Part shown: positions 1 to 39,402 of the stretch, piece by piece
Layout of the letters: each line of letters begins with the position of its first letter
Numbering within the stretch: position 1 is the first letter of the stretch
Origin: a virus
Lineage: Duplodnaviria; Heunggongvirae; Uroviricota; Caudoviricetes
Length of the DNA: 39,402 nt
IMG/VR virus record: IMGVR_UViG_2541047754_000004
Direction: 5' to 3' (one strand)
Translations under genes and position numbers: made by a program
The notes under the pieces: model-generated
What the model was told of the DNA's origin: nothing
Seen by the model: only the letters and a program-made list of their open reading frames with translations
Database searches by the model: none

Positions 1-555
1 TCATTTATCTCCCACCGGAAACCTCTTATACAAAGTCGATATGCCAACATCATAGATGATCGCTACCTTCAGGCGAGGAACTCCTGATGCAATTAATCGT
101 CCGGCCTGTGCCCATTGTTCTGGTGTAAGTTTGGGACGTCGTCCACCAATTCGTCCCTGTGCGCGAGCAGCTTCCAGTCCTGCTTTTGTTCGTTCAACAA
201 TCAGTTCACGTTCCATTTCAGCCAGGGCCCCCATCACATGAAAGAAAAAGCGCCCCATTGGGGTACTGGTATCAATTGAATCCGTCAGACTACGAAAGTT
301 GATGCCTCGTTCGCGCAACTCCTCCACCAGCACGACAAGATGCCGCATACTGCGCCCCAGTCGGTCCAGTTTCCAGACCACCAGCGTGTCACCTGCCGAT
401 AATGTCCTGAGCAGCTTTTTCAGTCCTGGTCTGTCGGACTTTGTACCGCTTATCTTGTCTTCAAAAATCAGCTCACATCCTGCACAGTTCAGCGCATTAC
501 GTTGTAGATCGGTATTCTGGTCATTTGTTGATACACGTACATAGCCAATAAGCAT
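1..555 (-). CDS. pin: Serine recombinase, DNA invertase of the Pin/Gin/Hin/Cin family
   Basis: 184 aa; N-terminal MLIGYVRVSTNDQ with catalytic Ser, GDTLVVWKLDRLGRS motif and C-terminal HTH; near-identical in length and sequence to e14 Pin as recalled; ATG at 553-555, stop at 1-3. Confidence 0.92.
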   Translation of the reverse strand: MLIGYVRVSTNDQNTDLQRNALNCAGCELIFEDKISGTKSDRPGLKKLLRTLSAGDTLVVWKLDRLGRSMRHLVVLVEELRERGINFRSLTDSIDTSTPMGRFFFHVMGALAEMERELIVERTKAGLEAARAQGRIGGRRPKLTPEQWAQAGRLIASGVPRLKVAIIYDVGISTLYKRFPVGDK

Positions 556-608
556 GTTAAATCCCCTGGTAAAAGCAGGAATGATGCCATTTGCTCGTTA
601 TTTCTGCA

Positions 609-634
609 TTTTCATAAACGTTGGTTTTGGAGAA
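609..634. repeat. Left inversion crossover site (gix/pix-like, 12-2-12 bp)
   Basis: TTTTCATAAACG-TT-GGTTTTGGAGAA; its reverse complement matches the site at 2355-2380 in 11 of 12 left half-site bases with identical AA core. Confidence 0.6.
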
Positions 635-919
635 GGTGCTCAAGGTATTAGGTTACCTGTCGTCTGGCCATCTGAGGGTGTGTCTCTTGGATTTACCATA
701 AGCAGCACCGTAATAGTGTTATCGAAGTCCCAGGCCTCTACATCATCGGACACTGCCTACTCAGTTAACGCGAATGTTTTTCCTTCGCTAACAACTGATG
801 CACCACGGCGTGCAATCATGCGTATTGTGCATCATGCACGAGCAGCGAACGGGGGGAGCATATGGCAGACCTGTCAGGCAGCAACATCTTTGGCGCATAT
901 AGGGGTGAAGTATTCATAA
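635..919 (+). other. Silent alternative tail-fibre C-terminal cassette, in frame with the constant part after inversion
   Basis: Reading frame continues from crossover site through GFGEGAQGIRLPVVW... to stop at 917-919; junction GEGA matches the junction in the expressed fibre; no own start needed. Confidence 0.45.
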
Positions 920-1209
920 GTACGTGTGCATGGGTAAACCGAATAGGTTGTAACATCAATACAACAGCCAAATATCTCAGGCATTCAGTACACCACTTGA
1001 TCATGGGGTGATAGTGAGAAAGGTGTTACATTCAAACTGCGATATGGAGCATCCAACATGAAAACAAAGGCTAACTCTGAACGGAAAATCTGCATGGATA
1101 TAGACTGGTCACCGTGCCGGAAAGGATGCGTTGGCTTTTTCTTAAGGCAAAAAAGTACGAATACACGGACAGGTTGACAGTATAAATTCCTGCTGTCGTA
1201 ATTCTGTTC

Positions 1210-1530
1210 ATGTGTATAACGCATCTTAAGCAGGGGGAAAAACTTCCGGCAAATGGAACAAAATTTACGTGTAACGGATGGATCTTTGTACGTCAACAGC
1301 GCCCTATGTTGAATGACTTACTCGAAAGTCGCTCAAGGCTTGAAGTGATTTGGATCGGTGCTGGTAACGGCTGCCATCTCACCATTTCACCGTTACAGCA
1401 CGGCGTTAAATCGGATTGTGTGAAACGGGGGAAATACACTTCCGCCCTGCACTTTCCCCCAGAAGACGCTGAAGGAGCACAGTGCTACATCAAGCATGAA
1501 GTAGCAATGGCCTTCTTCAGCGTGTTCTAG
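1210..1530 (+). CDS. Hypothetical small protein, alternative-orientation partner gene inside invertible segment
   Basis: 106 aa ORF; shares a T-x-CNG-x4-RP motif with the 115 aa minus-strand ORF at 1537-1884; would follow the alternative cassette after inversion. Confidence 0.4.
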   Translation: MCITHLKQGEKLPANGTKFTCNGWIFVRQQRPMLNDLLESRSRLEVIWIGAGNGCHLTISPLQHGVKSDCVKRGKYTSALHFPPEDAEGAQCYIKHEVAMAFFSVF

Positions 1531-1536
1531 CTCAAT

Positions 1537-1884
1537 TTACAGGGCGTACGTAACCTTAATCAGGTACACACCACCCGATTTAACGCCTGGCGGTATTGCT
1601 TTAATCCTGTCATGGCAGTCTTTAATGGCACCGCGACAATTGACAGTTGCAGTGACGTCACGTACGCGTGGGTCAACCGATATAGGGCGATGTTCATCTT
1701 TATAGACGCATCCGTTACATATGGTATCTGTCACACTTGCTGAAATGTGTTCGCCAGTGACCAGTTGAGTGGAACACACCAACAGCCTTCCGACGGCAGT
1801 AAAATATACATTAAACCAGTCCGCATATTCAGACTTTATTACCTCAAGCAATAACCAATAAATATCGCTTGGCACTGTGAGCAA
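1537..1884 (-). CDS. Hypothetical small protein downstream of expressed tail-fibre tip (possible fibre partner or chaperone)
   Basis: 115 aa ORF directly downstream of the fibre gene on the same strand; Cys-rich; paralogous motif with ORF 1210-1530. Confidence 0.45.
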   Translation of the reverse strand: MLTVPSDIYWLLLEVIKSEYADWFNVYFTAVGRLLVCSTQLVTGEHISASVTDTICNGCVYKDEHRPISVDPRVRDVTATVNCRGAIKDCHDRIKAIPPGVKSGGVYLIKVTYAL

Positions 1885-2123
1885 TCCATATTCGTCCTAG
1901 ATTTCGATCCTCTGTTCGACTTCGTCATCAAGGTGAAAGCTCCATTTAGAAGTCTTTCTGTTACAAAATTCTGACCATTTCCTCATCATCTGGCCACATA
2001 CTTGATGCCTCAAATTTCTCGTTCTTGGACTGATGTAACAACCCATTCAGTTTAGCCATCCCCGCGCACTTATCGATAACCACCCCCTATTATGGCCACA
2101 TTTATTGCTCCCTGACATCCTAG

Positions 2124-2705
2124 TCATGCTCGCCCCCCTGTTAATGATTTTGTATGATGAAAAACCGGCATAATAGCTGGCCGTGCTTTAGCTAATGCCA
2201 CAGTACCGATCTCTTTCCAGTGCATTGGGATATCATTGGCAGTGATTGTAACCGCCTGGGGGATCATAAAGAGTATTCCAGAGGTGCCATTGAGTAAGGC
2301 ATCTGGCATACGGGCGGTTAGCCTTCCGAACGGAAAGCTAATACAGGTAGCACCTTCTCCCAAACCAAGGTTTTCGAGAGCCGTTTTCACCGTGCCATCC
2401 GATTTGATATCGCCAAACGGATTCTTGCGGCTCAGGTATTCAACAGCAAACCCCGATCCCAGCAATTCAACAAAACCGGGCAGATCACCATTATCAAGCA
2501 CATCCCGTTGCGTTTTATCACTTACAAACTGGGCCAGAGCTGCAGCAATAAAGCTGGCCTGCCGAATAACCTTATTGACTTGCGCACTGGATGCTTTCCC
2601 TGCTGTAAATCCGGATATAAGCGCAGGCAACGCTTCCCATTCCTCCTGCGACATAACATTGGCATTTCGATCAGTTGCAAACGCTTTAAAGTCATTTTTC
2701 GCCAT
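2124..2705 (-). CDS. Tail fibre protein, constant N-terminus plus currently expressed variable C-terminal tip
   Basis: [28 protein letters not shown]-terminus typical of enterobacterial prophage tail fibres; ATGA overlap with upstream gene at 2705; crossover site lies inside the ORF at 2355-2380. Confidence 0.8.
2355..2380. repeat. Right inversion crossover site (gix/pix-like) inside tail-fibre ORF
   Basis: TTCTCCCAAACC-AA-GGTTTTCGAGAG, inverted relative to site at 609-634. Confidence 0.6.
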
Positions 2706-3385
2706 CAGATTAATACTCCCCATGCCCCTACATCAAAACCACTGATGAATTCGTTATCCATATCAAAACCAAAAAATTTAGAGCCTTCCGATGGAGTTTC
2801 CACCGAAGGTGTTTCAATGCCCCCCGCCCATACCCCGGCGGCTTTTACTGTTAGATACCCCTGTTTAATTGCCGCAATTAACTCACGCGATACATCTGAA
2901 ATATCAGTATCAGGAAAGACCCAGACCGATATCGTCATGTCCTGGTTATCGACTATCTGCATTCGCAGCCCGGATCCTGCTGTTGCCGCGTCAAGAATTG
3001 CCGGAAGCGAATCATTCCGTCCGTCCCAGTTATTAATCGCAATCTTCGCTTTAAGAATGACACGATAAGTTTCATCGCTGAGATACATGTATCCTGAATC
3101 AGGATCGTATGGTCCCTGCCATACCCCCTGATCATATCCAAGCCCGTCGGTATCCCAGCTGAAATAGACACCTGAGATAGGCTGGCTGACAACACGGCTA
3201 CGTCCGATCCACAATCCAAGAATGTCAAGTTGCACACCAACCGCAGAGTCAATATCAAATGCAGTAATCAGCCCTCTGGTGGCAGCCGCAACATCAATAA
3301 GTGGCCGGGTCATCAGATCAACATGCGCAAGAAATTTAGGTTTGGTGGCGTGGTAGTTCGTGATTAGTTCGGTGTATTTGCTCAT
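2705..3385 (-). CDS. Tail or baseplate protein (position of P2 gpI)
   Basis: 226 aa; sits between baseplate J-like gene and tail fibre; overlapping stop/start with neighbours. Confidence 0.65.
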
Positions 3386-4581
3386 GACTCCACCGTTATA
3401 ACGATATTTTCCGGGGTACAGGACGTAGATTCGTTGTATCTGATATCAATGTTTGATGACGACAAAGCCCCCGGGGATTTCCCAATCGTCAGTTCCTGAA
3501 TATCGTAATAGCGTGCATTCCCGCCACTCACCACGCCAAGATTCGCCGGTGAGTAAATGCGACTTAAAAGGACCGAATCACCAATCATCAGACTATTGAT
3601 ATAGTCGGAAATAGCCTGCTGGATCTGCTGCCCTATCTGTGAGGTATAACCCGTAAAAACTTTTAATTTAATCCGGGCGTAAACAGGCACATCACTGGAA
3701 CGCGAGAATTTGATTACATGGGGATTGCCGTATTTATCCGGAACCGTAACGGATGTTGTACCGTGAGTGGCTGTCCCCTGGCCTTTATTTCCTCTGATAG
3801 CCTGAGCAATATCCGTCACATCACCGCCATCCACAATTACAGCAACAGAGTGTGGCGGTAACCCGTTACCGTCCTCCGAACCAGTATCGTTTTCATAGAG
3901 TTTGTGGCGGGTTACACCGGTAACATTAGAAACAGCACCATCCAGTGCTTCAAATGGGGTTATTGATGGCAACGCAACACTTTGCGACTGGCGGATACGT
4001 AACTCCGCATCAGTTTCTGCTGGAGTGCCTACAGTAGCTGCAGCAGGATTGGTTACCGAAACCCAGCCACGGGTTGGCGTATTAATTTCAGTGATAGTTC
4101 CAGCCAGCGCCGCCACTGCACCACTGACAGAACATTTTGCGGTCACCATCACTGTACCATCCACGCCGACCACCACTGAAGCAGGCAAACGCCATATCAC
4201 ATTATTACTGTCTTTCACGCTGCCATTAATGATGGTTGTTCCGGCAGTTCCTGTAAGAAGCAAATCAACCGTAGAATTCGTCGCGCCTTTACGTGAAATA
4301 CCATTTATTTTCACGTTACTGGTCAGTGCAGCCCCATAGCCGGTTGCCGGTGAAAAACAGTTGTAGACAGTTATCGCCATATTATTGGCATCATGAATCG
4401 CCAGCGCCATCAGAGCCACCATCTGGCCGTCTTTGCTGTCCGGTTCGAGGTAGGCATCACTGCCATAAATCTGCTGAAAATAGCTAATCAGGGTGCTGAG
4501 TATCGTCTGATAATCAGGCGCACTGATCCCCTCCGCGGTTACCTTTGCAGATAAACCGAGAGAATCAAGGTTCAGAGCCAT
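3382..4581 (-). CDS. Baseplate J-like protein
   Basis: 399 aa; position and size match the baseplate J family in a V-W-J-I-H order. Confidence 0.8.
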   Translation of the reverse strand: MALNLDSLGLSAKVTAEGISAPDYQTILSTLISYFQQIYGSDAYLEPDSKDGQMVALMALAIHDANNMAITVYNCFSPATGYGAALTSNVKINGISRKGATNSTVDLLLTGTAGTTIINGSVKDSNNVIWRLPASVVVGVDGTVMVTAKCSVSGAVAALAGTITEINTPTRGWVSVTNPAAATVGTPAETDAELRIRQSQSVALPSITPFEALDGAVSNVTGVTRHKLYENDTGSEDGNGLPPHSVAVIVDGGDVTDIAQAIRGNKGQGTATHGTTSVTVPDKYGNPHVIKFSRSSDVPVYARIKLKVFTGYTSQIGQQIQQAISDYINSLMIGDSVLLSRIYSPANLGVVSGGNARYYDIQELTIGKSPGALSSSNIDIRYNESTSCTPENIVITVES

Positions 4582-4934
4582 TACGCCTCCGATGTAACAG
4601 TCGTTATTCCATAGAGAGTGTCGATTTCAGCGGAAAACATGACACGTCGGGTCGTGGTATCCACCGTCGTATTGAAAGAGAGGATTGATTTAACGCCCTG
4701 CGTTTCCAGAATGCGTTTTCTGATCGCTAGGTTGTAAGTTTCCGGTTTTTGCCTGCCCAGCACAGACTGGATCCACGGAGTCCCTTCGGTAGTGTCGAGA
4801 AACCATTGCCCATACCACAATTCGAATCGCGTTTTCACAGCCTGCGCCACGGCCTCAGGCGAGTTAATCAGCCAGGTGTCATCACCGCTGCCAAAGGTGT
4901 AATCGCCATCGGCGTCTTCACGTCTGTATCGCAT
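4581..4934 (-). CDS. Baseplate protein (W/gp25-like position)
   Basis: 117 aa; PEAVAQ..R....GEWFLD-like core; translationally coupled to neighbours. Confidence 0.65.
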   Translation of the reverse strand: MRYRREDADGDYTFGSGDDTWLINSPEAVAQAVKTRFELWYGQWFLDTTEGTPWIQSVLGRQKPETYNLAIRKRILETQGVKSILSFNTTVDTTTRRVMFSAEIDTLYGITTVTSEA

Positions 4935-5686
4935 CAGTTTACCCCGTCGGTACTGCTTCCACCGCGCTGAACACCGCCATGAGTGTGCGTATCATCGATT
5001 GGCTTGCCGTTAGCCTTAACGCTCCCCAAGAACTCAACAGCACCAGTGATTTTTGAAGCCACGCCAGAAACAACAGACCCCACCATGCCCCCCATCCAGG
5101 TTAACAGGCCATGAATGGTTACTTTCTCAGAAAAATCAGCCAGAGGGGCGACCACATCAAGCCCCCCGGGAGCGACAATTTTAATTTTCCTGGTATCAGG
5201 ATTAAGCTCAAAATAGGTGCTGCCGTCGTCACTACGCAACTGTGTGGCACTGGTATTAATACCGCTAATCTTCCTTGCCTGCGACTGGGGACCGACAATA
5301 CAAAACGAATCCGATAAATCATGCATTCTGTCATCAACAGGCTCCTGTATCCCGCCGTTCTGCCACCAGAAATCAATACAACGATCGGCAAAAACGACAA
5401 GACACTCATCCCCGGCTTTTATCGGAAAAGTCAACGTACAGCCTCCGCCGCGCGGGAATACCACTGGCACATCCACCAGCAATGGGTAATTTTTGGTAAT
5501 GCGGCTGCCGTCATTATCCTTTTCAACCGAACGGATAGCAGGCTGCACAACCGCCGTCACCGCATCAGGATCGAATGACTGAATAATGCCAGGCAAGGCG
5601 ACACGGATCTGGTTTTTAATGGTTTCCCGCTCGGATTTGAATGTTTCAGCAAGGTCGCCGCTGCGGGTCTGGTCGGATACTGCCAT
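4934..5686 (-). CDS. Baseplate central spike (gpV/gp138-like)
   Basis: 250 aa; Gly-rich C-terminus with THTHGG motif typical of spike tips; position upstream of W-like gene. Confidence 0.75.
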   Translation of the reverse strand: MAVSDQTRSGDLAETFKSERETIKNQIRVALPGIIQSFDPDAVTAVVQPAIRSVEKDNDGSRITKNYPLLVDVPVVFPRGGGCTLTFPIKAGDECLVVFADRCIDFWWQNGGIQEPVDDRMHDLSDSFCIVGPQSQARKISGINTSATQLRSDDGSTYFELNPDTRKIKIVAPGGLDVVAPLADFSEKVTIHGLLTWMGGMVGSVVSGVASKITGAVEFLGSVKANGKPIDDTHTHGGVQRGGSSTDGVN

Positions 5687-5827
5687 TTGATAGGCTCCAA
5701 TAATTTAAAACACTTGCTTTGATATTTTTGTTAAGAGCAACCAAACTATATGTTCGGATAGTGGTTGGTTTTATTAACCGTTTTCCGCTTATCAATCACA
5801 GCAATTAAATCTTTACAAGGATTAGAT

Positions 5828-6049
5828 ATGAGCACTGACTCGCAAACAACCGATATTCAGGTCAAATGCCTGCATTGTGGAGCATGGTTTCCTTCAGCTA
5901 TATGGATTGGGGATCGTGAGTCCCTTCAGTCTGGAGTTTTGTTTGGGAACAAGCAACAATGCCCGAAATGTCATAAAATGACTGATTGTAATAAAGAAAA
6001 TTTCAAAGCTAGATTTAAGGATGGCGGATTTATAGGTACGAAAGTCTAA
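5828..6049 (+). CDS. Hypothetical zinc-ribbon protein (cargo gene)
   Basis: About 73 aa from ATG at 5828 (AGGA upstream); CxxC...CxxC; opposite strand to the tail operon; AT-rich. Confidence 0.5.
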   Translation: MSTDSQTTDIQVKCLHCGAWFPSAIWIGDRESLQSGVLFGNKQQCPKCHKMTDCNKENFKARFKDGGFIGTKV

Positions 6050-6061
6050 ATAACATCCCCC

Positions 6062-6092
6062 AAAAAAGCCTCACGGCGATATGAGGCTTTTT
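6062..6092. terminator. Bidirectional intrinsic terminator
   Basis: A-run, GCCTCA stem, loop, TGAGGC stem, T-run; lies between convergent genes ending at 6049 and 6112. Confidence 0.6.
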
Positions 6093-6111
6093 CAATGAAT
6101 ACTAAAAATGT

Positions 6112-6459
6112 TCAATCAGCAATTTTCTTACAAGGGTAAGATCCAATGATTTTCGGAGCATCCATGCTGTTTTGCAGCAGTTGGACGTTCAGGAAGGCTT
6201 TTCCGTTACGCTTCACAAACTCAAAGCCGTAATTGTTGCCATCGCGGGAAGGCATCAGGCCCATGTCGGTTTTAACGTTGTCCCAGTCATCTTTCTGACC
6301 AAGAAACTTAATTTTCTGAGATGTTACCTGTTCGCCGTTGATTTTCGTCCACCCGTTATCAGATGCATGAAGTCGGTATCCCCCGCATTGCAAATCAGCG
6401 AAAGCCGATGAGCAGGAAAACAGTAACGAAATTGTCAGAACTAACTTCATACGCTTCAT
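6112..6459 (-). CDS. Small secreted protein or lipoprotein (cargo gene)
   Basis: About 115 aa from MKRMKLVLTISLLFSCSSAFA signal peptide (possible lipobox LFSC or AxA cleavage); two Cys in mature part; ATGA overlap with upstream hub gene. Confidence 0.55.
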   Translation of the reverse strand: MKRMKLVLTISLLFSCSSAFADLQCGGYRLHASDNGWTKINGEQVTSQKIKFLGQKDDWDNVKTDMGLMPSRDGNNYGFEFVKRNGKAFLNVQLLQNSMDAPKIIGSYPCKKIAD

Positions 6460-7523
6460 GAATAAATCCTTTGCTGCGCTGAGGACGAAAGTAAATCCGC
6501 CGCGCCACGCGCTTCGCACATCATGTCCATGTACCACGCCTGGCCCCTTGTGTCACCAGTGTACATAATCCCGCGCACAATATAAACGCCATCCGTTGCG
6601 ATGCTGGCAGGCTGCGATGTGGTGCCGCTGAGCGTGATATTTCCGTCCGTGTTCTGGTCGGTGATCTGACCACCAGCCATCGCAATATCGTTGTTCGACA
6701 ACGCGGTACGATAGACGGAAGCCTGATCCAGCTGAATGAGCCCGTTAACCCGGATGTTCGGATTAATAAGCGCGCGGACGTTTACGCCGTTACCGATAGT
6801 CTGCTGCGGCATTCCAATAAGCCCGGTAGCGCTGTTGAGCACAATCGCTTCGTGAACATATTCGTTATTCGCCACCATCTGGCGCTGACCGTCCACGAAT
6901 TGCCATGTTGCGCCACATTGTCCGGCTACGTTATCCATTAGATGCCGCGTCATGCCAAAGAGTACCCGCCCCCGGGGGAATACAGTAGCAGGCATTTCAG
7001 GCGTCAGGCCTTCGGTCGCGCCTTTGGCTTCGAAGTCTTTCATCAGCGCACGGTTCACATCAGCGACCGTGTAACCGGCAGCCAGCGTCTGTGAGGTTAT
7101 ACTGGTAGCAAAAGCCAGATCAGTATCTGCTGCCTGAATCAGGACGTAGGTATCAACCGGACTGTCTTTTCCTGTGACCGAGTAGCGAATTTCACCGCTG
7201 AAAATCAGTCCGTAGTTGCGGCCATCACTCTGGCCCACGTCCGCCGCGTCAACTTCCCGCACTGTCCCGACGTCGCTTGCCGACACCTCCGGCGCGATAC
7301 CGTCGTAACCCGCAATCAGACGCACTTTCGAAAACTCCTGTCCGGTGATTCGGTTCACAGTATCTGCCGAGAGGTTATAAATTTTGATAGTCCCTACCCG
7401 GGATGCACTGCTGATGTTGAACCAGTCGATCGTAAAGGTAACTTTAAAATCACTTAGCTCAATTCCCTGACCGTTCCCGTCCACAAGCTGCAGCTCGAAA
7501 TGTCTCATCCAGTTCTGTGACAT
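6456..7523 (-). CDS. Baseplate hub protein (P2 gpD / late control D-like position)
   Basis: 355 aa; follows tape measure and two small tail genes as in P2-type tails. Confidence 0.7.
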   Translation of the reverse strand: MSQNWMRHFELQLVDGNGQGIELSDFKVTFTIDWFNISSASRVGTIKIYNLSADTVNRITGQEFSKVRLIAGYDGIAPEVSASDVGTVREVDAADVGQSDGRNYGLIFSGEIRYSVTGKDSPVDTYVLIQAADTDLAFATSITSQTLAAGYTVADVNRALMKDFEAKGATEGLTPEMPATVFPRGRVLFGMTRHLMDNVAGQCGATWQFVDGQRQMVANNEYVHEAIVLNSATGLIGMPQQTIGNGVNVRALINPNIRVNGLIQLDQASVYRTALSNNDIAMAGGQITDQNTDGNITLSGTTSQPASIATDGVYIVRGIMYTGDTRGQAWYMDMMCEARGAADLLSSSAQQRIYS

Positions 7524-7525
7524 GC

Positions 7526-7828
7526 TTACTCCGTTGATACCAGTAAATGGCTGCGACCGCCCAGGTCAGTTTTTGTGGGGTAATCCTGTGTGTTGTCATC
7601 ACAGACCACCACCAGCTTAAAACCAAGCCCCATACAGGCGTACTGCGCCAGCAGGTCGGCACCAGTGACGAGAGGAATACCGGAGATTACCGGCTCCCCT
7701 CTGTCGTTCTGCAGGTCCATAATCCAGTACAGATCGCGCCATATGATGCTAATCCGCCAGGTAACACCACCTAAGACGATGCTGAACTGCTGGTTGTCCG
7801 CTGTCAGCGGAATTTCCTGAATTGTCAT
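7526..7828 (-). CDS. Tail protein (gpX-like position)
   Basis: 100 aa ORF tightly packed in tail operon. Confidence 0.55.
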   Translation of the reverse strand: MTIQEIPLTADNQQFSIVLGGVTWRISIIWRDLYWIMDLQNDRGEPVISGIPLVTGADLLAQYACMGLGFKLVVVCDDNTQDYPTKTDLGGRSHLLVSTE

Positions 7829-8415
7829 TAGCCGCCCCCCAGTAATGACGCCACGTTACCCGTGATGCTTTTCAGCAGTGAAGTATCTGGAGGCTTTGTG
7901 GTTTTGTTGCCGCTATTCTGTACCGCCGACGTGCTGGCCCCTTCCTTCATGTTGGTTTTATCCGCGACGGTAATCTGCTGTGTCCGGGAGATAAGGACCT
8001 CCCTCAGGGTGAGGACGGCGGACAGGACGTTTTCGGTTGTCTTGTCCGTCGTCACTTCCAGCGCCCGGATCAACATGTTGCTGTACAGTCGTTTACCGGT
8101 TACCACATCGAAGGGGATACGGCTTTCCTGCAGATCCAGTAGCTCCTGATACGTCTGCTGAGGACTCAGGCCGAGCAGGCTGGTAGCCGTCAGATTACTG
8201 GCAAAATCCAGCAATGCGCCGCCACCGGCGAAACCAACCTCCATCACCACTTCTGACGGTTTTTTATAGGCATGATCAGCGACAGCGGCCCCAACCTCTA
8301 CCGGATGCTCTGTTATTTCAAGCATATCTGTATGCTTCTCTGAAATAACAACACTGGGAACAATCATTCCTATTTTTCTGCTCTGCTGATGAAAAAGTGT
8401 AGAGAGAATATCCAC
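7828..8415 (-). CDS. Tail protein (gpU-like position)
   Basis: 195 aa; start overlaps tape measure stop. Confidence 0.55.
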   Translation of the reverse strand: MDILSTLFHQQSRKIGMIVPSVVISEKHTDMLEITEHPVEVGAAVADHAYKKPSEVVMEVGFAGGGALLDFASNLTATSLLGLSPQQTYQELLDLQESRIPFDVVTGKRLYSNMLIRALEVTTDKTTENVLSAVLTLREVLISRTQQITVADKTNMKEGASTSAVQNSGNKTTKPPDTSLLKSITGNVASLLGGG

Positions 8416-10403
8416 TAACCCACCCTCACCTGATTACTTCGCATGACCTGAGCATTTGCAGACTGTTGCCGACGTGCAACCTCATTACCGACAGCGTGCG
8501 GATCTCCGCCACCGTAAATGTGGTAGGTATTTTGCTGGTTAACCTCTGTCACTTTGCCACTAATTCCCGCCACGGCAGCCTTATTAATCAGCTCTCGAGA
8601 ATAGATATTTCTTCCATTCTCATGCTGGATAATGCTGCTCATCAATGCTGACATGGTTTGCGGATCGCTCATATTCAGGGCAGCCCGGGGATCCACTCCC
8701 AGTCGTTGCGATACAGCCCTGATATACGCAGTTGTGTTGTTATTATCAGACGCAGGTGCCCAGGTAGAGATAATTTTCTCCACACTGTTTATTCCCCGTC
8801 CGGCGTACAGCATTAACTGACGAGCAAGAGCCCGTAATCCATCAAAGGCAGTTTCAAATCTGGCAAATCGCCCGCCCGGGCGTTCAAGAGAAGCCCCTGC
8901 CTGACCAGCAAAATTAAGGTTTCCCGGATTGTTATTCCGTTCTCCTCGTTTCGTAGCCTGTGCATGTTGTTCCGGCTCATCATCACCAAACCAGCCGCGT
9001 ACCGTCCGGCCCACACTGCGGGGATCAAATCCCCAGTGCTCTTTAATCCAGTCGGCAGTACTGTTAGCGCTGTCTGTAACCATCGGCATCGCTGACGGAT
9101 TTTCGCTGCCCTGATTAAGTATCTGTTTGCCGATGCTGACGGCATCAGCCCAGCGGCCATCTTTGATAGCGTTGAGCAGGTCGGCGATCATGTTCAGCAT
9201 TTTGCTGAATTCGCCCATCTGGTCGATGAAGTTGCTGAAATCCCACTTCAGGGACCATGATTTGGGGTCAATATTGAGCAGTTTCGCCAGCGCTTTCACC
9301 AGGTCGTTAACGGTCGTTTTAAGGTCACGAACCATCTTCAGCGCGGCATCAACCTCCGGTTTCCACTTGCCCCAGTCAATCAGGCTGTCGCCGCCTTCCT
9401 TCCAGGTCTGATAGTCCTCCCACAGGAGGGCAATCCCCGCCGCCAGCGCGGTAATGAGGCCAATCGGCGACATCCAGAACGTACTGTTCAGAATGCGCAG
9501 CGCAATCGTCAGTGCGCCAAACAGCGAGATCAACTCCCGCGTTTGCTTATCCAGCGATTGCCACCAGGTGATGAGGCCTGATGTCCCCTCAATCAGTCTG
9601 AAGAACAGCCGCCCGATAATATCCCCGAGCGCCAGAATGCCTTTTATGGCTTTCGTCAGGGTCTGCTCGATACGCGGGAAGTTGTCCAGGATATGGCGGC
9701 GCAGTGTGTCCAGCGAACCCGCAAGCCCACCCGCAAGATTAGAGCCGATTTTGTCACGGGCCATGCCTGCCATCGCGCCAAACTCACGCAGGGAGGTCAT
9801 AAATTTGTTGGAGCTTCTGGCCGCCTCGTCAGCATTGAAGCCGATAGCTTTCGCCATTGCGCTGTACTGCCCGGAGAAGCCACCCACACCGCGACGCATA
9901 GCCAACAGGGTATTTTCGTCAATGCCCAGCATCTGCGCATACTGGTTAGCACGGTAATACGGCATGTCGCTGAGCTTCTGGCCTACCCCTGTAAAAATAG
10001 CGGCCATGTCACGCATGTTACCGCTGGCATCCCGTGTCTGTACCCCCAGACGATTCAGAAATCCCTCCGCCCCGGGATTGTTACGAATAAACCGGGAGAG
10101 GCTTTCCAGAGAAGATCGCGCAGCGTCCACGCTGCCGCCAACCTGCGAAACCGCATAGCCAATAGACTGAATTCCCTGGACTGTCGCGCCGGTGCGCTGT
10201 GACGCCCAGTAAAGATTATCCAGGCCGGAGGCGATCTTAGCCGTGAAGGCCACCACGGACAGCGCAGCTCCTTCAACAGCCAGCCCCATTTTGATGACAT
10301 TTGCAGTTGTACCGGCGAGGACAGAACCGAACTTTTTCGCTCCTGCATCATCCACACTGAAGCCAAGCGAGACGAGGAAATCTTTAATAGTTTCAGCGTT
10401 CAT
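8415..10403 (-). CDS. Tail tape measure protein
   Basis: About 662 aa; alpha-helical, hydrophobic central segments; directly downstream of frameshifted chaperone; start taken at MNAETIK (GGAGAGAGG upstream), ORF track allows 10424. Confidence 0.85.
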   Translation of the reverse strand: MNAETIKDFLVSLGFSVDDAGAKKFGSVLAGTTANVIKMGLAVEGAALSVVAFTAKIASGLDNLYWASQRTGATVQGIQSIGYAVSQVGGSVDAARSSLESLSRFIRNNPGAEGFLNRLGVQTRDASGNMRDMAAIFTGVGQKLSDMPYYRANQYAQMLGIDENTLLAMRRGVGGFSGQYSAMAKAIGFNADEAARSSNKFMTSLREFGAMAGMARDKIGSNLAGGLAGSLDTLRRHILDNFPRIEQTLTKAIKGILALGDIIGRLFFRLIEGTSGLITWWQSLDKQTRELISLFGALTIALRILNSTFWMSPIGLITALAAGIALLWEDYQTWKEGGDSLIDWGKWKPEVDAALKMVRDLKTTVNDLVKALAKLLNIDPKSWSLKWDFSNFIDQMGEFSKMLNMIADLLNAIKDGRWADAVSIGKQILNQGSENPSAMPMVTDSANSTADWIKEHWGFDPRSVGRTVRGWFGDDEPEQHAQATKRGERNNNPGNLNFAGQAGASLERPGGRFARFETAFDGLRALARQLMLYAGRGINSVEKIISTWAPASDNNNTTAYIRAVSQRLGVDPRAALNMSDPQTMSALMSSIIQHENGRNIYSRELINKAAVAGISGKVTEVNQQNTYHIYGGGDPHAVGNEVARRQQSANAQVMRSNQVRVG

Positions 10404-10638
10404 TATCCTCTCTCCATTTCTCAATGCGTCGCTGGTTATCCGCTTTTACCGCCAGATGGTCATTCAAGAGAGCAATGTCATACAAATCGACAGAGCCATC
10501 TTTAAGTGCTGTATAAGGAATTAACCCGGCGTCAACCGGATTGAGAAGGTAGGACAGCCCGTCCGGCAGGCTGTTAAACGTCAGCCCTGTTGCAGGCTCT
10601 GCGTCGTGCTGGTAAGGGGTGTAGGCAAAAAATTTCCC
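10393..10638 (-). other. Programmed -1 frameshift site and extension ORF giving the chaperone fusion (gpGT/E'-like)
   Basis: Minus-strand run GGGAAATTTTTTG contains heptamers G_GGA_AAT, A_AAT_TTT and T_TTT_TTG in the zero frame; the -1 frame then stays open about 80 codons to a TGA overlapping the tape measure start. Confidence 0.65.
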
Positions 10639-11033
10639 AGCGAATCGGCGACCACCCGCGCCACCAGTTGCAGCATGACCAGCAGGTCAATATCATCAAA
10701 CATCAGTTCACCCTGGGTAAATACCGGCACCCATCCGTCCATATGACGCCGCGATACCACCGCAAGACAGGGATGAATAATCGCATCGGTGTCATCTTCG
10801 GTCAGGGAAGACAGTTCCTCAGCGATACGCGGGAGCATGGTTTCAAACACCGGTTTTAACTGTTCGAATTTCACGGTGTCGATTTTGCCGTCAGCAGGCA
10901 AACGGGAGCGAATACTCCCGAAATCTGACATCATTCCTGCCAGCACCGGCAGAAGTTTGCGGGTCACTTTCAGCTGGTCAAAAACGCTGAGTTTTGCCGT
11001 GCGATATTTCACGCCTTTAATTTCGAATTCCAT
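10581..11033 (-). CDS. Tail assembly chaperone (gpG/E-like), zero-frame product
   Basis: 150 aa; between tube and tape measure; slippery run 17 codons before stop. Confidence 0.75.
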   Translation of the reverse strand: MEFEIKGVKYRTAKLSVFDQLKVTRKLLPVLAGMMSDFGSIRSRLPADGKIDTVKFEQLKPVFETMLPRIAEELSSLTEDDTDAIIHPCLAVVSRRHMDGWVPVFTQGELMFDDIDLLVMLQLVARVVADSLGNFLPTPLTSTTQSLQQG

Positions 11034-11036
11034 GTA

Positions 11037-11477
11037 TTAAAACTCCCCGAGAACCTGGTCAATCTTGCCGCAGTCAAACACCCACGGCATCGTATTACCG
11101 GTTTTAGCGTTGGCGTTATCCGGTTGTTTCTGGAACGCAACACTGCGTGCCGTGATGATGTCGCCGCTGACCTTGTTGCGGATCACGATAACGTTATTCC
11201 CCCATGTGGCAGAAGACTGGCTCTGTGCGTTATACGCCAGCGACAATTTTTTATTTGTCGGTGATGTCTTCAGAAGGTTAACGGTAATCGTCCCGCTTTT
11301 ATCTGCATGGAGGCTGTGCATCACTTCGCCATCAGCACCGATGGTCATGGTGTTTTTAGGACCGCCCATCGCAACCACAATCCCCTCCTCAGAACTTGCC
11401 GAACCGTACCCGAGGTCAATCGAACCGGTCGGCCCGGTCAGCGTCGCAGTGACATCCATAAAAGAATAGGTAGACAT
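11037..11477 (-). CDS. Tail tube protein
   Basis: 146 aa; immediately downstream of sheath. Confidence 0.7.
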   Translation of the reverse strand: MSTYSFMDVTATLTGPTGSIDLGYGSASSEEGIVVAMGGPKNTMTIGADGEVMHSLHADKSGTITVNLLKTSPTNKKLSLAYNAQSQSSATWGNNVIVIRNKVSGDIITARSVAFQKQPDNANAKTGNTMPWVFDCGKIDQVLGEF

Positions 11478-11487
11478 TCACTTCCCC

Positions 11488-12633
11488 TTAGCGAACAACG
11501 TTAATCTGTACGTCAGCGTAATGAACCGCGCCTGCAAGTTTTATTGCAGCCTGAATCACCGGAGCCTTACGGGCTTCACGTTCTGATTGTGCCTGTTCAT
11601 CCAGCGGCTGGGCGTATACGTAATAACCTTTGGGCAGCGTGTCACCTGATGACAACTGGCCAAGGTCGCCCCCGTTCCATACGCCCGGAGCAATCAGTCC
11701 ATTCTGAACGGCCTGATCCAGTGATTTTTCAACATTTGATAACAGTCGGGTAATACCGGCTTCAGTCTGGGGAACTTTCGTGGTGCTGGTATAAAGCAGG
11801 TTATAGAGGCTGGTCTGCACATAATTCTGTAACCAGTCCAGACCGTGGCGTTCATCAAAGAAATCGCCGTTAGCCATCACTCCCTGCTGGAGGATAGCCG
11901 TATCATTCTGGTAGTACACGAACACATTGCAGTTTTTTGCATCAAGTGCCGATGCCTGGCTGACTGTCAGTGTTTCATACCCGACACCCGGCTCCTGCTT
12001 AAACTTGAGCGTAATCGCGGTATTACTGCCATTGAAATTAACCGTGAATGCCCGGCCAAATGCAGATAACGCAGCGTATTTATTACCCGATGAATACTGA
12101 ATAAAACTGCGTGAATATCCGGCGGTTTTCAGTTTTGATGCCAAATCATCGCTGGATGCAGTCTGCAGGCATTTCTCATCGCTTGTCGTAATCGCCAGAA
12201 TACGGCTTACAGAAGAGGATTCGATCGCCGCAGCCACTTTCAGCCAGTCTGCATCCGGAATATCTTCATCGTCTGCAATCCCCAGCCCATACCATGAAGT
12301 ATAATCGAGCATGGCATTCACAGCCTGCTCCAGCGTCTCAGGCGTGGCCTGTTCGCTGTCTCCCTTCGTTTTCACCCAACGACCAACAAAAACCTCCTGA
12401 GGTTTCGGTGATTGTGAGAAAAACACCTGCGCAGCCTTATATTCTGGTGATTCCACGCCAAAATCTTTTCCAATATCTTCCGCGGCAGAATAACGGCGAA
12501 TGCGCTCACTTACCGGAATGATTGTGGATGGGCCGAGAATGAGTAATGCACCAAAATTTCGCCCTGATGCTGCACGCGGCGACATGATCACATCAACATT
12601 AACAACGTTTGATACAGGCAAGCCCTGTGCCAT
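11488..12633 (-). CDS. Tail sheath protein
   Basis: 381 aa; size and position typical of contractile-tail sheath. Confidence 0.8.
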
Positions 12634-12636
12634 AGC

Positions 12637-13200
12637 TTAATCTCCGAAAAAGATGACTGGTGCTTCCACCAGCGATTTAATACCGTACTCGCGCACAACC
12701 TTCCGGCGCAGGCGCACCGTCATATCGTAGCGGCGGACCCATTGCTGATTAATAAGTTCAGGGAAGGGAGTCAAACCTGTGTAATCGCCAAGAGACAGCC
12801 CCAGCGCATTCAGTGCTGCGTTGTTCTGCGGTACAGATATACCGTCACGAAACCGGGACGCATACACCATCCCCGCCGGACCATAAAACGAAGCCATACA
12901 CTCAATCGTTTCATGCCGCCAGAGCTGAGAGCCATCATCGGTCTGTCTGGTGAATGCCGGACTGTCATCACCTGACCATCCGATAACCCCAAACGCACAC
13001 CAGTTCGTTTCAGCCGGTAGCAGTGGCGGTTGCTCTTTCTGCCAGCGCGGACGAACCATCCCGGCAGACAGACCGGAAACGTTACGCATCCACTGGCTTA
13101 ACAGCCTGTCGAGCGCTTCGTCATAATCCGGATCGCCACTGGTTGGTATCAGCCATCCGCGCTCTGTGCTGGTGTTATTGCTCAACCGAAATTCCCCCAT
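12637..13200 (-). CDS. Neck or tail-completion protein
   Basis: About 187 aa; position between connector genes and sheath; start uncertain (13200 or 13245). Confidence 0.5.
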   Translation of the reverse strand: MGEFRLSNNTSTERGWLIPTSGDPDYDEALDRLLSQWMRNVSGLSAGMVRPRWQKEQPPLLPAETNWCAFGVIGWSGDDSPAFTRQTDDGSQLWRHETIECMASFYGPAGMVYASRFRDGISVPQNNAALNALGLSLGDYTGLTPFPELINQQWVRRYDMTVRLRRKVVREYGIKSLVEAPVIFFGD

Positions 13201-13564
13201 CAAACGGCAGCAACTCACAATGCGCCTGAACGAATCCGGCACCATACGCTGTATACGGGTCGACGAAAGTCACACGATAATCACGGCCCTGATACGTCAC
13301 GATATCGGCATCACGGCCAGTCTGTCCCTGCGTCAGTCGCTCAGTCGTCACAATCAGAATTGCACCACTGATTACCTGCCCGGCCTGCATACGACGGTTT
13401 TCCAGAGAGCGATCAACAGTTACGACTCCGGCAAACTGCTTTTTAACTTCGCTGTCGCTGCCGATCCCGTCCTCATCCACCGTTTGCACACGGCGTGTTA
13501 CCCACAAATTGAAGTCGCAAAAATCGGGGTCAAAAAGCACATCTGTTACATCAAGAGTCGGCAT
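13175..13564 (-). CDS. Neck or head-tail joining protein
   Basis: 129 aa ORF in head-tail junction block. Confidence 0.5.
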   Translation of the reverse strand: MPTLDVTDVLFDPDFCDFNLWVTRRVQTVDEDGIGSDSEVKKQFAGVVTVDRSLENRRMQAGQVISGAILIVTTERLTQGQTGRDADIVTYQGRDYRVTFVDPYTAYGAGFVQAHCELLPFDGGISVEQ

Positions 13565-14105
13565 TTTTATCCCTCACAACATGGGTAATCGCTCTGCGAT
13601 ATTGCCCGGTGTCAATTAATGGTTTCGCCAGTTCGGTTCCCGGGGATTCGCCAGCAGCACGCCGGGCAAGTTCCAGTGTTGCCCCCTTGCGCCCCCGACG
13701 AGCCCGGGCTTCAACAGTACTGTCAGCAAGCGGCGTAAAGCCGGTAATGGTCATGTAACGCCTGACGCCATTAACGGCCAGCGTTCCGGCACGGTTGAGT
13801 GCGCTTTCTGCTCCCGCAGCATTACCATCAAGTGCAGCCTGCGCCGCGGTTTTGAGCTGCGGCACCGTCAGCTCTTCTGCCGATTTAACGCCGGGGACCA
13901 GGTGAGGTCGTGGCGGGATGTTCTGCTCTGGTGAGCCGTATTCGTTGAGGTAACCGATGCCCGCATTACCAAACGGAACATCATCCCGCCCGCTGTCTTC
14001 CGAAGGGATGCCGACCAGCACATCTTTTTTGGTTAACGACCTGAGCGCATCCAGAATGGCCTTAGCGTTATCCACCCTCGTTGTTACACCGCTTTTGAAA
14101 CTCAT
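13551..14105 (-). CDS. Neck or head-tail joining protein
   Basis: 184 aa ORF; overlapping start/stop with neighbours. Confidence 0.5.
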
Positions 14106-14509
14106 AGCTGGCGACCGCCTGCACCGAACATCGTGATCAACTGATAAAATTCAGCGCCATATCGGGTGTTATTCCAGAAACCTGCATCAGGATTCAGCGT
14201 CGCGCTGGTGTCATAGCTGACGCTTACCTTGTCAACGGACTTTGAGGACTGAACACCATTGGTTGAACCGCCCGGACCACCAGCCAGCATCGCCCGGCTG
14301 TCTGCCGCCCAGAGCGTCATGTAGTGCGCAACGAACAACCCGGCAAAGTACGGAAACAACTTTTTGCCGGTGACGTTTTCGGTCAGCAGTTCATCGGCCA
14401 GATTCAGACGGAACCCGATTTGGGCGTCGGGATATTTTGCCGGGTCAGCAAACTGCGGGAAGTCGCGTCGAAAATCACTTACCGCTGGCAGACTTTGATT
14501 CTTTGACAT
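14102..14509 (-). CDS. Head-tail connector or head completion protein
   Basis: About 135 aa from MSKNQSLP (ATG at 14509); follows capsid block. Confidence 0.5.
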
Positions 14510-14843
14510 CTTTAGCCCCATTACCGCCAGCCCGGGCGGCAGTAATTTGCGCCTGCAGGCTGTCGTTCTGCTCCTGCAGTTTGAGCAATGCATCTTTCAG
14601 ATCGGCAATCAGCTTATCTTTGTCGGCAATCTGCGCTTGCAGGCCGTCGATAATGGGTTGCAGATCATCGGTGTCGCTAATCACGCTTTCGGAAAGCTCA
14701 GAGTGCGCCTGGGTGAACCAGTGCGACGCGACTTCTTCCGGTACGTTATGTCGTCCCCGGCCAAACTCCTGTTTTGACTGATCGCCGAGCGTCAGCGTAA
14801 ACGGGGTGTGAACATGGATGGTAACCAGCTTTTCTTTCGCCAT
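14475..14843 (-). CDS. Coiled-coil head-associated protein, unknown function
   Basis: About 122 aa from [12 protein letters not shown]; the longer ORF-track extension would overlap the capsid gene. Confidence 0.5.
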
Positions 14844-14883
14844 TTCAGTTTCCTTCAGGCCCCTTTCGGGGCCATTCTGGTTA

Positions 14884-15825
14884 TCAGATACCGTCCACAT
14901 AGGACAGAGTTTCTTTATACACTGGCTCAACCGCACCCAGCTTGCCGTAGTAAGTGACGATCTGATACAGACCGCGATACTGCACCGGCACGCTCTGAAG
15001 CGGAACCAGCGGGTAGCGGACGTATTTTTTATCGTTGGTGTACGCAACCATGCGATCCTTTTTCCCCACACCACGGCCTTTCAGCCATTTAACCGCGCGG
15101 ATATTCAGCGGAACACCGTTCTGGTGATAGCTGATGGTGTTGGTCTGAAGATACGTCAACAGGGACTGGTTACCCGCAGATGAAACGATGATGCTGGACA
15201 ACAGAGCAAACTGCTCAGGCGGGATCAGCAAATCACGCGGAACCACAGAGTAACCGGAAGCGGCCCACGCATCAGACAGCACCTGGTTAATGCTTGCGCG
15301 GATTTCGTCCGGTGTTGAGGTTGCCCACGTTTTGGCAGCGTTGTTGACAGGCACGCCGTCCAGGGTAACAAGGCCTTTCAGGTTTAATGCGGAATCGCCA
15401 ACATATACCTGTTCATCGTTATCCATCTGCCATTTCAGTTGCATACCGTCATACTTCTGCGTATCAATCGGGCGGCCGACCTGCTGAGCAGCCTGCAATT
15501 CTATGACCGTCCAGCCAAGTTCCATCCCCCACAGGTTCAGCGGGTTACCGGATTTGCCGGTATCCACGTTCACGCCAGCAATAGCGGTTGAGTCTTTGCC
15601 TACCCAGTTTTTGCCATTCGGATTTGCACCAGTACCCGCAGCGGCGAAGCTGGTATTCGTCCAGCTGGAAATGTCATCTGCGATAGAGACATCTTCACGC
15701 AACTGAATATCGCGGGTCCAGGTGTACCCCACCAGTGGCAGGTTCAGCGTCTGGTCGAGTCGCTCCAGCTCCCCGATGAGAAAGGCACCAGAGCTGTCAA
15801 CGGTTGCCTGATCAAAAGTAATCAT
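14884..15825 (-). CDS. Major capsid protein
   Basis: 313 aa; follows scaffold/protease and a small head protein. Confidence 0.75.
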   Translation of the reverse strand: MITFDQATVDSSGAFLIGELERLDQTLNLPLVGYTWTRDIQLREDVSIADDISSWTNTSFAAAGTGANPNGKNWVGKDSTAIAGVNVDTGKSGNPLNLWGMELGWTVIELQAAQQVGRPIDTQKYDGMQLKWQMDNDEQVYVGDSALNLKGLVTLDGVPVNNAAKTWATSTPDEIRASINQVLSDAWAASGYSVVPRDLLIPPEQFALLSSIIVSSAGNQSLLTYLQTNTISYHQNGVPLNIRAVKWLKGRGVGKKDRMVAYTNDKKYVRYPLVPLQSVPVQYRGLYQIVTYYGKLGAVEPVYKETLSYVDGI

Positions 15826-15836
15826 TCGTCTGTTCC

Positions 15837-16343
15837 TTAAATCTTCCAGGAAATTTCTGCATTGCCGTCAGCATCACCGGCACCTGTGAATTCAGCGTTG
15901 GTCAGCACCACATTTTTGCCACTGACTGACGTGGACATGAATCCACCCAGCGGCACTTTGATGGATTCATCAGTGGAGACGACAACGTATACCGGGTCGC
16001 CTTTTTTGATGGTGCTGGCATCAAAATCAGAACCGAGATTAACAGTCACGTAGCCACGCTTCATGGCGTCGCCCGGGAAGTTCTTGCCTGTTCCCACCTG
16101 GCGAACCATGTCCGGCTGCGACGTGGTCGGATAAGGGCGCACGTAGATCCCCTTCACCTTGTCTGCGGTATCACCATCTGCCAGCGGCACGAAAAAACCG
16201 TCATCATCGTATTTACCAGCCAGGCCATAGGCAGCGAAGGCGTTATCGGATTTAAGGACCACCGGTTCGACGGTTAAGTCCTGCGGGCGAGAGACAGCCC
16301 CGGCAATGCCAACAGGCATCCGGTACAGAAATACATTATTCAT
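15837..16343 (-). CDS. Head decoration or accessory protein
   Basis: 168 aa; position between scaffold/protease and capsid. Confidence 0.5.
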   Translation of the reverse strand: MNNVFLYRMPVGIAGAVSRPQDLTVEPVVLKSDNAFAAYGLAGKYDDDGFFVPLADGDTADKVKGIYVRPYPTTSQPDMVRQVGTGKNFPGDAMKRGYVTVNLGSDFDASTIKKGDPVYVVVSTDESIKVPLGGFMSTSVSGKNVVLTNAEFTGAGDADGNAEISWKI

Positions 16344-16346
16344 TTT

Positions 16347-17567
16347 TTACCCTTTACGGTTTGCCCAGAATTCAGCGTTTTGTTTGTTCAGGGAAGCGAT
16401 ACTGGTCATGCCCATGTTTAGGCGCTGTGCATCGCCGGTGGTGGCGCGGGTGTTTCGCCCTTTGGCAATCTCAGACACGGCATTAAACGCCATGTCGACC
16501 GATTGTTTCGGCAATTTGCGGATATCCGCATCACCGACGATCTGGCGAACCAGCGTTTTATCTGCGGAAGCCAGAACCTCGCGTTTGAACTCGGTCGGTT
16601 TCATCTTACGGCTCAGATCGATACCCGGAACGATAACTTCGGCACGCCAGGCTGAGTCACCAGTAATCGTGGTTTCCTCTTCATCGTCCTCGCCGTCACC
16701 GGTCGGATTATCGTCAGGCTTATTATCGTTATCGCCCGTGGCATTTCCTTCCAGCTTAGCCAGCAGGGCTTTCAGTAATGTTTTGAGGTCATCATCACTG
16801 TCGCCGGTTGGACCTCCACCCATCTCTGGTGCTTTGTCCGGTAGTGGTTGCTGCGGGGACAGGTTGATGTTGAGATTAACGCCCTGCGGCAAATCCCCCT
16901 CATCTCCTGTAACCGATGCGGGAGCCGACTCCACCAGTTCGTTCATGGTGTCGGCATCTCCTGTCTTGATGGCTGCGCGCATGCGGTTCCACCAGTTTTT
17001 CTTTTGATTTGCCATTGTGTCTCTGTCTCCAATTGCACAACGATTTCCGGCTCTGCCTTTGGGGACAAGAGCCACATGGTTTCCGGTAATATCGACCTGC
17101 TCGGCTTTACCTGGCTCGGTCTGCTCGTACTCCGCGTCATAGCCGCACGACACTTCACGCAGGCCATCTTCGATAAGCTGAATGGCGTTTTCGTCTTTGA
17201 CGATAAGGTCAGCCAGCATCAAATCAGACTGCTCACCCGTCCCGCGCCGGACATTCTGGAGGTGCCCGACAGCAAGCTCTTTCCAGTTCTCGGGATTTAC
17301 CAGCCGCACATTCCCGTTTTCATCTTCAGGATGCAGGATCGTGATGCTCATCCCTTCGAATGAGGCAAGCGTGGCCGGATGGAATACCTGCTCAGGAGAA
17401 CGTGTGACGACTATTTCACCGAACTTATCGGGTTTCAGTTTTGGCAGGTCATCAGCACCATAGAGCTGCTTACCTGTTCGTCCTATCGGCACGTCTTTGC
17501 ACAGCAACGAGCCGTCAGCCAGCTGGTAGCGGGTTTCTCCCAGCCGGGTATTGAAAAAATATTTCAT
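16347..17567 (-). CDS. Prohead protease / scaffold fusion protein
   Basis: 406 aa; N-terminal globular domain followed by long acidic low-complexity linker (GDNDNKPDDNPTGDGEDDEEE) and helical C-terminus. Confidence 0.65.
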   Translation of the reverse strand: MKYFFNTRLGETRYQLADGSLLCKDVPIGRTGKQLYGADDLPKLKPDKFGEIVVTRSPEQVFHPATLASFEGMSITILHPEDENGNVRLVNPENWKELAVGHLQNVRRGTGEQSDLMLADLIVKDENAIQLIEDGLREVSCGYDAEYEQTEPGKAEQVDITGNHVALVPKGRAGNRCAIGDRDTMANQKKNWWNRMRAAIKTGDADTMNELVESAPASVTGDEGDLPQGVNLNINLSPQQPLPDKAPEMGGGPTGDSDDDLKTLLKALLAKLEGNATGDNDNKPDDNPTGDGEDDEEETTITGDSAWRAEVIVPGIDLSRKMKPTEFKREVLASADKTLVRQIVGDADIRKLPKQSVDMAFNAVSEIAKGRNTRATTGDAQRLNMGMTSIASLNKQNAEFWANRKG

Positions 17568-17581
17568 GGGTTACCTGCGAT

Positions 17582-18355
17582 TCAGGCGGGATAAGATTGG
17601 GAGGTGGGAAAAACGATTTCTTTATAACAGCGACAATTCGGGAGCTCGCCAGCATGACCTGTCATGCCGTCAAGCGTTGGAGGTTTACCCCATTCGACAA
17701 ATTTACCTTCCATTTCCTGATGAGAATGCCTGACGTCACCATCTTCGGCTGTACGCCAGATATAACCATTCGAACCAATTGACAGCGCACGCGCCTGATC
17801 CAGCGCTCCGGTTGCACGTCCAAGTTCAGTACGGGCAATCAGGTCAGCTCTGGACTTTGCTATATCACCCGATGCGGCTATTTCTTTAGCAAAATGTTCC
17901 GCTATCCCACCGGTAACAACAGCTTCTATCGCCCGATTCTGGATGTCGTACACCCTGTCAGCCGCCTCGAGGGGTAGCGATTTGATGTACTTAACCTGTT
18001 CAGCAACGATGGATTTCATCACCTGCCCTGGAGGGGCACTGTTTACCAGATTGCGTAGCTCACGGCTGATGGTTTTGCTGTGTTTACGCCACTGCTCATC
18101 ATTCTTGCGCACAATGTCGGCGGTAAAGTTTTCCGCGACCTTTGTCGCCCAGGGGGTGATGATTTCACTGTAGCGTTCCAGCGCCTCAATAATTTCCGTG
18201 ATACTGTCATTTGAACCATCGTAGCGACCATTTACGATGTCCCCGACCGCCCGCGCTATCCTGCGTAGACTGGTTCGATACCGGATTTCCGCCTGACGGT
18301 TCCTGCGGTTCGTCATCAGGTTCGCCGATGCCGGGCGGCGCTTCGTCTTCGGCAT
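17582..18355 (-). CDS. MuF-like head morphogenesis protein
   Basis: 257 aa; C-terminal GELPNCRCY motif typical of Mu F domain; start uncertain because of 149-nt overlap with portal. Confidence 0.75.
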   Translation of the reverse strand: MPKTKRRPASANLMTNRRNRQAEIRYRTSLRRIARAVGDIVNGRYDGSNDSITEIIEALERYSEIITPWATKVAENFTADIVRKNDEQWRKHSKTISRELRNLVNSAPPGQVMKSIVAEQVKYIKSLPLEAADRVYDIQNRAIEAVVTGGIAEHFAKEIAASGDIAKSRADLIARTELGRATGALDQARALSIGSNGYIWRTAEDGDVRHSHQEMEGKFVEWGKPPTLDGMTGHAGELPNCRCYKEIVFPTSQSYPA

Positions 18356-19673
18356 TCTCTATGTCCTCGTCGGTAATGGATGCCCCGATGCCGGTTACGT
18401 CAGAATTTTCGCGCAAATCAGTCATAGCGGCTTTCAGTGTCATCAGACCATCACCCAGCGCTGTACTGATTGCGTTGGTGGTATTTAACGCCACCGTTGA
18501 ACGATCGACATCAGACATTTGCCAGAGCGGGTTAAACTCAAACGTGAAATCATCCGGGAGCGGCTTGCCAAGTTCCGAACGATGCATGATGTCCAGTATC
18601 CGCCGCACCGGAAGACGTAAACGCCTCTCCTGCAACGAGCTTACCCGGTCGTAATAGTTGGCAAGGTCTGCATCGCCGGTAGAAAATCCCTTCGGTGACT
18701 GTCCGAACAACCGCACCAGTGGGATACCAACAGCGCCACTAATCTGTTCTGCAAACTGTGAAAGGATGTCATCCAGACCACTGAAGCTGTACTGATGGGT
18801 TTCAAACTTATCCCGCGAGTCCATGAGAGTCATGCCTTCATTGCTCTGGAACTGTCGAATCAGGTCAATATTCTTCAGCAACGCTTCATACGCAGGACCA
18901 CCAAGTGCGATAAGCTCGCGTAGTTTCTCCACACTGTAGGTACGCAAATGCGCTTTGTAGACCAGCTGCGCCGCGCCGACAGTAGCGCTGTCGAACGCGG
19001 TAAGACGATCCCAGATACGCTCTACAACCGACATTCCCCATTCGTTCTCGGTCATCTTCTGCTGAAATGGCAGCGTGACGCCATCAAAGCGAATCAGGCG
19101 ACTGTGATGAATGCGCCAGGCAGGAATTCCCGTTGCTGTGGTCACCACATCGTAAAACTCAGGTTTACCCAGGTCCGGCCCCATATCTTTAATGCGGCGG
19201 GTCAGTACCGGGTCGATCATCCAGCGGTCAAGCGGGAGAATCCCCTTAAACTTGCCCTTACCGATGGTTTCGGGTCGCAGCGGGGTCATTGGTGCCTGCC
19301 CCTCAATCATGATGAAACCCACCGCGCCGCCGTAGAGGCGCGACCATTTCAGCACGTCATTCAGCGCATCCCAGATTTGCAACTCATCCAGTTGTGATTC
19401 GAGAATGCCACGATCTTTTGCATCAATTTCCGAAGTGATGCGAATGCCTTTGCGGGTCATATCATCCGGGATAGCATCGACTGCTTCGCCGATGATCCAG
19501 GATGAACGATAGGACCATTCCACCAGCATGCGGTTACGACTGGTGAAATTAGCCCGGTAGGTGGATGCTGAGTGCTGGTTAGGTGTCTGCATCCCTACGC
19601 GGGCAATAAAATTCTCATAACCATCAGCTGTAGCCTGCGCAGTTCGCCGCAGGGCTTGTTTGTTTCGTGCCAT
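18207..19673 (-). CDS. Portal protein
   Basis: 488 aa; follows terminase large subunit; acidic C-terminus. Confidence 0.8.
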   Translation of the reverse strand: MARNKQALRRTAQATADGYENFIARVGMQTPNQHSASTYRANFTSRNRMLVEWSYRSSWIIGEAVDAIPDDMTRKGIRITSEIDAKDRGILESQLDELQIWDALNDVLKWSRLYGGAVGFIMIEGQAPMTPLRPETIGKGKFKGILPLDRWMIDPVLTRRIKDMGPDLGKPEFYDVVTTATGIPAWRIHHSRLIRFDGVTLPFQQKMTENEWGMSVVERIWDRLTAFDSATVGAAQLVYKAHLRTYSVEKLRELIALGGPAYEALLKNIDLIRQFQSNEGMTLMDSRDKFETHQYSFSGLDDILSQFAEQISGAVGIPLVRLFGQSPKGFSTGDADLANYYDRVSSLQERRLRLPVRRILDIMHRSELGKPLPDDFTFEFNPLWQMSDVDRSTVALNTTNAISTALGDGLMTLKAAMTDLRENSDVTGIGASITDEDIENAEDEAPPGIGEPDDEPQEPSGGNPVSNQSTQDSAGGRGHRKWSLRWFK

Positions 19674-21295
19674 CAGGCCTGTCTCCCTAGCAGCTCCCAG
19701 ATGTTCAGGGCTGAATTCATTGGGGCATAGTTGATCATCACCGAGTCGGCAAGGTTTGGCGATCGGGTTCCATCAGGCTGTTTATCAATAACGATTTTTC
19801 CCACACCATTAATGGAATAGGTCGGCTGCGAAAGCTCGATGATGAGTTTATCTTTGAGTGCCATGCTACTGCTGATTGAGATGATTTCGTCCGGGTTGTA
19901 AGCCATACCTTCAACCACGGCGCGCCAGGTATTCTGAAAAAGTTTACGTAACCGCCACCAGCTCTGGGCTTTGGCGTTAGCGAAGAAGTCCTTGTTCAGA
20001 CGTGCTGCTTGCCCGTTGTCCCCGCGAACAGCTTCATCATCCGGATCAAATACCGCGCCACTACCTCGAAACGGTGTGGCAAGTATTGACGGTCGACGCG
20101 CAGCGTTACGCAGTTCGTTGATAGCGCGTGCATCGCCGCGAACGCCAGCGCCCAGCCCGTCCTCGTCAAAGCGAAACTCTTCGAGGTTGTCCTGTTCGCA
20201 AAAGCCGAAAACCTTCTCGACGGACTGATAAATGTCGCTGCCCACACCGGACCATTCCCGCACATTTTCCAGGAGGAAGCCATGACGGGTGGAAAAGGCA
20301 TTTTTGTCCCTGCCTTCGTCGGCGACATCCATCGCGCCAAGTCGTTTGCCTGTTGGCTGGATACCCAGTTTGATATGCGCATCAACGGCAGCCTGTACCC
20401 ATTCGGATGGAATCAGAACGCCTTCCGCTGATGCGCTGTAGTTCAGATCAAGTTCCTGTGCCACCACCACCGGATTATCGATTTTCTCGCATTCCCTGCG
20501 ATACCACTCTTTATCCTTGCGAGGATCATCCCGCCAGTGGAATGTGAATACCGGTATCTTCCCGCCATGACGCTTCTGAGCGAACGGGTTAGCCATGCCG
20601 TTAACTGAACTCAGGTCGATACGGCAACGCGTCGTTTGTGACAACGCCGCATCAATCAGCAGAGGACGCTGAAGGAATGCAGCCTCATCAACCAGATAAA
20701 GCGTGGTACGGTCACCACGACCAATATTATCGCCAGCCTCGCCTTTGATAACGGCACCAGTTTCAGGAAACTCAACACGCATATATGGCGCGTGCTTCTT
20801 CTCACTCCACGAACCGCGAAACTCTACAGGTAGCGTTTCCACGAACTTGCGTGCCTTCCAGAACAATGCTTTCGGGTCACCAGTGCTGTCGACGTATTCC
20901 TCTTTACGGGAGCCGAAACCGATAACCATTTCTTTGTTGAAGAGACAAAGCGAGCAGGCCAGTCCGATCGCGGTCCAACTGAGCCCCATTTCACGGGATT
21001 TTTCGGTAATACCATTCTCCCGATTGCCCCAGCGTTCCATAATCCAGTGGATCCACTCCTCCTGCTTAGGGAAGAGTAAAAACGGAATGGTCACCGGCAG
21101 GCCATAATCAATATTACGCGGGTCCGTTGTCATGCCCCAGTCGATGATGAACTGAGCCGGATTGGTTCGGTAAAACTGCTTCAATACGGGCAATATTTCA
21201 GGATTCTGGCGAATGCGCTGTAGGCGTTCCATCCGCCATTCAAAAACCATCTGGTAATCAGGATGTTTAAAATCGAAGGGGAATGGTAACGGCAT
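19673..21295 (-). CDS. Terminase large subunit
   Basis: 540 aa; Walker B-like LYLVDEAAF and nuclease-domain acidic residues; downstream of small subunit. Confidence 0.85.
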
Positions 21296-21297
21296 AC

Positions 21298-21870
21298 TTA
21301 GCCCATCATTTTTCTATACGCCTCTGCAGCCTGCTCCGGCGTTAAGTTGGTAATTTCTGTTCTGACGGGTCCTCCATCAGCGCCAGTCACTTCATTTTTG
21401 ACGTTGTCTTTAAACGCCTGAACAGAAACATGACGCCCAAGCAACTCAAGGTTTTTAACCTTATCAGGCCACTTAATCTTTTTAAGGATCCCGACCATTT
21501 CTCTGTCATCTCCTCGCCCCTCAAACATTTCAGCGAGGTTAAATCCACTCAGGTACCGACGCCACGATTCCGGCCACGCAGACAGAGGCTTAATACTTAA
21601 ATCGTCCTCCAGGATGTCAGCCACATCGAGCTTGTCGATCTCAACCAGTCGCATCAGCACATAATTCGCATCAATGCCCAGTTGATCAATACGCTCCTGC
21701 TTTAGCTCGTTAATACGGGCGCGTATCTCAGGTTTACCGTATAGTTCAGCCCCCGTAACATGTGCTCGCCTGGAGACGTAGCCTGCGCGAATAGCTGCTT
21801 GTGTAGCATTCAGATCGACAAGAAACTCGCGACAAAACACCTCGTGTTTTGCTTTCAGCTTCTTAGTCAT
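21298..21870 (-). CDS. Terminase small subunit
   Basis: 190 aa; N-terminal [25 protein letters not shown] motif typical of this family. Confidence 0.8.
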
Positions 21871-21931
21871 TTTATTTTCCAGTTATCAGGTCATTATCGA
21901 AGCCCCTCCTGGAAGAGCTTCTGTAATGCTA

Positions 21932-22456
21932 TTACCGGGACTGTTCTATTTGTCGGACACCAGCCAACTGGTTATTCGCCTTCTCGATGGCCGCCAACAG
22001 TGGGTTAATCCACAGAACAGCCTGGCAATATGTCAACGTTCTGGTGGTAGTGGCACGATCACCGGCTGAGTCAATGTCCCCGGAATCGGCGTGCAATGCG
22101 CTGGCGCGTAAACGGTTCGCGTAGTTGAGCAACCCGACAGCAATATCAACAGGAACAGGGAAATCACAGTTCTTTTCACGGAGCAGAACCTCACGGTATT
22201 TGATGACTGTCTTCTCGTGACCGATGTCGACCAGAGAATTTAATCGGCTTGCGTTTTCTGCTATCTGGTTAAAACGATTGAAGTTTAATGCCTGATTAGC
22301 TATCACTTTCCCTTGATATTCAGCTTCACCTTCCGCTTTATCAGCCCGCAACTTTTCTGCCTGATACTTGCTGTGGTAATGGTTTGCAGACCAGACGAGC
22401 GCCCCAAAGGCAGAGAAGAAAAATGCCGCGATGACAATCTTATAAGTCAGCTTCAT
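21932..22456 (-). CDS. i-spanin (Rz-like)
   Basis: 174 aa; N-terminal TM helix then coiled-coil periplasmic domain; overlaps endolysin stop. Confidence 0.7.
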   Translation of the reverse strand: MKLTYKIVIAAFFFSAFGALVWSANHYHSKYQAEKLRADKAEGEAEYQGKVIANQALNFNRFNQIAENASRLNSLVDIGHEKTVIKYREVLLREKNCDFPVPVDIAVGLLNYANRLRASALHADSGDIDSAGDRATTTRTLTYCQAVLWINPLLAAIEKANNQLAGVRQIEQSR

Positions 22457-22916
22457 TTACCACCCCACCAGCATCTTTAAACCTGGAAATCAGGTCACCG
22501 ATTTTATGTTCATACTGACCGTAACCTGCACCAGGTAACGACGCCCAGATATTGCTGCAACGGTCGATTGCCTGACGAATATCGCCACGGTCAATCATCG
22601 GTAAAGCGCCACGCTCTTTAATCTGCTGCAGCGCCACAGCGTCCTGACTTTCTGGCGAAAAATCTTTCAGGCCAAGCTGCTTACAGTAGGCATCCCACCA
22701 GCGTGAAAGAAGCTGATACCGTCCTGCGGCTGTTGATTTAAGCTTCGGGTTTAGCGTGACAAGTTTGCGAGGGTGATCGGAGTAATCAGTGAACAACTCA
22801 CCTCCGACGATAACGTCATAACCGTGATTACGTGTCGGTTGTCGCCCGTTATCCGTTCCTTCTGACCATGCCACCATATCCAGGAAAGCTTTACGTTGGG
22901 AATTTAGTGTCTGCAT
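22440..22916 (-). CDS. R: Endolysin, lambda R-like lytic transglycosylase
   Basis: 158 aa; QRKAFLDMVAWSEGTDNGRQ...HGYDVIVGGELFTDYSDHPRKLVTLNP nearly colinear with lambda R as recalled. Confidence 0.92.
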   Translation of the reverse strand: MQTLNSQRKAFLDMVAWSEGTDNGRQPTRNHGYDVIVGGELFTDYSDHPRKLVTLNPKLKSTAAGRYQLLSRWWDAYCKQLGLKDFSPESQDAVALQQIKERGALPMIDRGDIRQAIDRCSNIWASLPGAGYGQYEHKIGDLISRFKDAGGVVNEADL

Positions 22917-22919
22917 GAA

Positions 22920-23261
22920 TTACTCCTTAGAGCCACCAAACTTGTTACCGATTACTCGCATTGCAGCCCCACGAATAGCATCCACACCGATCAGCCCAAC
23001 ACCACCACCAATGGCAACAGAAAGCGATTTAGGCCATCCAACATACTCAAGAGCGGATGCAAAGGTCAGCGTCAGAGCACCACAGAGCAAAATCTCAAGC
23101 GTTTTTCGTTTCCAGCCGCCACCACCGCCAAAATAGGCAATGCGCAAGCCAGCCATAACAATTGACATAACCACTGCGCCCAACGGCGTATCTCCACGCC
23201 ACCAACTTTGTAAGAGTTCCAGTAAGTCAGGCCAGGAATGAGGAGCATTGTGCATTTTCAT
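22920..23261 (-). CDS. Holin with Met-Lys-Met dual-start motif
   Basis: About 113 aa from MKMHNAPH; GGAGG 8 nt upstream; hydrophobic segments; immediately upstream of endolysin. Confidence 0.7.
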   Translation of the reverse strand: MKMHNAPHSWPDLLELLQSWWRGDTPLGAVVMSIVMAGLRIAYFGGGGGWKRKTLEILLCGALTLTFASALEYVGWPKSLSVAIGGGVGLIGVDAIRGAAMRVIGNKFGGSKE

Positions 23262-23664
23262 ACTTCCCACCTCCGCCATTACGGGGTGTTGTTGAAAGGC
23301 GGGCCCTGCGTATACGCCCGTAGGATTGGGGTATGAACCGTCCTTCGGTGGGCCCTGAATACAAAAAAAGTTCGCCATAGCGAACCTTGTTAAATTTGTT
23401 AAAAAAGGATGTTATTTAACATAATGTACGTTATAGTAACCACACGATCACCGCTCGCAATAGATTTGCGATGAAAGGCCTATTTAATCAACTTAAGTGG
23501 TCCAGAATGGCGAAATTCGAGTGAATAAAAGGTGCATAAAAAAGGGCAAAAACTGCATAGCGTTTTTTCGCGACGAAAACCCTGTTTTATTAACTTTTAC
23601 TGAGAATAGAGCATTAAAAAAGCCCCAATGATTTGGAGCTCTTCGTTGAGGTCAGAAATTCAAC

Positions 23665-24099
23665 TCATACCAGCGTAGCGCAGTTTTTGCGTAGCGCACT
23701 AATACTTTTTTCATCCCTTTGAATTTCGACCTCAGGATCCATCTGAAGGCTCACACCCAGCATGCAGAGACACCCCTCAATGAATCCCTCAGCTACCTGC
23801 AACTGCTGGCGGATAAATCCTTCAGAACAGCGACGCCGCCGCCCTATCTCACGTTTGCTTAACCCGTAGACGTAGTACAGCATAATGACGTCCAGTTCCT
23901 CAGGCTTACGGACCTGCTGCAGTCGACAGACGCAAGCATCGATAATCAGGCCATCGTCGTCACAGCAACTCAGCCTGCCAGGCGAGCTGCTGACTACCAG
24001 CCCTTTAAATCCCGCCGCTATTGGAGCCCAGCTCACTGTGGTGTTGCTATTGGCAGCCCAGCCACCCCAGCGCTCTAAAACCTGTTGAATATTACGCAT
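23665..24099 (-). CDS. Late-gene antiterminator, Q-like (small QuuD / phage 82 type)
   Basis: 144 aa; MRNIQQVLERWGGWAAN...IAAGFKGL...CCDDD motif matches small Q-family proteins as recalled; sits upstream of lysis cassette. Confidence 0.85.
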   Translation of the reverse strand: MRNIQQVLERWGGWAANSNTTVSWAPIAAGFKGLVVSSSPGRLSCCDDDGLIIDACVCRLQQVRKPEELDVIMLYYVYGLSKREIGRRRRCSEGFIRQQLQVAEGFIEGCLCMLGVSLQMDPEVEIQRDEKSISALRKNCATLV

Positions 24100-24152
24100 A
24101 GCTCTGACCTCTACGTTTTGCTACGAAAAAATTTTCTGAGAACTACGTCTGT

Positions 24153-24172
24153 TTATCCGTGGGTGTGGATAA
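24153..24172. promoter_or_regulatory. DnaA-box pair (one perfect TTATCCACA on minus strand plus an inverted degenerate copy)
   Basis: gTTTATCCgtgggtgtGGATAAcg. Confidence 0.4.
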
Positions 24173-24230
24173 CGCAGTTCCGATTCACATATTGCATGTA
24201 TCAACATGCAAAAAGTTGCTAATGCGGAGT

Positions 24231-24418
24231 GGAACCACCTGCCCCCACCTGGAACCACCTTTTCCTAACCTTTCCCTCAATCGACTTATATATATATATG
24301 GGGTTTCTAGTAGAAAGGCGGTTCCAGTGGTTCCAGTGGTTCCGCCCCGCTTGCCACAAGGTCTGCAAGGTGGAACCACCTTCTCTTTTAGGTGGTTCCG
24401 CGTGGTTCCAGCGGTTCC
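24231..24418. repeat. Iteron-like array of GGAACCACC / GGTGGTTCC / GGTTCCAGT repeats flanking a (TA)n tract; candidate replication origin
   Basis: At least nine GGWWCC-core copies in both orientations within about 190 bp, three tandem 9-bp units at 24319-24347, (TA)5 tract at about 24288-24299. Confidence 0.55.
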
Positions 24419-26574
24419 CAAACCTTGCATTTTTTCCCCCCAATTCGCCTTTGGGCACGCTTATACCCGCAATTTTGCAAAACATTACTAATTCGCATTT
24501 CTTCGCGTTTTCCGATGCGGTCAGGATTTAGCCCAATCGCATCACGCAAAACATCACTTGCGCGTAAAAATTCGCAATTTCGCGGAAGTTCATTAGTCAT
24601 CAGGTCTGGCGTGTCGAGCCATTTCTCTACCGTTTCAAGCCAAGCATCCTTGATGGTGTACTGTTCATGGACACTCGCTGCCAGTTGTTCAGCCTCACGG
24701 AACTGGATACCCCCCAGACGCTGAAACACCTCACGAGCCTCAGCCCAAAGTAAAAGTAGATCTCTTTTTATCGCTTTCACGTCGACTTTCGACACTTCCA
24801 CGGGGAGCCAGCGACGGTTACCAGTCTTGTCCGCAAGGAATTCGTCCTCATTGGTGGTACCAACGAACACCAGGCGACGAGGAAACTGGGTGGCGAACTC
24901 CCGGTATTTCGGGATCCAGTTTTCGTGAGTACGCGTCACAAACGCTTTGATTGACTCCAGCTCTTTGGTATTAAGTCCGCGCAGTTCACCAATCTCTGCC
25001 ACCAGCCGACCACGCATTTTTCGAGCGAGATCATCGTCTTTTTCGGCAAAAGAGATTTCAGTAAAAAACGCAGGATCAGGGCTCAGTGCCTCCACTCCGG
25101 AAGACTTACCGCAGCCCTGCGGACCAACGAGGATCGGCACCATATCCGCTTTGATGCCTGGCTCCAGTACTCGCCCCGCCAACGCGGTCCACATGTACAT
25201 AGACACCGCACGGGTATAAGGCGTGTCGGCTGTACCGAAGTGCGTATGGTAGAAACATTCGATGCGCGGCACGCCATCCCACTCCAGTCCGTTCAGCCAG
25301 GTGATCGCTGAATCGAATGGTTGTTCATCGGCTGCAAGTAACACCACATCGCGAATAAGTTCACGACCAACAGGTTTAAATCCCCGCTTTTCCATCGTGA
25401 TGCGCAGGCGCGCATAATCCGCATCGGTGAATGCCCGCCATTGTCCGGATCCTGCAGGGGCAAACATGATTTCGTCGCGGAACTGGTCAAAGCGAATATC
25501 GATGTCCACAAAATCAGGGCGTACTACTGCTTTGGCTGCGTTGCTGATTGTTGCCTCGATACGCCCCCATTTATCACGCTCGAAAGCAGGCAGCGGTAAA
25601 GGTTCCGCCACTTCGGTGCTGGTCAGATCTTCGAAATCGTCGTTGCGGATCCCGATGGCATTAAGGAAATCTCCGTCATCACGATGCGCACAACTGGCAT
25701 GCAGGCATTTAAAATGCCCCTGCTCAAAGCCCGCGGTTCCCGCAGGAAAATAAACTGTGCTTGTTGGATCGCCCCCGCTACTGTGGCCGTCTTCAAACGG
25801 ACAGCGGATATATCGTTCACCATTTGCGCCATCCAGCAGCGTCCAGCCATTGGCATCAAGATATTCAGCTGTATCATCCGTCGCGCCGGGCGTGAATGCT
25901 GATCGGTCGCGCATCTTCGTGTTGCCCGCTTCGGTGGTTACCGACACAGGGAGTTGTTCAGCCAGGCGCTGCCACAGCGTTTCAAGCTGCTCACCAGTAA
26001 TAGCCGGAGGTTCATCCGGCAAACCGCCGTCCCATTCAATACGCGCGCCGCTGCTGTGCGTACCGCAGGCAACGAACTGCTGCCCGTTCGCCAGCAACTC
26101 GATAATGCCCATATCCCCCGCCAGGCGATGGATACGCTTACGGAAATCACCATCAACGGCCAGCAGATACAGACACTTATTACTGTTTGCTCGCCAGCGT
26201 CGCGGCGGCAACTCACCCAGAAGTTGCACAAGCGTTTTGCGAATATCTGCCTGAATGTCTTCATCTTCGCTATCACAGTCCAGCGCCAGCCAGCCATGGC
26301 CTGTACGCACGCAGATGCCATAATCCGGTTCATTCGACCAGCGGGCAAAATCATGCTCAGTAACAACATGCCCGGTCCATTGAGCAATACCGGTGACCTG
26401 GCGGTCCCGGTTATAGCGACTCGGCGTCTTACCCAACGCTTTCAGTTTACTATCAGGGGATATGGTCGCACTGGGGTTACATACAACTGGGAGAAGATGA
26501 TCAGTTCTCCCCAATACCAGGTCGAAATGAAACCACTCATCAGGCGTAGCTCCCCATGGTTTGCTATCGGACAT
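24388..26574 (-). CDS. Replication protein: primase-like N-terminus fused to VirE/D5-type P-loop NTPase
   Basis: 728 aa; Walker A VGPQGCGKSS, Walker B-like and NRRWLPV motif; Cys/His cluster CPFEDGH...HFKCLHASCAH; acidic DCDSEDED in N-terminal domain. Confidence 0.82.
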   Translation of the reverse strand: MSDSKPWGATPDEWFHFDLVLGRTDHLLPVVCNPSATISPDSKLKALGKTPSRYNRDRQVTGIAQWTGHVVTEHDFARWSNEPDYGICVRTGHGWLALDCDSEDEDIQADIRKTLVQLLGELPPRRWRANSNKCLYLLAVDGDFRKRIHRLAGDMGIIELLANGQQFVACGTHSSGARIEWDGGLPDEPPAITGEQLETLWQRLAEQLPVSVTTEAGNTKMRDRSAFTPGATDDTAEYLDANGWTLLDGANGERYIRCPFEDGHSSGGDPTSTVYFPAGTAGFEQGHFKCLHASCAHRDDGDFLNAIGIRNDDFEDLTSTEVAEPLPLPAFERDKWGRIEATISNAAKAVVRPDFVDIDIRFDQFRDEIMFAPAGSGQWRAFTDADYARLRITMEKRGFKPVGRELIRDVVLLAADEQPFDSAITWLNGLEWDGVPRIECFYHTHFGTADTPYTRAVSMYMWTALAGRVLEPGIKADMVPILVGPQGCGKSSGVEALSPDPAFFTEISFAEKDDDLARKMRGRLVAEIGELRGLNTKELESIKAFVTRTHENWIPKYREFATQFPRRLVFVGTTNEDEFLADKTGNRRWLPVEVSKVDVKAIKRDLLLLWAEAREVFQRLGGIQFREAEQLAASVHEQYTIKDAWLETVEKWLDTPDLMTNELPRNCEFLRASDVLRDAIGLNPDRIGKREEMRISNVLQNCGYKRAQRRIGGKKCKVWEPLEPRGTT

Positions 26575-26577
26575 GGG

Positions 26578-26790
26578 TTAAGCCTTTTTATCGTTTTGTG
26601 AGCCATACAACAGCCAATTAGGGTCGCAATCCAATGCTATAGACATTTCAAGAAGATAACGTGGCCGAGCAATAACACCACTTTCAATTCTGTTTATTGC
26701 CTGCTGGCTCACTCCTGTGAGCTCAGCCAACGTAACTTGCGTCATTTTGAGTTCTTTACGTCGTTCTTTTACTCGGGTCGCTAAGGTCAT
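26578..26790 (-). CDS. Cro-like HTH regulator (XRE family)
   Basis: About 70 aa from ATG at 26790 with GAGGTG upstream (ORF track extends to TTG at 26808); HTH LAELTGVSQQAINRIESG. Confidence 0.75.
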   Translation of the reverse strand: MTLATRVKERRKELKMTQVTLAELTGVSQQAINRIESGVIARPRYLLEMSIALDCDPNWLLYGSQNDKKA

Positions 26791-26829
26791 TGCTTTCACC
26801 TCATACAATTTTAGTGGTATTTAGCAACA

Positions 26830-26864
26830 ACAAACGAGGTTTGTCAAATACAACAAAAATTGTT
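26830..26864. promoter_or_regulatory. Putative operator palindromes in cI/cro divergent region
   Basis: ACAAAC-GAG-GTTTGT (26830-26844) and AACAA-AAA-TTGTT (26852-26864). Confidence 0.45.
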
Positions 26865-26910
26865 TTTAATGTGGGGATACACATTAATACAACCCAGAAG
26901 GACTAATCCC

Positions 26911-27534
26911 ATGTCTCTCGCAGCCCGTTTTAAAGCACGTCGTTTGGAATTAGGAATGACTCAAGTGGAAGTAGCGAATTCTGCAGGGGTTAGCCAACAA
27001 TCCATAGAATCCATCGAAAGTGGACGAACCAGAAAGCCACGCAATCTTCTGGATCTGGCTAAGGCCTTGAAATGTAGCCCAGACTGGCTACTGAACGGTA
27101 AAAATATTATGCCTCTCGCGGAGATAAGTACCAGACGCATACCTATATTAAGTTACGTTCAGGCAGGAGAGCTTACAGAAGCAAGAGACATAACAGATCT
27201 GACAGGGGAATTTGAATATATTTTGGCAGACTCTGACATTCCAGAAACATGCTTCGCATTACGTATCGATGGCGACAGCATGCAACCAGAGTTTAAAGAA
27301 GGAGACATTGTTATCATCGATCCTGATCTATGTCCTGCACCAGGGGAGTTTGTTGTCGCCAAAAACGACGGTCACGAAGCTACATTTAAAAAATACCGTC
27401 CATTAGGAATCGGCATCGACGACTTTGAATTAATCCCCCTAAATCCTGATTACCCTATTTTTCGTAGTGCAGATATGAACTTACAGATCATAGGTGTAAT
27501 GATCGAACACCGTATTTACCGCCGTAAACGTTAG
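26911..27534 (+). CDS. CI-like repressor, N-terminal HTH plus LexA-type S24 autopeptidase domain
   Basis: 207 aa from ATG at 26911 (AGAAGGA upstream); HTH QVEVANSAGVSQQSIESIESG; DGDSMQP catalytic Ser motif and downstream Lys. Confidence 0.88.
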   Translation: MSLAARFKARRLELGMTQVEVANSAGVSQQSIESIESGRTRKPRNLLDLAKALKCSPDWLLNGKNIMPLAEISTRRIPILSYVQAGELTEARDITDLTGEFEYILADSDIPETCFALRIDGDSMQPEFKEGDIVIIDPDLCPAPGEFVVAKNDGHEATFKKYRPLGIGIDDFELIPLNPDYPIFRSADMNLQIIGVMIEHRIYRRKR

Positions 27535-27655
27535 TATTCCCACCGTAAATATCGGGAGGCGTAACAGCCTCCCTTACCCCATTTGTAAAGTCTTACAAAT
27601 TAAATTCACTTAAATATCAATAAAGTAGTATTCACACCCCATAAAATACCACATT

Positions 27656-27685
27656 TGTGGTTTACACAATACAACTCAAATTGTA
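27656..27685. promoter_or_regulatory. Putative second operator cluster (OL-like) upstream of the plus-strand early operon
   Basis: TTGTG-GTTTA-CACAA and TACAA-CTCAAA-TTGTA palindromes sharing the ACAA/TTGT half-site with the cI/cro region. Confidence 0.4.
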
Positions 27686-27856
27686 TCTTTAGCCACAAGT
27701 CGAACGGCGCGACTCTAAACCATGCGTCGGGACCGTGGCGGGACAGGATGTCGGCAATACGGGTCAGTAAGTTCCCTTTGGGGTGCGGCGAAGCACTGTC
27801 TACTGATACAAGTCGAAGCCGCCGAACCACCAAAGTGAACTAAATGAGGAAACGGC

Positions 27857-28051
27857 GTGAAAACGTATAAACCGCTCAAAGGTGAATGCCCTGCTTGCCA
27901 AACACAGCTTCTGACACCAAAGCCAAAACGATACCAAATCAACGAATGTTATGAGCACTGCCCTGGATGTGGTGCTTTCCTGCATACCATTGCAACGCAC
28001 TGGCGTGTCCGCTTCAACCTTGTGGTACCACGTACGCACAATACCAACTGA
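27857..28051 (+). CDS. Small zinc-ribbon protein, first gene of early operon
   Basis: 64 aa; CPACQ...CPGCG. Confidence 0.5.
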   Translation: MKTYKPLKGECPACQTQLLTPKPKRYQINECYEHCPGCGAFLHTIATHWRVRFNLVVPRTHNTN

Positions 28052-28082
28052 ATCATCCATGTAATTGCTGTGTGTAGTCTTT

Positions 28083-28108
28083 GCCCGCCTCACGTGACGG
28101 GCTTTTTT
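28083..28108 (+). terminator. Intrinsic terminator inside early operon
   Basis: GCCCGCCTCACGTGACGGGC hairpin followed by TTTTTT. Confidence 0.55.
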
Positions 28109-28134
28109 ATGTCTGAAAGCGCACTCGCAACAGC

Positions 28135-28317
28135 GTGCTCCCCGATATGAAAAAAGGAATACAACCGATGAAACCTGAACACATCCATCGACTGACGGGG
28201 CGCGATGTTCTCCGTTATCGCAGTAAAAACTTCGATTTGATGACCGGTCTGGCCGTTGCCACTGCGCTCGGTCTGATCATCACTTTCATTCTCCTTGTAG
28301 CGAGGACCACAGTATGA
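28135..28317 (+). CDS. Small C-terminally membrane-anchored protein
   Basis: 49-60 aa depending on start; C-terminal hydrophobic helix LAVATALGLIITFILLVA; ATGA coupling to next gene. Confidence 0.45.
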   Translation: MLPDMKKGIQPMKPEHIHRLTGRDVLRYRSKNFDLMTGLAVATALGLIITFILLVARTTV

Positions 28318-29216
28318 GTTTAGAAACCAGTCTAGAACTTAATAATCAACTTCTGGCACAACATAATGCGCTGCTTGAACGTCTTATCCGCACAATGGCA
28401 TCAGGCATTGTTATGCATCCTGACACGATTTCACGAGTGCAGGAATGTCGGGATACAGCAACTGAAACTGAAAATATGTCAGCGGCAATGACACTGGATG
28501 ATCTGGAGTTCAGCGACGTTATCGCACTGGCTGGTTTCTACCCGGTAGCCACCCCTATCACAGAAGACATGCTGCAACGTGCTGTTGCCTACCGTGATGC
28601 TGAAGGCGATAAACGAGTAGTTCAGATTGATGCTCTCGACAGCGCATTGCAGGGCGTCAAACGAGCCAGGGCGCTGCTTAAACCTGCTCTCCTGGACCTG
28701 TCCCGTAACATCCTTAAGTTCTGGGACGACCTGCCAACCATCGGCGAGCGACGTGCTTTTGCCGAGCAGCTACTTGATGCACCTGCGGATGGGCGTGATG
28801 AAGTTAAGCCGAAAAAGGCCAGTAACAAAGATGGAGAACGCACGGGGCCGTTTTACGTCAAAAATGTATCCGGCACAGCAGCCAGTGAACTCCACACCTT
28901 ACGCAAGTTGAACGAGATGCTTAAAAAAGGCCATATCGAGATCAACCGTGTTGAGTACCTTCAGCTGCAGGAAGAATTTGCACGCAGAGACGCAGCAAAT
29001 TCCAGCCAGAATAATGACGCCAAAGATGACCATACAATTGATTTCGCGGCACTACGCAAACAAGCTGAAGGGTTGATCCTCCAGTTAGCAAAAGGGGGTT
29101 ACCGGGCAGAAGCTATTGCAATTCTGGAAAAACAGGGAGCCAGGAAACTTGGTGAAGTAACGGATGAAAATCTCGCTGAAGTAATCACCCTGGCTGAAAA
29201 AGCACTGGAGGGTTAA
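28314..29216 (+). CDS. Hypothetical early protein
   Basis: 300 aa; no motif recognised; first gene of the coupled replication block. Confidence 0.55.
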
Positions 29217-29218
29217 TC

Positions 29219-30520
29219 ATGCCAGACGTTCACGCACAACTTTCTCCATCATCAGCGCATCGATGGATGCGCTGCCCAGGAAGTCTGGCGCTGGAGGCCA
29301 CACAACCGGATAAAGAAACAACTTTTGCAATCGAGGGCACTGCAGCGCACGCGCTTGCTGAAAAAGTTCTACGAAACAGGCAAAGCCACCCGGAACACTA
29401 CGCCGGATGCAATGTTTCTATGTTTCTCGGCTCATACCCCCTTCGCGAAAATCCTGATGATAAATCGGGCCCACAGGTGGATGATGAAATGGTCGAAGCC
29501 GTCGGCCGGTATGTTGATACGGTCTGGACTCTTGCAAAGAATAATGAACTATTGGTTGAACAACGTGTTGATTTCTCACATATAACGGGTGTGGAAGAAT
29601 CTTTCGGAACTGCCGACGGCATAATCATCGCTGGTAACGAATTACAAATCCACGACCTGAAATATGGCAAAGGCGTCCGCATTGATGCAGAACAAAATGA
29701 GCAACTACAACTGTATGCTCTGGGTGCGCTTGAACAATTCAGCATGCTGTATGACTTTGAAACTGTAAGATTATTTATTCACCAACCAAGGCTCAACCAC
29801 GTTTCAGAATGGTCGTTAACCGTACAGGAACTTCAGTCTTTCGGTGAACGGGCGCTGGAGGCCGCAACCAGTGCGATCCTTGTTCTCAATATTGCTGAAT
29901 GCGAAGGCATTGAGACACTACCGCTGGAAAACTTCATACCTGGAGAAAAACAGTGCCGCTTCTGTAAAGCAAAAGCTATTTGCACTGCCCAGAAAATGCA
30001 GCATTTACAAACAGCGGCCAGCGATTTTGAAGATCTGACAAAGCCTGTCAGCGAAATAATCACCAATGCCAGCGCACGTGTACCTCTGTTAACCATTGAG
30101 CAGCTTGCAGAGATCTATAGCCAGGCCGACTTTATTGAATCCTGGCTAAAGGCAGTACGGGACCGGGTTCACAATGAACTCAATGCCGGACATCCGGTAC
30201 CGGGGTTTAAACTGGTAACAGGAAAACAAGGTAACCGGGCCTGGAGTGACGAAGAGGCAGCTCGCGCACTTCTGAAGGACCAGTTCAGGTACAAAACTGA
30301 AGAAGTATTCGACTTTAAACTTATTAGTCCCACAAAAGCCGAAAAACTTATCAAAAAGGCCAGTCCGCGCCGTTGGTCAAAAGTCGAGGCACTGATAACA
30401 CGAGCTGATGGTAAACCAACCGTCGTTCCCGAGTCAGACCCACGCCCCGCACTCAATATCAACCCTGTAAATGATTTCGACGACGTATCCGACGATACGC
30501 TAACCGCAGACCTCATCTGA
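29219..30520 (+). CDS. Cas4-like PD-(D/E)XK nuclease (DUF2800-type)
   Basis: 433 aa; N-terminal [22 protein letters not shown] nuclease core, C-terminal [10 protein letters not shown] cysteine cluster. Confidence 0.8.
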
Positions 30521-30535
30521 TTTAAGGAAATACCC

Positions 30536-31084
30536 ATGAAACTGAAGCTGAACAATGTTCGTCTGGCCTTCCCGTCTCTGTTTGAAGCTAAAACAGTAAA
30601 CGGCGAAGGCGATCCACGTTTCTCCGCAGTATTTTTAATGTCACCCAAACACCCACAACTGGAAGAAATCCGTAAAGCTATGAAGCAGGTAGCGAAGGAA
30701 AAATGGGGGGAGAAGTGGGAGTCCATTTATAACCAGCTGGAGAAAAAACTCAATCTGTGCCTGCATGATGGTGATGAAAAAGCAGAGTATGAAGGCTTCC
30801 CCGGCAATTTCTTCCTGAATGCTGCTAACAAAGCGCGCCCAGCTGTTCTTGATCGCGATCGTTCGCCACTTATTCAGGCTGATGGACGTCCCTATGCAGG
30901 GTGCTATGTAAACGCCGTTATCGATATCTGGGCACAGGACAATAATTTCGGTAAACGCATTAATGCCTCACTCGGCGGAGTCCAGTTCCTGCGAGACGGC
31001 GATGCATTCGCTGGCGGCGGAGTGGCAAGCGCTGACGATTTCGACGATATCAGCGAAGGCGCAGACGCCGATACGCTCATTTGA
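30536..31084 (+). CDS. DUF2815-type protein (putative ssDNA-binding) of the PolA module
   Basis: 182 aa; acidic C-terminal tail DDFDDISEGADADTLI; conserved position after DUF2800. Confidence 0.72.
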   Translation: MKLKLNNVRLAFPSLFEAKTVNGEGDPRFSAVFLMSPKHPQLEEIRKAMKQVAKEKWGEKWESIYNQLEKKLNLCLHDGDEKAEYEGFPGNFFLNAANKARPAVLDRDRSPLIQADGRPYAGCYVNAVIDIWAQDNNFGKRINASLGGVQFLRDGDAFAGGGVASADDFDDISEGADADTLI

Positions 31085-31099
31085 GTAACAATGCAGCCC

Positions 31100-31600
31100 T
31101 CATTGAATTGGGGGCTGTTTAGATTCCTGTTCCTCTTTCAATGAACGAACTTTGCTATCATATATCCTGAGTGCATATTCGTTAATTTGCCTAGTTAAAT
31201 CGGAATCTAGCTTATAATATTTTTCAGCCCACTCAATTAAATTCTTCCTCATTATTATCTTCGGTTCAATTTTATTAATTCTATTTAAATGCATATCACG
31301 ACCGCGTTCAAAATTAAGATATGCTTGTTCACTAACGCCCTGTCCATCGATTGTGTAGGTAGTACCACTTGCACGGAAAGAGAGATGAGTCTTTTTACCA
31401 GCATATCTTTCATTATGTATAGCTTTATCGGTATTCACTATTCGAAGCCATGTCCAAAACTCATCATTAAGAATGTATTTATCAATTATTTTTAATATTA
31501 AAAAATCTCTACCTATTAGTAATAGAGGCATCAAAAAATAAACCCCAAGAAAACTCAACGCCGCTGTAATAATAGTTGAAAAAGATATTGATAACTCCAT
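31100..31600 (-). CDS. Membrane-anchored hypothetical protein (cargo gene)
   Basis: About 166 aa from ATG at 31600 (GGAG upstream); one N-terminal TM helix; AT-rich; opposite strand to flanking replication genes. Confidence 0.6.
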
Positions 31601-31621
31601 TTTACTCTCCAAAGGTTAGAC

Positions 31622-33685
31622 ATGAACAATATACTATGGGGCGACCTGGAAACCTATTGCGAAATCCCGATTACGAACGGCACCCATGCGTATGCCGAAG
31701 GCGTTGAAGTGATGCTTTTCGCATGGGCTATCAACGACGGGCCAGTAAACGTGTGGGATATCACTGCCGGAGGTGGTATTCCACACGGCTTATACGAAGC
31801 AATCGCAGACCCTGAAACCCTGCTTTATTTCCATAACTCTCACTTCGACCGCACCGTTCTGCGTTATGCAATGCCGCGACTGGCACCGCCAGTCGAACGT
31901 TGGCGCGACACGATGGTGCAGGCGCTGGCGCACGGTCTCCCGGGGGCTCTGGGGGAACTCTGCGAAGTACTAGGCGTCCCGCAAGACAAAGCGAAGGACA
32001 AAGAAGGTAAAGCGCTGATCCAGCTGTTCTGTAAGCCACGCCCGAAAAACAGCAAACTGCGTCGGGCCACCAGTAAAACCCACCCGGAAGAATGGCGGCG
32101 CTTTGTTGCTTACGCCGGACTGGATATCGAGGCAATGCGCGAAGTCTATAAACGTCTGCCGAAGTGGAATTATCAGGGGACAGAACTGGCGCTCTGGCAT
32201 CGTGATCAGCAGATCAATGACCGGGGCGTCTGCATGGACATGCAACTCGCACGCGCTGCGATCGAAGCGGTAGACCAAGAACAAAAGCGCCTGGCAAAGC
32301 GTACACAGGAAATGACTGATGGCGAAGTGCAGGCAGCCACACAACGAGACGCGTTGATTAAGCACATTGTTGAATCCTACGGTGTGGAGCTACCAGACAT
32401 GCAACGCAGTACTCTGGAACGTCGTATTGCCGACCCCGATTTACCATCTGCCGTGAAAGAACTGCTGGCTATCCGCCTGCAAGCCAGTACTACCAGCACC
32501 AGTAAATACAAGGCACTGATGAAAGGCGTAAGCCACGACGGGCGCTTACGCGGTACGCTACAGTTCTGCGGGGCGTCACGTACCGGTCGTTGGGCCGGAC
32601 GGCTATTCCAGCCCCAGAACCTTCCCCGCCCTTCACTAAAACAGGAACAAATAGACGAAGGCATCGAAGCACTGAAAGCCGGATGTGCAGACCTGCTGTT
32701 TGACAATATCATGGAACTAACCAGTTCAGCGTTACGTGGCTGCATTATCGCGCCAACAGGCAAAAAACTGGTGGTAAGTGACTTGTCAAACATTGAAGGC
32801 CGTATGCTGGCATGGCTGGCGGGAGAGGAATGGAAACTGAATGCATTCAGAGAGTACGACGCCGGAACGGGTCCGGACTTATATAAACTGGCGTATGCAA
32901 AAGCTTTCGATATTGCACCAGATGATGTTGATAAACACATGCGTCAGATCGGTAAAGTCATGGAACTCGGTCTGGGTTATGGAGGTGGTGTAGCGGCTTT
33001 CATCACTTTTGCTCTGGTTTACGGTCTCGATCTCGACGAGCTGGCGAACGCCGCACTGCCAAACATTCCCCGCGATGTTATCCGCGAGGCGAAAAGCTGG
33101 TACGACGAATCGGTTAAACGCAAGTCAACCTACGGGCTTTCTGAACGGGTATTTATCGCCTGCGACTCACTTAAACGTCTCTGGCGCAGGGCGCACCCGG
33201 CGACCTGCGATTTCTGGTACGAACTGGAGCGCACCGTCCGCACAGCAATCGCCACACCGCAAAAAACATTGTATTGCGGCTATCTTAAAATCCGACGTGA
33301 TGGCGCGTGGCTGCGCATACAGCTACCATCCGGACGCGCTGTATGCTACCCGTCTCCGGTTATCGAAAAAGGGAATATCACCTACATGGGTGTTAACTCT
33401 TATTCGCGTAAATGGCAACGACTCAAAACCTACGGCGGAAAGCTGGTGGAGAACGTCACCCAGGCAGCCGCCCGCGACGTTCTGGCCGGAAACATGCCGC
33501 TTATCGAAGATGCCGGTTACAGTATTGTGTTGACGGTACACGACGAGGTGATCACCGAAGCACCTGACACAGAAGATTTCAACGATAAAGCGCTTTCCGC
33601 GCTTCTCTCCACTAACCCCGAATGGGCACCCGATATTCCGCTGAATGCTGGCGGCTTTGAGGCGTACCACTACCGTAAGGAGTAA
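31622..33685 (+). CDS. Family-A DNA polymerase with 3'-5' exonuclease domain
   Basis: 687 aa; exo motif WGDLETY, motif [17 protein letters not shown], motif C TVHDEV. Confidence 0.9.
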
Positions 33686-33692
33686 TACAAAG

Positions 33693-34721
33693 TCACTTAA
33701 AATCCCTAGATAACATCTGCGAAGCAGCTGATGCTGTATAAACTCCAGTATGTTTTATTTCTGCAGCTATTTTGTAGCCATCCTCCTTAAACTGCGTAAG
33801 CATTGAGCTTAAGGAACCAAGTTTTTTAGTATTCAACACCATTCTAACGACAGTTCCTTCATGATAATGACCTAACTCTATATGCTTCTTTCCGTGTTCA
33901 TCTAGATATATTGCATGGTCACCGCTACAAATAAGAAAACTACCGCCAAGTTTACATATACGGCTGATCATATAAAGGCCAAATCCCGAATTATGCCAAG
34001 GATTTCTTGTATTGATTCTCGCCCCCTTAAAATTTTTACTAGAAATAGATGGCATTAACGCTAACTGAATGGCTTCAGAATCATTATCAGCTTCTATATA
34101 AGGGTTCTTCGATAGAGATTTTTTCATTCCTATACCATTATCAGAAATTGTTATTTCAACACGGTCATAAGAAGGCCAATACTGTGCACAATATTCAATC
34201 ACCTTTGAATCACTATGTTCCACAACATTACGCATAATTTCCCTAATAGAAAATGTCAAAGCATCAATGAGGTCGCCTTCTTCTTGGCGAGCAAGAATCT
34301 TTGCTAATTTACCAGATCGTTCCTCAACTATCTCTTGCACCTCAGTATATTTATCGTTAGCTTCATCTATAACTGTTTGAACACGAAGAATTGTAAATGG
34401 AACAAAATTATTATTTCCATCTGTACATCCCGGTTCACGGCCATGCTTTAACCCGAAGGCTCGAAAGAATGCCATATTTGCGGCATAATCCTTATTCTCA
34501 TGCCCGCTACAAAAAAGTTTAAAACCATCAATGTTCTTTTTCTGTTTTCGATGGAAGTCTCGAATATGCTTAGCAACATAAACCATTGTAAATGGTTCAA
34601 TCCTTCCCATATGCGAAAAATCGATTGTTATTTGCTGTTGACCTGAATGTTTTTCAATTTCATTGCAAAAATTAAATATCTTTTCAGGATTACATGAAGA
34701 GGGAAATAAGATTCGTGACAT
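33693..34721 (-). CDS. GHKL (histidine-kinase-like) ATPase domain protein with unknown N-terminal domain (cargo gene)
   Basis: 342 aa; ATG at 34721 with AAGGA upstream; motifs RNVVEHS, ITISDNGIGM, NSGFGLYMISR; AT-rich; opposite strand. Confidence 0.7.
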   Translation of the reverse strand: MSRILFPSSCNPEKIFNFCNEIEKHSGQQQITIDFSHMGRIEPFTMVYVAKHIRDFHRKQKKNIDGFKLFCSGHENKDYAANMAFFRAFGLKHGREPGCTDGNNNFVPFTILRVQTVIDEANDKYTEVQEIVEERSGKLAKILARQEEGDLIDALTFSIREIMRNVVEHSDSKVIEYCAQYWPSYDRVEITISDNGIGMKKSLSKNPYIEADNDSEAIQLALMPSISSKNFKGARINTRNPWHNSGFGLYMISRICKLGGSFLICSGDHAIYLDEHGKKHIELGHYHEGTVVRMVLNTKKLGSLSSMLTQFKEDGYKIAAEIKHTGVYTASAASQMLSRDFK

Positions 34722-34781
34722 ATTAATTCCTTATACTTGTTTTATTTGATACTACCCAATAAGTGTTAACAAGGCAAATTT

Positions 34782-35069
34782 ATGTCTTATGAACGTGAGA
34801 GCCTTATCGAAAAGCACCTCGTCGCTGAAGTGAAAAAGGCTGGCGGTGTGGCCTTTAAGTTCGTATCTCCCGGTCGCCGCTCGGTACCGGATCGCATTGT
34901 TCTGCTACCCGGCGGCCGTCTTGTTTTCGTTGAATGCAAAGCACCCGGCAAAGCACCACGCGCCGACCAGTTGCGCGAGCACGAGCGGCTGCGCGAGCTG
35001 GGCTTTACCGTGGTGGTGCTGGATAGCAAAAATCTGGAGGAAATTATTTTAAGCCGCAATAAAAGATAA
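34782..35069 (+). CDS. VRR-NUC domain nuclease
   Basis: 95 aa; PDRIVL...FVECKAP (D...ExK). Confidence 0.8.
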   Translation: MSYERESLIEKHLVAEVKKAGGVAFKFVSPGRRSVPDRIVLLPGGRLVFVECKAPGKAPRADQLREHERLRELGFTVVVLDSKNLEEIILSRNKR

Positions 35070-35081
35070 AAGACTTATGCT

Positions 35082-35879
35082 TTAATCCGTATTTTTAACA
35101 CGTGTTTCGAAACACTCTTTTAATTTAGCTATTTCCTTTTTAGAGGACATGACTGTGAATTTCATCCCTTTTAAATCATTAACAAATTCAAATTTTGCGC
35201 TATTGGACTCACAATCACCAACAACAAAACCACTACCAAATGAATTGAGCAACACTTTAGTATTACTACCATCTACCATATAATATTCGTTATTTTTAAA
35301 TGCAGTAACCTTCCCGAAGGTATAGCTCAATATCAATAATGTCATCACCCCTAAAGGAAAAGCTGATTTTAGGATTTTTAAATCGATATAATAAAATACG
35401 TCTTTATACTCTGCAAGCCTCCCAAATTTTCTAATGCTATCCATATGATGTTCGTGTCTCTTACTATGGATTGACGCGGACACCGCATTGTGGTAATTCA
35501 ACAAAAGCAGAGCAAATAATAAAATATCTCCAACACTCATCACAGAGGTTTCGGAGAAATAACCAAAAGGCCAATGGAATCCTATTATGTAAAAATTAGG
35601 TATTAGCATAACCACTATAAATATAATAAATGGAACATAATATTTCCCTTTCAAATCAAACATCAATGTCGCGTATAAGGCACCGAGAAATAAAAAACTA
35701 AAAAACAAAAGCCATACAGCCGAATACAATAGCGTATTTAAATCTATTTTAATAAAAAGGGCTGGATAGCCATAATACGATGCAACACCTTTCTGAAAAG
35801 AATATGCCATCGCATAAGCTAACGCTGAAAAAACAGTTAATAAAGAAACTTGTTTTGTAAGTATTTTTGCCAGGGGCAT
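35082..35879 (-). CDS. Polytopic membrane protein with soluble C-terminal domain (cargo gene)
   Basis: 265 aa; ATG at 35879 with GGAGG upstream; several hydrophobic helices in first about 150 aa; AT-rich; opposite strand. Confidence 0.65.
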   Translation of the reverse strand: MPLAKILTKQVSLLTVFSALAYAMAYSFQKGVASYYGYPALFIKIDLNTLLYSAVWLLFFSFLFLGALYATLMFDLKGKYYVPFIIFIVVMLIPNFYIIGFHWPFGYFSETSVMSVGDILLFALLLLNYHNAVSASIHSKRHEHHMDSIRKFGRLAEYKDVFYYIDLKILKSAFPLGVMTLLILSYTFGKVTAFKNNEYYMVDGSNTKVLLNSFGSGFVVGDCESNSAKFEFVNDLKGMKFTVMSSKKEIAKLKECFETRVKNTD

Positions 35880-35941
35880 ACCCGCCTCCGTTAGTTATAT
35901 ATAGAGAGAGAATTGACACATATTCTACCATAGGTATATTA

Positions 35942-37336
35942 ATGAATAACATATTCCACCCCCGACTTTATCAAAACCTCATAATCAATCACCAAACCGA
36001 CATTCTGCGCGGCAACATCTGGGCAGGGATGGGGATGGGTAAAACCGTAGCGACACTCACCACGCTGGAAGATCTTTTCATGGCTGGAGCAGAAACACAC
36101 CCCGCGCTGGTCCTCGCGCCGCTACGCGTTGCAGCAAGCACCTGGCCTGATGAAGCTGTTAAATGGGGGCATCTGCGTAATATTGAGGTACAGCCGATCA
36201 TCGGTAACGCCAAAGCGCGCTCTACGGCGCTGGCGAACAGCAACGCGAGCGTGTTCACCATCAACTACGATAACCTTGTCTGGCTGGTTGAAGAATTGGG
36301 AGAACGATGGCCGTTCGGAACTGTCATTCCAGATGAAAGCACCCGGCTAAAATCCTTCCGGCTGCGAGGTGGTGGTAAGCGCGCGGCGGCGCTGGGCAAA
36401 GTGGCGCATAAGTATGTCCGGCGCTGGATAAATCTCACCGGTACGCCAGCACCGAACGGCCTGGTAGATTTGTGGGGACAATCGTGGTTTGTGGACCAAG
36501 GGCAACGTCTCGGGCGCACTTACGGCGCGTTTACCTCACGCTGGTTCAACTCGATACAGTTTCCGGGACAGAGCTGGACTAAACTGGAACCTTTTGCTCA
36601 CTCACAGGGTGAAATACAGCGAGCATTAGCCGATGTGACCCTCTCGCTGGATGCGGCCGACTGGTTCGATATCAAAGACCCCATCCATAACGTAATCCGC
36701 GTGGATATGCCCCCGAAGGCCCGTCAGCAGTATCGTGAAATGGAAAAGGAAATGTTCCTCGAGCTGAATAGCGAAGGCATCGAAGCACCGAACGCCGCGG
36801 CAAAGACACTGAAGTGTCTTCAAATCGCTAGTGGCGCAGTATACACAGACGACACCGGAAGTTGGTCAGAACTGCATGACACCAAACTACAGGCGCTGGA
36901 CAGCATACTGACCGAAGCAGCTGGCGCACCTGTGCTGGTTGCTTATCACTGGAAACACGATCTTGAACGCTTGCTTAAAGCATTCCCTCGCGGTCGTCAC
37001 CTCGACCAGGATCCACAGACACTGCGCGACTGGAATTCCGGAAAGATTCCTGTTCTCTTTGCACACCCAGCCAGCGCGGGCCACGGCCTGAACATGCAGG
37101 ACGGCGGAAATATACTGGTATTTTTCTCACACTGGTGGGACCTGGAGCAATATCAGCAAATTATTGAACGTATCGGCCCCACCAGGCAGATACAGGCCGG
37201 ACACAATCGTCCGGTATTTATTCACCACATTATTGCTGCCGACACTATGGACGAAATGGTGATGGAGCGGCGCAACTCAAAACGAACAGTGCAGGACATC
37301 CTGCTCGATGCCATGAAAAAGAGAGGTATAGCATGA
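35942..37336 (+). CDS. SNF2/DEAD-like superfamily-2 helicase
   Basis: About 464 aa from ATG at 35942; GMGMGKT (motif I), VIPDES (II), LTGTP (III), AGHGLN (VI); start uncertain (ORF track gives TTG at 35867). Confidence 0.82.
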   Translation: MNNIFHPRLYQNLIINHQTDILRGNIWAGMGMGKTVATLTTLEDLFMAGAETHPALVLAPLRVAASTWPDEAVKWGHLRNIEVQPIIGNAKARSTALANSNASVFTINYDNLVWLVEELGERWPFGTVIPDESTRLKSFRLRGGGKRAAALGKVAHKYVRRWINLTGTPAPNGLVDLWGQSWFVDQGQRLGRTYGAFTSRWFNSIQFPGQSWTKLEPFAHSQGEIQRALADVTLSLDAADWFDIKDPIHNVIRVDMPPKARQQYREMEKEMFLELNSEGIEAPNAAAKTLKCLQIASGAVYTDDTGSWSELHDTKLQALDSILTEAAGAPVLVAYHWKHDLERLLKAFPRGRHLDQDPQTLRDWNSGKIPVLFAHPASAGHGLNMQDGGNILVFFSHWWDLEQYQQIIERIGPTRQIQAGHNRPVFIHHIIAADTMDEMVMERRNSKRTVQDILLDAMKKRGIA

Positions 37337-37533
37337 GCGAGAAACCCGACGATTTACTCACCCCGGATGAAGTATGCCAAAAGTTAGGTATTACACAGAA
37401 AACGCTATGTGAGTGGAATATTAAGCATCGTCATCGGGCTATCCTGGCACCAATTCGTTTCAGTGCAAAAGTAGTTCGTTATGAGCGCCGAAATGTCGAC
37501 GCTTTTATTCAAAAATGTCGCAGCCAGTATTAA
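37333..37533 (+). CDS. AlpA/Xis-like small DNA-binding protein (putative excisionase)
   Basis: 66 aa; LTPDEVCQKLGITQKTLCEW HTH; ATGA coupled to helicase; adjacent to integrase. Confidence 0.7.
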   Translation: MSEKPDDLLTPDEVCQKLGITQKTLCEWNIKHRHRAILAPIRFSAKVVRYERRNVDAFIQKCRSQY

Positions 37534-38933
37534 CCTCGCCGCCGTAGCAATGCCACCTGCGCAAGTATGCTCCGCTCGTGAGCCTCGAAAGCTTCGCGCT
37601 TTAACGCAATCTCTTCCTGCAAAATCTCATCAGAAAAGTCGTAATGTTCTGCCATCGGGTCATCTGACTTGCTGGAGTGGTGAAGGCAAAGGAGGCTGAT
37701 TTCCCTTCGGTCTGATCGGGAATAGCCTCTTTCCTTCATCAAGGCAATAACATTGCTCTTAAGGAATTTACGGCACATCGTATTAAATGCACCGTCTTTC
37801 CCTTTAACAGTCCCATCATGTTTTATTCCTTTTACAGCCCCATCCGGGCTGTATGTTTTCACTAGCTTATCCAGTGATCGTTTTGAAAATGGCTGCATTG
37901 GATCACGCGGCTGCAAAAATACATAATCCCTGTTGCACTCAGGAACTGAATCACGCCAGGCTTTCTGCTCGTCGATAATCCGCCGGATCTCAGGCGTTAT
38001 CGGCAGGCGGAAAGCCTTTTGTGTTTTCATAGCCCCTCGCATGCCGATAACCCCTTCCGGATAAACAATTTCACCAGCCTCCTCGTGAACGTAGTCCCAG
38101 CGCAGGTTATGGACATTAATCGGACGAACACCAGTGATGATCATGAAGCGAACAGCATTCTTCTGGTGTACAGAGGTGCAGGCAGCAACATTGAGCCAGA
38201 GTCGGGCGATTGATTCAATATCGGTAAAAAGCCGTGTGGGGGTAGGTTTCTGTACGCGGGAGGAAACATAATCATCTGGCAGACTGGCGGCAACATTGCG
38301 GCCGTTGCAAAGAGTAGGTGCGCAGAACTTCCAGAACCGACGGAGCTCGGCAAACAACTCCAGGGCGTTATTGTTCGAGCGAGTGGCGATCCACTCGTCC
38401 AGCACTTCCACCAGCCGACTGTATGTTACGTCGCTGAACACCTCGCGCTCGCCGAACGTTGATTTAATCCGGTCGATACGCACCCCGTAGGTTGTGAAAC
38501 TGTCCGGGCTCAGCTTCTGACGGGCTACTTTGGCTTTGAGGTCATCCCGGTACATTTCCAGCGCTGCATGTACGGACTCTGCCCGCAGTCCACCGTCAGC
38601 CATACCTAGTGCTTTTTCGCGCGCCAGCTGGATAGCGAGCTCCGGCCACTCGCCGAGCTTTTTACCTTTGAGGCCCATCTTTTTTGGAAACTCGGCGTAA
38701 AATGTAACCTTACCGGCTTTGCTGAAATCGATACGGAGATAGTTCTCTTTTTCGTATTTGGAACGGCGAGCCACGCCGGAAGCAGCGAGGATGATTTTGG
38801 CGGCAGCAACACAGATTTTCATGTGTGCGCTGGTATAGGGGGGTTTACAGGCATCCCATTTTTCAGAAGCGGCTAAAACATCGTCATTATTGGGGCTATC
38901 CGGATTATGTGTTACAGTGCGCGGCATTCTCAA
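37530..38933 (-). CDS. Tyrosine integrase (phage integrase family)
   Basis: 467 aa; AAGGA upstream of ATG at 38933; C-terminal catalytic region with R...H..R...Y-type spacing; last phage gene before chromosomal yfhL. Confidence 0.85.
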   Translation of the reverse strand: MRMPRTVTHNPDSPNNDDVLAASEKWDACKPPYTSAHMKICVAAAKIILAASGVARRSKYEKENYLRIDFSKAGKVTFYAEFPKKMGLKGKKLGEWPELAIQLAREKALGMADGGLRAESVHAALEMYRDDLKAKVARQKLSPDSFTTYGVRIDRIKSTFGEREVFSDVTYSRLVEVLDEWIATRSNNNALELFAELRRFWKFCAPTLCNGRNVAASLPDDYVSSRVQKPTPTRLFTDIESIARLWLNVAACTSVHQKNAVRFMIITGVRPINVHNLRWDYVHEEAGEIVYPEGVIGMRGAMKTQKAFRLPITPEIRRIIDEQKAWRDSVPECNRDYVFLQPRDPMQPFSKRSLDKLVKTYSPDGAVKGIKHDGTVKGKDGAFNTMCRKFLKSNVIALMKERGYSRSDRREISLLCLHHSSKSDDPMAEHYDFSDEILQEEIALKREAFEAHERSILAQVALLRRRG

Positions 38934-39132
38934 TCCTTATCTGCGTAGGCGCAGAAAACAAGCTCACACATACAAGTCTTTTCTACGGGACAAAATGCAA
39001 TGTGTTGCGGTTTTGTGTTGCTGGACTGAGTTTATCAAGGTTAAATACACTGGATCAACATACAGTAAGTTAATGACAGTCAAGCATACAAACTCGATAC
39101 AACTTACTGATTTTAAAATGATTTAACGGTAA

Positions 39133-39402
<270 letters not shown>

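What the first reader, a model, noticed from the sequence alone, without database searches (positions are those of the whole stretch)
35082..35879. AT-rich reverse-strand polytopic membrane protein between VRR-NUC and helicase genes
A 265-aa ORF with a strong GGAGG RBS has several predicted transmembrane helices followed by a charged soluble C-terminal domain. It is antisense to the operon in which it is embedded and AT-rich. This layout is typical of prophage-encoded abortive-infection or superinfection-exclusion membrane proteins, but no family is recognisable from sequence alone.
Basis: partly seen in the sequence, partly recalled or inferred. Interest (0 to 1): 0.6.

Follow-up and report, generated by a model that had tools for sequence, protein, structure and literature searches.

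The report
Solitary prophage membrane-protein cargo gene
This is a real, AT-rich, single-gene cassette dropped backwards into the replication genes of an E. coli prophage; it encodes an uncharacterised five-helix inner-membrane protein whose conserved parts face the periplasm, and it sits in a slot that related prophages fill with known anti-phage genes, so it is a reasonable but untested candidate for a new phage-exclusion protein.

Summary
The 265-aa reverse-strand ORF (35082-35879) is real: GGAGG RBS, 32.7% GC against ~54% in its neighbours, dN/dS 0.12-0.28 between alleles. It is the only gene in a ~900-bp cassette between the VRR-NUC and SNF2-helicase genes of a SEN34-like temperate myovirus prophage integrated next to yfhL. 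The backbone occurs in ~160 of 5,426 complete E. coli genomes; the gene is in 17. Relatives fill the same slot with BstA (PADLOC E 1e-115), DUF6338, a Dcm methylase, Arc/Rha genes or small ORFs. The protein belongs to a sparse family (75 clusters among 1.84 billion representatives), all annotated hypothetical, and some members are tagged Pfam PF27470 'TfpB'. Family members are solitary, ~33% GC and mostly antisense in at least four different prophage or island contexts. A confident AF2 model (pLDDT 86) shows five TM helices plus a ~70-residue beta domain. The positive-inside rule (35/35 sequences) and a co-varying Cys pair place the N-terminus inside and the conserved loop 1 and C-terminal domain in the periplasm. 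No known fold, defence family, transporter or P22 SieA matches. Best reading (confidence 0.4): a lysogen-expressed envelope-level superinfection-exclusion protein. Function is untested.

The parts
35082..35879 (-). CDS, 265 aa; five-TM inner-membrane protein of the PF27470 ('TfpB')-tagged family
   Evidence: ORF; homologues; dN/dS 0.12-0.28; AF2 model pLDDT 85.9, pTM 0.82
35885..35889 (-). GGAGG ribosome-binding site, 5-nt spacer to the ATG
   Evidence: read directly from the sequence
35922..35930 (-). TGgTAGAAT, an extended -10-like element ~43 nt upstream of the ATG; candidate own promoter inside the cassette (inferred, not validated)
   Evidence: read. The consensus scan did not list it because the -35 hexamer is poor
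35049..35942 (.). Variable cassette ('slot 2') bounded by conserved VRR-NUC and helicase sequence; contains only this gene
   Evidence: blastn against prophages with other cargo: homology ends at 35030-35048 and resumes at 35943-35969
35736..35816 (-). Residues 22-48: end of TM1 plus periplasmic loop 1, carrying the family signature Y-x3-Y-x-F-Q-x-G-x3-Y-Y-G-Y-P-x2-F-I-x-I-D-L-N; the most conserved segment
   Evidence: alignments A2/A3; loop 1 has the highest conservation, 0.60
35370..35489 (-). Residues 131-170: K/R/H-rich loop between TM4 and TM5, predicted cytoplasmic; absent from most relatives
35085..35309 (-). Residues 191-265: small beta-rich (five strands plus a helix) C-terminal domain, predicted periplasmic. 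C223 (35211-35213) and C256 (35112-35114) are the only cysteines
   Evidence: AF2 secondary structure; Cys pair both/none/one = 35/31/2; weak SH3-like Foldseek hits

Best explanation
The gene is a self-contained, horizontally mobile 'moron' cassette. It carries its own RBS and probably its own promoter, and sits antisense in the replication module of a SEN34-like temperate myovirus prophage. The product is an inner-membrane protein with five TM helices, N-terminus in and C-terminus out. Its conserved surfaces both face the periplasm: the aromatic loop-1 motif after TM1, and a ~70-residue, probably disulfide-bonded, SH3-like beta domain. Most relatives have almost nothing on the cytoplasmic side. 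It occupies a slot that sister prophages use for anti-phage genes. I therefore propose that it is expressed in the lysogen and protects it at the envelope, as a superinfection-exclusion protein. It would interfere, at the periplasmic face of the inner membrane, with the genome-delivery apparatus of incoming phages or with an inner-membrane host factor they need.

Shown: gene reality, cassette nature, patchy distribution, hotspot context and a confident predicted fold.
Strongly inferred: topology.
Inferred only: expression in the lysogen, any anti-phage phenotype, and the target.
For: Variable cargo. The gene is in 17 genomes against ~160 with the backbone. The cassette boundaries are sharp.

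Defence hotspot. The same slot holds BstA, DUF6338, a Dcm methylase, Arc/Rha genes or other small ORFs. The neighbouring slot holds TIR/PDC-S35 or a GHKL ATPase.

Mobile and solitary. Family members occur in the same slot of a Raoultella prophage integrated at another chromosomal site, in a lambdoid Enterobacter prophage, in a Pantoea prophage next to int and methylases, in a remnant beside tRNA-Gly/Cys/Leu, and in an Izhakiella island with IS, toxin-antitoxin and integrase fragments. No partner gene is conserved. GC is ~0.33 everywhere, 10-24 points below the flanks.

Topology. K/R counts are 7.4 on the predicted inside and 1.6 outside, with inside greater in 35 of 35 sequences. The two cysteines co-occur in 35, are both absent in 31 and occur singly in 2. 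The cytoplasmic loop 131-170 is missing in most relatives. Conservation peaks at TM1 and loop 1 and in the C-terminal domain.

Precedent. [quoted passage not shown]
Against: There is no experimental or homology link to any protein of known function. PADLOC, PHROGs, Pfam and NCBIfam give nothing informative. The profile is unrelated to SieA. No family member is found in 50,697 sequenced phage records. In Serratia the gene is a chromosomal islet after proBA with no phage genes nearby, and a distant member lies in a non-phage contig, so the family is not strictly phage-borne. Hotspots also carry non-defence cargo (regulators, methylases). DNA of 33% GC is typically H-NS-silenced in E. coli (general knowledge), so expression in the lysogen is not assured. 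The Pfam label 'TfpB' hints at a different, pilus-related ancestry that I could not test.
Confidence: 0.4

Rival explanations
1. Abortive-infection effector. The protein sits inertly in the inner membrane and, when triggered by infection, oligomerises or opens to depolarise the membrane, killing the cell before phage release.
For: The best-characterised alternative occupant of the same slot, BstA, is an abortive-infection protein (function from the literature). Polytopic membrane proteins are common Abi or effector modules (general knowledge). The gene is solitary, so it would be a single-gene system.
Against: Most relatives have essentially no cytoplasmic domain with which to sense intracellular phage cues. 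Cytoplasmic loops are the least conserved (0.19-0.26), and the 131-170 loop is absent from most members. The conserved parts are periplasmic. No partner sensor gene is conserved. No PADLOC hit.
Confidence: 0.2
2. Non-defence envelope function carried as lysogenic-conversion or accessory cargo. Examples: orphan immunity to a membrane-targeting bacteriocin or contact-dependent toxin, or a chaperone/adapter for membrane-anchored proteins, analogous to pilin accessory proteins (as the Pfam name TfpB suggests).
For: Homologues are tagged PF27470 'TfpB'. TfpY-like pilin accessory proteins share the outline of N-in, an odd number of TM helices and a periplasmic globular C-terminus (PMC11841053). In Serratia the gene is a chromosomal islet at the same site (after proBA) in contigs carrying two ~90%-identical proteins named for different Serratia species. 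Distant members are in non-phage contexts and in Bacillus.
Against: No pilin, secretion, toxin or bacteriocin gene is adjacent in any of ~10 contexts examined. TfpY-like proteins have 3 TM helices and a larger, differently built periplasmic domain, against 5 TM helices plus ~70 residues here. All named members are 'hypothetical', and none is from a pilus locus or from Moraxella. The target's own cluster has no PF27470 hit.
Confidence: 0.2
3. A function in the phage's own lytic cycle, for example a holin/antiholin-like protein, a membrane anchor for replication, or an injection helper.
For: It is embedded in the replication module, and multi-TM proteins do serve in lysis (general knowledge).
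Against: It is present in only ~11% of otherwise ≥95%-identical backbones. It is absent from the isolated, inducible relatives vB_EcoM-606R2, 611R5 and 689R2. It is antisense to the module and compositionally foreign. It remains intact in a prophage remnant that lacks the helicase and polymerase genes.
Confidence: 0.05

Closest known systems
Pfam PF27470 'TfpB' (uncharacterised membrane-protein family; I believe, from memory and unverified, that the name comes from the tfpB ORF of the Moraxella pilin-inversion region)
   Same: Homologues at 57-87% identity (P0002, P0005, P0006, P0007) and the Serratia members (P0009, P0124, P0125) carry precomputed hits to this model. Length and architecture are uniform across the 75 clusters found.
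   Different: The cluster representative that matches the window protein at the rounded 100% (P0001; the two sequences differ at residue 39, P vs S) and P0004 have no recorded hit, and several hits are only 'weak'. The model is absent from the local Pfam copy, so I could not score the target. No function is attached to the family.
P22 SieA superinfection-exclusion protein
   Same: Solitary, prophage-expressed, polytopic inner-membrane protein with no signal peptide, encoded antisense to its neighbours with its own promoter. It blocks DNA delivery at the inner membrane (PMC10883804). This is the mechanism I propose by analogy.
   Different: SieA is 162-164 aa with 3 predicted TM helices and no C-terminal beta domain. 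There is no detectable sequence relationship (hhalign probability 0.7%).
TfpY/TfpX/TfpZ/FimB-like pilin accessory proteins
   Same: Short cytoplasmic N-terminus, an odd number of TM helices, a periplasmic C-terminal globular domain, ~235-245 aa, and no recognisable domains by HHpred (PMC11841053).
   Different: They have three TM helices and a two-part beta/alpha periplasmic domain of ~140 residues, against five TM helices plus ~70 residues here. They are always next to a major pilin gene, and none is near any family member examined. They gave no phage defence in the cited study (abstract).
BstA (prophage abortive-infection protein)
   Same: Occupies exactly the same cassette slot, in the same reverse orientation, as a single gene in sister prophages.
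   Different: BstA is a soluble HTH-containing protein (second PADLOC hit to an HTH model) and is unrelated in sequence; the target has no PADLOC hit.

Membership tests
Pfam PF27470 (TfpB) | Score above the family's gathering threshold against the Pfam HMM | tested here: inconclusive
   The model is not in the local Pfam copy (one search returns nothing for the homologues that carry the precomputed tag). The precomputed table gives no hit for the cluster representative that matches the window protein at the rounded 100% (P0001; one residue differs, P39S), gives hits for P0002, P0003, P0005, P0006, P0007 and P0009, and several of these are marked weak.
Pfam PF27470 (TfpB) | Homology to proteins that do carry the tag | tested here: met
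   phmmer E 1e-150 to 1e-94 to tagged proteins. The profile search links the target to Serratia P0009 (tagged) at E 1e-33.
P22 SieA-type superinfection exclusion proteins | Sequence or profile similarity to SieA types A-C | tested here: not met
   hhalign of the family profile against P22 SieA: probability 0.7%, E 0.084 over 23 columns. The only PHROG hits are two weak matches to families of unknown function.
P22 SieA-type superinfection exclusion proteins | ~160-aa protein with three TM helices | tested here: not met
   265 aa and five TM helices, against 162-164 aa and three TM helices.
P22 SieA-type superinfection exclusion proteins | Blocks DNA injection by superinfecting phage | not testable with these tools
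   Needs plaque and DNA-entry assays.
TfpY-like (FimB-like) pilin accessory proteins | Encoded immediately downstream of a major type IV pilin gene | tested here: not met
   No pilin gene in the window or in any of the related contexts.
TfpY-like (FimB-like) pilin accessory proteins | Three N-terminal TM helices plus a beta2-alpha-beta3 sheet and a second three-stranded sheet | tested here: not met
   The AF2 model has five TM helices and one small five-strand domain plus a helix, against the description in PMC11841053.
TfpY-like (FimB-like) pilin accessory proteins | Sequence similarity to TfpX/Y/Z | not tested
Known anti-phage defence systems (PADLOC-DB 2.0.0) | HMM match to any defence-system protein | tested here: not met
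   0 families at E<=1.
DUF6338 (alternative membrane cargo of the same slot) | Profile similarity | tested here: not met
   hhalign probability 0.1%. Pfam DUF6338 hits the L004 protein (E 1e-35) but not the target.
Housekeeping transporters / permeases | Pfam/NCBIfam family match, or fold match to a solved transporter | tested here: not met

The most novel reading that the evidence does not exclude
This sparse, AT-rich, solitary gene family (tagged PF27470) is a new class of single-gene, envelope-acting anti-phage protein. It hops between unrelated prophages and islands of Enterobacterales, and uses a periplasmic aromatic loop plus a disulfide-bonded SH3-like domain to block phage genome delivery across the inner membrane. 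It would be mechanistically analogous to SieA, Imm or HK97 gp15 but structurally unrelated to all of them.
Probability: 0.3. Interest if true: 0.6.

Novelty: new member of a known kind. Interest (0 to 1): 0.45.

Why it matters
Inner-membrane superinfection-exclusion proteins are few, small, fast-evolving and mostly missed by defence-finding pipelines; this one escapes PADLOC, PHROG annotation and the local Pfam. If this family does block phage entry, it would add a structurally new exclusion module with a confident predicted fold. It would also provide a defined prophage hotspot (VRR-NUC/helicase and polA/VRR-NUC gaps in SEN34-like prophages) for mining further cargo. It would be relevant to phage-therapy host range in clinical E. 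coli, Enterobacter, Raoultella and Serratia. If it has no such function, it remains an ordinary uncharacterised moron.

Tried and rejected
- **Family libraries on the target.** Pfam, NCBIfam and PADLOC gave no hit. PHROGs gave only two weak hits to families of unknown function.
- **tblastn against 50,697 phage records.** The target and four divergent family members all gave no match.
- **Word-indexed homologue searches with alignments.** Both were saturated by TM low-complexity words and returned few proteins.
- **The search for related loci with alignments A3 and A4.** I replaced it with a hand-made degenerate DNA motif. That found one true locus (Izhakiella) among 5 hits in 185,579 species genomes; the other four failed my HMM check. 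In viral contigs it found only the same 7 prophage contigs as before.
- **First AF2 run with 7 sequences.** Unusable (pLDDT 50). Rerun with 35 sequences it gave pLDDT 86.
- **Two-gene system with the adjacent GHKL ATPase.** Rejected. The 94% allele and the Raoultella copy pair with a TIR gene instead. The neighbour in the Enterobacter prophage is an unrelated coiled-coil protein.
- **Relationship to SieA or DUF6338.** Rejected.
- **Moraxella origin of the Pfam name.** Could not be confirmed. No accessible paper and no Moraxella protein among the 30 clusters looked up.
- **Literature search by RefSeq accession.** Nothing found.
- **tRNA next to the Serratia islet.** None found.

Full report
**1.
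- A 265-codon ORF runs from 35879 to 35082 on the minus strand. GGAGG lies five bases before its ATG.
- Its GC content is 0.327, against 0.54 for the flanking VRR-NUC, SNF2-helicase and family-A polymerase genes (profile). All of those genes are on the plus strand.
- In DNA this AT-rich, about 7.5% of random codons are stops, so an open frame this long has a chance probability near 1e-9 (my arithmetic).
- Pairwise dN/dS between alleles is 0.12-0.28. It is a real gene under purifying selection.
- The long TTG-initiated 'helicase' ORF that overlaps the target's start (35867) is an ORF-finder artefact. RefSeq annotations of identical prophages start the helicase at a position equivalent to ATG 35942.

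**2. What surrounds it.**
- The window is a temperate myovirus prophage. Its structural half is 97.5% identical to the induced E. coli phages vB_EcoM-611R5 and 606R2, and ~82% identical to Salmonella phage SEN34.
- It has a CI-like repressor, a VapE-like primase, DUF2800/PD-(D/E)XK, an Enc34-type ssDNA-binding protein, polA, VRR-NUC, an SNF2 helicase, an HTH protein and a tyrosine integrase next to yfhL.
- Comparison with sister prophages shows two sharply bounded variable cassettes in the replication module.
- Slot 1 (about 33690-34781) holds a reverse-strand GHKL ATPase here.
- Slot 2 (about 35049-35942) holds only the target.
- A TGgTAGAAT extended -10-like element at 35930-35922 (-) lies inside slot 2 (read). 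The cassette therefore plausibly brings its own promoter. This is inferred.

**3. It is variable cargo in a defence hotspot.**
- The helicase backbone is present at ≥95% identity in ~160 of 5,426 complete E. coli genomes.
- The target is in 17 of them, as two alleles of ~99.5% and ~94% identity, and never on plasmids.
- In other prophages of this family, slot 2 contains one of the following:
  - a BstA gene, confirmed by PADLOC at E 1.4e-115;
  - a DUF6338 membrane protein plus a 47-aa ORF;
  - a Dcm methyltransferase plus a 106-aa ORF;
  - an Arc/Arc/Rha module;
  - a 108-aa ORF;
  - two small plus-strand genes in the isolated phage vB_EcoM-606R2, one with weak TIR similarity;
  - a frameshifted, divergent member of the target's own family in STEC strains.
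- Slot 1 alternates between the GHKL ATPase, a TIR protein matching PADLOC candidate system PDC-S35 (E 7e-109), ANR/DUF4406, methyltransferases and YfbU.
- The target is not tied to the ATPase. The 94% allele and the Raoultella orthologue pair with TIR instead.

**4. The family.**
- An exhaustive profile search of 1.84 billion representative proteins found only 75 clusters at E≤1e-3. All are 186-335 aa.
- Every named member is a 'hypothetical protein'. The closer clade is confined to Enterobacterales: Enterobacter, Raoultella, Serratia, Yersinia, Pantoea and Izhakiella. A distant clade includes Bacillus cereus/toyonensis and metagenomic sequences.
- Several homologues carry a precomputed hit to Pfam PF27470, named 'TfpB'. 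That model is not in the local Pfam copy, and the target's own cluster has no recorded hit.
- I suspect from memory that the name derives from the tfpB ORF of the Moraxella pilin-inversion region. I could not verify this.

**5. Family members behave as a solitary mobile gene.**
- **Raoultella:** same slot of the same prophage type, integrated next to sbcB.
- **Enterobacter hormaechei:** between the lambda-P-like gene and dinI/rusA of a lambdoid prophage, antisense.
- **Pantoea:** antisense, between int/xis/two methylases and the early genes of a different prophage.
- **Prophage remnant (P0007):** the gene is intact in what appears to be a degraded prophage abutting tRNA-Gly/Cys/Leu. An integrase-like fragment and a VRR-NUC-sized ORF remain, but no helicase or polymerase gene is present.
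- **Izhakiella:** in an island with an IS3 fragment, a toxin-antitoxin pair and an integrase fragment.
- **Serratia:** a lone islet after proBA.
- No neighbour is conserved across these contexts.
- In all ten contexts the gene is 0.33-0.35 GC, 10-24 points below its flanks.

**6. Structure and topology.**
- With a 35-sequence alignment, AlphaFold2 gives a confident model (pLDDT 85.9, pTM 0.82). It has helices at 13-36, 47-76, 81-99, 116-152 and 167-195, then five short strands (200-243) and a helix (247-258).
- Across 35 family members, the N-terminus, loop 2 and loop 4 carry 7.4 K/R on average, against 1.6 for loops 1 and 3. The inside count exceeds the outside count in 35 of 35 sequences. 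This predicts N-in, C-out.
- The only two cysteines of the target, C223 and C256, lie in the C-terminal domain. Across 68 family members they are both present in 35, both absent in 31 and singly present in 2. This is the pattern of a structural disulfide, which in Enterobacterales implies a periplasmic location (inference).
- Conservation is highest in periplasmic loop 1 (0.60; signature Y..Y.FQ.G...YYGYP..FI.IDLN) and TM1 (0.49), then the C-terminal domain (0.37).
- Conservation is lowest in the cytoplasmic loops (0.19-0.26). The charged 131-170 loop is absent from most relatives.
- The functional surfaces therefore face the periplasm and the membrane, not the cytoplasm.

**7. No known relative.**
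- No Pfam, NCBIfam or PADLOC hit, and only two weak PHROG hits to families of unknown function.
- No PDB sequence relative.
- Foldseek against the PDB and against viral models finds nothing at E<0.09. The weak top hits are HIV integrase chains, with NdhS lower down, which hints at an SH3-like barrel for the C-terminal domain.
- The family profile is unrelated to P22 SieA and to DUF6338.
- TfpY-like pilin accessory proteins share only the general outline and are always next to pilin genes. That is not the case here.

**8. Interpretation.**
- The combination points to an envelope-acting accessory protein: a defence hotspot, solitary mobile AT-rich cargo, and a polytopic inner-membrane protein whose conserved parts are periplasmic with almost no cytoplasmic mass.
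- The best-precedented role for such a prophage gene is superinfection exclusion at the inner membrane, as shown for P22 SieA (PMC10883804).
- I give this 0.4.
- Abortive infection by membrane disruption gets 0.2. It is less favoured because there is no cytoplasmic sensing surface and no partner gene.
- A non-defence envelope role (orphan immunity, or a pilin-accessory-like chaperone) gets 0.2.
- A role in the phage's own lytic cycle gets 0.05.
- The remainder is unassigned.
- None of these is tested. The gene's AT-richness also raises the possibility of H-NS silencing.

**9. Verdict.**
- It needs two corrections. A family, though uncharacterised, does exist. The topology argues for periplasm-facing exclusion rather than classical abortive infection.
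- It is a good, inexpensive candidate for a plaque-assay screen, but one of many such prophage morons. Interest is 0.45.

Noticed in passing
window 33693-34721 (-), cassette ~33690-34781: A second AT-rich (36% GC) reverse-strand single-gene cassette between polA and VRR-NUC. It encodes a 342-aa GHKL/HATPase_c protein (Pfam E 1e-7). It matches phrog_3364 (unknown function, E 2.5e-33) and weakly matches the N-terminal region of the DISARM protein DrmA in PADLOC (E 3e-8). Sister prophages carry a TIR protein (PADLOC PDC-S35) in this slot, so this is a candidate defence gene in its own right.
   Followed up: partly
L003 2791-3487 (-) (E. coli 97-3250; same slot as the target): The annotated 195-aa 'hypothetical protein' is a frameshifted, divergent member of the same family (46% identical to P0043). 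The rest of the C-terminal domain, including the second conserved Cys (…KVCFL…), continues in another frame. The family member is therefore decaying in these STEC prophages.
   Followed up: yes
window 35913-35940 (+): The best sigma-70-like match in the region (TTGACA-16-TATATT, 11/12) lies on the plus strand. It ends 2 nt before the helicase ATG (35942), so a transcript from it would start inside the helicase ORF. It overlaps, face to face, the putative promoter of the target. It may be chance in AT-rich DNA, or a sign of transcriptional interference between the cassette and the helicase.
   Followed up: no
window 35867-35941 (+): The 489-aa TTG-initiated version of the helicase ORF overlaps the target's start codon. 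RefSeq annotations of near-identical prophages use the ATG equivalent to 35942 (464-465 aa), so the overlap is an ORF-calling artefact.
   Followed up: yes
window 31100-31612 (-): Another reverse-strand ORF (170 aa, no Pfam hit) in a low-GC patch (0.38 at 31201-31800), between the Enc34-type ssDNA-binding protein gene and polA. Possibly a third cargo slot; the Raoultella relative has a 164-aa ORF in the same position.
   Followed up: partly
L004 4460-5223 (-) (E. coli 23CRST009, slot 2) and upstream SIR2 gene at L004 1-934: This sister prophage carries a DUF6338 membrane protein plus a 47-aa ORF in slot 2, TIR in slot 1, and a SIR2-family gene just upstream of polA. That is three candidate defence cargos in one replication module.
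   Followed up: no
L043/L048 8001-8786 (Serratia): In Serratia the family member is a lone 33%-GC islet between proA and a cytochrome b561-like gene, in contigs carrying two ~90%-identical proteins. No phage genes and no tRNA lie nearby. The GC contrast is the largest seen (-0.24).
   Followed up: partly
window 37530-39402: The prophage integrase abuts yfhL (a 4Fe-4S ferredoxin), with shoB and acpS beyond it in identical genomes. No tRNA gene is present in the window, so integration is at a non-tRNA site near yfhL. The Raoultella relative uses a site next to sbcB instead.
   Followed up: partly

What the first reader, a model, noticed from the sequence alone, without database searches (positions are those of the whole stretch)
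37530..37533. Convergent integrase and Xis-like genes with overlapping stop codons
The plus-strand Xis-like gene ends at 37533 and the minus-strand integrase ends at 37530, so their 3' ends overlap by 4 nt with no terminator between them. Convergent transcription could cause mutual interference, which may help set the excision versus integration balance.
Basis: seen in the sequence. Interest (0 to 1): 0.2.

Follow-up and report, generated by a model that had tools for sequence, protein, structure and literature searches.

The report
Tail-to-tail prophage integrase and excisionase genes
The two genes that insert and cut out an E. coli prophage do end back-to-back sharing four bases (TTAA), but this is the commonest way convergent bacterial genes abut, and nothing in the sequence shows that the overlap itself regulates anything.

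Summary
A 66-aa helix-turn-helix gene (37333-37533, +) and a 465-aa tyrosine integrase gene (37530-38927, -) share the tetranucleotide TTAA at 37530-37533.

The window is an SOS-type E. coli prophage inserted in the 5' end of yfhL. It is present in 156 of 5426 complete E. coli genomes.

The small protein is best read as the cognate excisionase (RDF). It has an Xis/BldC-like winged-helix fold. It stays next to this integrase family even when the phage backbone changes.

In 98 related loci the two genes are convergent whenever both are present. Seventy-eight loci keep a 4-nt overlap (TTAA or TTAG/CTAA), two have abutting stop codons, and about 15 carry cargo genes between them. Serratia phage vB_SspS_OS31, induced with mitomycin C and published, has the same layout.

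Four-base convergent stop overlaps are a known common class. I found no conserved terminator and no extra synonymous constraint at the junction.

The likeliest mechanism is uncoupled control. The integrase is made from its own att-proximal promoter. Xis is the last gene of the derepressed early operon. Convergent interference is possible but untested, and the exact overlap is dispensable in relatives.

This is an ordinary feature of low interest.

The parts
37333..37533 (+). 66-aa helix-turn-helix gene, the putative excisionase/RDF ('xis'). Its ATG overlaps the helicase stop codon (ATGA, 37333-37336).
   Evidence: Pfam HTH_17 E=1.3e-5 (25.8 bits, just under the cut-off of 27). phrog_4745 E=3.6e-27; phrog_66 and phrog_1553 'excisionase' hits are weak. 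AF2 model pLDDT 80.7. Best PDB fold matches are BldC, Pukovnik Xis, RdfS and the GIsul2 excisionase. Convergent with the integrase wherever both genes are present, which is 95 of the 98 related loci.
37530..38927 (-). 465-aa tyrosine integrase that targets yfhL.
   Evidence: PF00589 30.5 bits against a cut-off of 27.1. phrog_1 E=1.6e-26. R268, K301, R386 and H416/H417 are invariant and Y429 nearly invariant in alignment A3. Homologues sit beside a yfhL-like ferredoxin gene from Enterobacterales to Vibrionaceae, Shewanella and Thalassotalea.
37530..37533 (.). Shared tetranucleotide TTAA. It holds the xis stop (TAA, 37531-37533) and the int stop (complement of 37530-37532).
   Evidence: Kept as TTAA or TTAG/CTAA in 78 of 98 related loci.
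35942..37336 (+). SNF2-type helicase gene, the gene before xis in the early (+ strand) operon.
   Evidence: PF00176 E=1.7e-11. phrog_62 E=7.9e-154. The ATGA junction with xis is visible in the sequence.
38928..39171 (-). Region upstream of int, which is also the int-proximal att arm; presumed to hold the int promoter. It carries conserved motifs: CAACACA twice (39020-39014 and 39007-39001); TATGTGTGAGC (38972-38962, an inverted copy of the core half-site); and the inverted repeat CAGTAAGTT/AACTTACTG (39063-71 / 39101-09) around TTGACT (39084-39079).
   Evidence: The CAACACA pair and the TATGTGTGAGC motif are conserved in relatives as distant as Veronia and Motilimonas. Promoter function is inferred, not shown.
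39172..39189 (.). att core AATTGTGATATGTGTGAA (the attR copy), lying inside yfhL.
   Evidence: The same 18 nt stand at the left junction of the related prophage (L002, about 2340-2357) and in empty K-12 yfhL. Phage OS31 has its 23-bp att at the homologous codons.
39142..39402 (+). Host gene yfhL (4Fe-4S ferredoxin). Its first 10 codons (39142-39171) come from the phage.
   Evidence: [10 protein letters not shown] in the window against MALLITKKCI in K-12.
37833..37853 (+). Terminator-like hairpin (8-bp stem followed by UGUUUUCAC), antisense within int. It is specific to this lineage.
   Evidence: z = -4.18. Absent from 10 relatives.

Best explanation
This is the integration/excision module of an SOS-inducible E. 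coli prophage that inserts into the 5' end of yfhL. The integrase gene lies next to the att site and is read inward from its own promoter in the att arm. The 66-aa winged-helix gene is the cognate excisionase (RDF). It is the last, translationally coupled gene of the early + strand operon (cI-side promoter, then recombination and replication genes, then helicase, then xis).

Int and Xis are therefore made from separate, uncoupled transcription units. Int would be made at a low, probably self-limited level in the lysogen. Xis would be made only after the S24-type repressor is cleaved. Xis synthesis would thus be the excision switch, as in the KplE1 IntS/TorI paradigm.

The TTAA overlap is tight tail-to-tail packing inherited from the ancestor of this cassette. 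It is held in place because any change would alter both proteins' ends. It is not a dedicated regulatory device. Once past each stop codon, the untranslated antisense transcripts are probably ended by Rho or decay; in this E. coli lineage the 37833 hairpin may also contribute.

Shown here: gene identities, geometry, conservation, the att site and the operon layout. Inferred: promoter positions, autoregulation, RDF activity and the fate of the transcripts.
For: - Geometry and annotation.
- Prophage and att site: empty K-12 site against the occupied site, with an 18-nt direct repeat.
- Repressor carries HTH and Peptidase_S24 domains; the + strand early operon runs from about 28.3 kb to xis.
- The xis ATG overlaps the helicase stop. 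In relatives xis is likewise the last gene of a co-directional operon, although the upstream gene differs: helicase, exonuclease or primase.
- Xis-like fold.
- The xis-int cassette is conserved on different phage backbones and is always at yfhL.
- Serratia phage OS31 is mitomycin-inducible and has the same int/excisionase 4-nt overlap and a ferredoxin-gene att site (PMC7556043).
- Motifs in the int upstream region/att arm are conserved across genera.
- The KplE1 paradigm of an att-overlapping, autoregulated int promoter with uncoupled RDF expression (PMC2951348).
- 4-nt convergent overlaps are a common class (PMC2174442).
- The overlap is dispensable in relatives, and there is no extra synonymous constraint at the int 3' end.
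Against: - No expression data. The int promoter is only a weak match (TTGACT-15 nt-TATGTT), and the standard scan found none in the arm.
- The small protein falls just below the curated cut-offs for HTH_17 and for TIGR01764 'excise'. PDB fold matches are modest (E >= 6e-3, TM 0.6-0.7). RDF activity is therefore inferred from fold and linkage only.
- No conserved terminator exists on either strand, so substantial convergent read-through, and hence some interference, remains possible.
- The 4-nt form survives in 7 of 11 integrase lineages despite variable C-terminal tails. This could also reflect selection for the tight junction.
Confidence: 0.7

Rival explanations
1. The tail-to-tail arrangement acts as a cis-antisense, RNA-polymerase-collision switch. 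After induction, early-operon transcripts run past xis into int as antisense RNA and lower new Int synthesis. In the lysogen, read-through from the int promoter runs antisense through xis and damps leaky Xis. Together these would tune the Int:Xis ratio.
For: - The convergent orientation is kept in every related locus that holds both genes.
- No intrinsic terminator is conserved downstream of either stop.
- In L013 a cargo gene starts 1 nt after the int stop, so int transcripts continue beyond int there.
- All cargo genes at the junction are co-oriented with int.
Against: - The exact overlap is lost in about 17 of 98 loci, where up to 1.9 kb has been inserted.
- There is no synonymous constraint at the int 3' end.
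- This E. coli lineage has a good terminator-like hairpin 300 nt into int on the + strand.
- The first 80 nt after the xis stop are C-rich and G-poor (C/G 1.7). By established knowledge of Rho, such untranslated antisense RNA is a typical Rho substrate.
- Int is also needed for excision, so strong antisense repression of int at induction would be counter-productive.
- No experimental data exist.
Confidence: 0.2
2. The 66-aa protein is not an excisionase. It would instead be an AlpA/Vis-like transcriptional regulator, for example of the int promoter or of early genes, or a generic DNA-binding accessory of the early operon.
For: - The best PHROG hit is annotated only 'DNA binding protein' (phrog_4745), and PGAP calls it 'helix-turn-helix transcriptional regulator'.
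- It falls below the curated cut-offs for HTH_17 and for TIGR01764.
- One locus (L011) has the gene with no integrase within the 4-kb flanks fetched.
- Fold matches include MerR-type regulators and BldC.
Against: - Its linkage follows the integrase, not the upstream gene, which changes between helicase, exonuclease and primase.
- The fold also matches bona fide excisionases: Pukovnik Xis, RdfS and the GIsul2 excisionase.
- No other Xis candidate lies next to int.
- Several known RDFs, such as Apl, Cox and Vis, are also regulators, so the two roles do not exclude each other (PMC7498355 abstract).
Confidence: 0.12
3. The overlap is an artefact of ORF calling, in that one of the two reading frames really ends or starts elsewhere.
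For: The ORF list is purely mechanical. The integrase start is ambiguous by 2 codons: TTG 38933 against ATG 38927.
Against: Both stop codons are fixed by the sequence. Both C-termini align end-to-end with homologues (A2 and A3). Independent annotations give the same ends.
Confidence: 0.01

Closest known systems
Serratia phage vB_SspS_OS31 integrase phiOS31_p01 and excisionase phiOS31_p02 (MT843276; PMC7556043)
   Same: The integrase is 76% identical. An HTH_17 'excisionase' is convergent with it and overlaps by 4 nt (263-1660 against 1657-1872). Its att site is in the homologous codons of the yfhL-type ferredoxin gene, and the phage supplies a replacement N-terminus. The phage was induced with mitomycin C.
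   Different: The backbone is a lambdoid siphovirus (Hendrixvirinae). The gene upstream of xis is a DnaQ-like exonuclease, not an SNF2 helicase. The authors did not comment on the overlap or on regulation.
KplE1 / HK620 / Sf6 recombination module (IntS and the RDF TorI; Panis et al. 2010, PMC2951348)
   Same: The int gene lies next to the att site and is read from a dedicated promoter inside the recombination arm. Int and RDF transcription are uncoupled, and RDF expression is the excision switch. This is the functional model adopted here.
   Different: In Sf6 attP lies between the RDF gene and int, and both genes are on the same strand. After integration they therefore end up at opposite prophage ends. 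Here the two genes are adjacent and convergent on one side of att. The integrase and RDF families are unrelated in sequence, and the target is argW rather than yfhL.
Lambda int-xis (PL operon, PI promoter, sib retroregulation)
   Same: xis is a distal gene of the early operon on the cI side. The repressor is an SOS-cleavable S24 type. Differential control of Int against Xis is needed. The lambda details are established knowledge, summarised in PMC2951348.
   Different: In lambda, xis and int are co-directional, overlapping and co-transcribed, with sib beyond attP. Here int is inverted and cannot be on the early transcript.
Generic 4-nt convergent stop-codon overlaps (Lillo & Krakauer 2007, PMC2174442)
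   Same: TTAA is one of the four tetramers (CTAA, TTAA, CTAG, TTAG) that end two convergent genes. About a third of convergent overlaps are this short.
   Different: None in geometry. Here the pair are functional partners that travel together as a mobile cassette.
Mycobacteriophage L5 int (gp33) and xis (gp36), recalled from memory and not tested here
   Same: The integrase next to attP is read toward the end of the opposing early operon, and that operon carries xis near its distal end.
   Different: Other genes lie between them and there is no stop-codon overlap. The protein families are unrelated.

Membership tests
Tyrosine recombinase / phage integrase (PF00589) | Profile match above the curated threshold | tested here: met
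   PF00589 scores 30.5 bits against a cut-off of 27.1, covering only residues 248-361. phrog_1 'integrase' E=1.6e-26. There is no NCBIfam hit and no PDB sequence hit at E<0.01.
Tyrosine recombinase / phage integrase (PF00589) | Catalytic residues: Arg, Lys, (His-x-x-)Arg, His/Trp and the Tyr nucleophile | tested here: inconclusive
   R268, K301, R386 and H416/H417 are invariant and Y429 nearly invariant in alignment A3, which spans 37-79% identity. I assigned them to catalytic roles by order and spacing only. The His of HxxR appears to be replaced: the invariant residues F381 N382 T383 C385 R386 K387 read FNT-CRK, with residue 384 varying. No structural superposition was done.
Tyrosine recombinase / phage integrase (PF00589) | Element bounded by direct repeats of a specific att core | tested here: met
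   The 18-nt AATTGTGATATGTGTGAA stands at attR (window 39172-39189), at attL of the related prophage (L002) and once in empty K-12 yfhL.
Excisionase / RDF of the winged-helix (HTH_17, MerR-like 'excise') type | Small (about 55-80 aa) winged-helix DNA-binding fold | tested here: met
   AF2 model pLDDT 80.7, with a helix-helix-strand-helix layout. Foldseek top hits are BldC 6ama/6amk, Pukovnik Xis 4j2n, RdfS 8dgl and the GIsul2 excisionase 8c3t, at TM 0.6-0.7.
Excisionase / RDF of the winged-helix (HTH_17, MerR-like 'excise') type | Profile match above the curated threshold | tested here: not met
   HTH_17 scores 25.8 bits against a cut-off of 27. TIGR01764 scores 16.6 against 28.8. Several homologues do carry a precomputed PF12728 hit.
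Excisionase / RDF of the winged-helix (HTH_17, MerR-like 'excise') type | Genetic linkage to a cognate integrase | tested here: met
   95 of the 98 related loci hold both genes, always convergent. The linkage persists across different upstream genes and phage types.
Excisionase / RDF of the winged-helix (HTH_17, MerR-like 'excise') type | Directs Int toward attL x attR recombination | not testable with these tools
   This needs an in vivo excision assay or an in vitro recombination assay.
4-nt convergent stop-codon overlap class | One of TTAA, CTAA, TTAG or CTAG holding both stop codons | tested here: met
   TTAA at 37530-37533. The class is defined in PMC2174442.
KplE1-type recombination module (Panis 2010) | int lies next to att and is read away from it, so its promoter lies in the recombination arm | tested here: met
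   The int ATG is at 38927 and the core at 39172-39189, so 244 nt of conserved arm lie between them. The promoter itself has not been mapped.
KplE1-type recombination module (Panis 2010) | attP lies between the RDF gene and int, so the two genes are split to opposite prophage ends | tested here: not met
   Sf6 has this layout. Here both genes are on the same side of att and adjacent.
KplE1-type recombination module (Panis 2010) | Negative regulation of int by Int and by the RDF | not testable with these tools
   This needs reporter fusions or footprinting.
Lambda-type int-xis operon | xis and int co-directional and co-transcribed, with a downstream retroregulator | tested here: not met
   The genes are on opposite strands. 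Rfam finds nothing in 35800-39402.

The most novel reading that the evidence does not exclude
The conserved tail-to-tail junction is a true bidirectional antisense 'latch'. Read-through from the constitutive int promoter silences leaky xis in lysogens, and the same read-through expresses the cargo genes that have repeatedly been inserted at exactly this junction. After SOS induction, early-operon read-through shuts off new Int synthesis. Together these would make excision a one-shot event that uses pre-made Int.
Probability: 0.12. Interest if true: 0.45.

Novelty: new member of a known kind. Interest (0 to 1): 0.13.

Why it matters
It matters little beyond annotation. The analysis gives a clean description of a widespread integration cassette that targets yfhL. 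The cassette is an integrase plus a probable RDF. It repairs the gene it interrupts, and it moves between unrelated phage backbones in Enterobacterales and beyond.

If the convergent layout did tune the Int:Xis ratio, it would add a simple antisense variant to the known ways phages uncouple integrase and excisionase expression. It would also explain why cargo genes accumulate at the junction. That idea is untested, and relatives show that the overlap itself is dispensable.

Tried and rejected
- I looked for a conserved intrinsic terminator downstream of either stop codon in the window plus 10 relatives. Only the window has the +300 hairpin, so a conserved embedded terminator is rejected.
- Folding of the junction itself gave nothing. 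The + strand 37500-37620 has z = +1.15. The - strand 37440-37560 has z = -1.9, with a hairpin but no U-tract.
- Rfam, searched at E <= 1 over 35800-39402, gave no match.
- I looked for excess synonymous conservation at the int 3' end as a sign of an overlapping RNA element and found none.
- A PDB sequence search with the integrase gave no hit at E < 0.01.
- GenBank 'phage' records were tried as comparators. ON470579, ON470582 and ON470588 match the window only up to the helicase stop codon. ON470579, the one examined, carries host genes and ends there, lacking int and xis, so they were no use for the junction.
- C/G composition downstream of the stops, taken as a proxy for Rho utilisation sites, is only weakly suggestive on the + strand and flat on the - strand.
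- The hypothesis that the small gene belongs to the helicase/replication module was rejected. The upstream gene varies while the integrase partner does not.

Full report
**Observation.** The ORF list and the raw sequence show a + strand ORF at 37333..37533 (66 aa) ending in TAA at 37531-37533. They also show a - strand ORF whose stop codon is the complement of 37530-37532. PGAP annotation of E. coli genomes 99% and 97% identical to the window gives the same pair with the same 4-nt overlap: a 'helix-turn-helix transcriptional regulator' of 201 nt and a 'tyrosine-type recombinase/integrase' of 1398 nt. The integrase start is best placed at ATG 38927, which has an AAGGA Shine-Dalgarno sequence upstream, rather than at the TTG at 38933.

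**Context.** The window is a roughly 39-kb prophage.
- It carries a DNA invertase and tail, head, terminase and lysis genes.
- It has Q, a VapE-type primase and cro on the - strand.
- An HTH plus Peptidase_S24 repressor at 26860-27534 lies on the + strand. It is followed by a + strand early operon: DUF2800 nuclease, Enc34-type SSB, family A DNA polymerase, VRR-NUC and an SNF2 helicase. The operon ends with the 66-aa gene.
- The small gene's ATG overlaps the helicase stop codon (ATGA, 37333-37336).
- The window ends in the host gene yfhL.

Comparison with K-12, where the site is empty, and with the left junction of a related prophage defines an 18-nt att core, AATTGTGATATGTGTGAA, at window 39172-39189 inside yfhL. 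The phage supplies substitute first codons for yfhL. The element covers at least 80% of the query in 156 of 5426 complete E. coli genomes. yfhL is already cited as a prophage integration site.

**What the two genes are.**
- The - strand protein passes the Pfam Phage_integrase threshold. R268, K301, R386 and H416/H417 are invariant and Y429 nearly invariant across homologues down to 37% identity. Its family runs from Enterobacterales to Vibrionaceae, Shewanella and Thalassotalea. Wherever context was retrieved, it sits divergently beside a yfhL-like ferredoxin gene.
- The small protein falls just under the curated HTH_17 and TIGR01764 cut-offs. It folds with pLDDT 80.7 into a winged helix. Its best PDB matches are BldC, mycobacteriophage Pukovnik Xis, RdfS and the GIsul2 excisionase.
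- Its family is narrow: 24 clusters, with every organism named by a source an Enterobacterales member.
- Its genomic partner is the integrase, not the upstream gene. Upstream it has a helicase in some phages, a DnaQ-like exonuclease in lambdoid ones and a Toprim primase in a Veronia element. The integrase is always convergent downstream.

I therefore accept 'Xis-like' as the best reading. Its biochemical activity remains unshown.

**Conservation of the arrangement.** I examined 98 related loci: 12 from genomes, 80 from IMG/VR, 5 from contig look-ups and phage OS31.
- Every locus that holds both genes has them convergent.
- 78 keep a 4-nt overlap. It is TTAA in most, and TTAG/CTAA in Providencia, Motilimonas and some enterobacterial lineages. 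That variant is a change silent in both frames (Tyr TAT to TAC, stop TAA to TAG).
- Two have abutting stop codons.
- About 15 have 174-1871 nt between the genes. One of these (L101) is a frameshifted int that still ends in the TTAA.
- Most of the 78 are near-identical E. coli prophages. After clustering the integrases at 80% identity there are 11 lineages, and 7 of them contain the 4-nt form.
- In the gapped loci apart from L101, the inserted DNA carries cargo genes, all on the int strand. These are a 126-129-aa secreted protein, a 237-aa membrane protein that starts 1 nt after the int stop, a KAP NTPase, and a 304-314-aa protein.
- Serratia phage vB_SspS_OS31 was obtained by mitomycin C induction and published with 'tyrosine integrase' and 'excisionase' annotations. 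It has the identical 4-nt overlap and an att site in the homologous ferredoxin codons.

**Is the overlap special?** Four-base convergent overlaps built from TTAA, CTAA, TTAG or CTAG are a recognised peak in the length distribution of convergent overlaps. In one survey 1890 convergent overlaps were counted, of which 1218 were 5 nt or longer (PMC2174442). Other convergent gene ends in this same phage are packed within 7-12 nt: DNA polymerase against the HATPase gene, and VRR-NUC against the 265-aa gene. I found several points against a dedicated element at the junction:
- No intrinsic terminator is conserved on either strand.
- The one good hairpin (37833-37853, + strand) is confined to this E. 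coli lineage.
- Nothing in Rfam matches.
- Synonymous-codon identity in the last 50 int codons (0.44-0.47) equals the gene-wide mean of 0.444.

The persistence of the overlap is adequately explained by common descent and by the fact that any indel or substitution there changes both proteins' ends.

**Mechanism.** The layout is a lambda-like early operon on the cI side with xis as its distal gene, but with int inverted.
- Int cannot be made from the early transcript. It must come from a promoter in the 244 nt between the att core and the int ATG.
- That arm carries motifs conserved from E. coli to Veronia and Motilimonas: two CAACACA copies, and TATGTGTGAGC, an inverted copy of the core half-site.
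- This fits the KplE1 IntS/TorI paradigm. There the int promoter overlaps the recombination region, Int is made constantly at a low and self-limited level, RDF transcription is uncoupled, and RDF synthesis is the excision switch (PMC2951348).
- It is not a member of that module. In Sf6 attP lies between the RDF gene and int, both on the same strand, and the proteins are unrelated.

After each stop codon the transcripts become untranslated antisense RNA. From established knowledge of Rho, this is its preferred substrate. The first 80 nt after the xis stop are C-rich and G-poor, with a C/G ratio of 1.7, but this is only suggestive.

Convergent transcription with some read-through is plausible: no terminator is conserved, and cargo genes are co-transcribed with int in relatives. 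It cannot be evaluated without transcript mapping. The exact 4-nt overlap is clearly not required, since relatives with kilobase insertions keep the same genes. I give a measurable regulatory role about 0.2.

**Verdict.** The feature is an ordinary, already-annotated kind of integration module with the commonest type of convergent overlap. The regulatory interpretation is speculative. Interest is low.

Noticed in passing
window 39142-39189 (attR); L002 about 2310-2360 (attL); L017 1-50: The prophage integrates inside the 5' coding end of yfhL, at the codons for CINCDMCE. It carries a substitute start codon and first 10 codons ([10 protein letters not shown] against host MALLITKKCI) and presumably a promoter, so the ferredoxin gene stays intact. 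Serratia phage OS31 has the same design.
   Followed up: yes
L005 1697-2219; L013 4187-4905; L019 4411-6281; L075-L078 and L080-L084; L097; L103: The int/xis junction is a recurrent insertion point for cargo genes. These are a secreted 126-129-aa protein, a 237-aa membrane protein, a KAP NTPase and a 304-314-aa protein. All are co-oriented with int and lie downstream of it.
   Followed up: partly
window 38962-39109 (- strand): Motifs lie between the att core and the int start: CAACACA twice (39020-39014 and 39007-39001), TATGTGTGAGC (38972-38962, an inverted copy of the core half-site), and a 9-bp inverted repeat (39063-71 / 39101-09) bracketing TTGACT. The CAACACA pair and the TATGTGTGAGC motif are conserved across genera. 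They are likely Int or RDF binding sites overlapping the int promoter.
   Followed up: partly
window 35913-35944: A near-consensus sigma-70 promoter (TTGACA, 16 nt, TATATT; 11 of 12 matches) ends 1 nt before the helicase ATG at 35942. That is too close to serve that start codon conventionally. It may be a chance match, a leaderless start or an internal promoter.
   Followed up: no
window 31100-31612, 33693-34721, 35082-35879 (all - strand): Three opposite-strand genes are interleaved in the + strand replication operon. One is a HATPase_c protein with a weak DrmA-like PADLOC hit (E=2.9e-8). In E. coli IAI1 the slot after the DNA polymerase holds a TIR-domain gene instead. This looks like a variable accessory or defence slot.
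   Followed up: partly
L002 (ON470579.1) 1-2254 and 41349-42743: GenBank 'complete phage genome' ON470579 includes the host genes tadA, pgpC and yfhH and stops at the helicase stop codon, lacking xis and int. It looks like a mis-delimited prophage prediction. ON470582 and ON470588 match the window over the same range only (up to the helicase stop) and may be the same.
   Followed up: partly
window 37530-38927 (integrase): This is an atypical tyrosine recombinase. It is 465 aa long, and Pfam covers only residues 248-361. There is no PDB sequence relative at E<0.01. The His of the HxxR box appears to be replaced: the invariant residues F381 N382 T383 C385 R386 K387 read FNT-CRK, with residue 384 varying. 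Synonymous conservation is raised at the 5' end (aa 12-61: 0.56-0.57 against a mean of 0.44).
   Followed up: partly
window 1-555 (- strand): A Resolvase/HTH_7 DNA invertase sits at the window start, next to the tail-fibre genes. This is probably a Gin/Cin-type host-range switch. attL lies outside the window.
   Followed up: no
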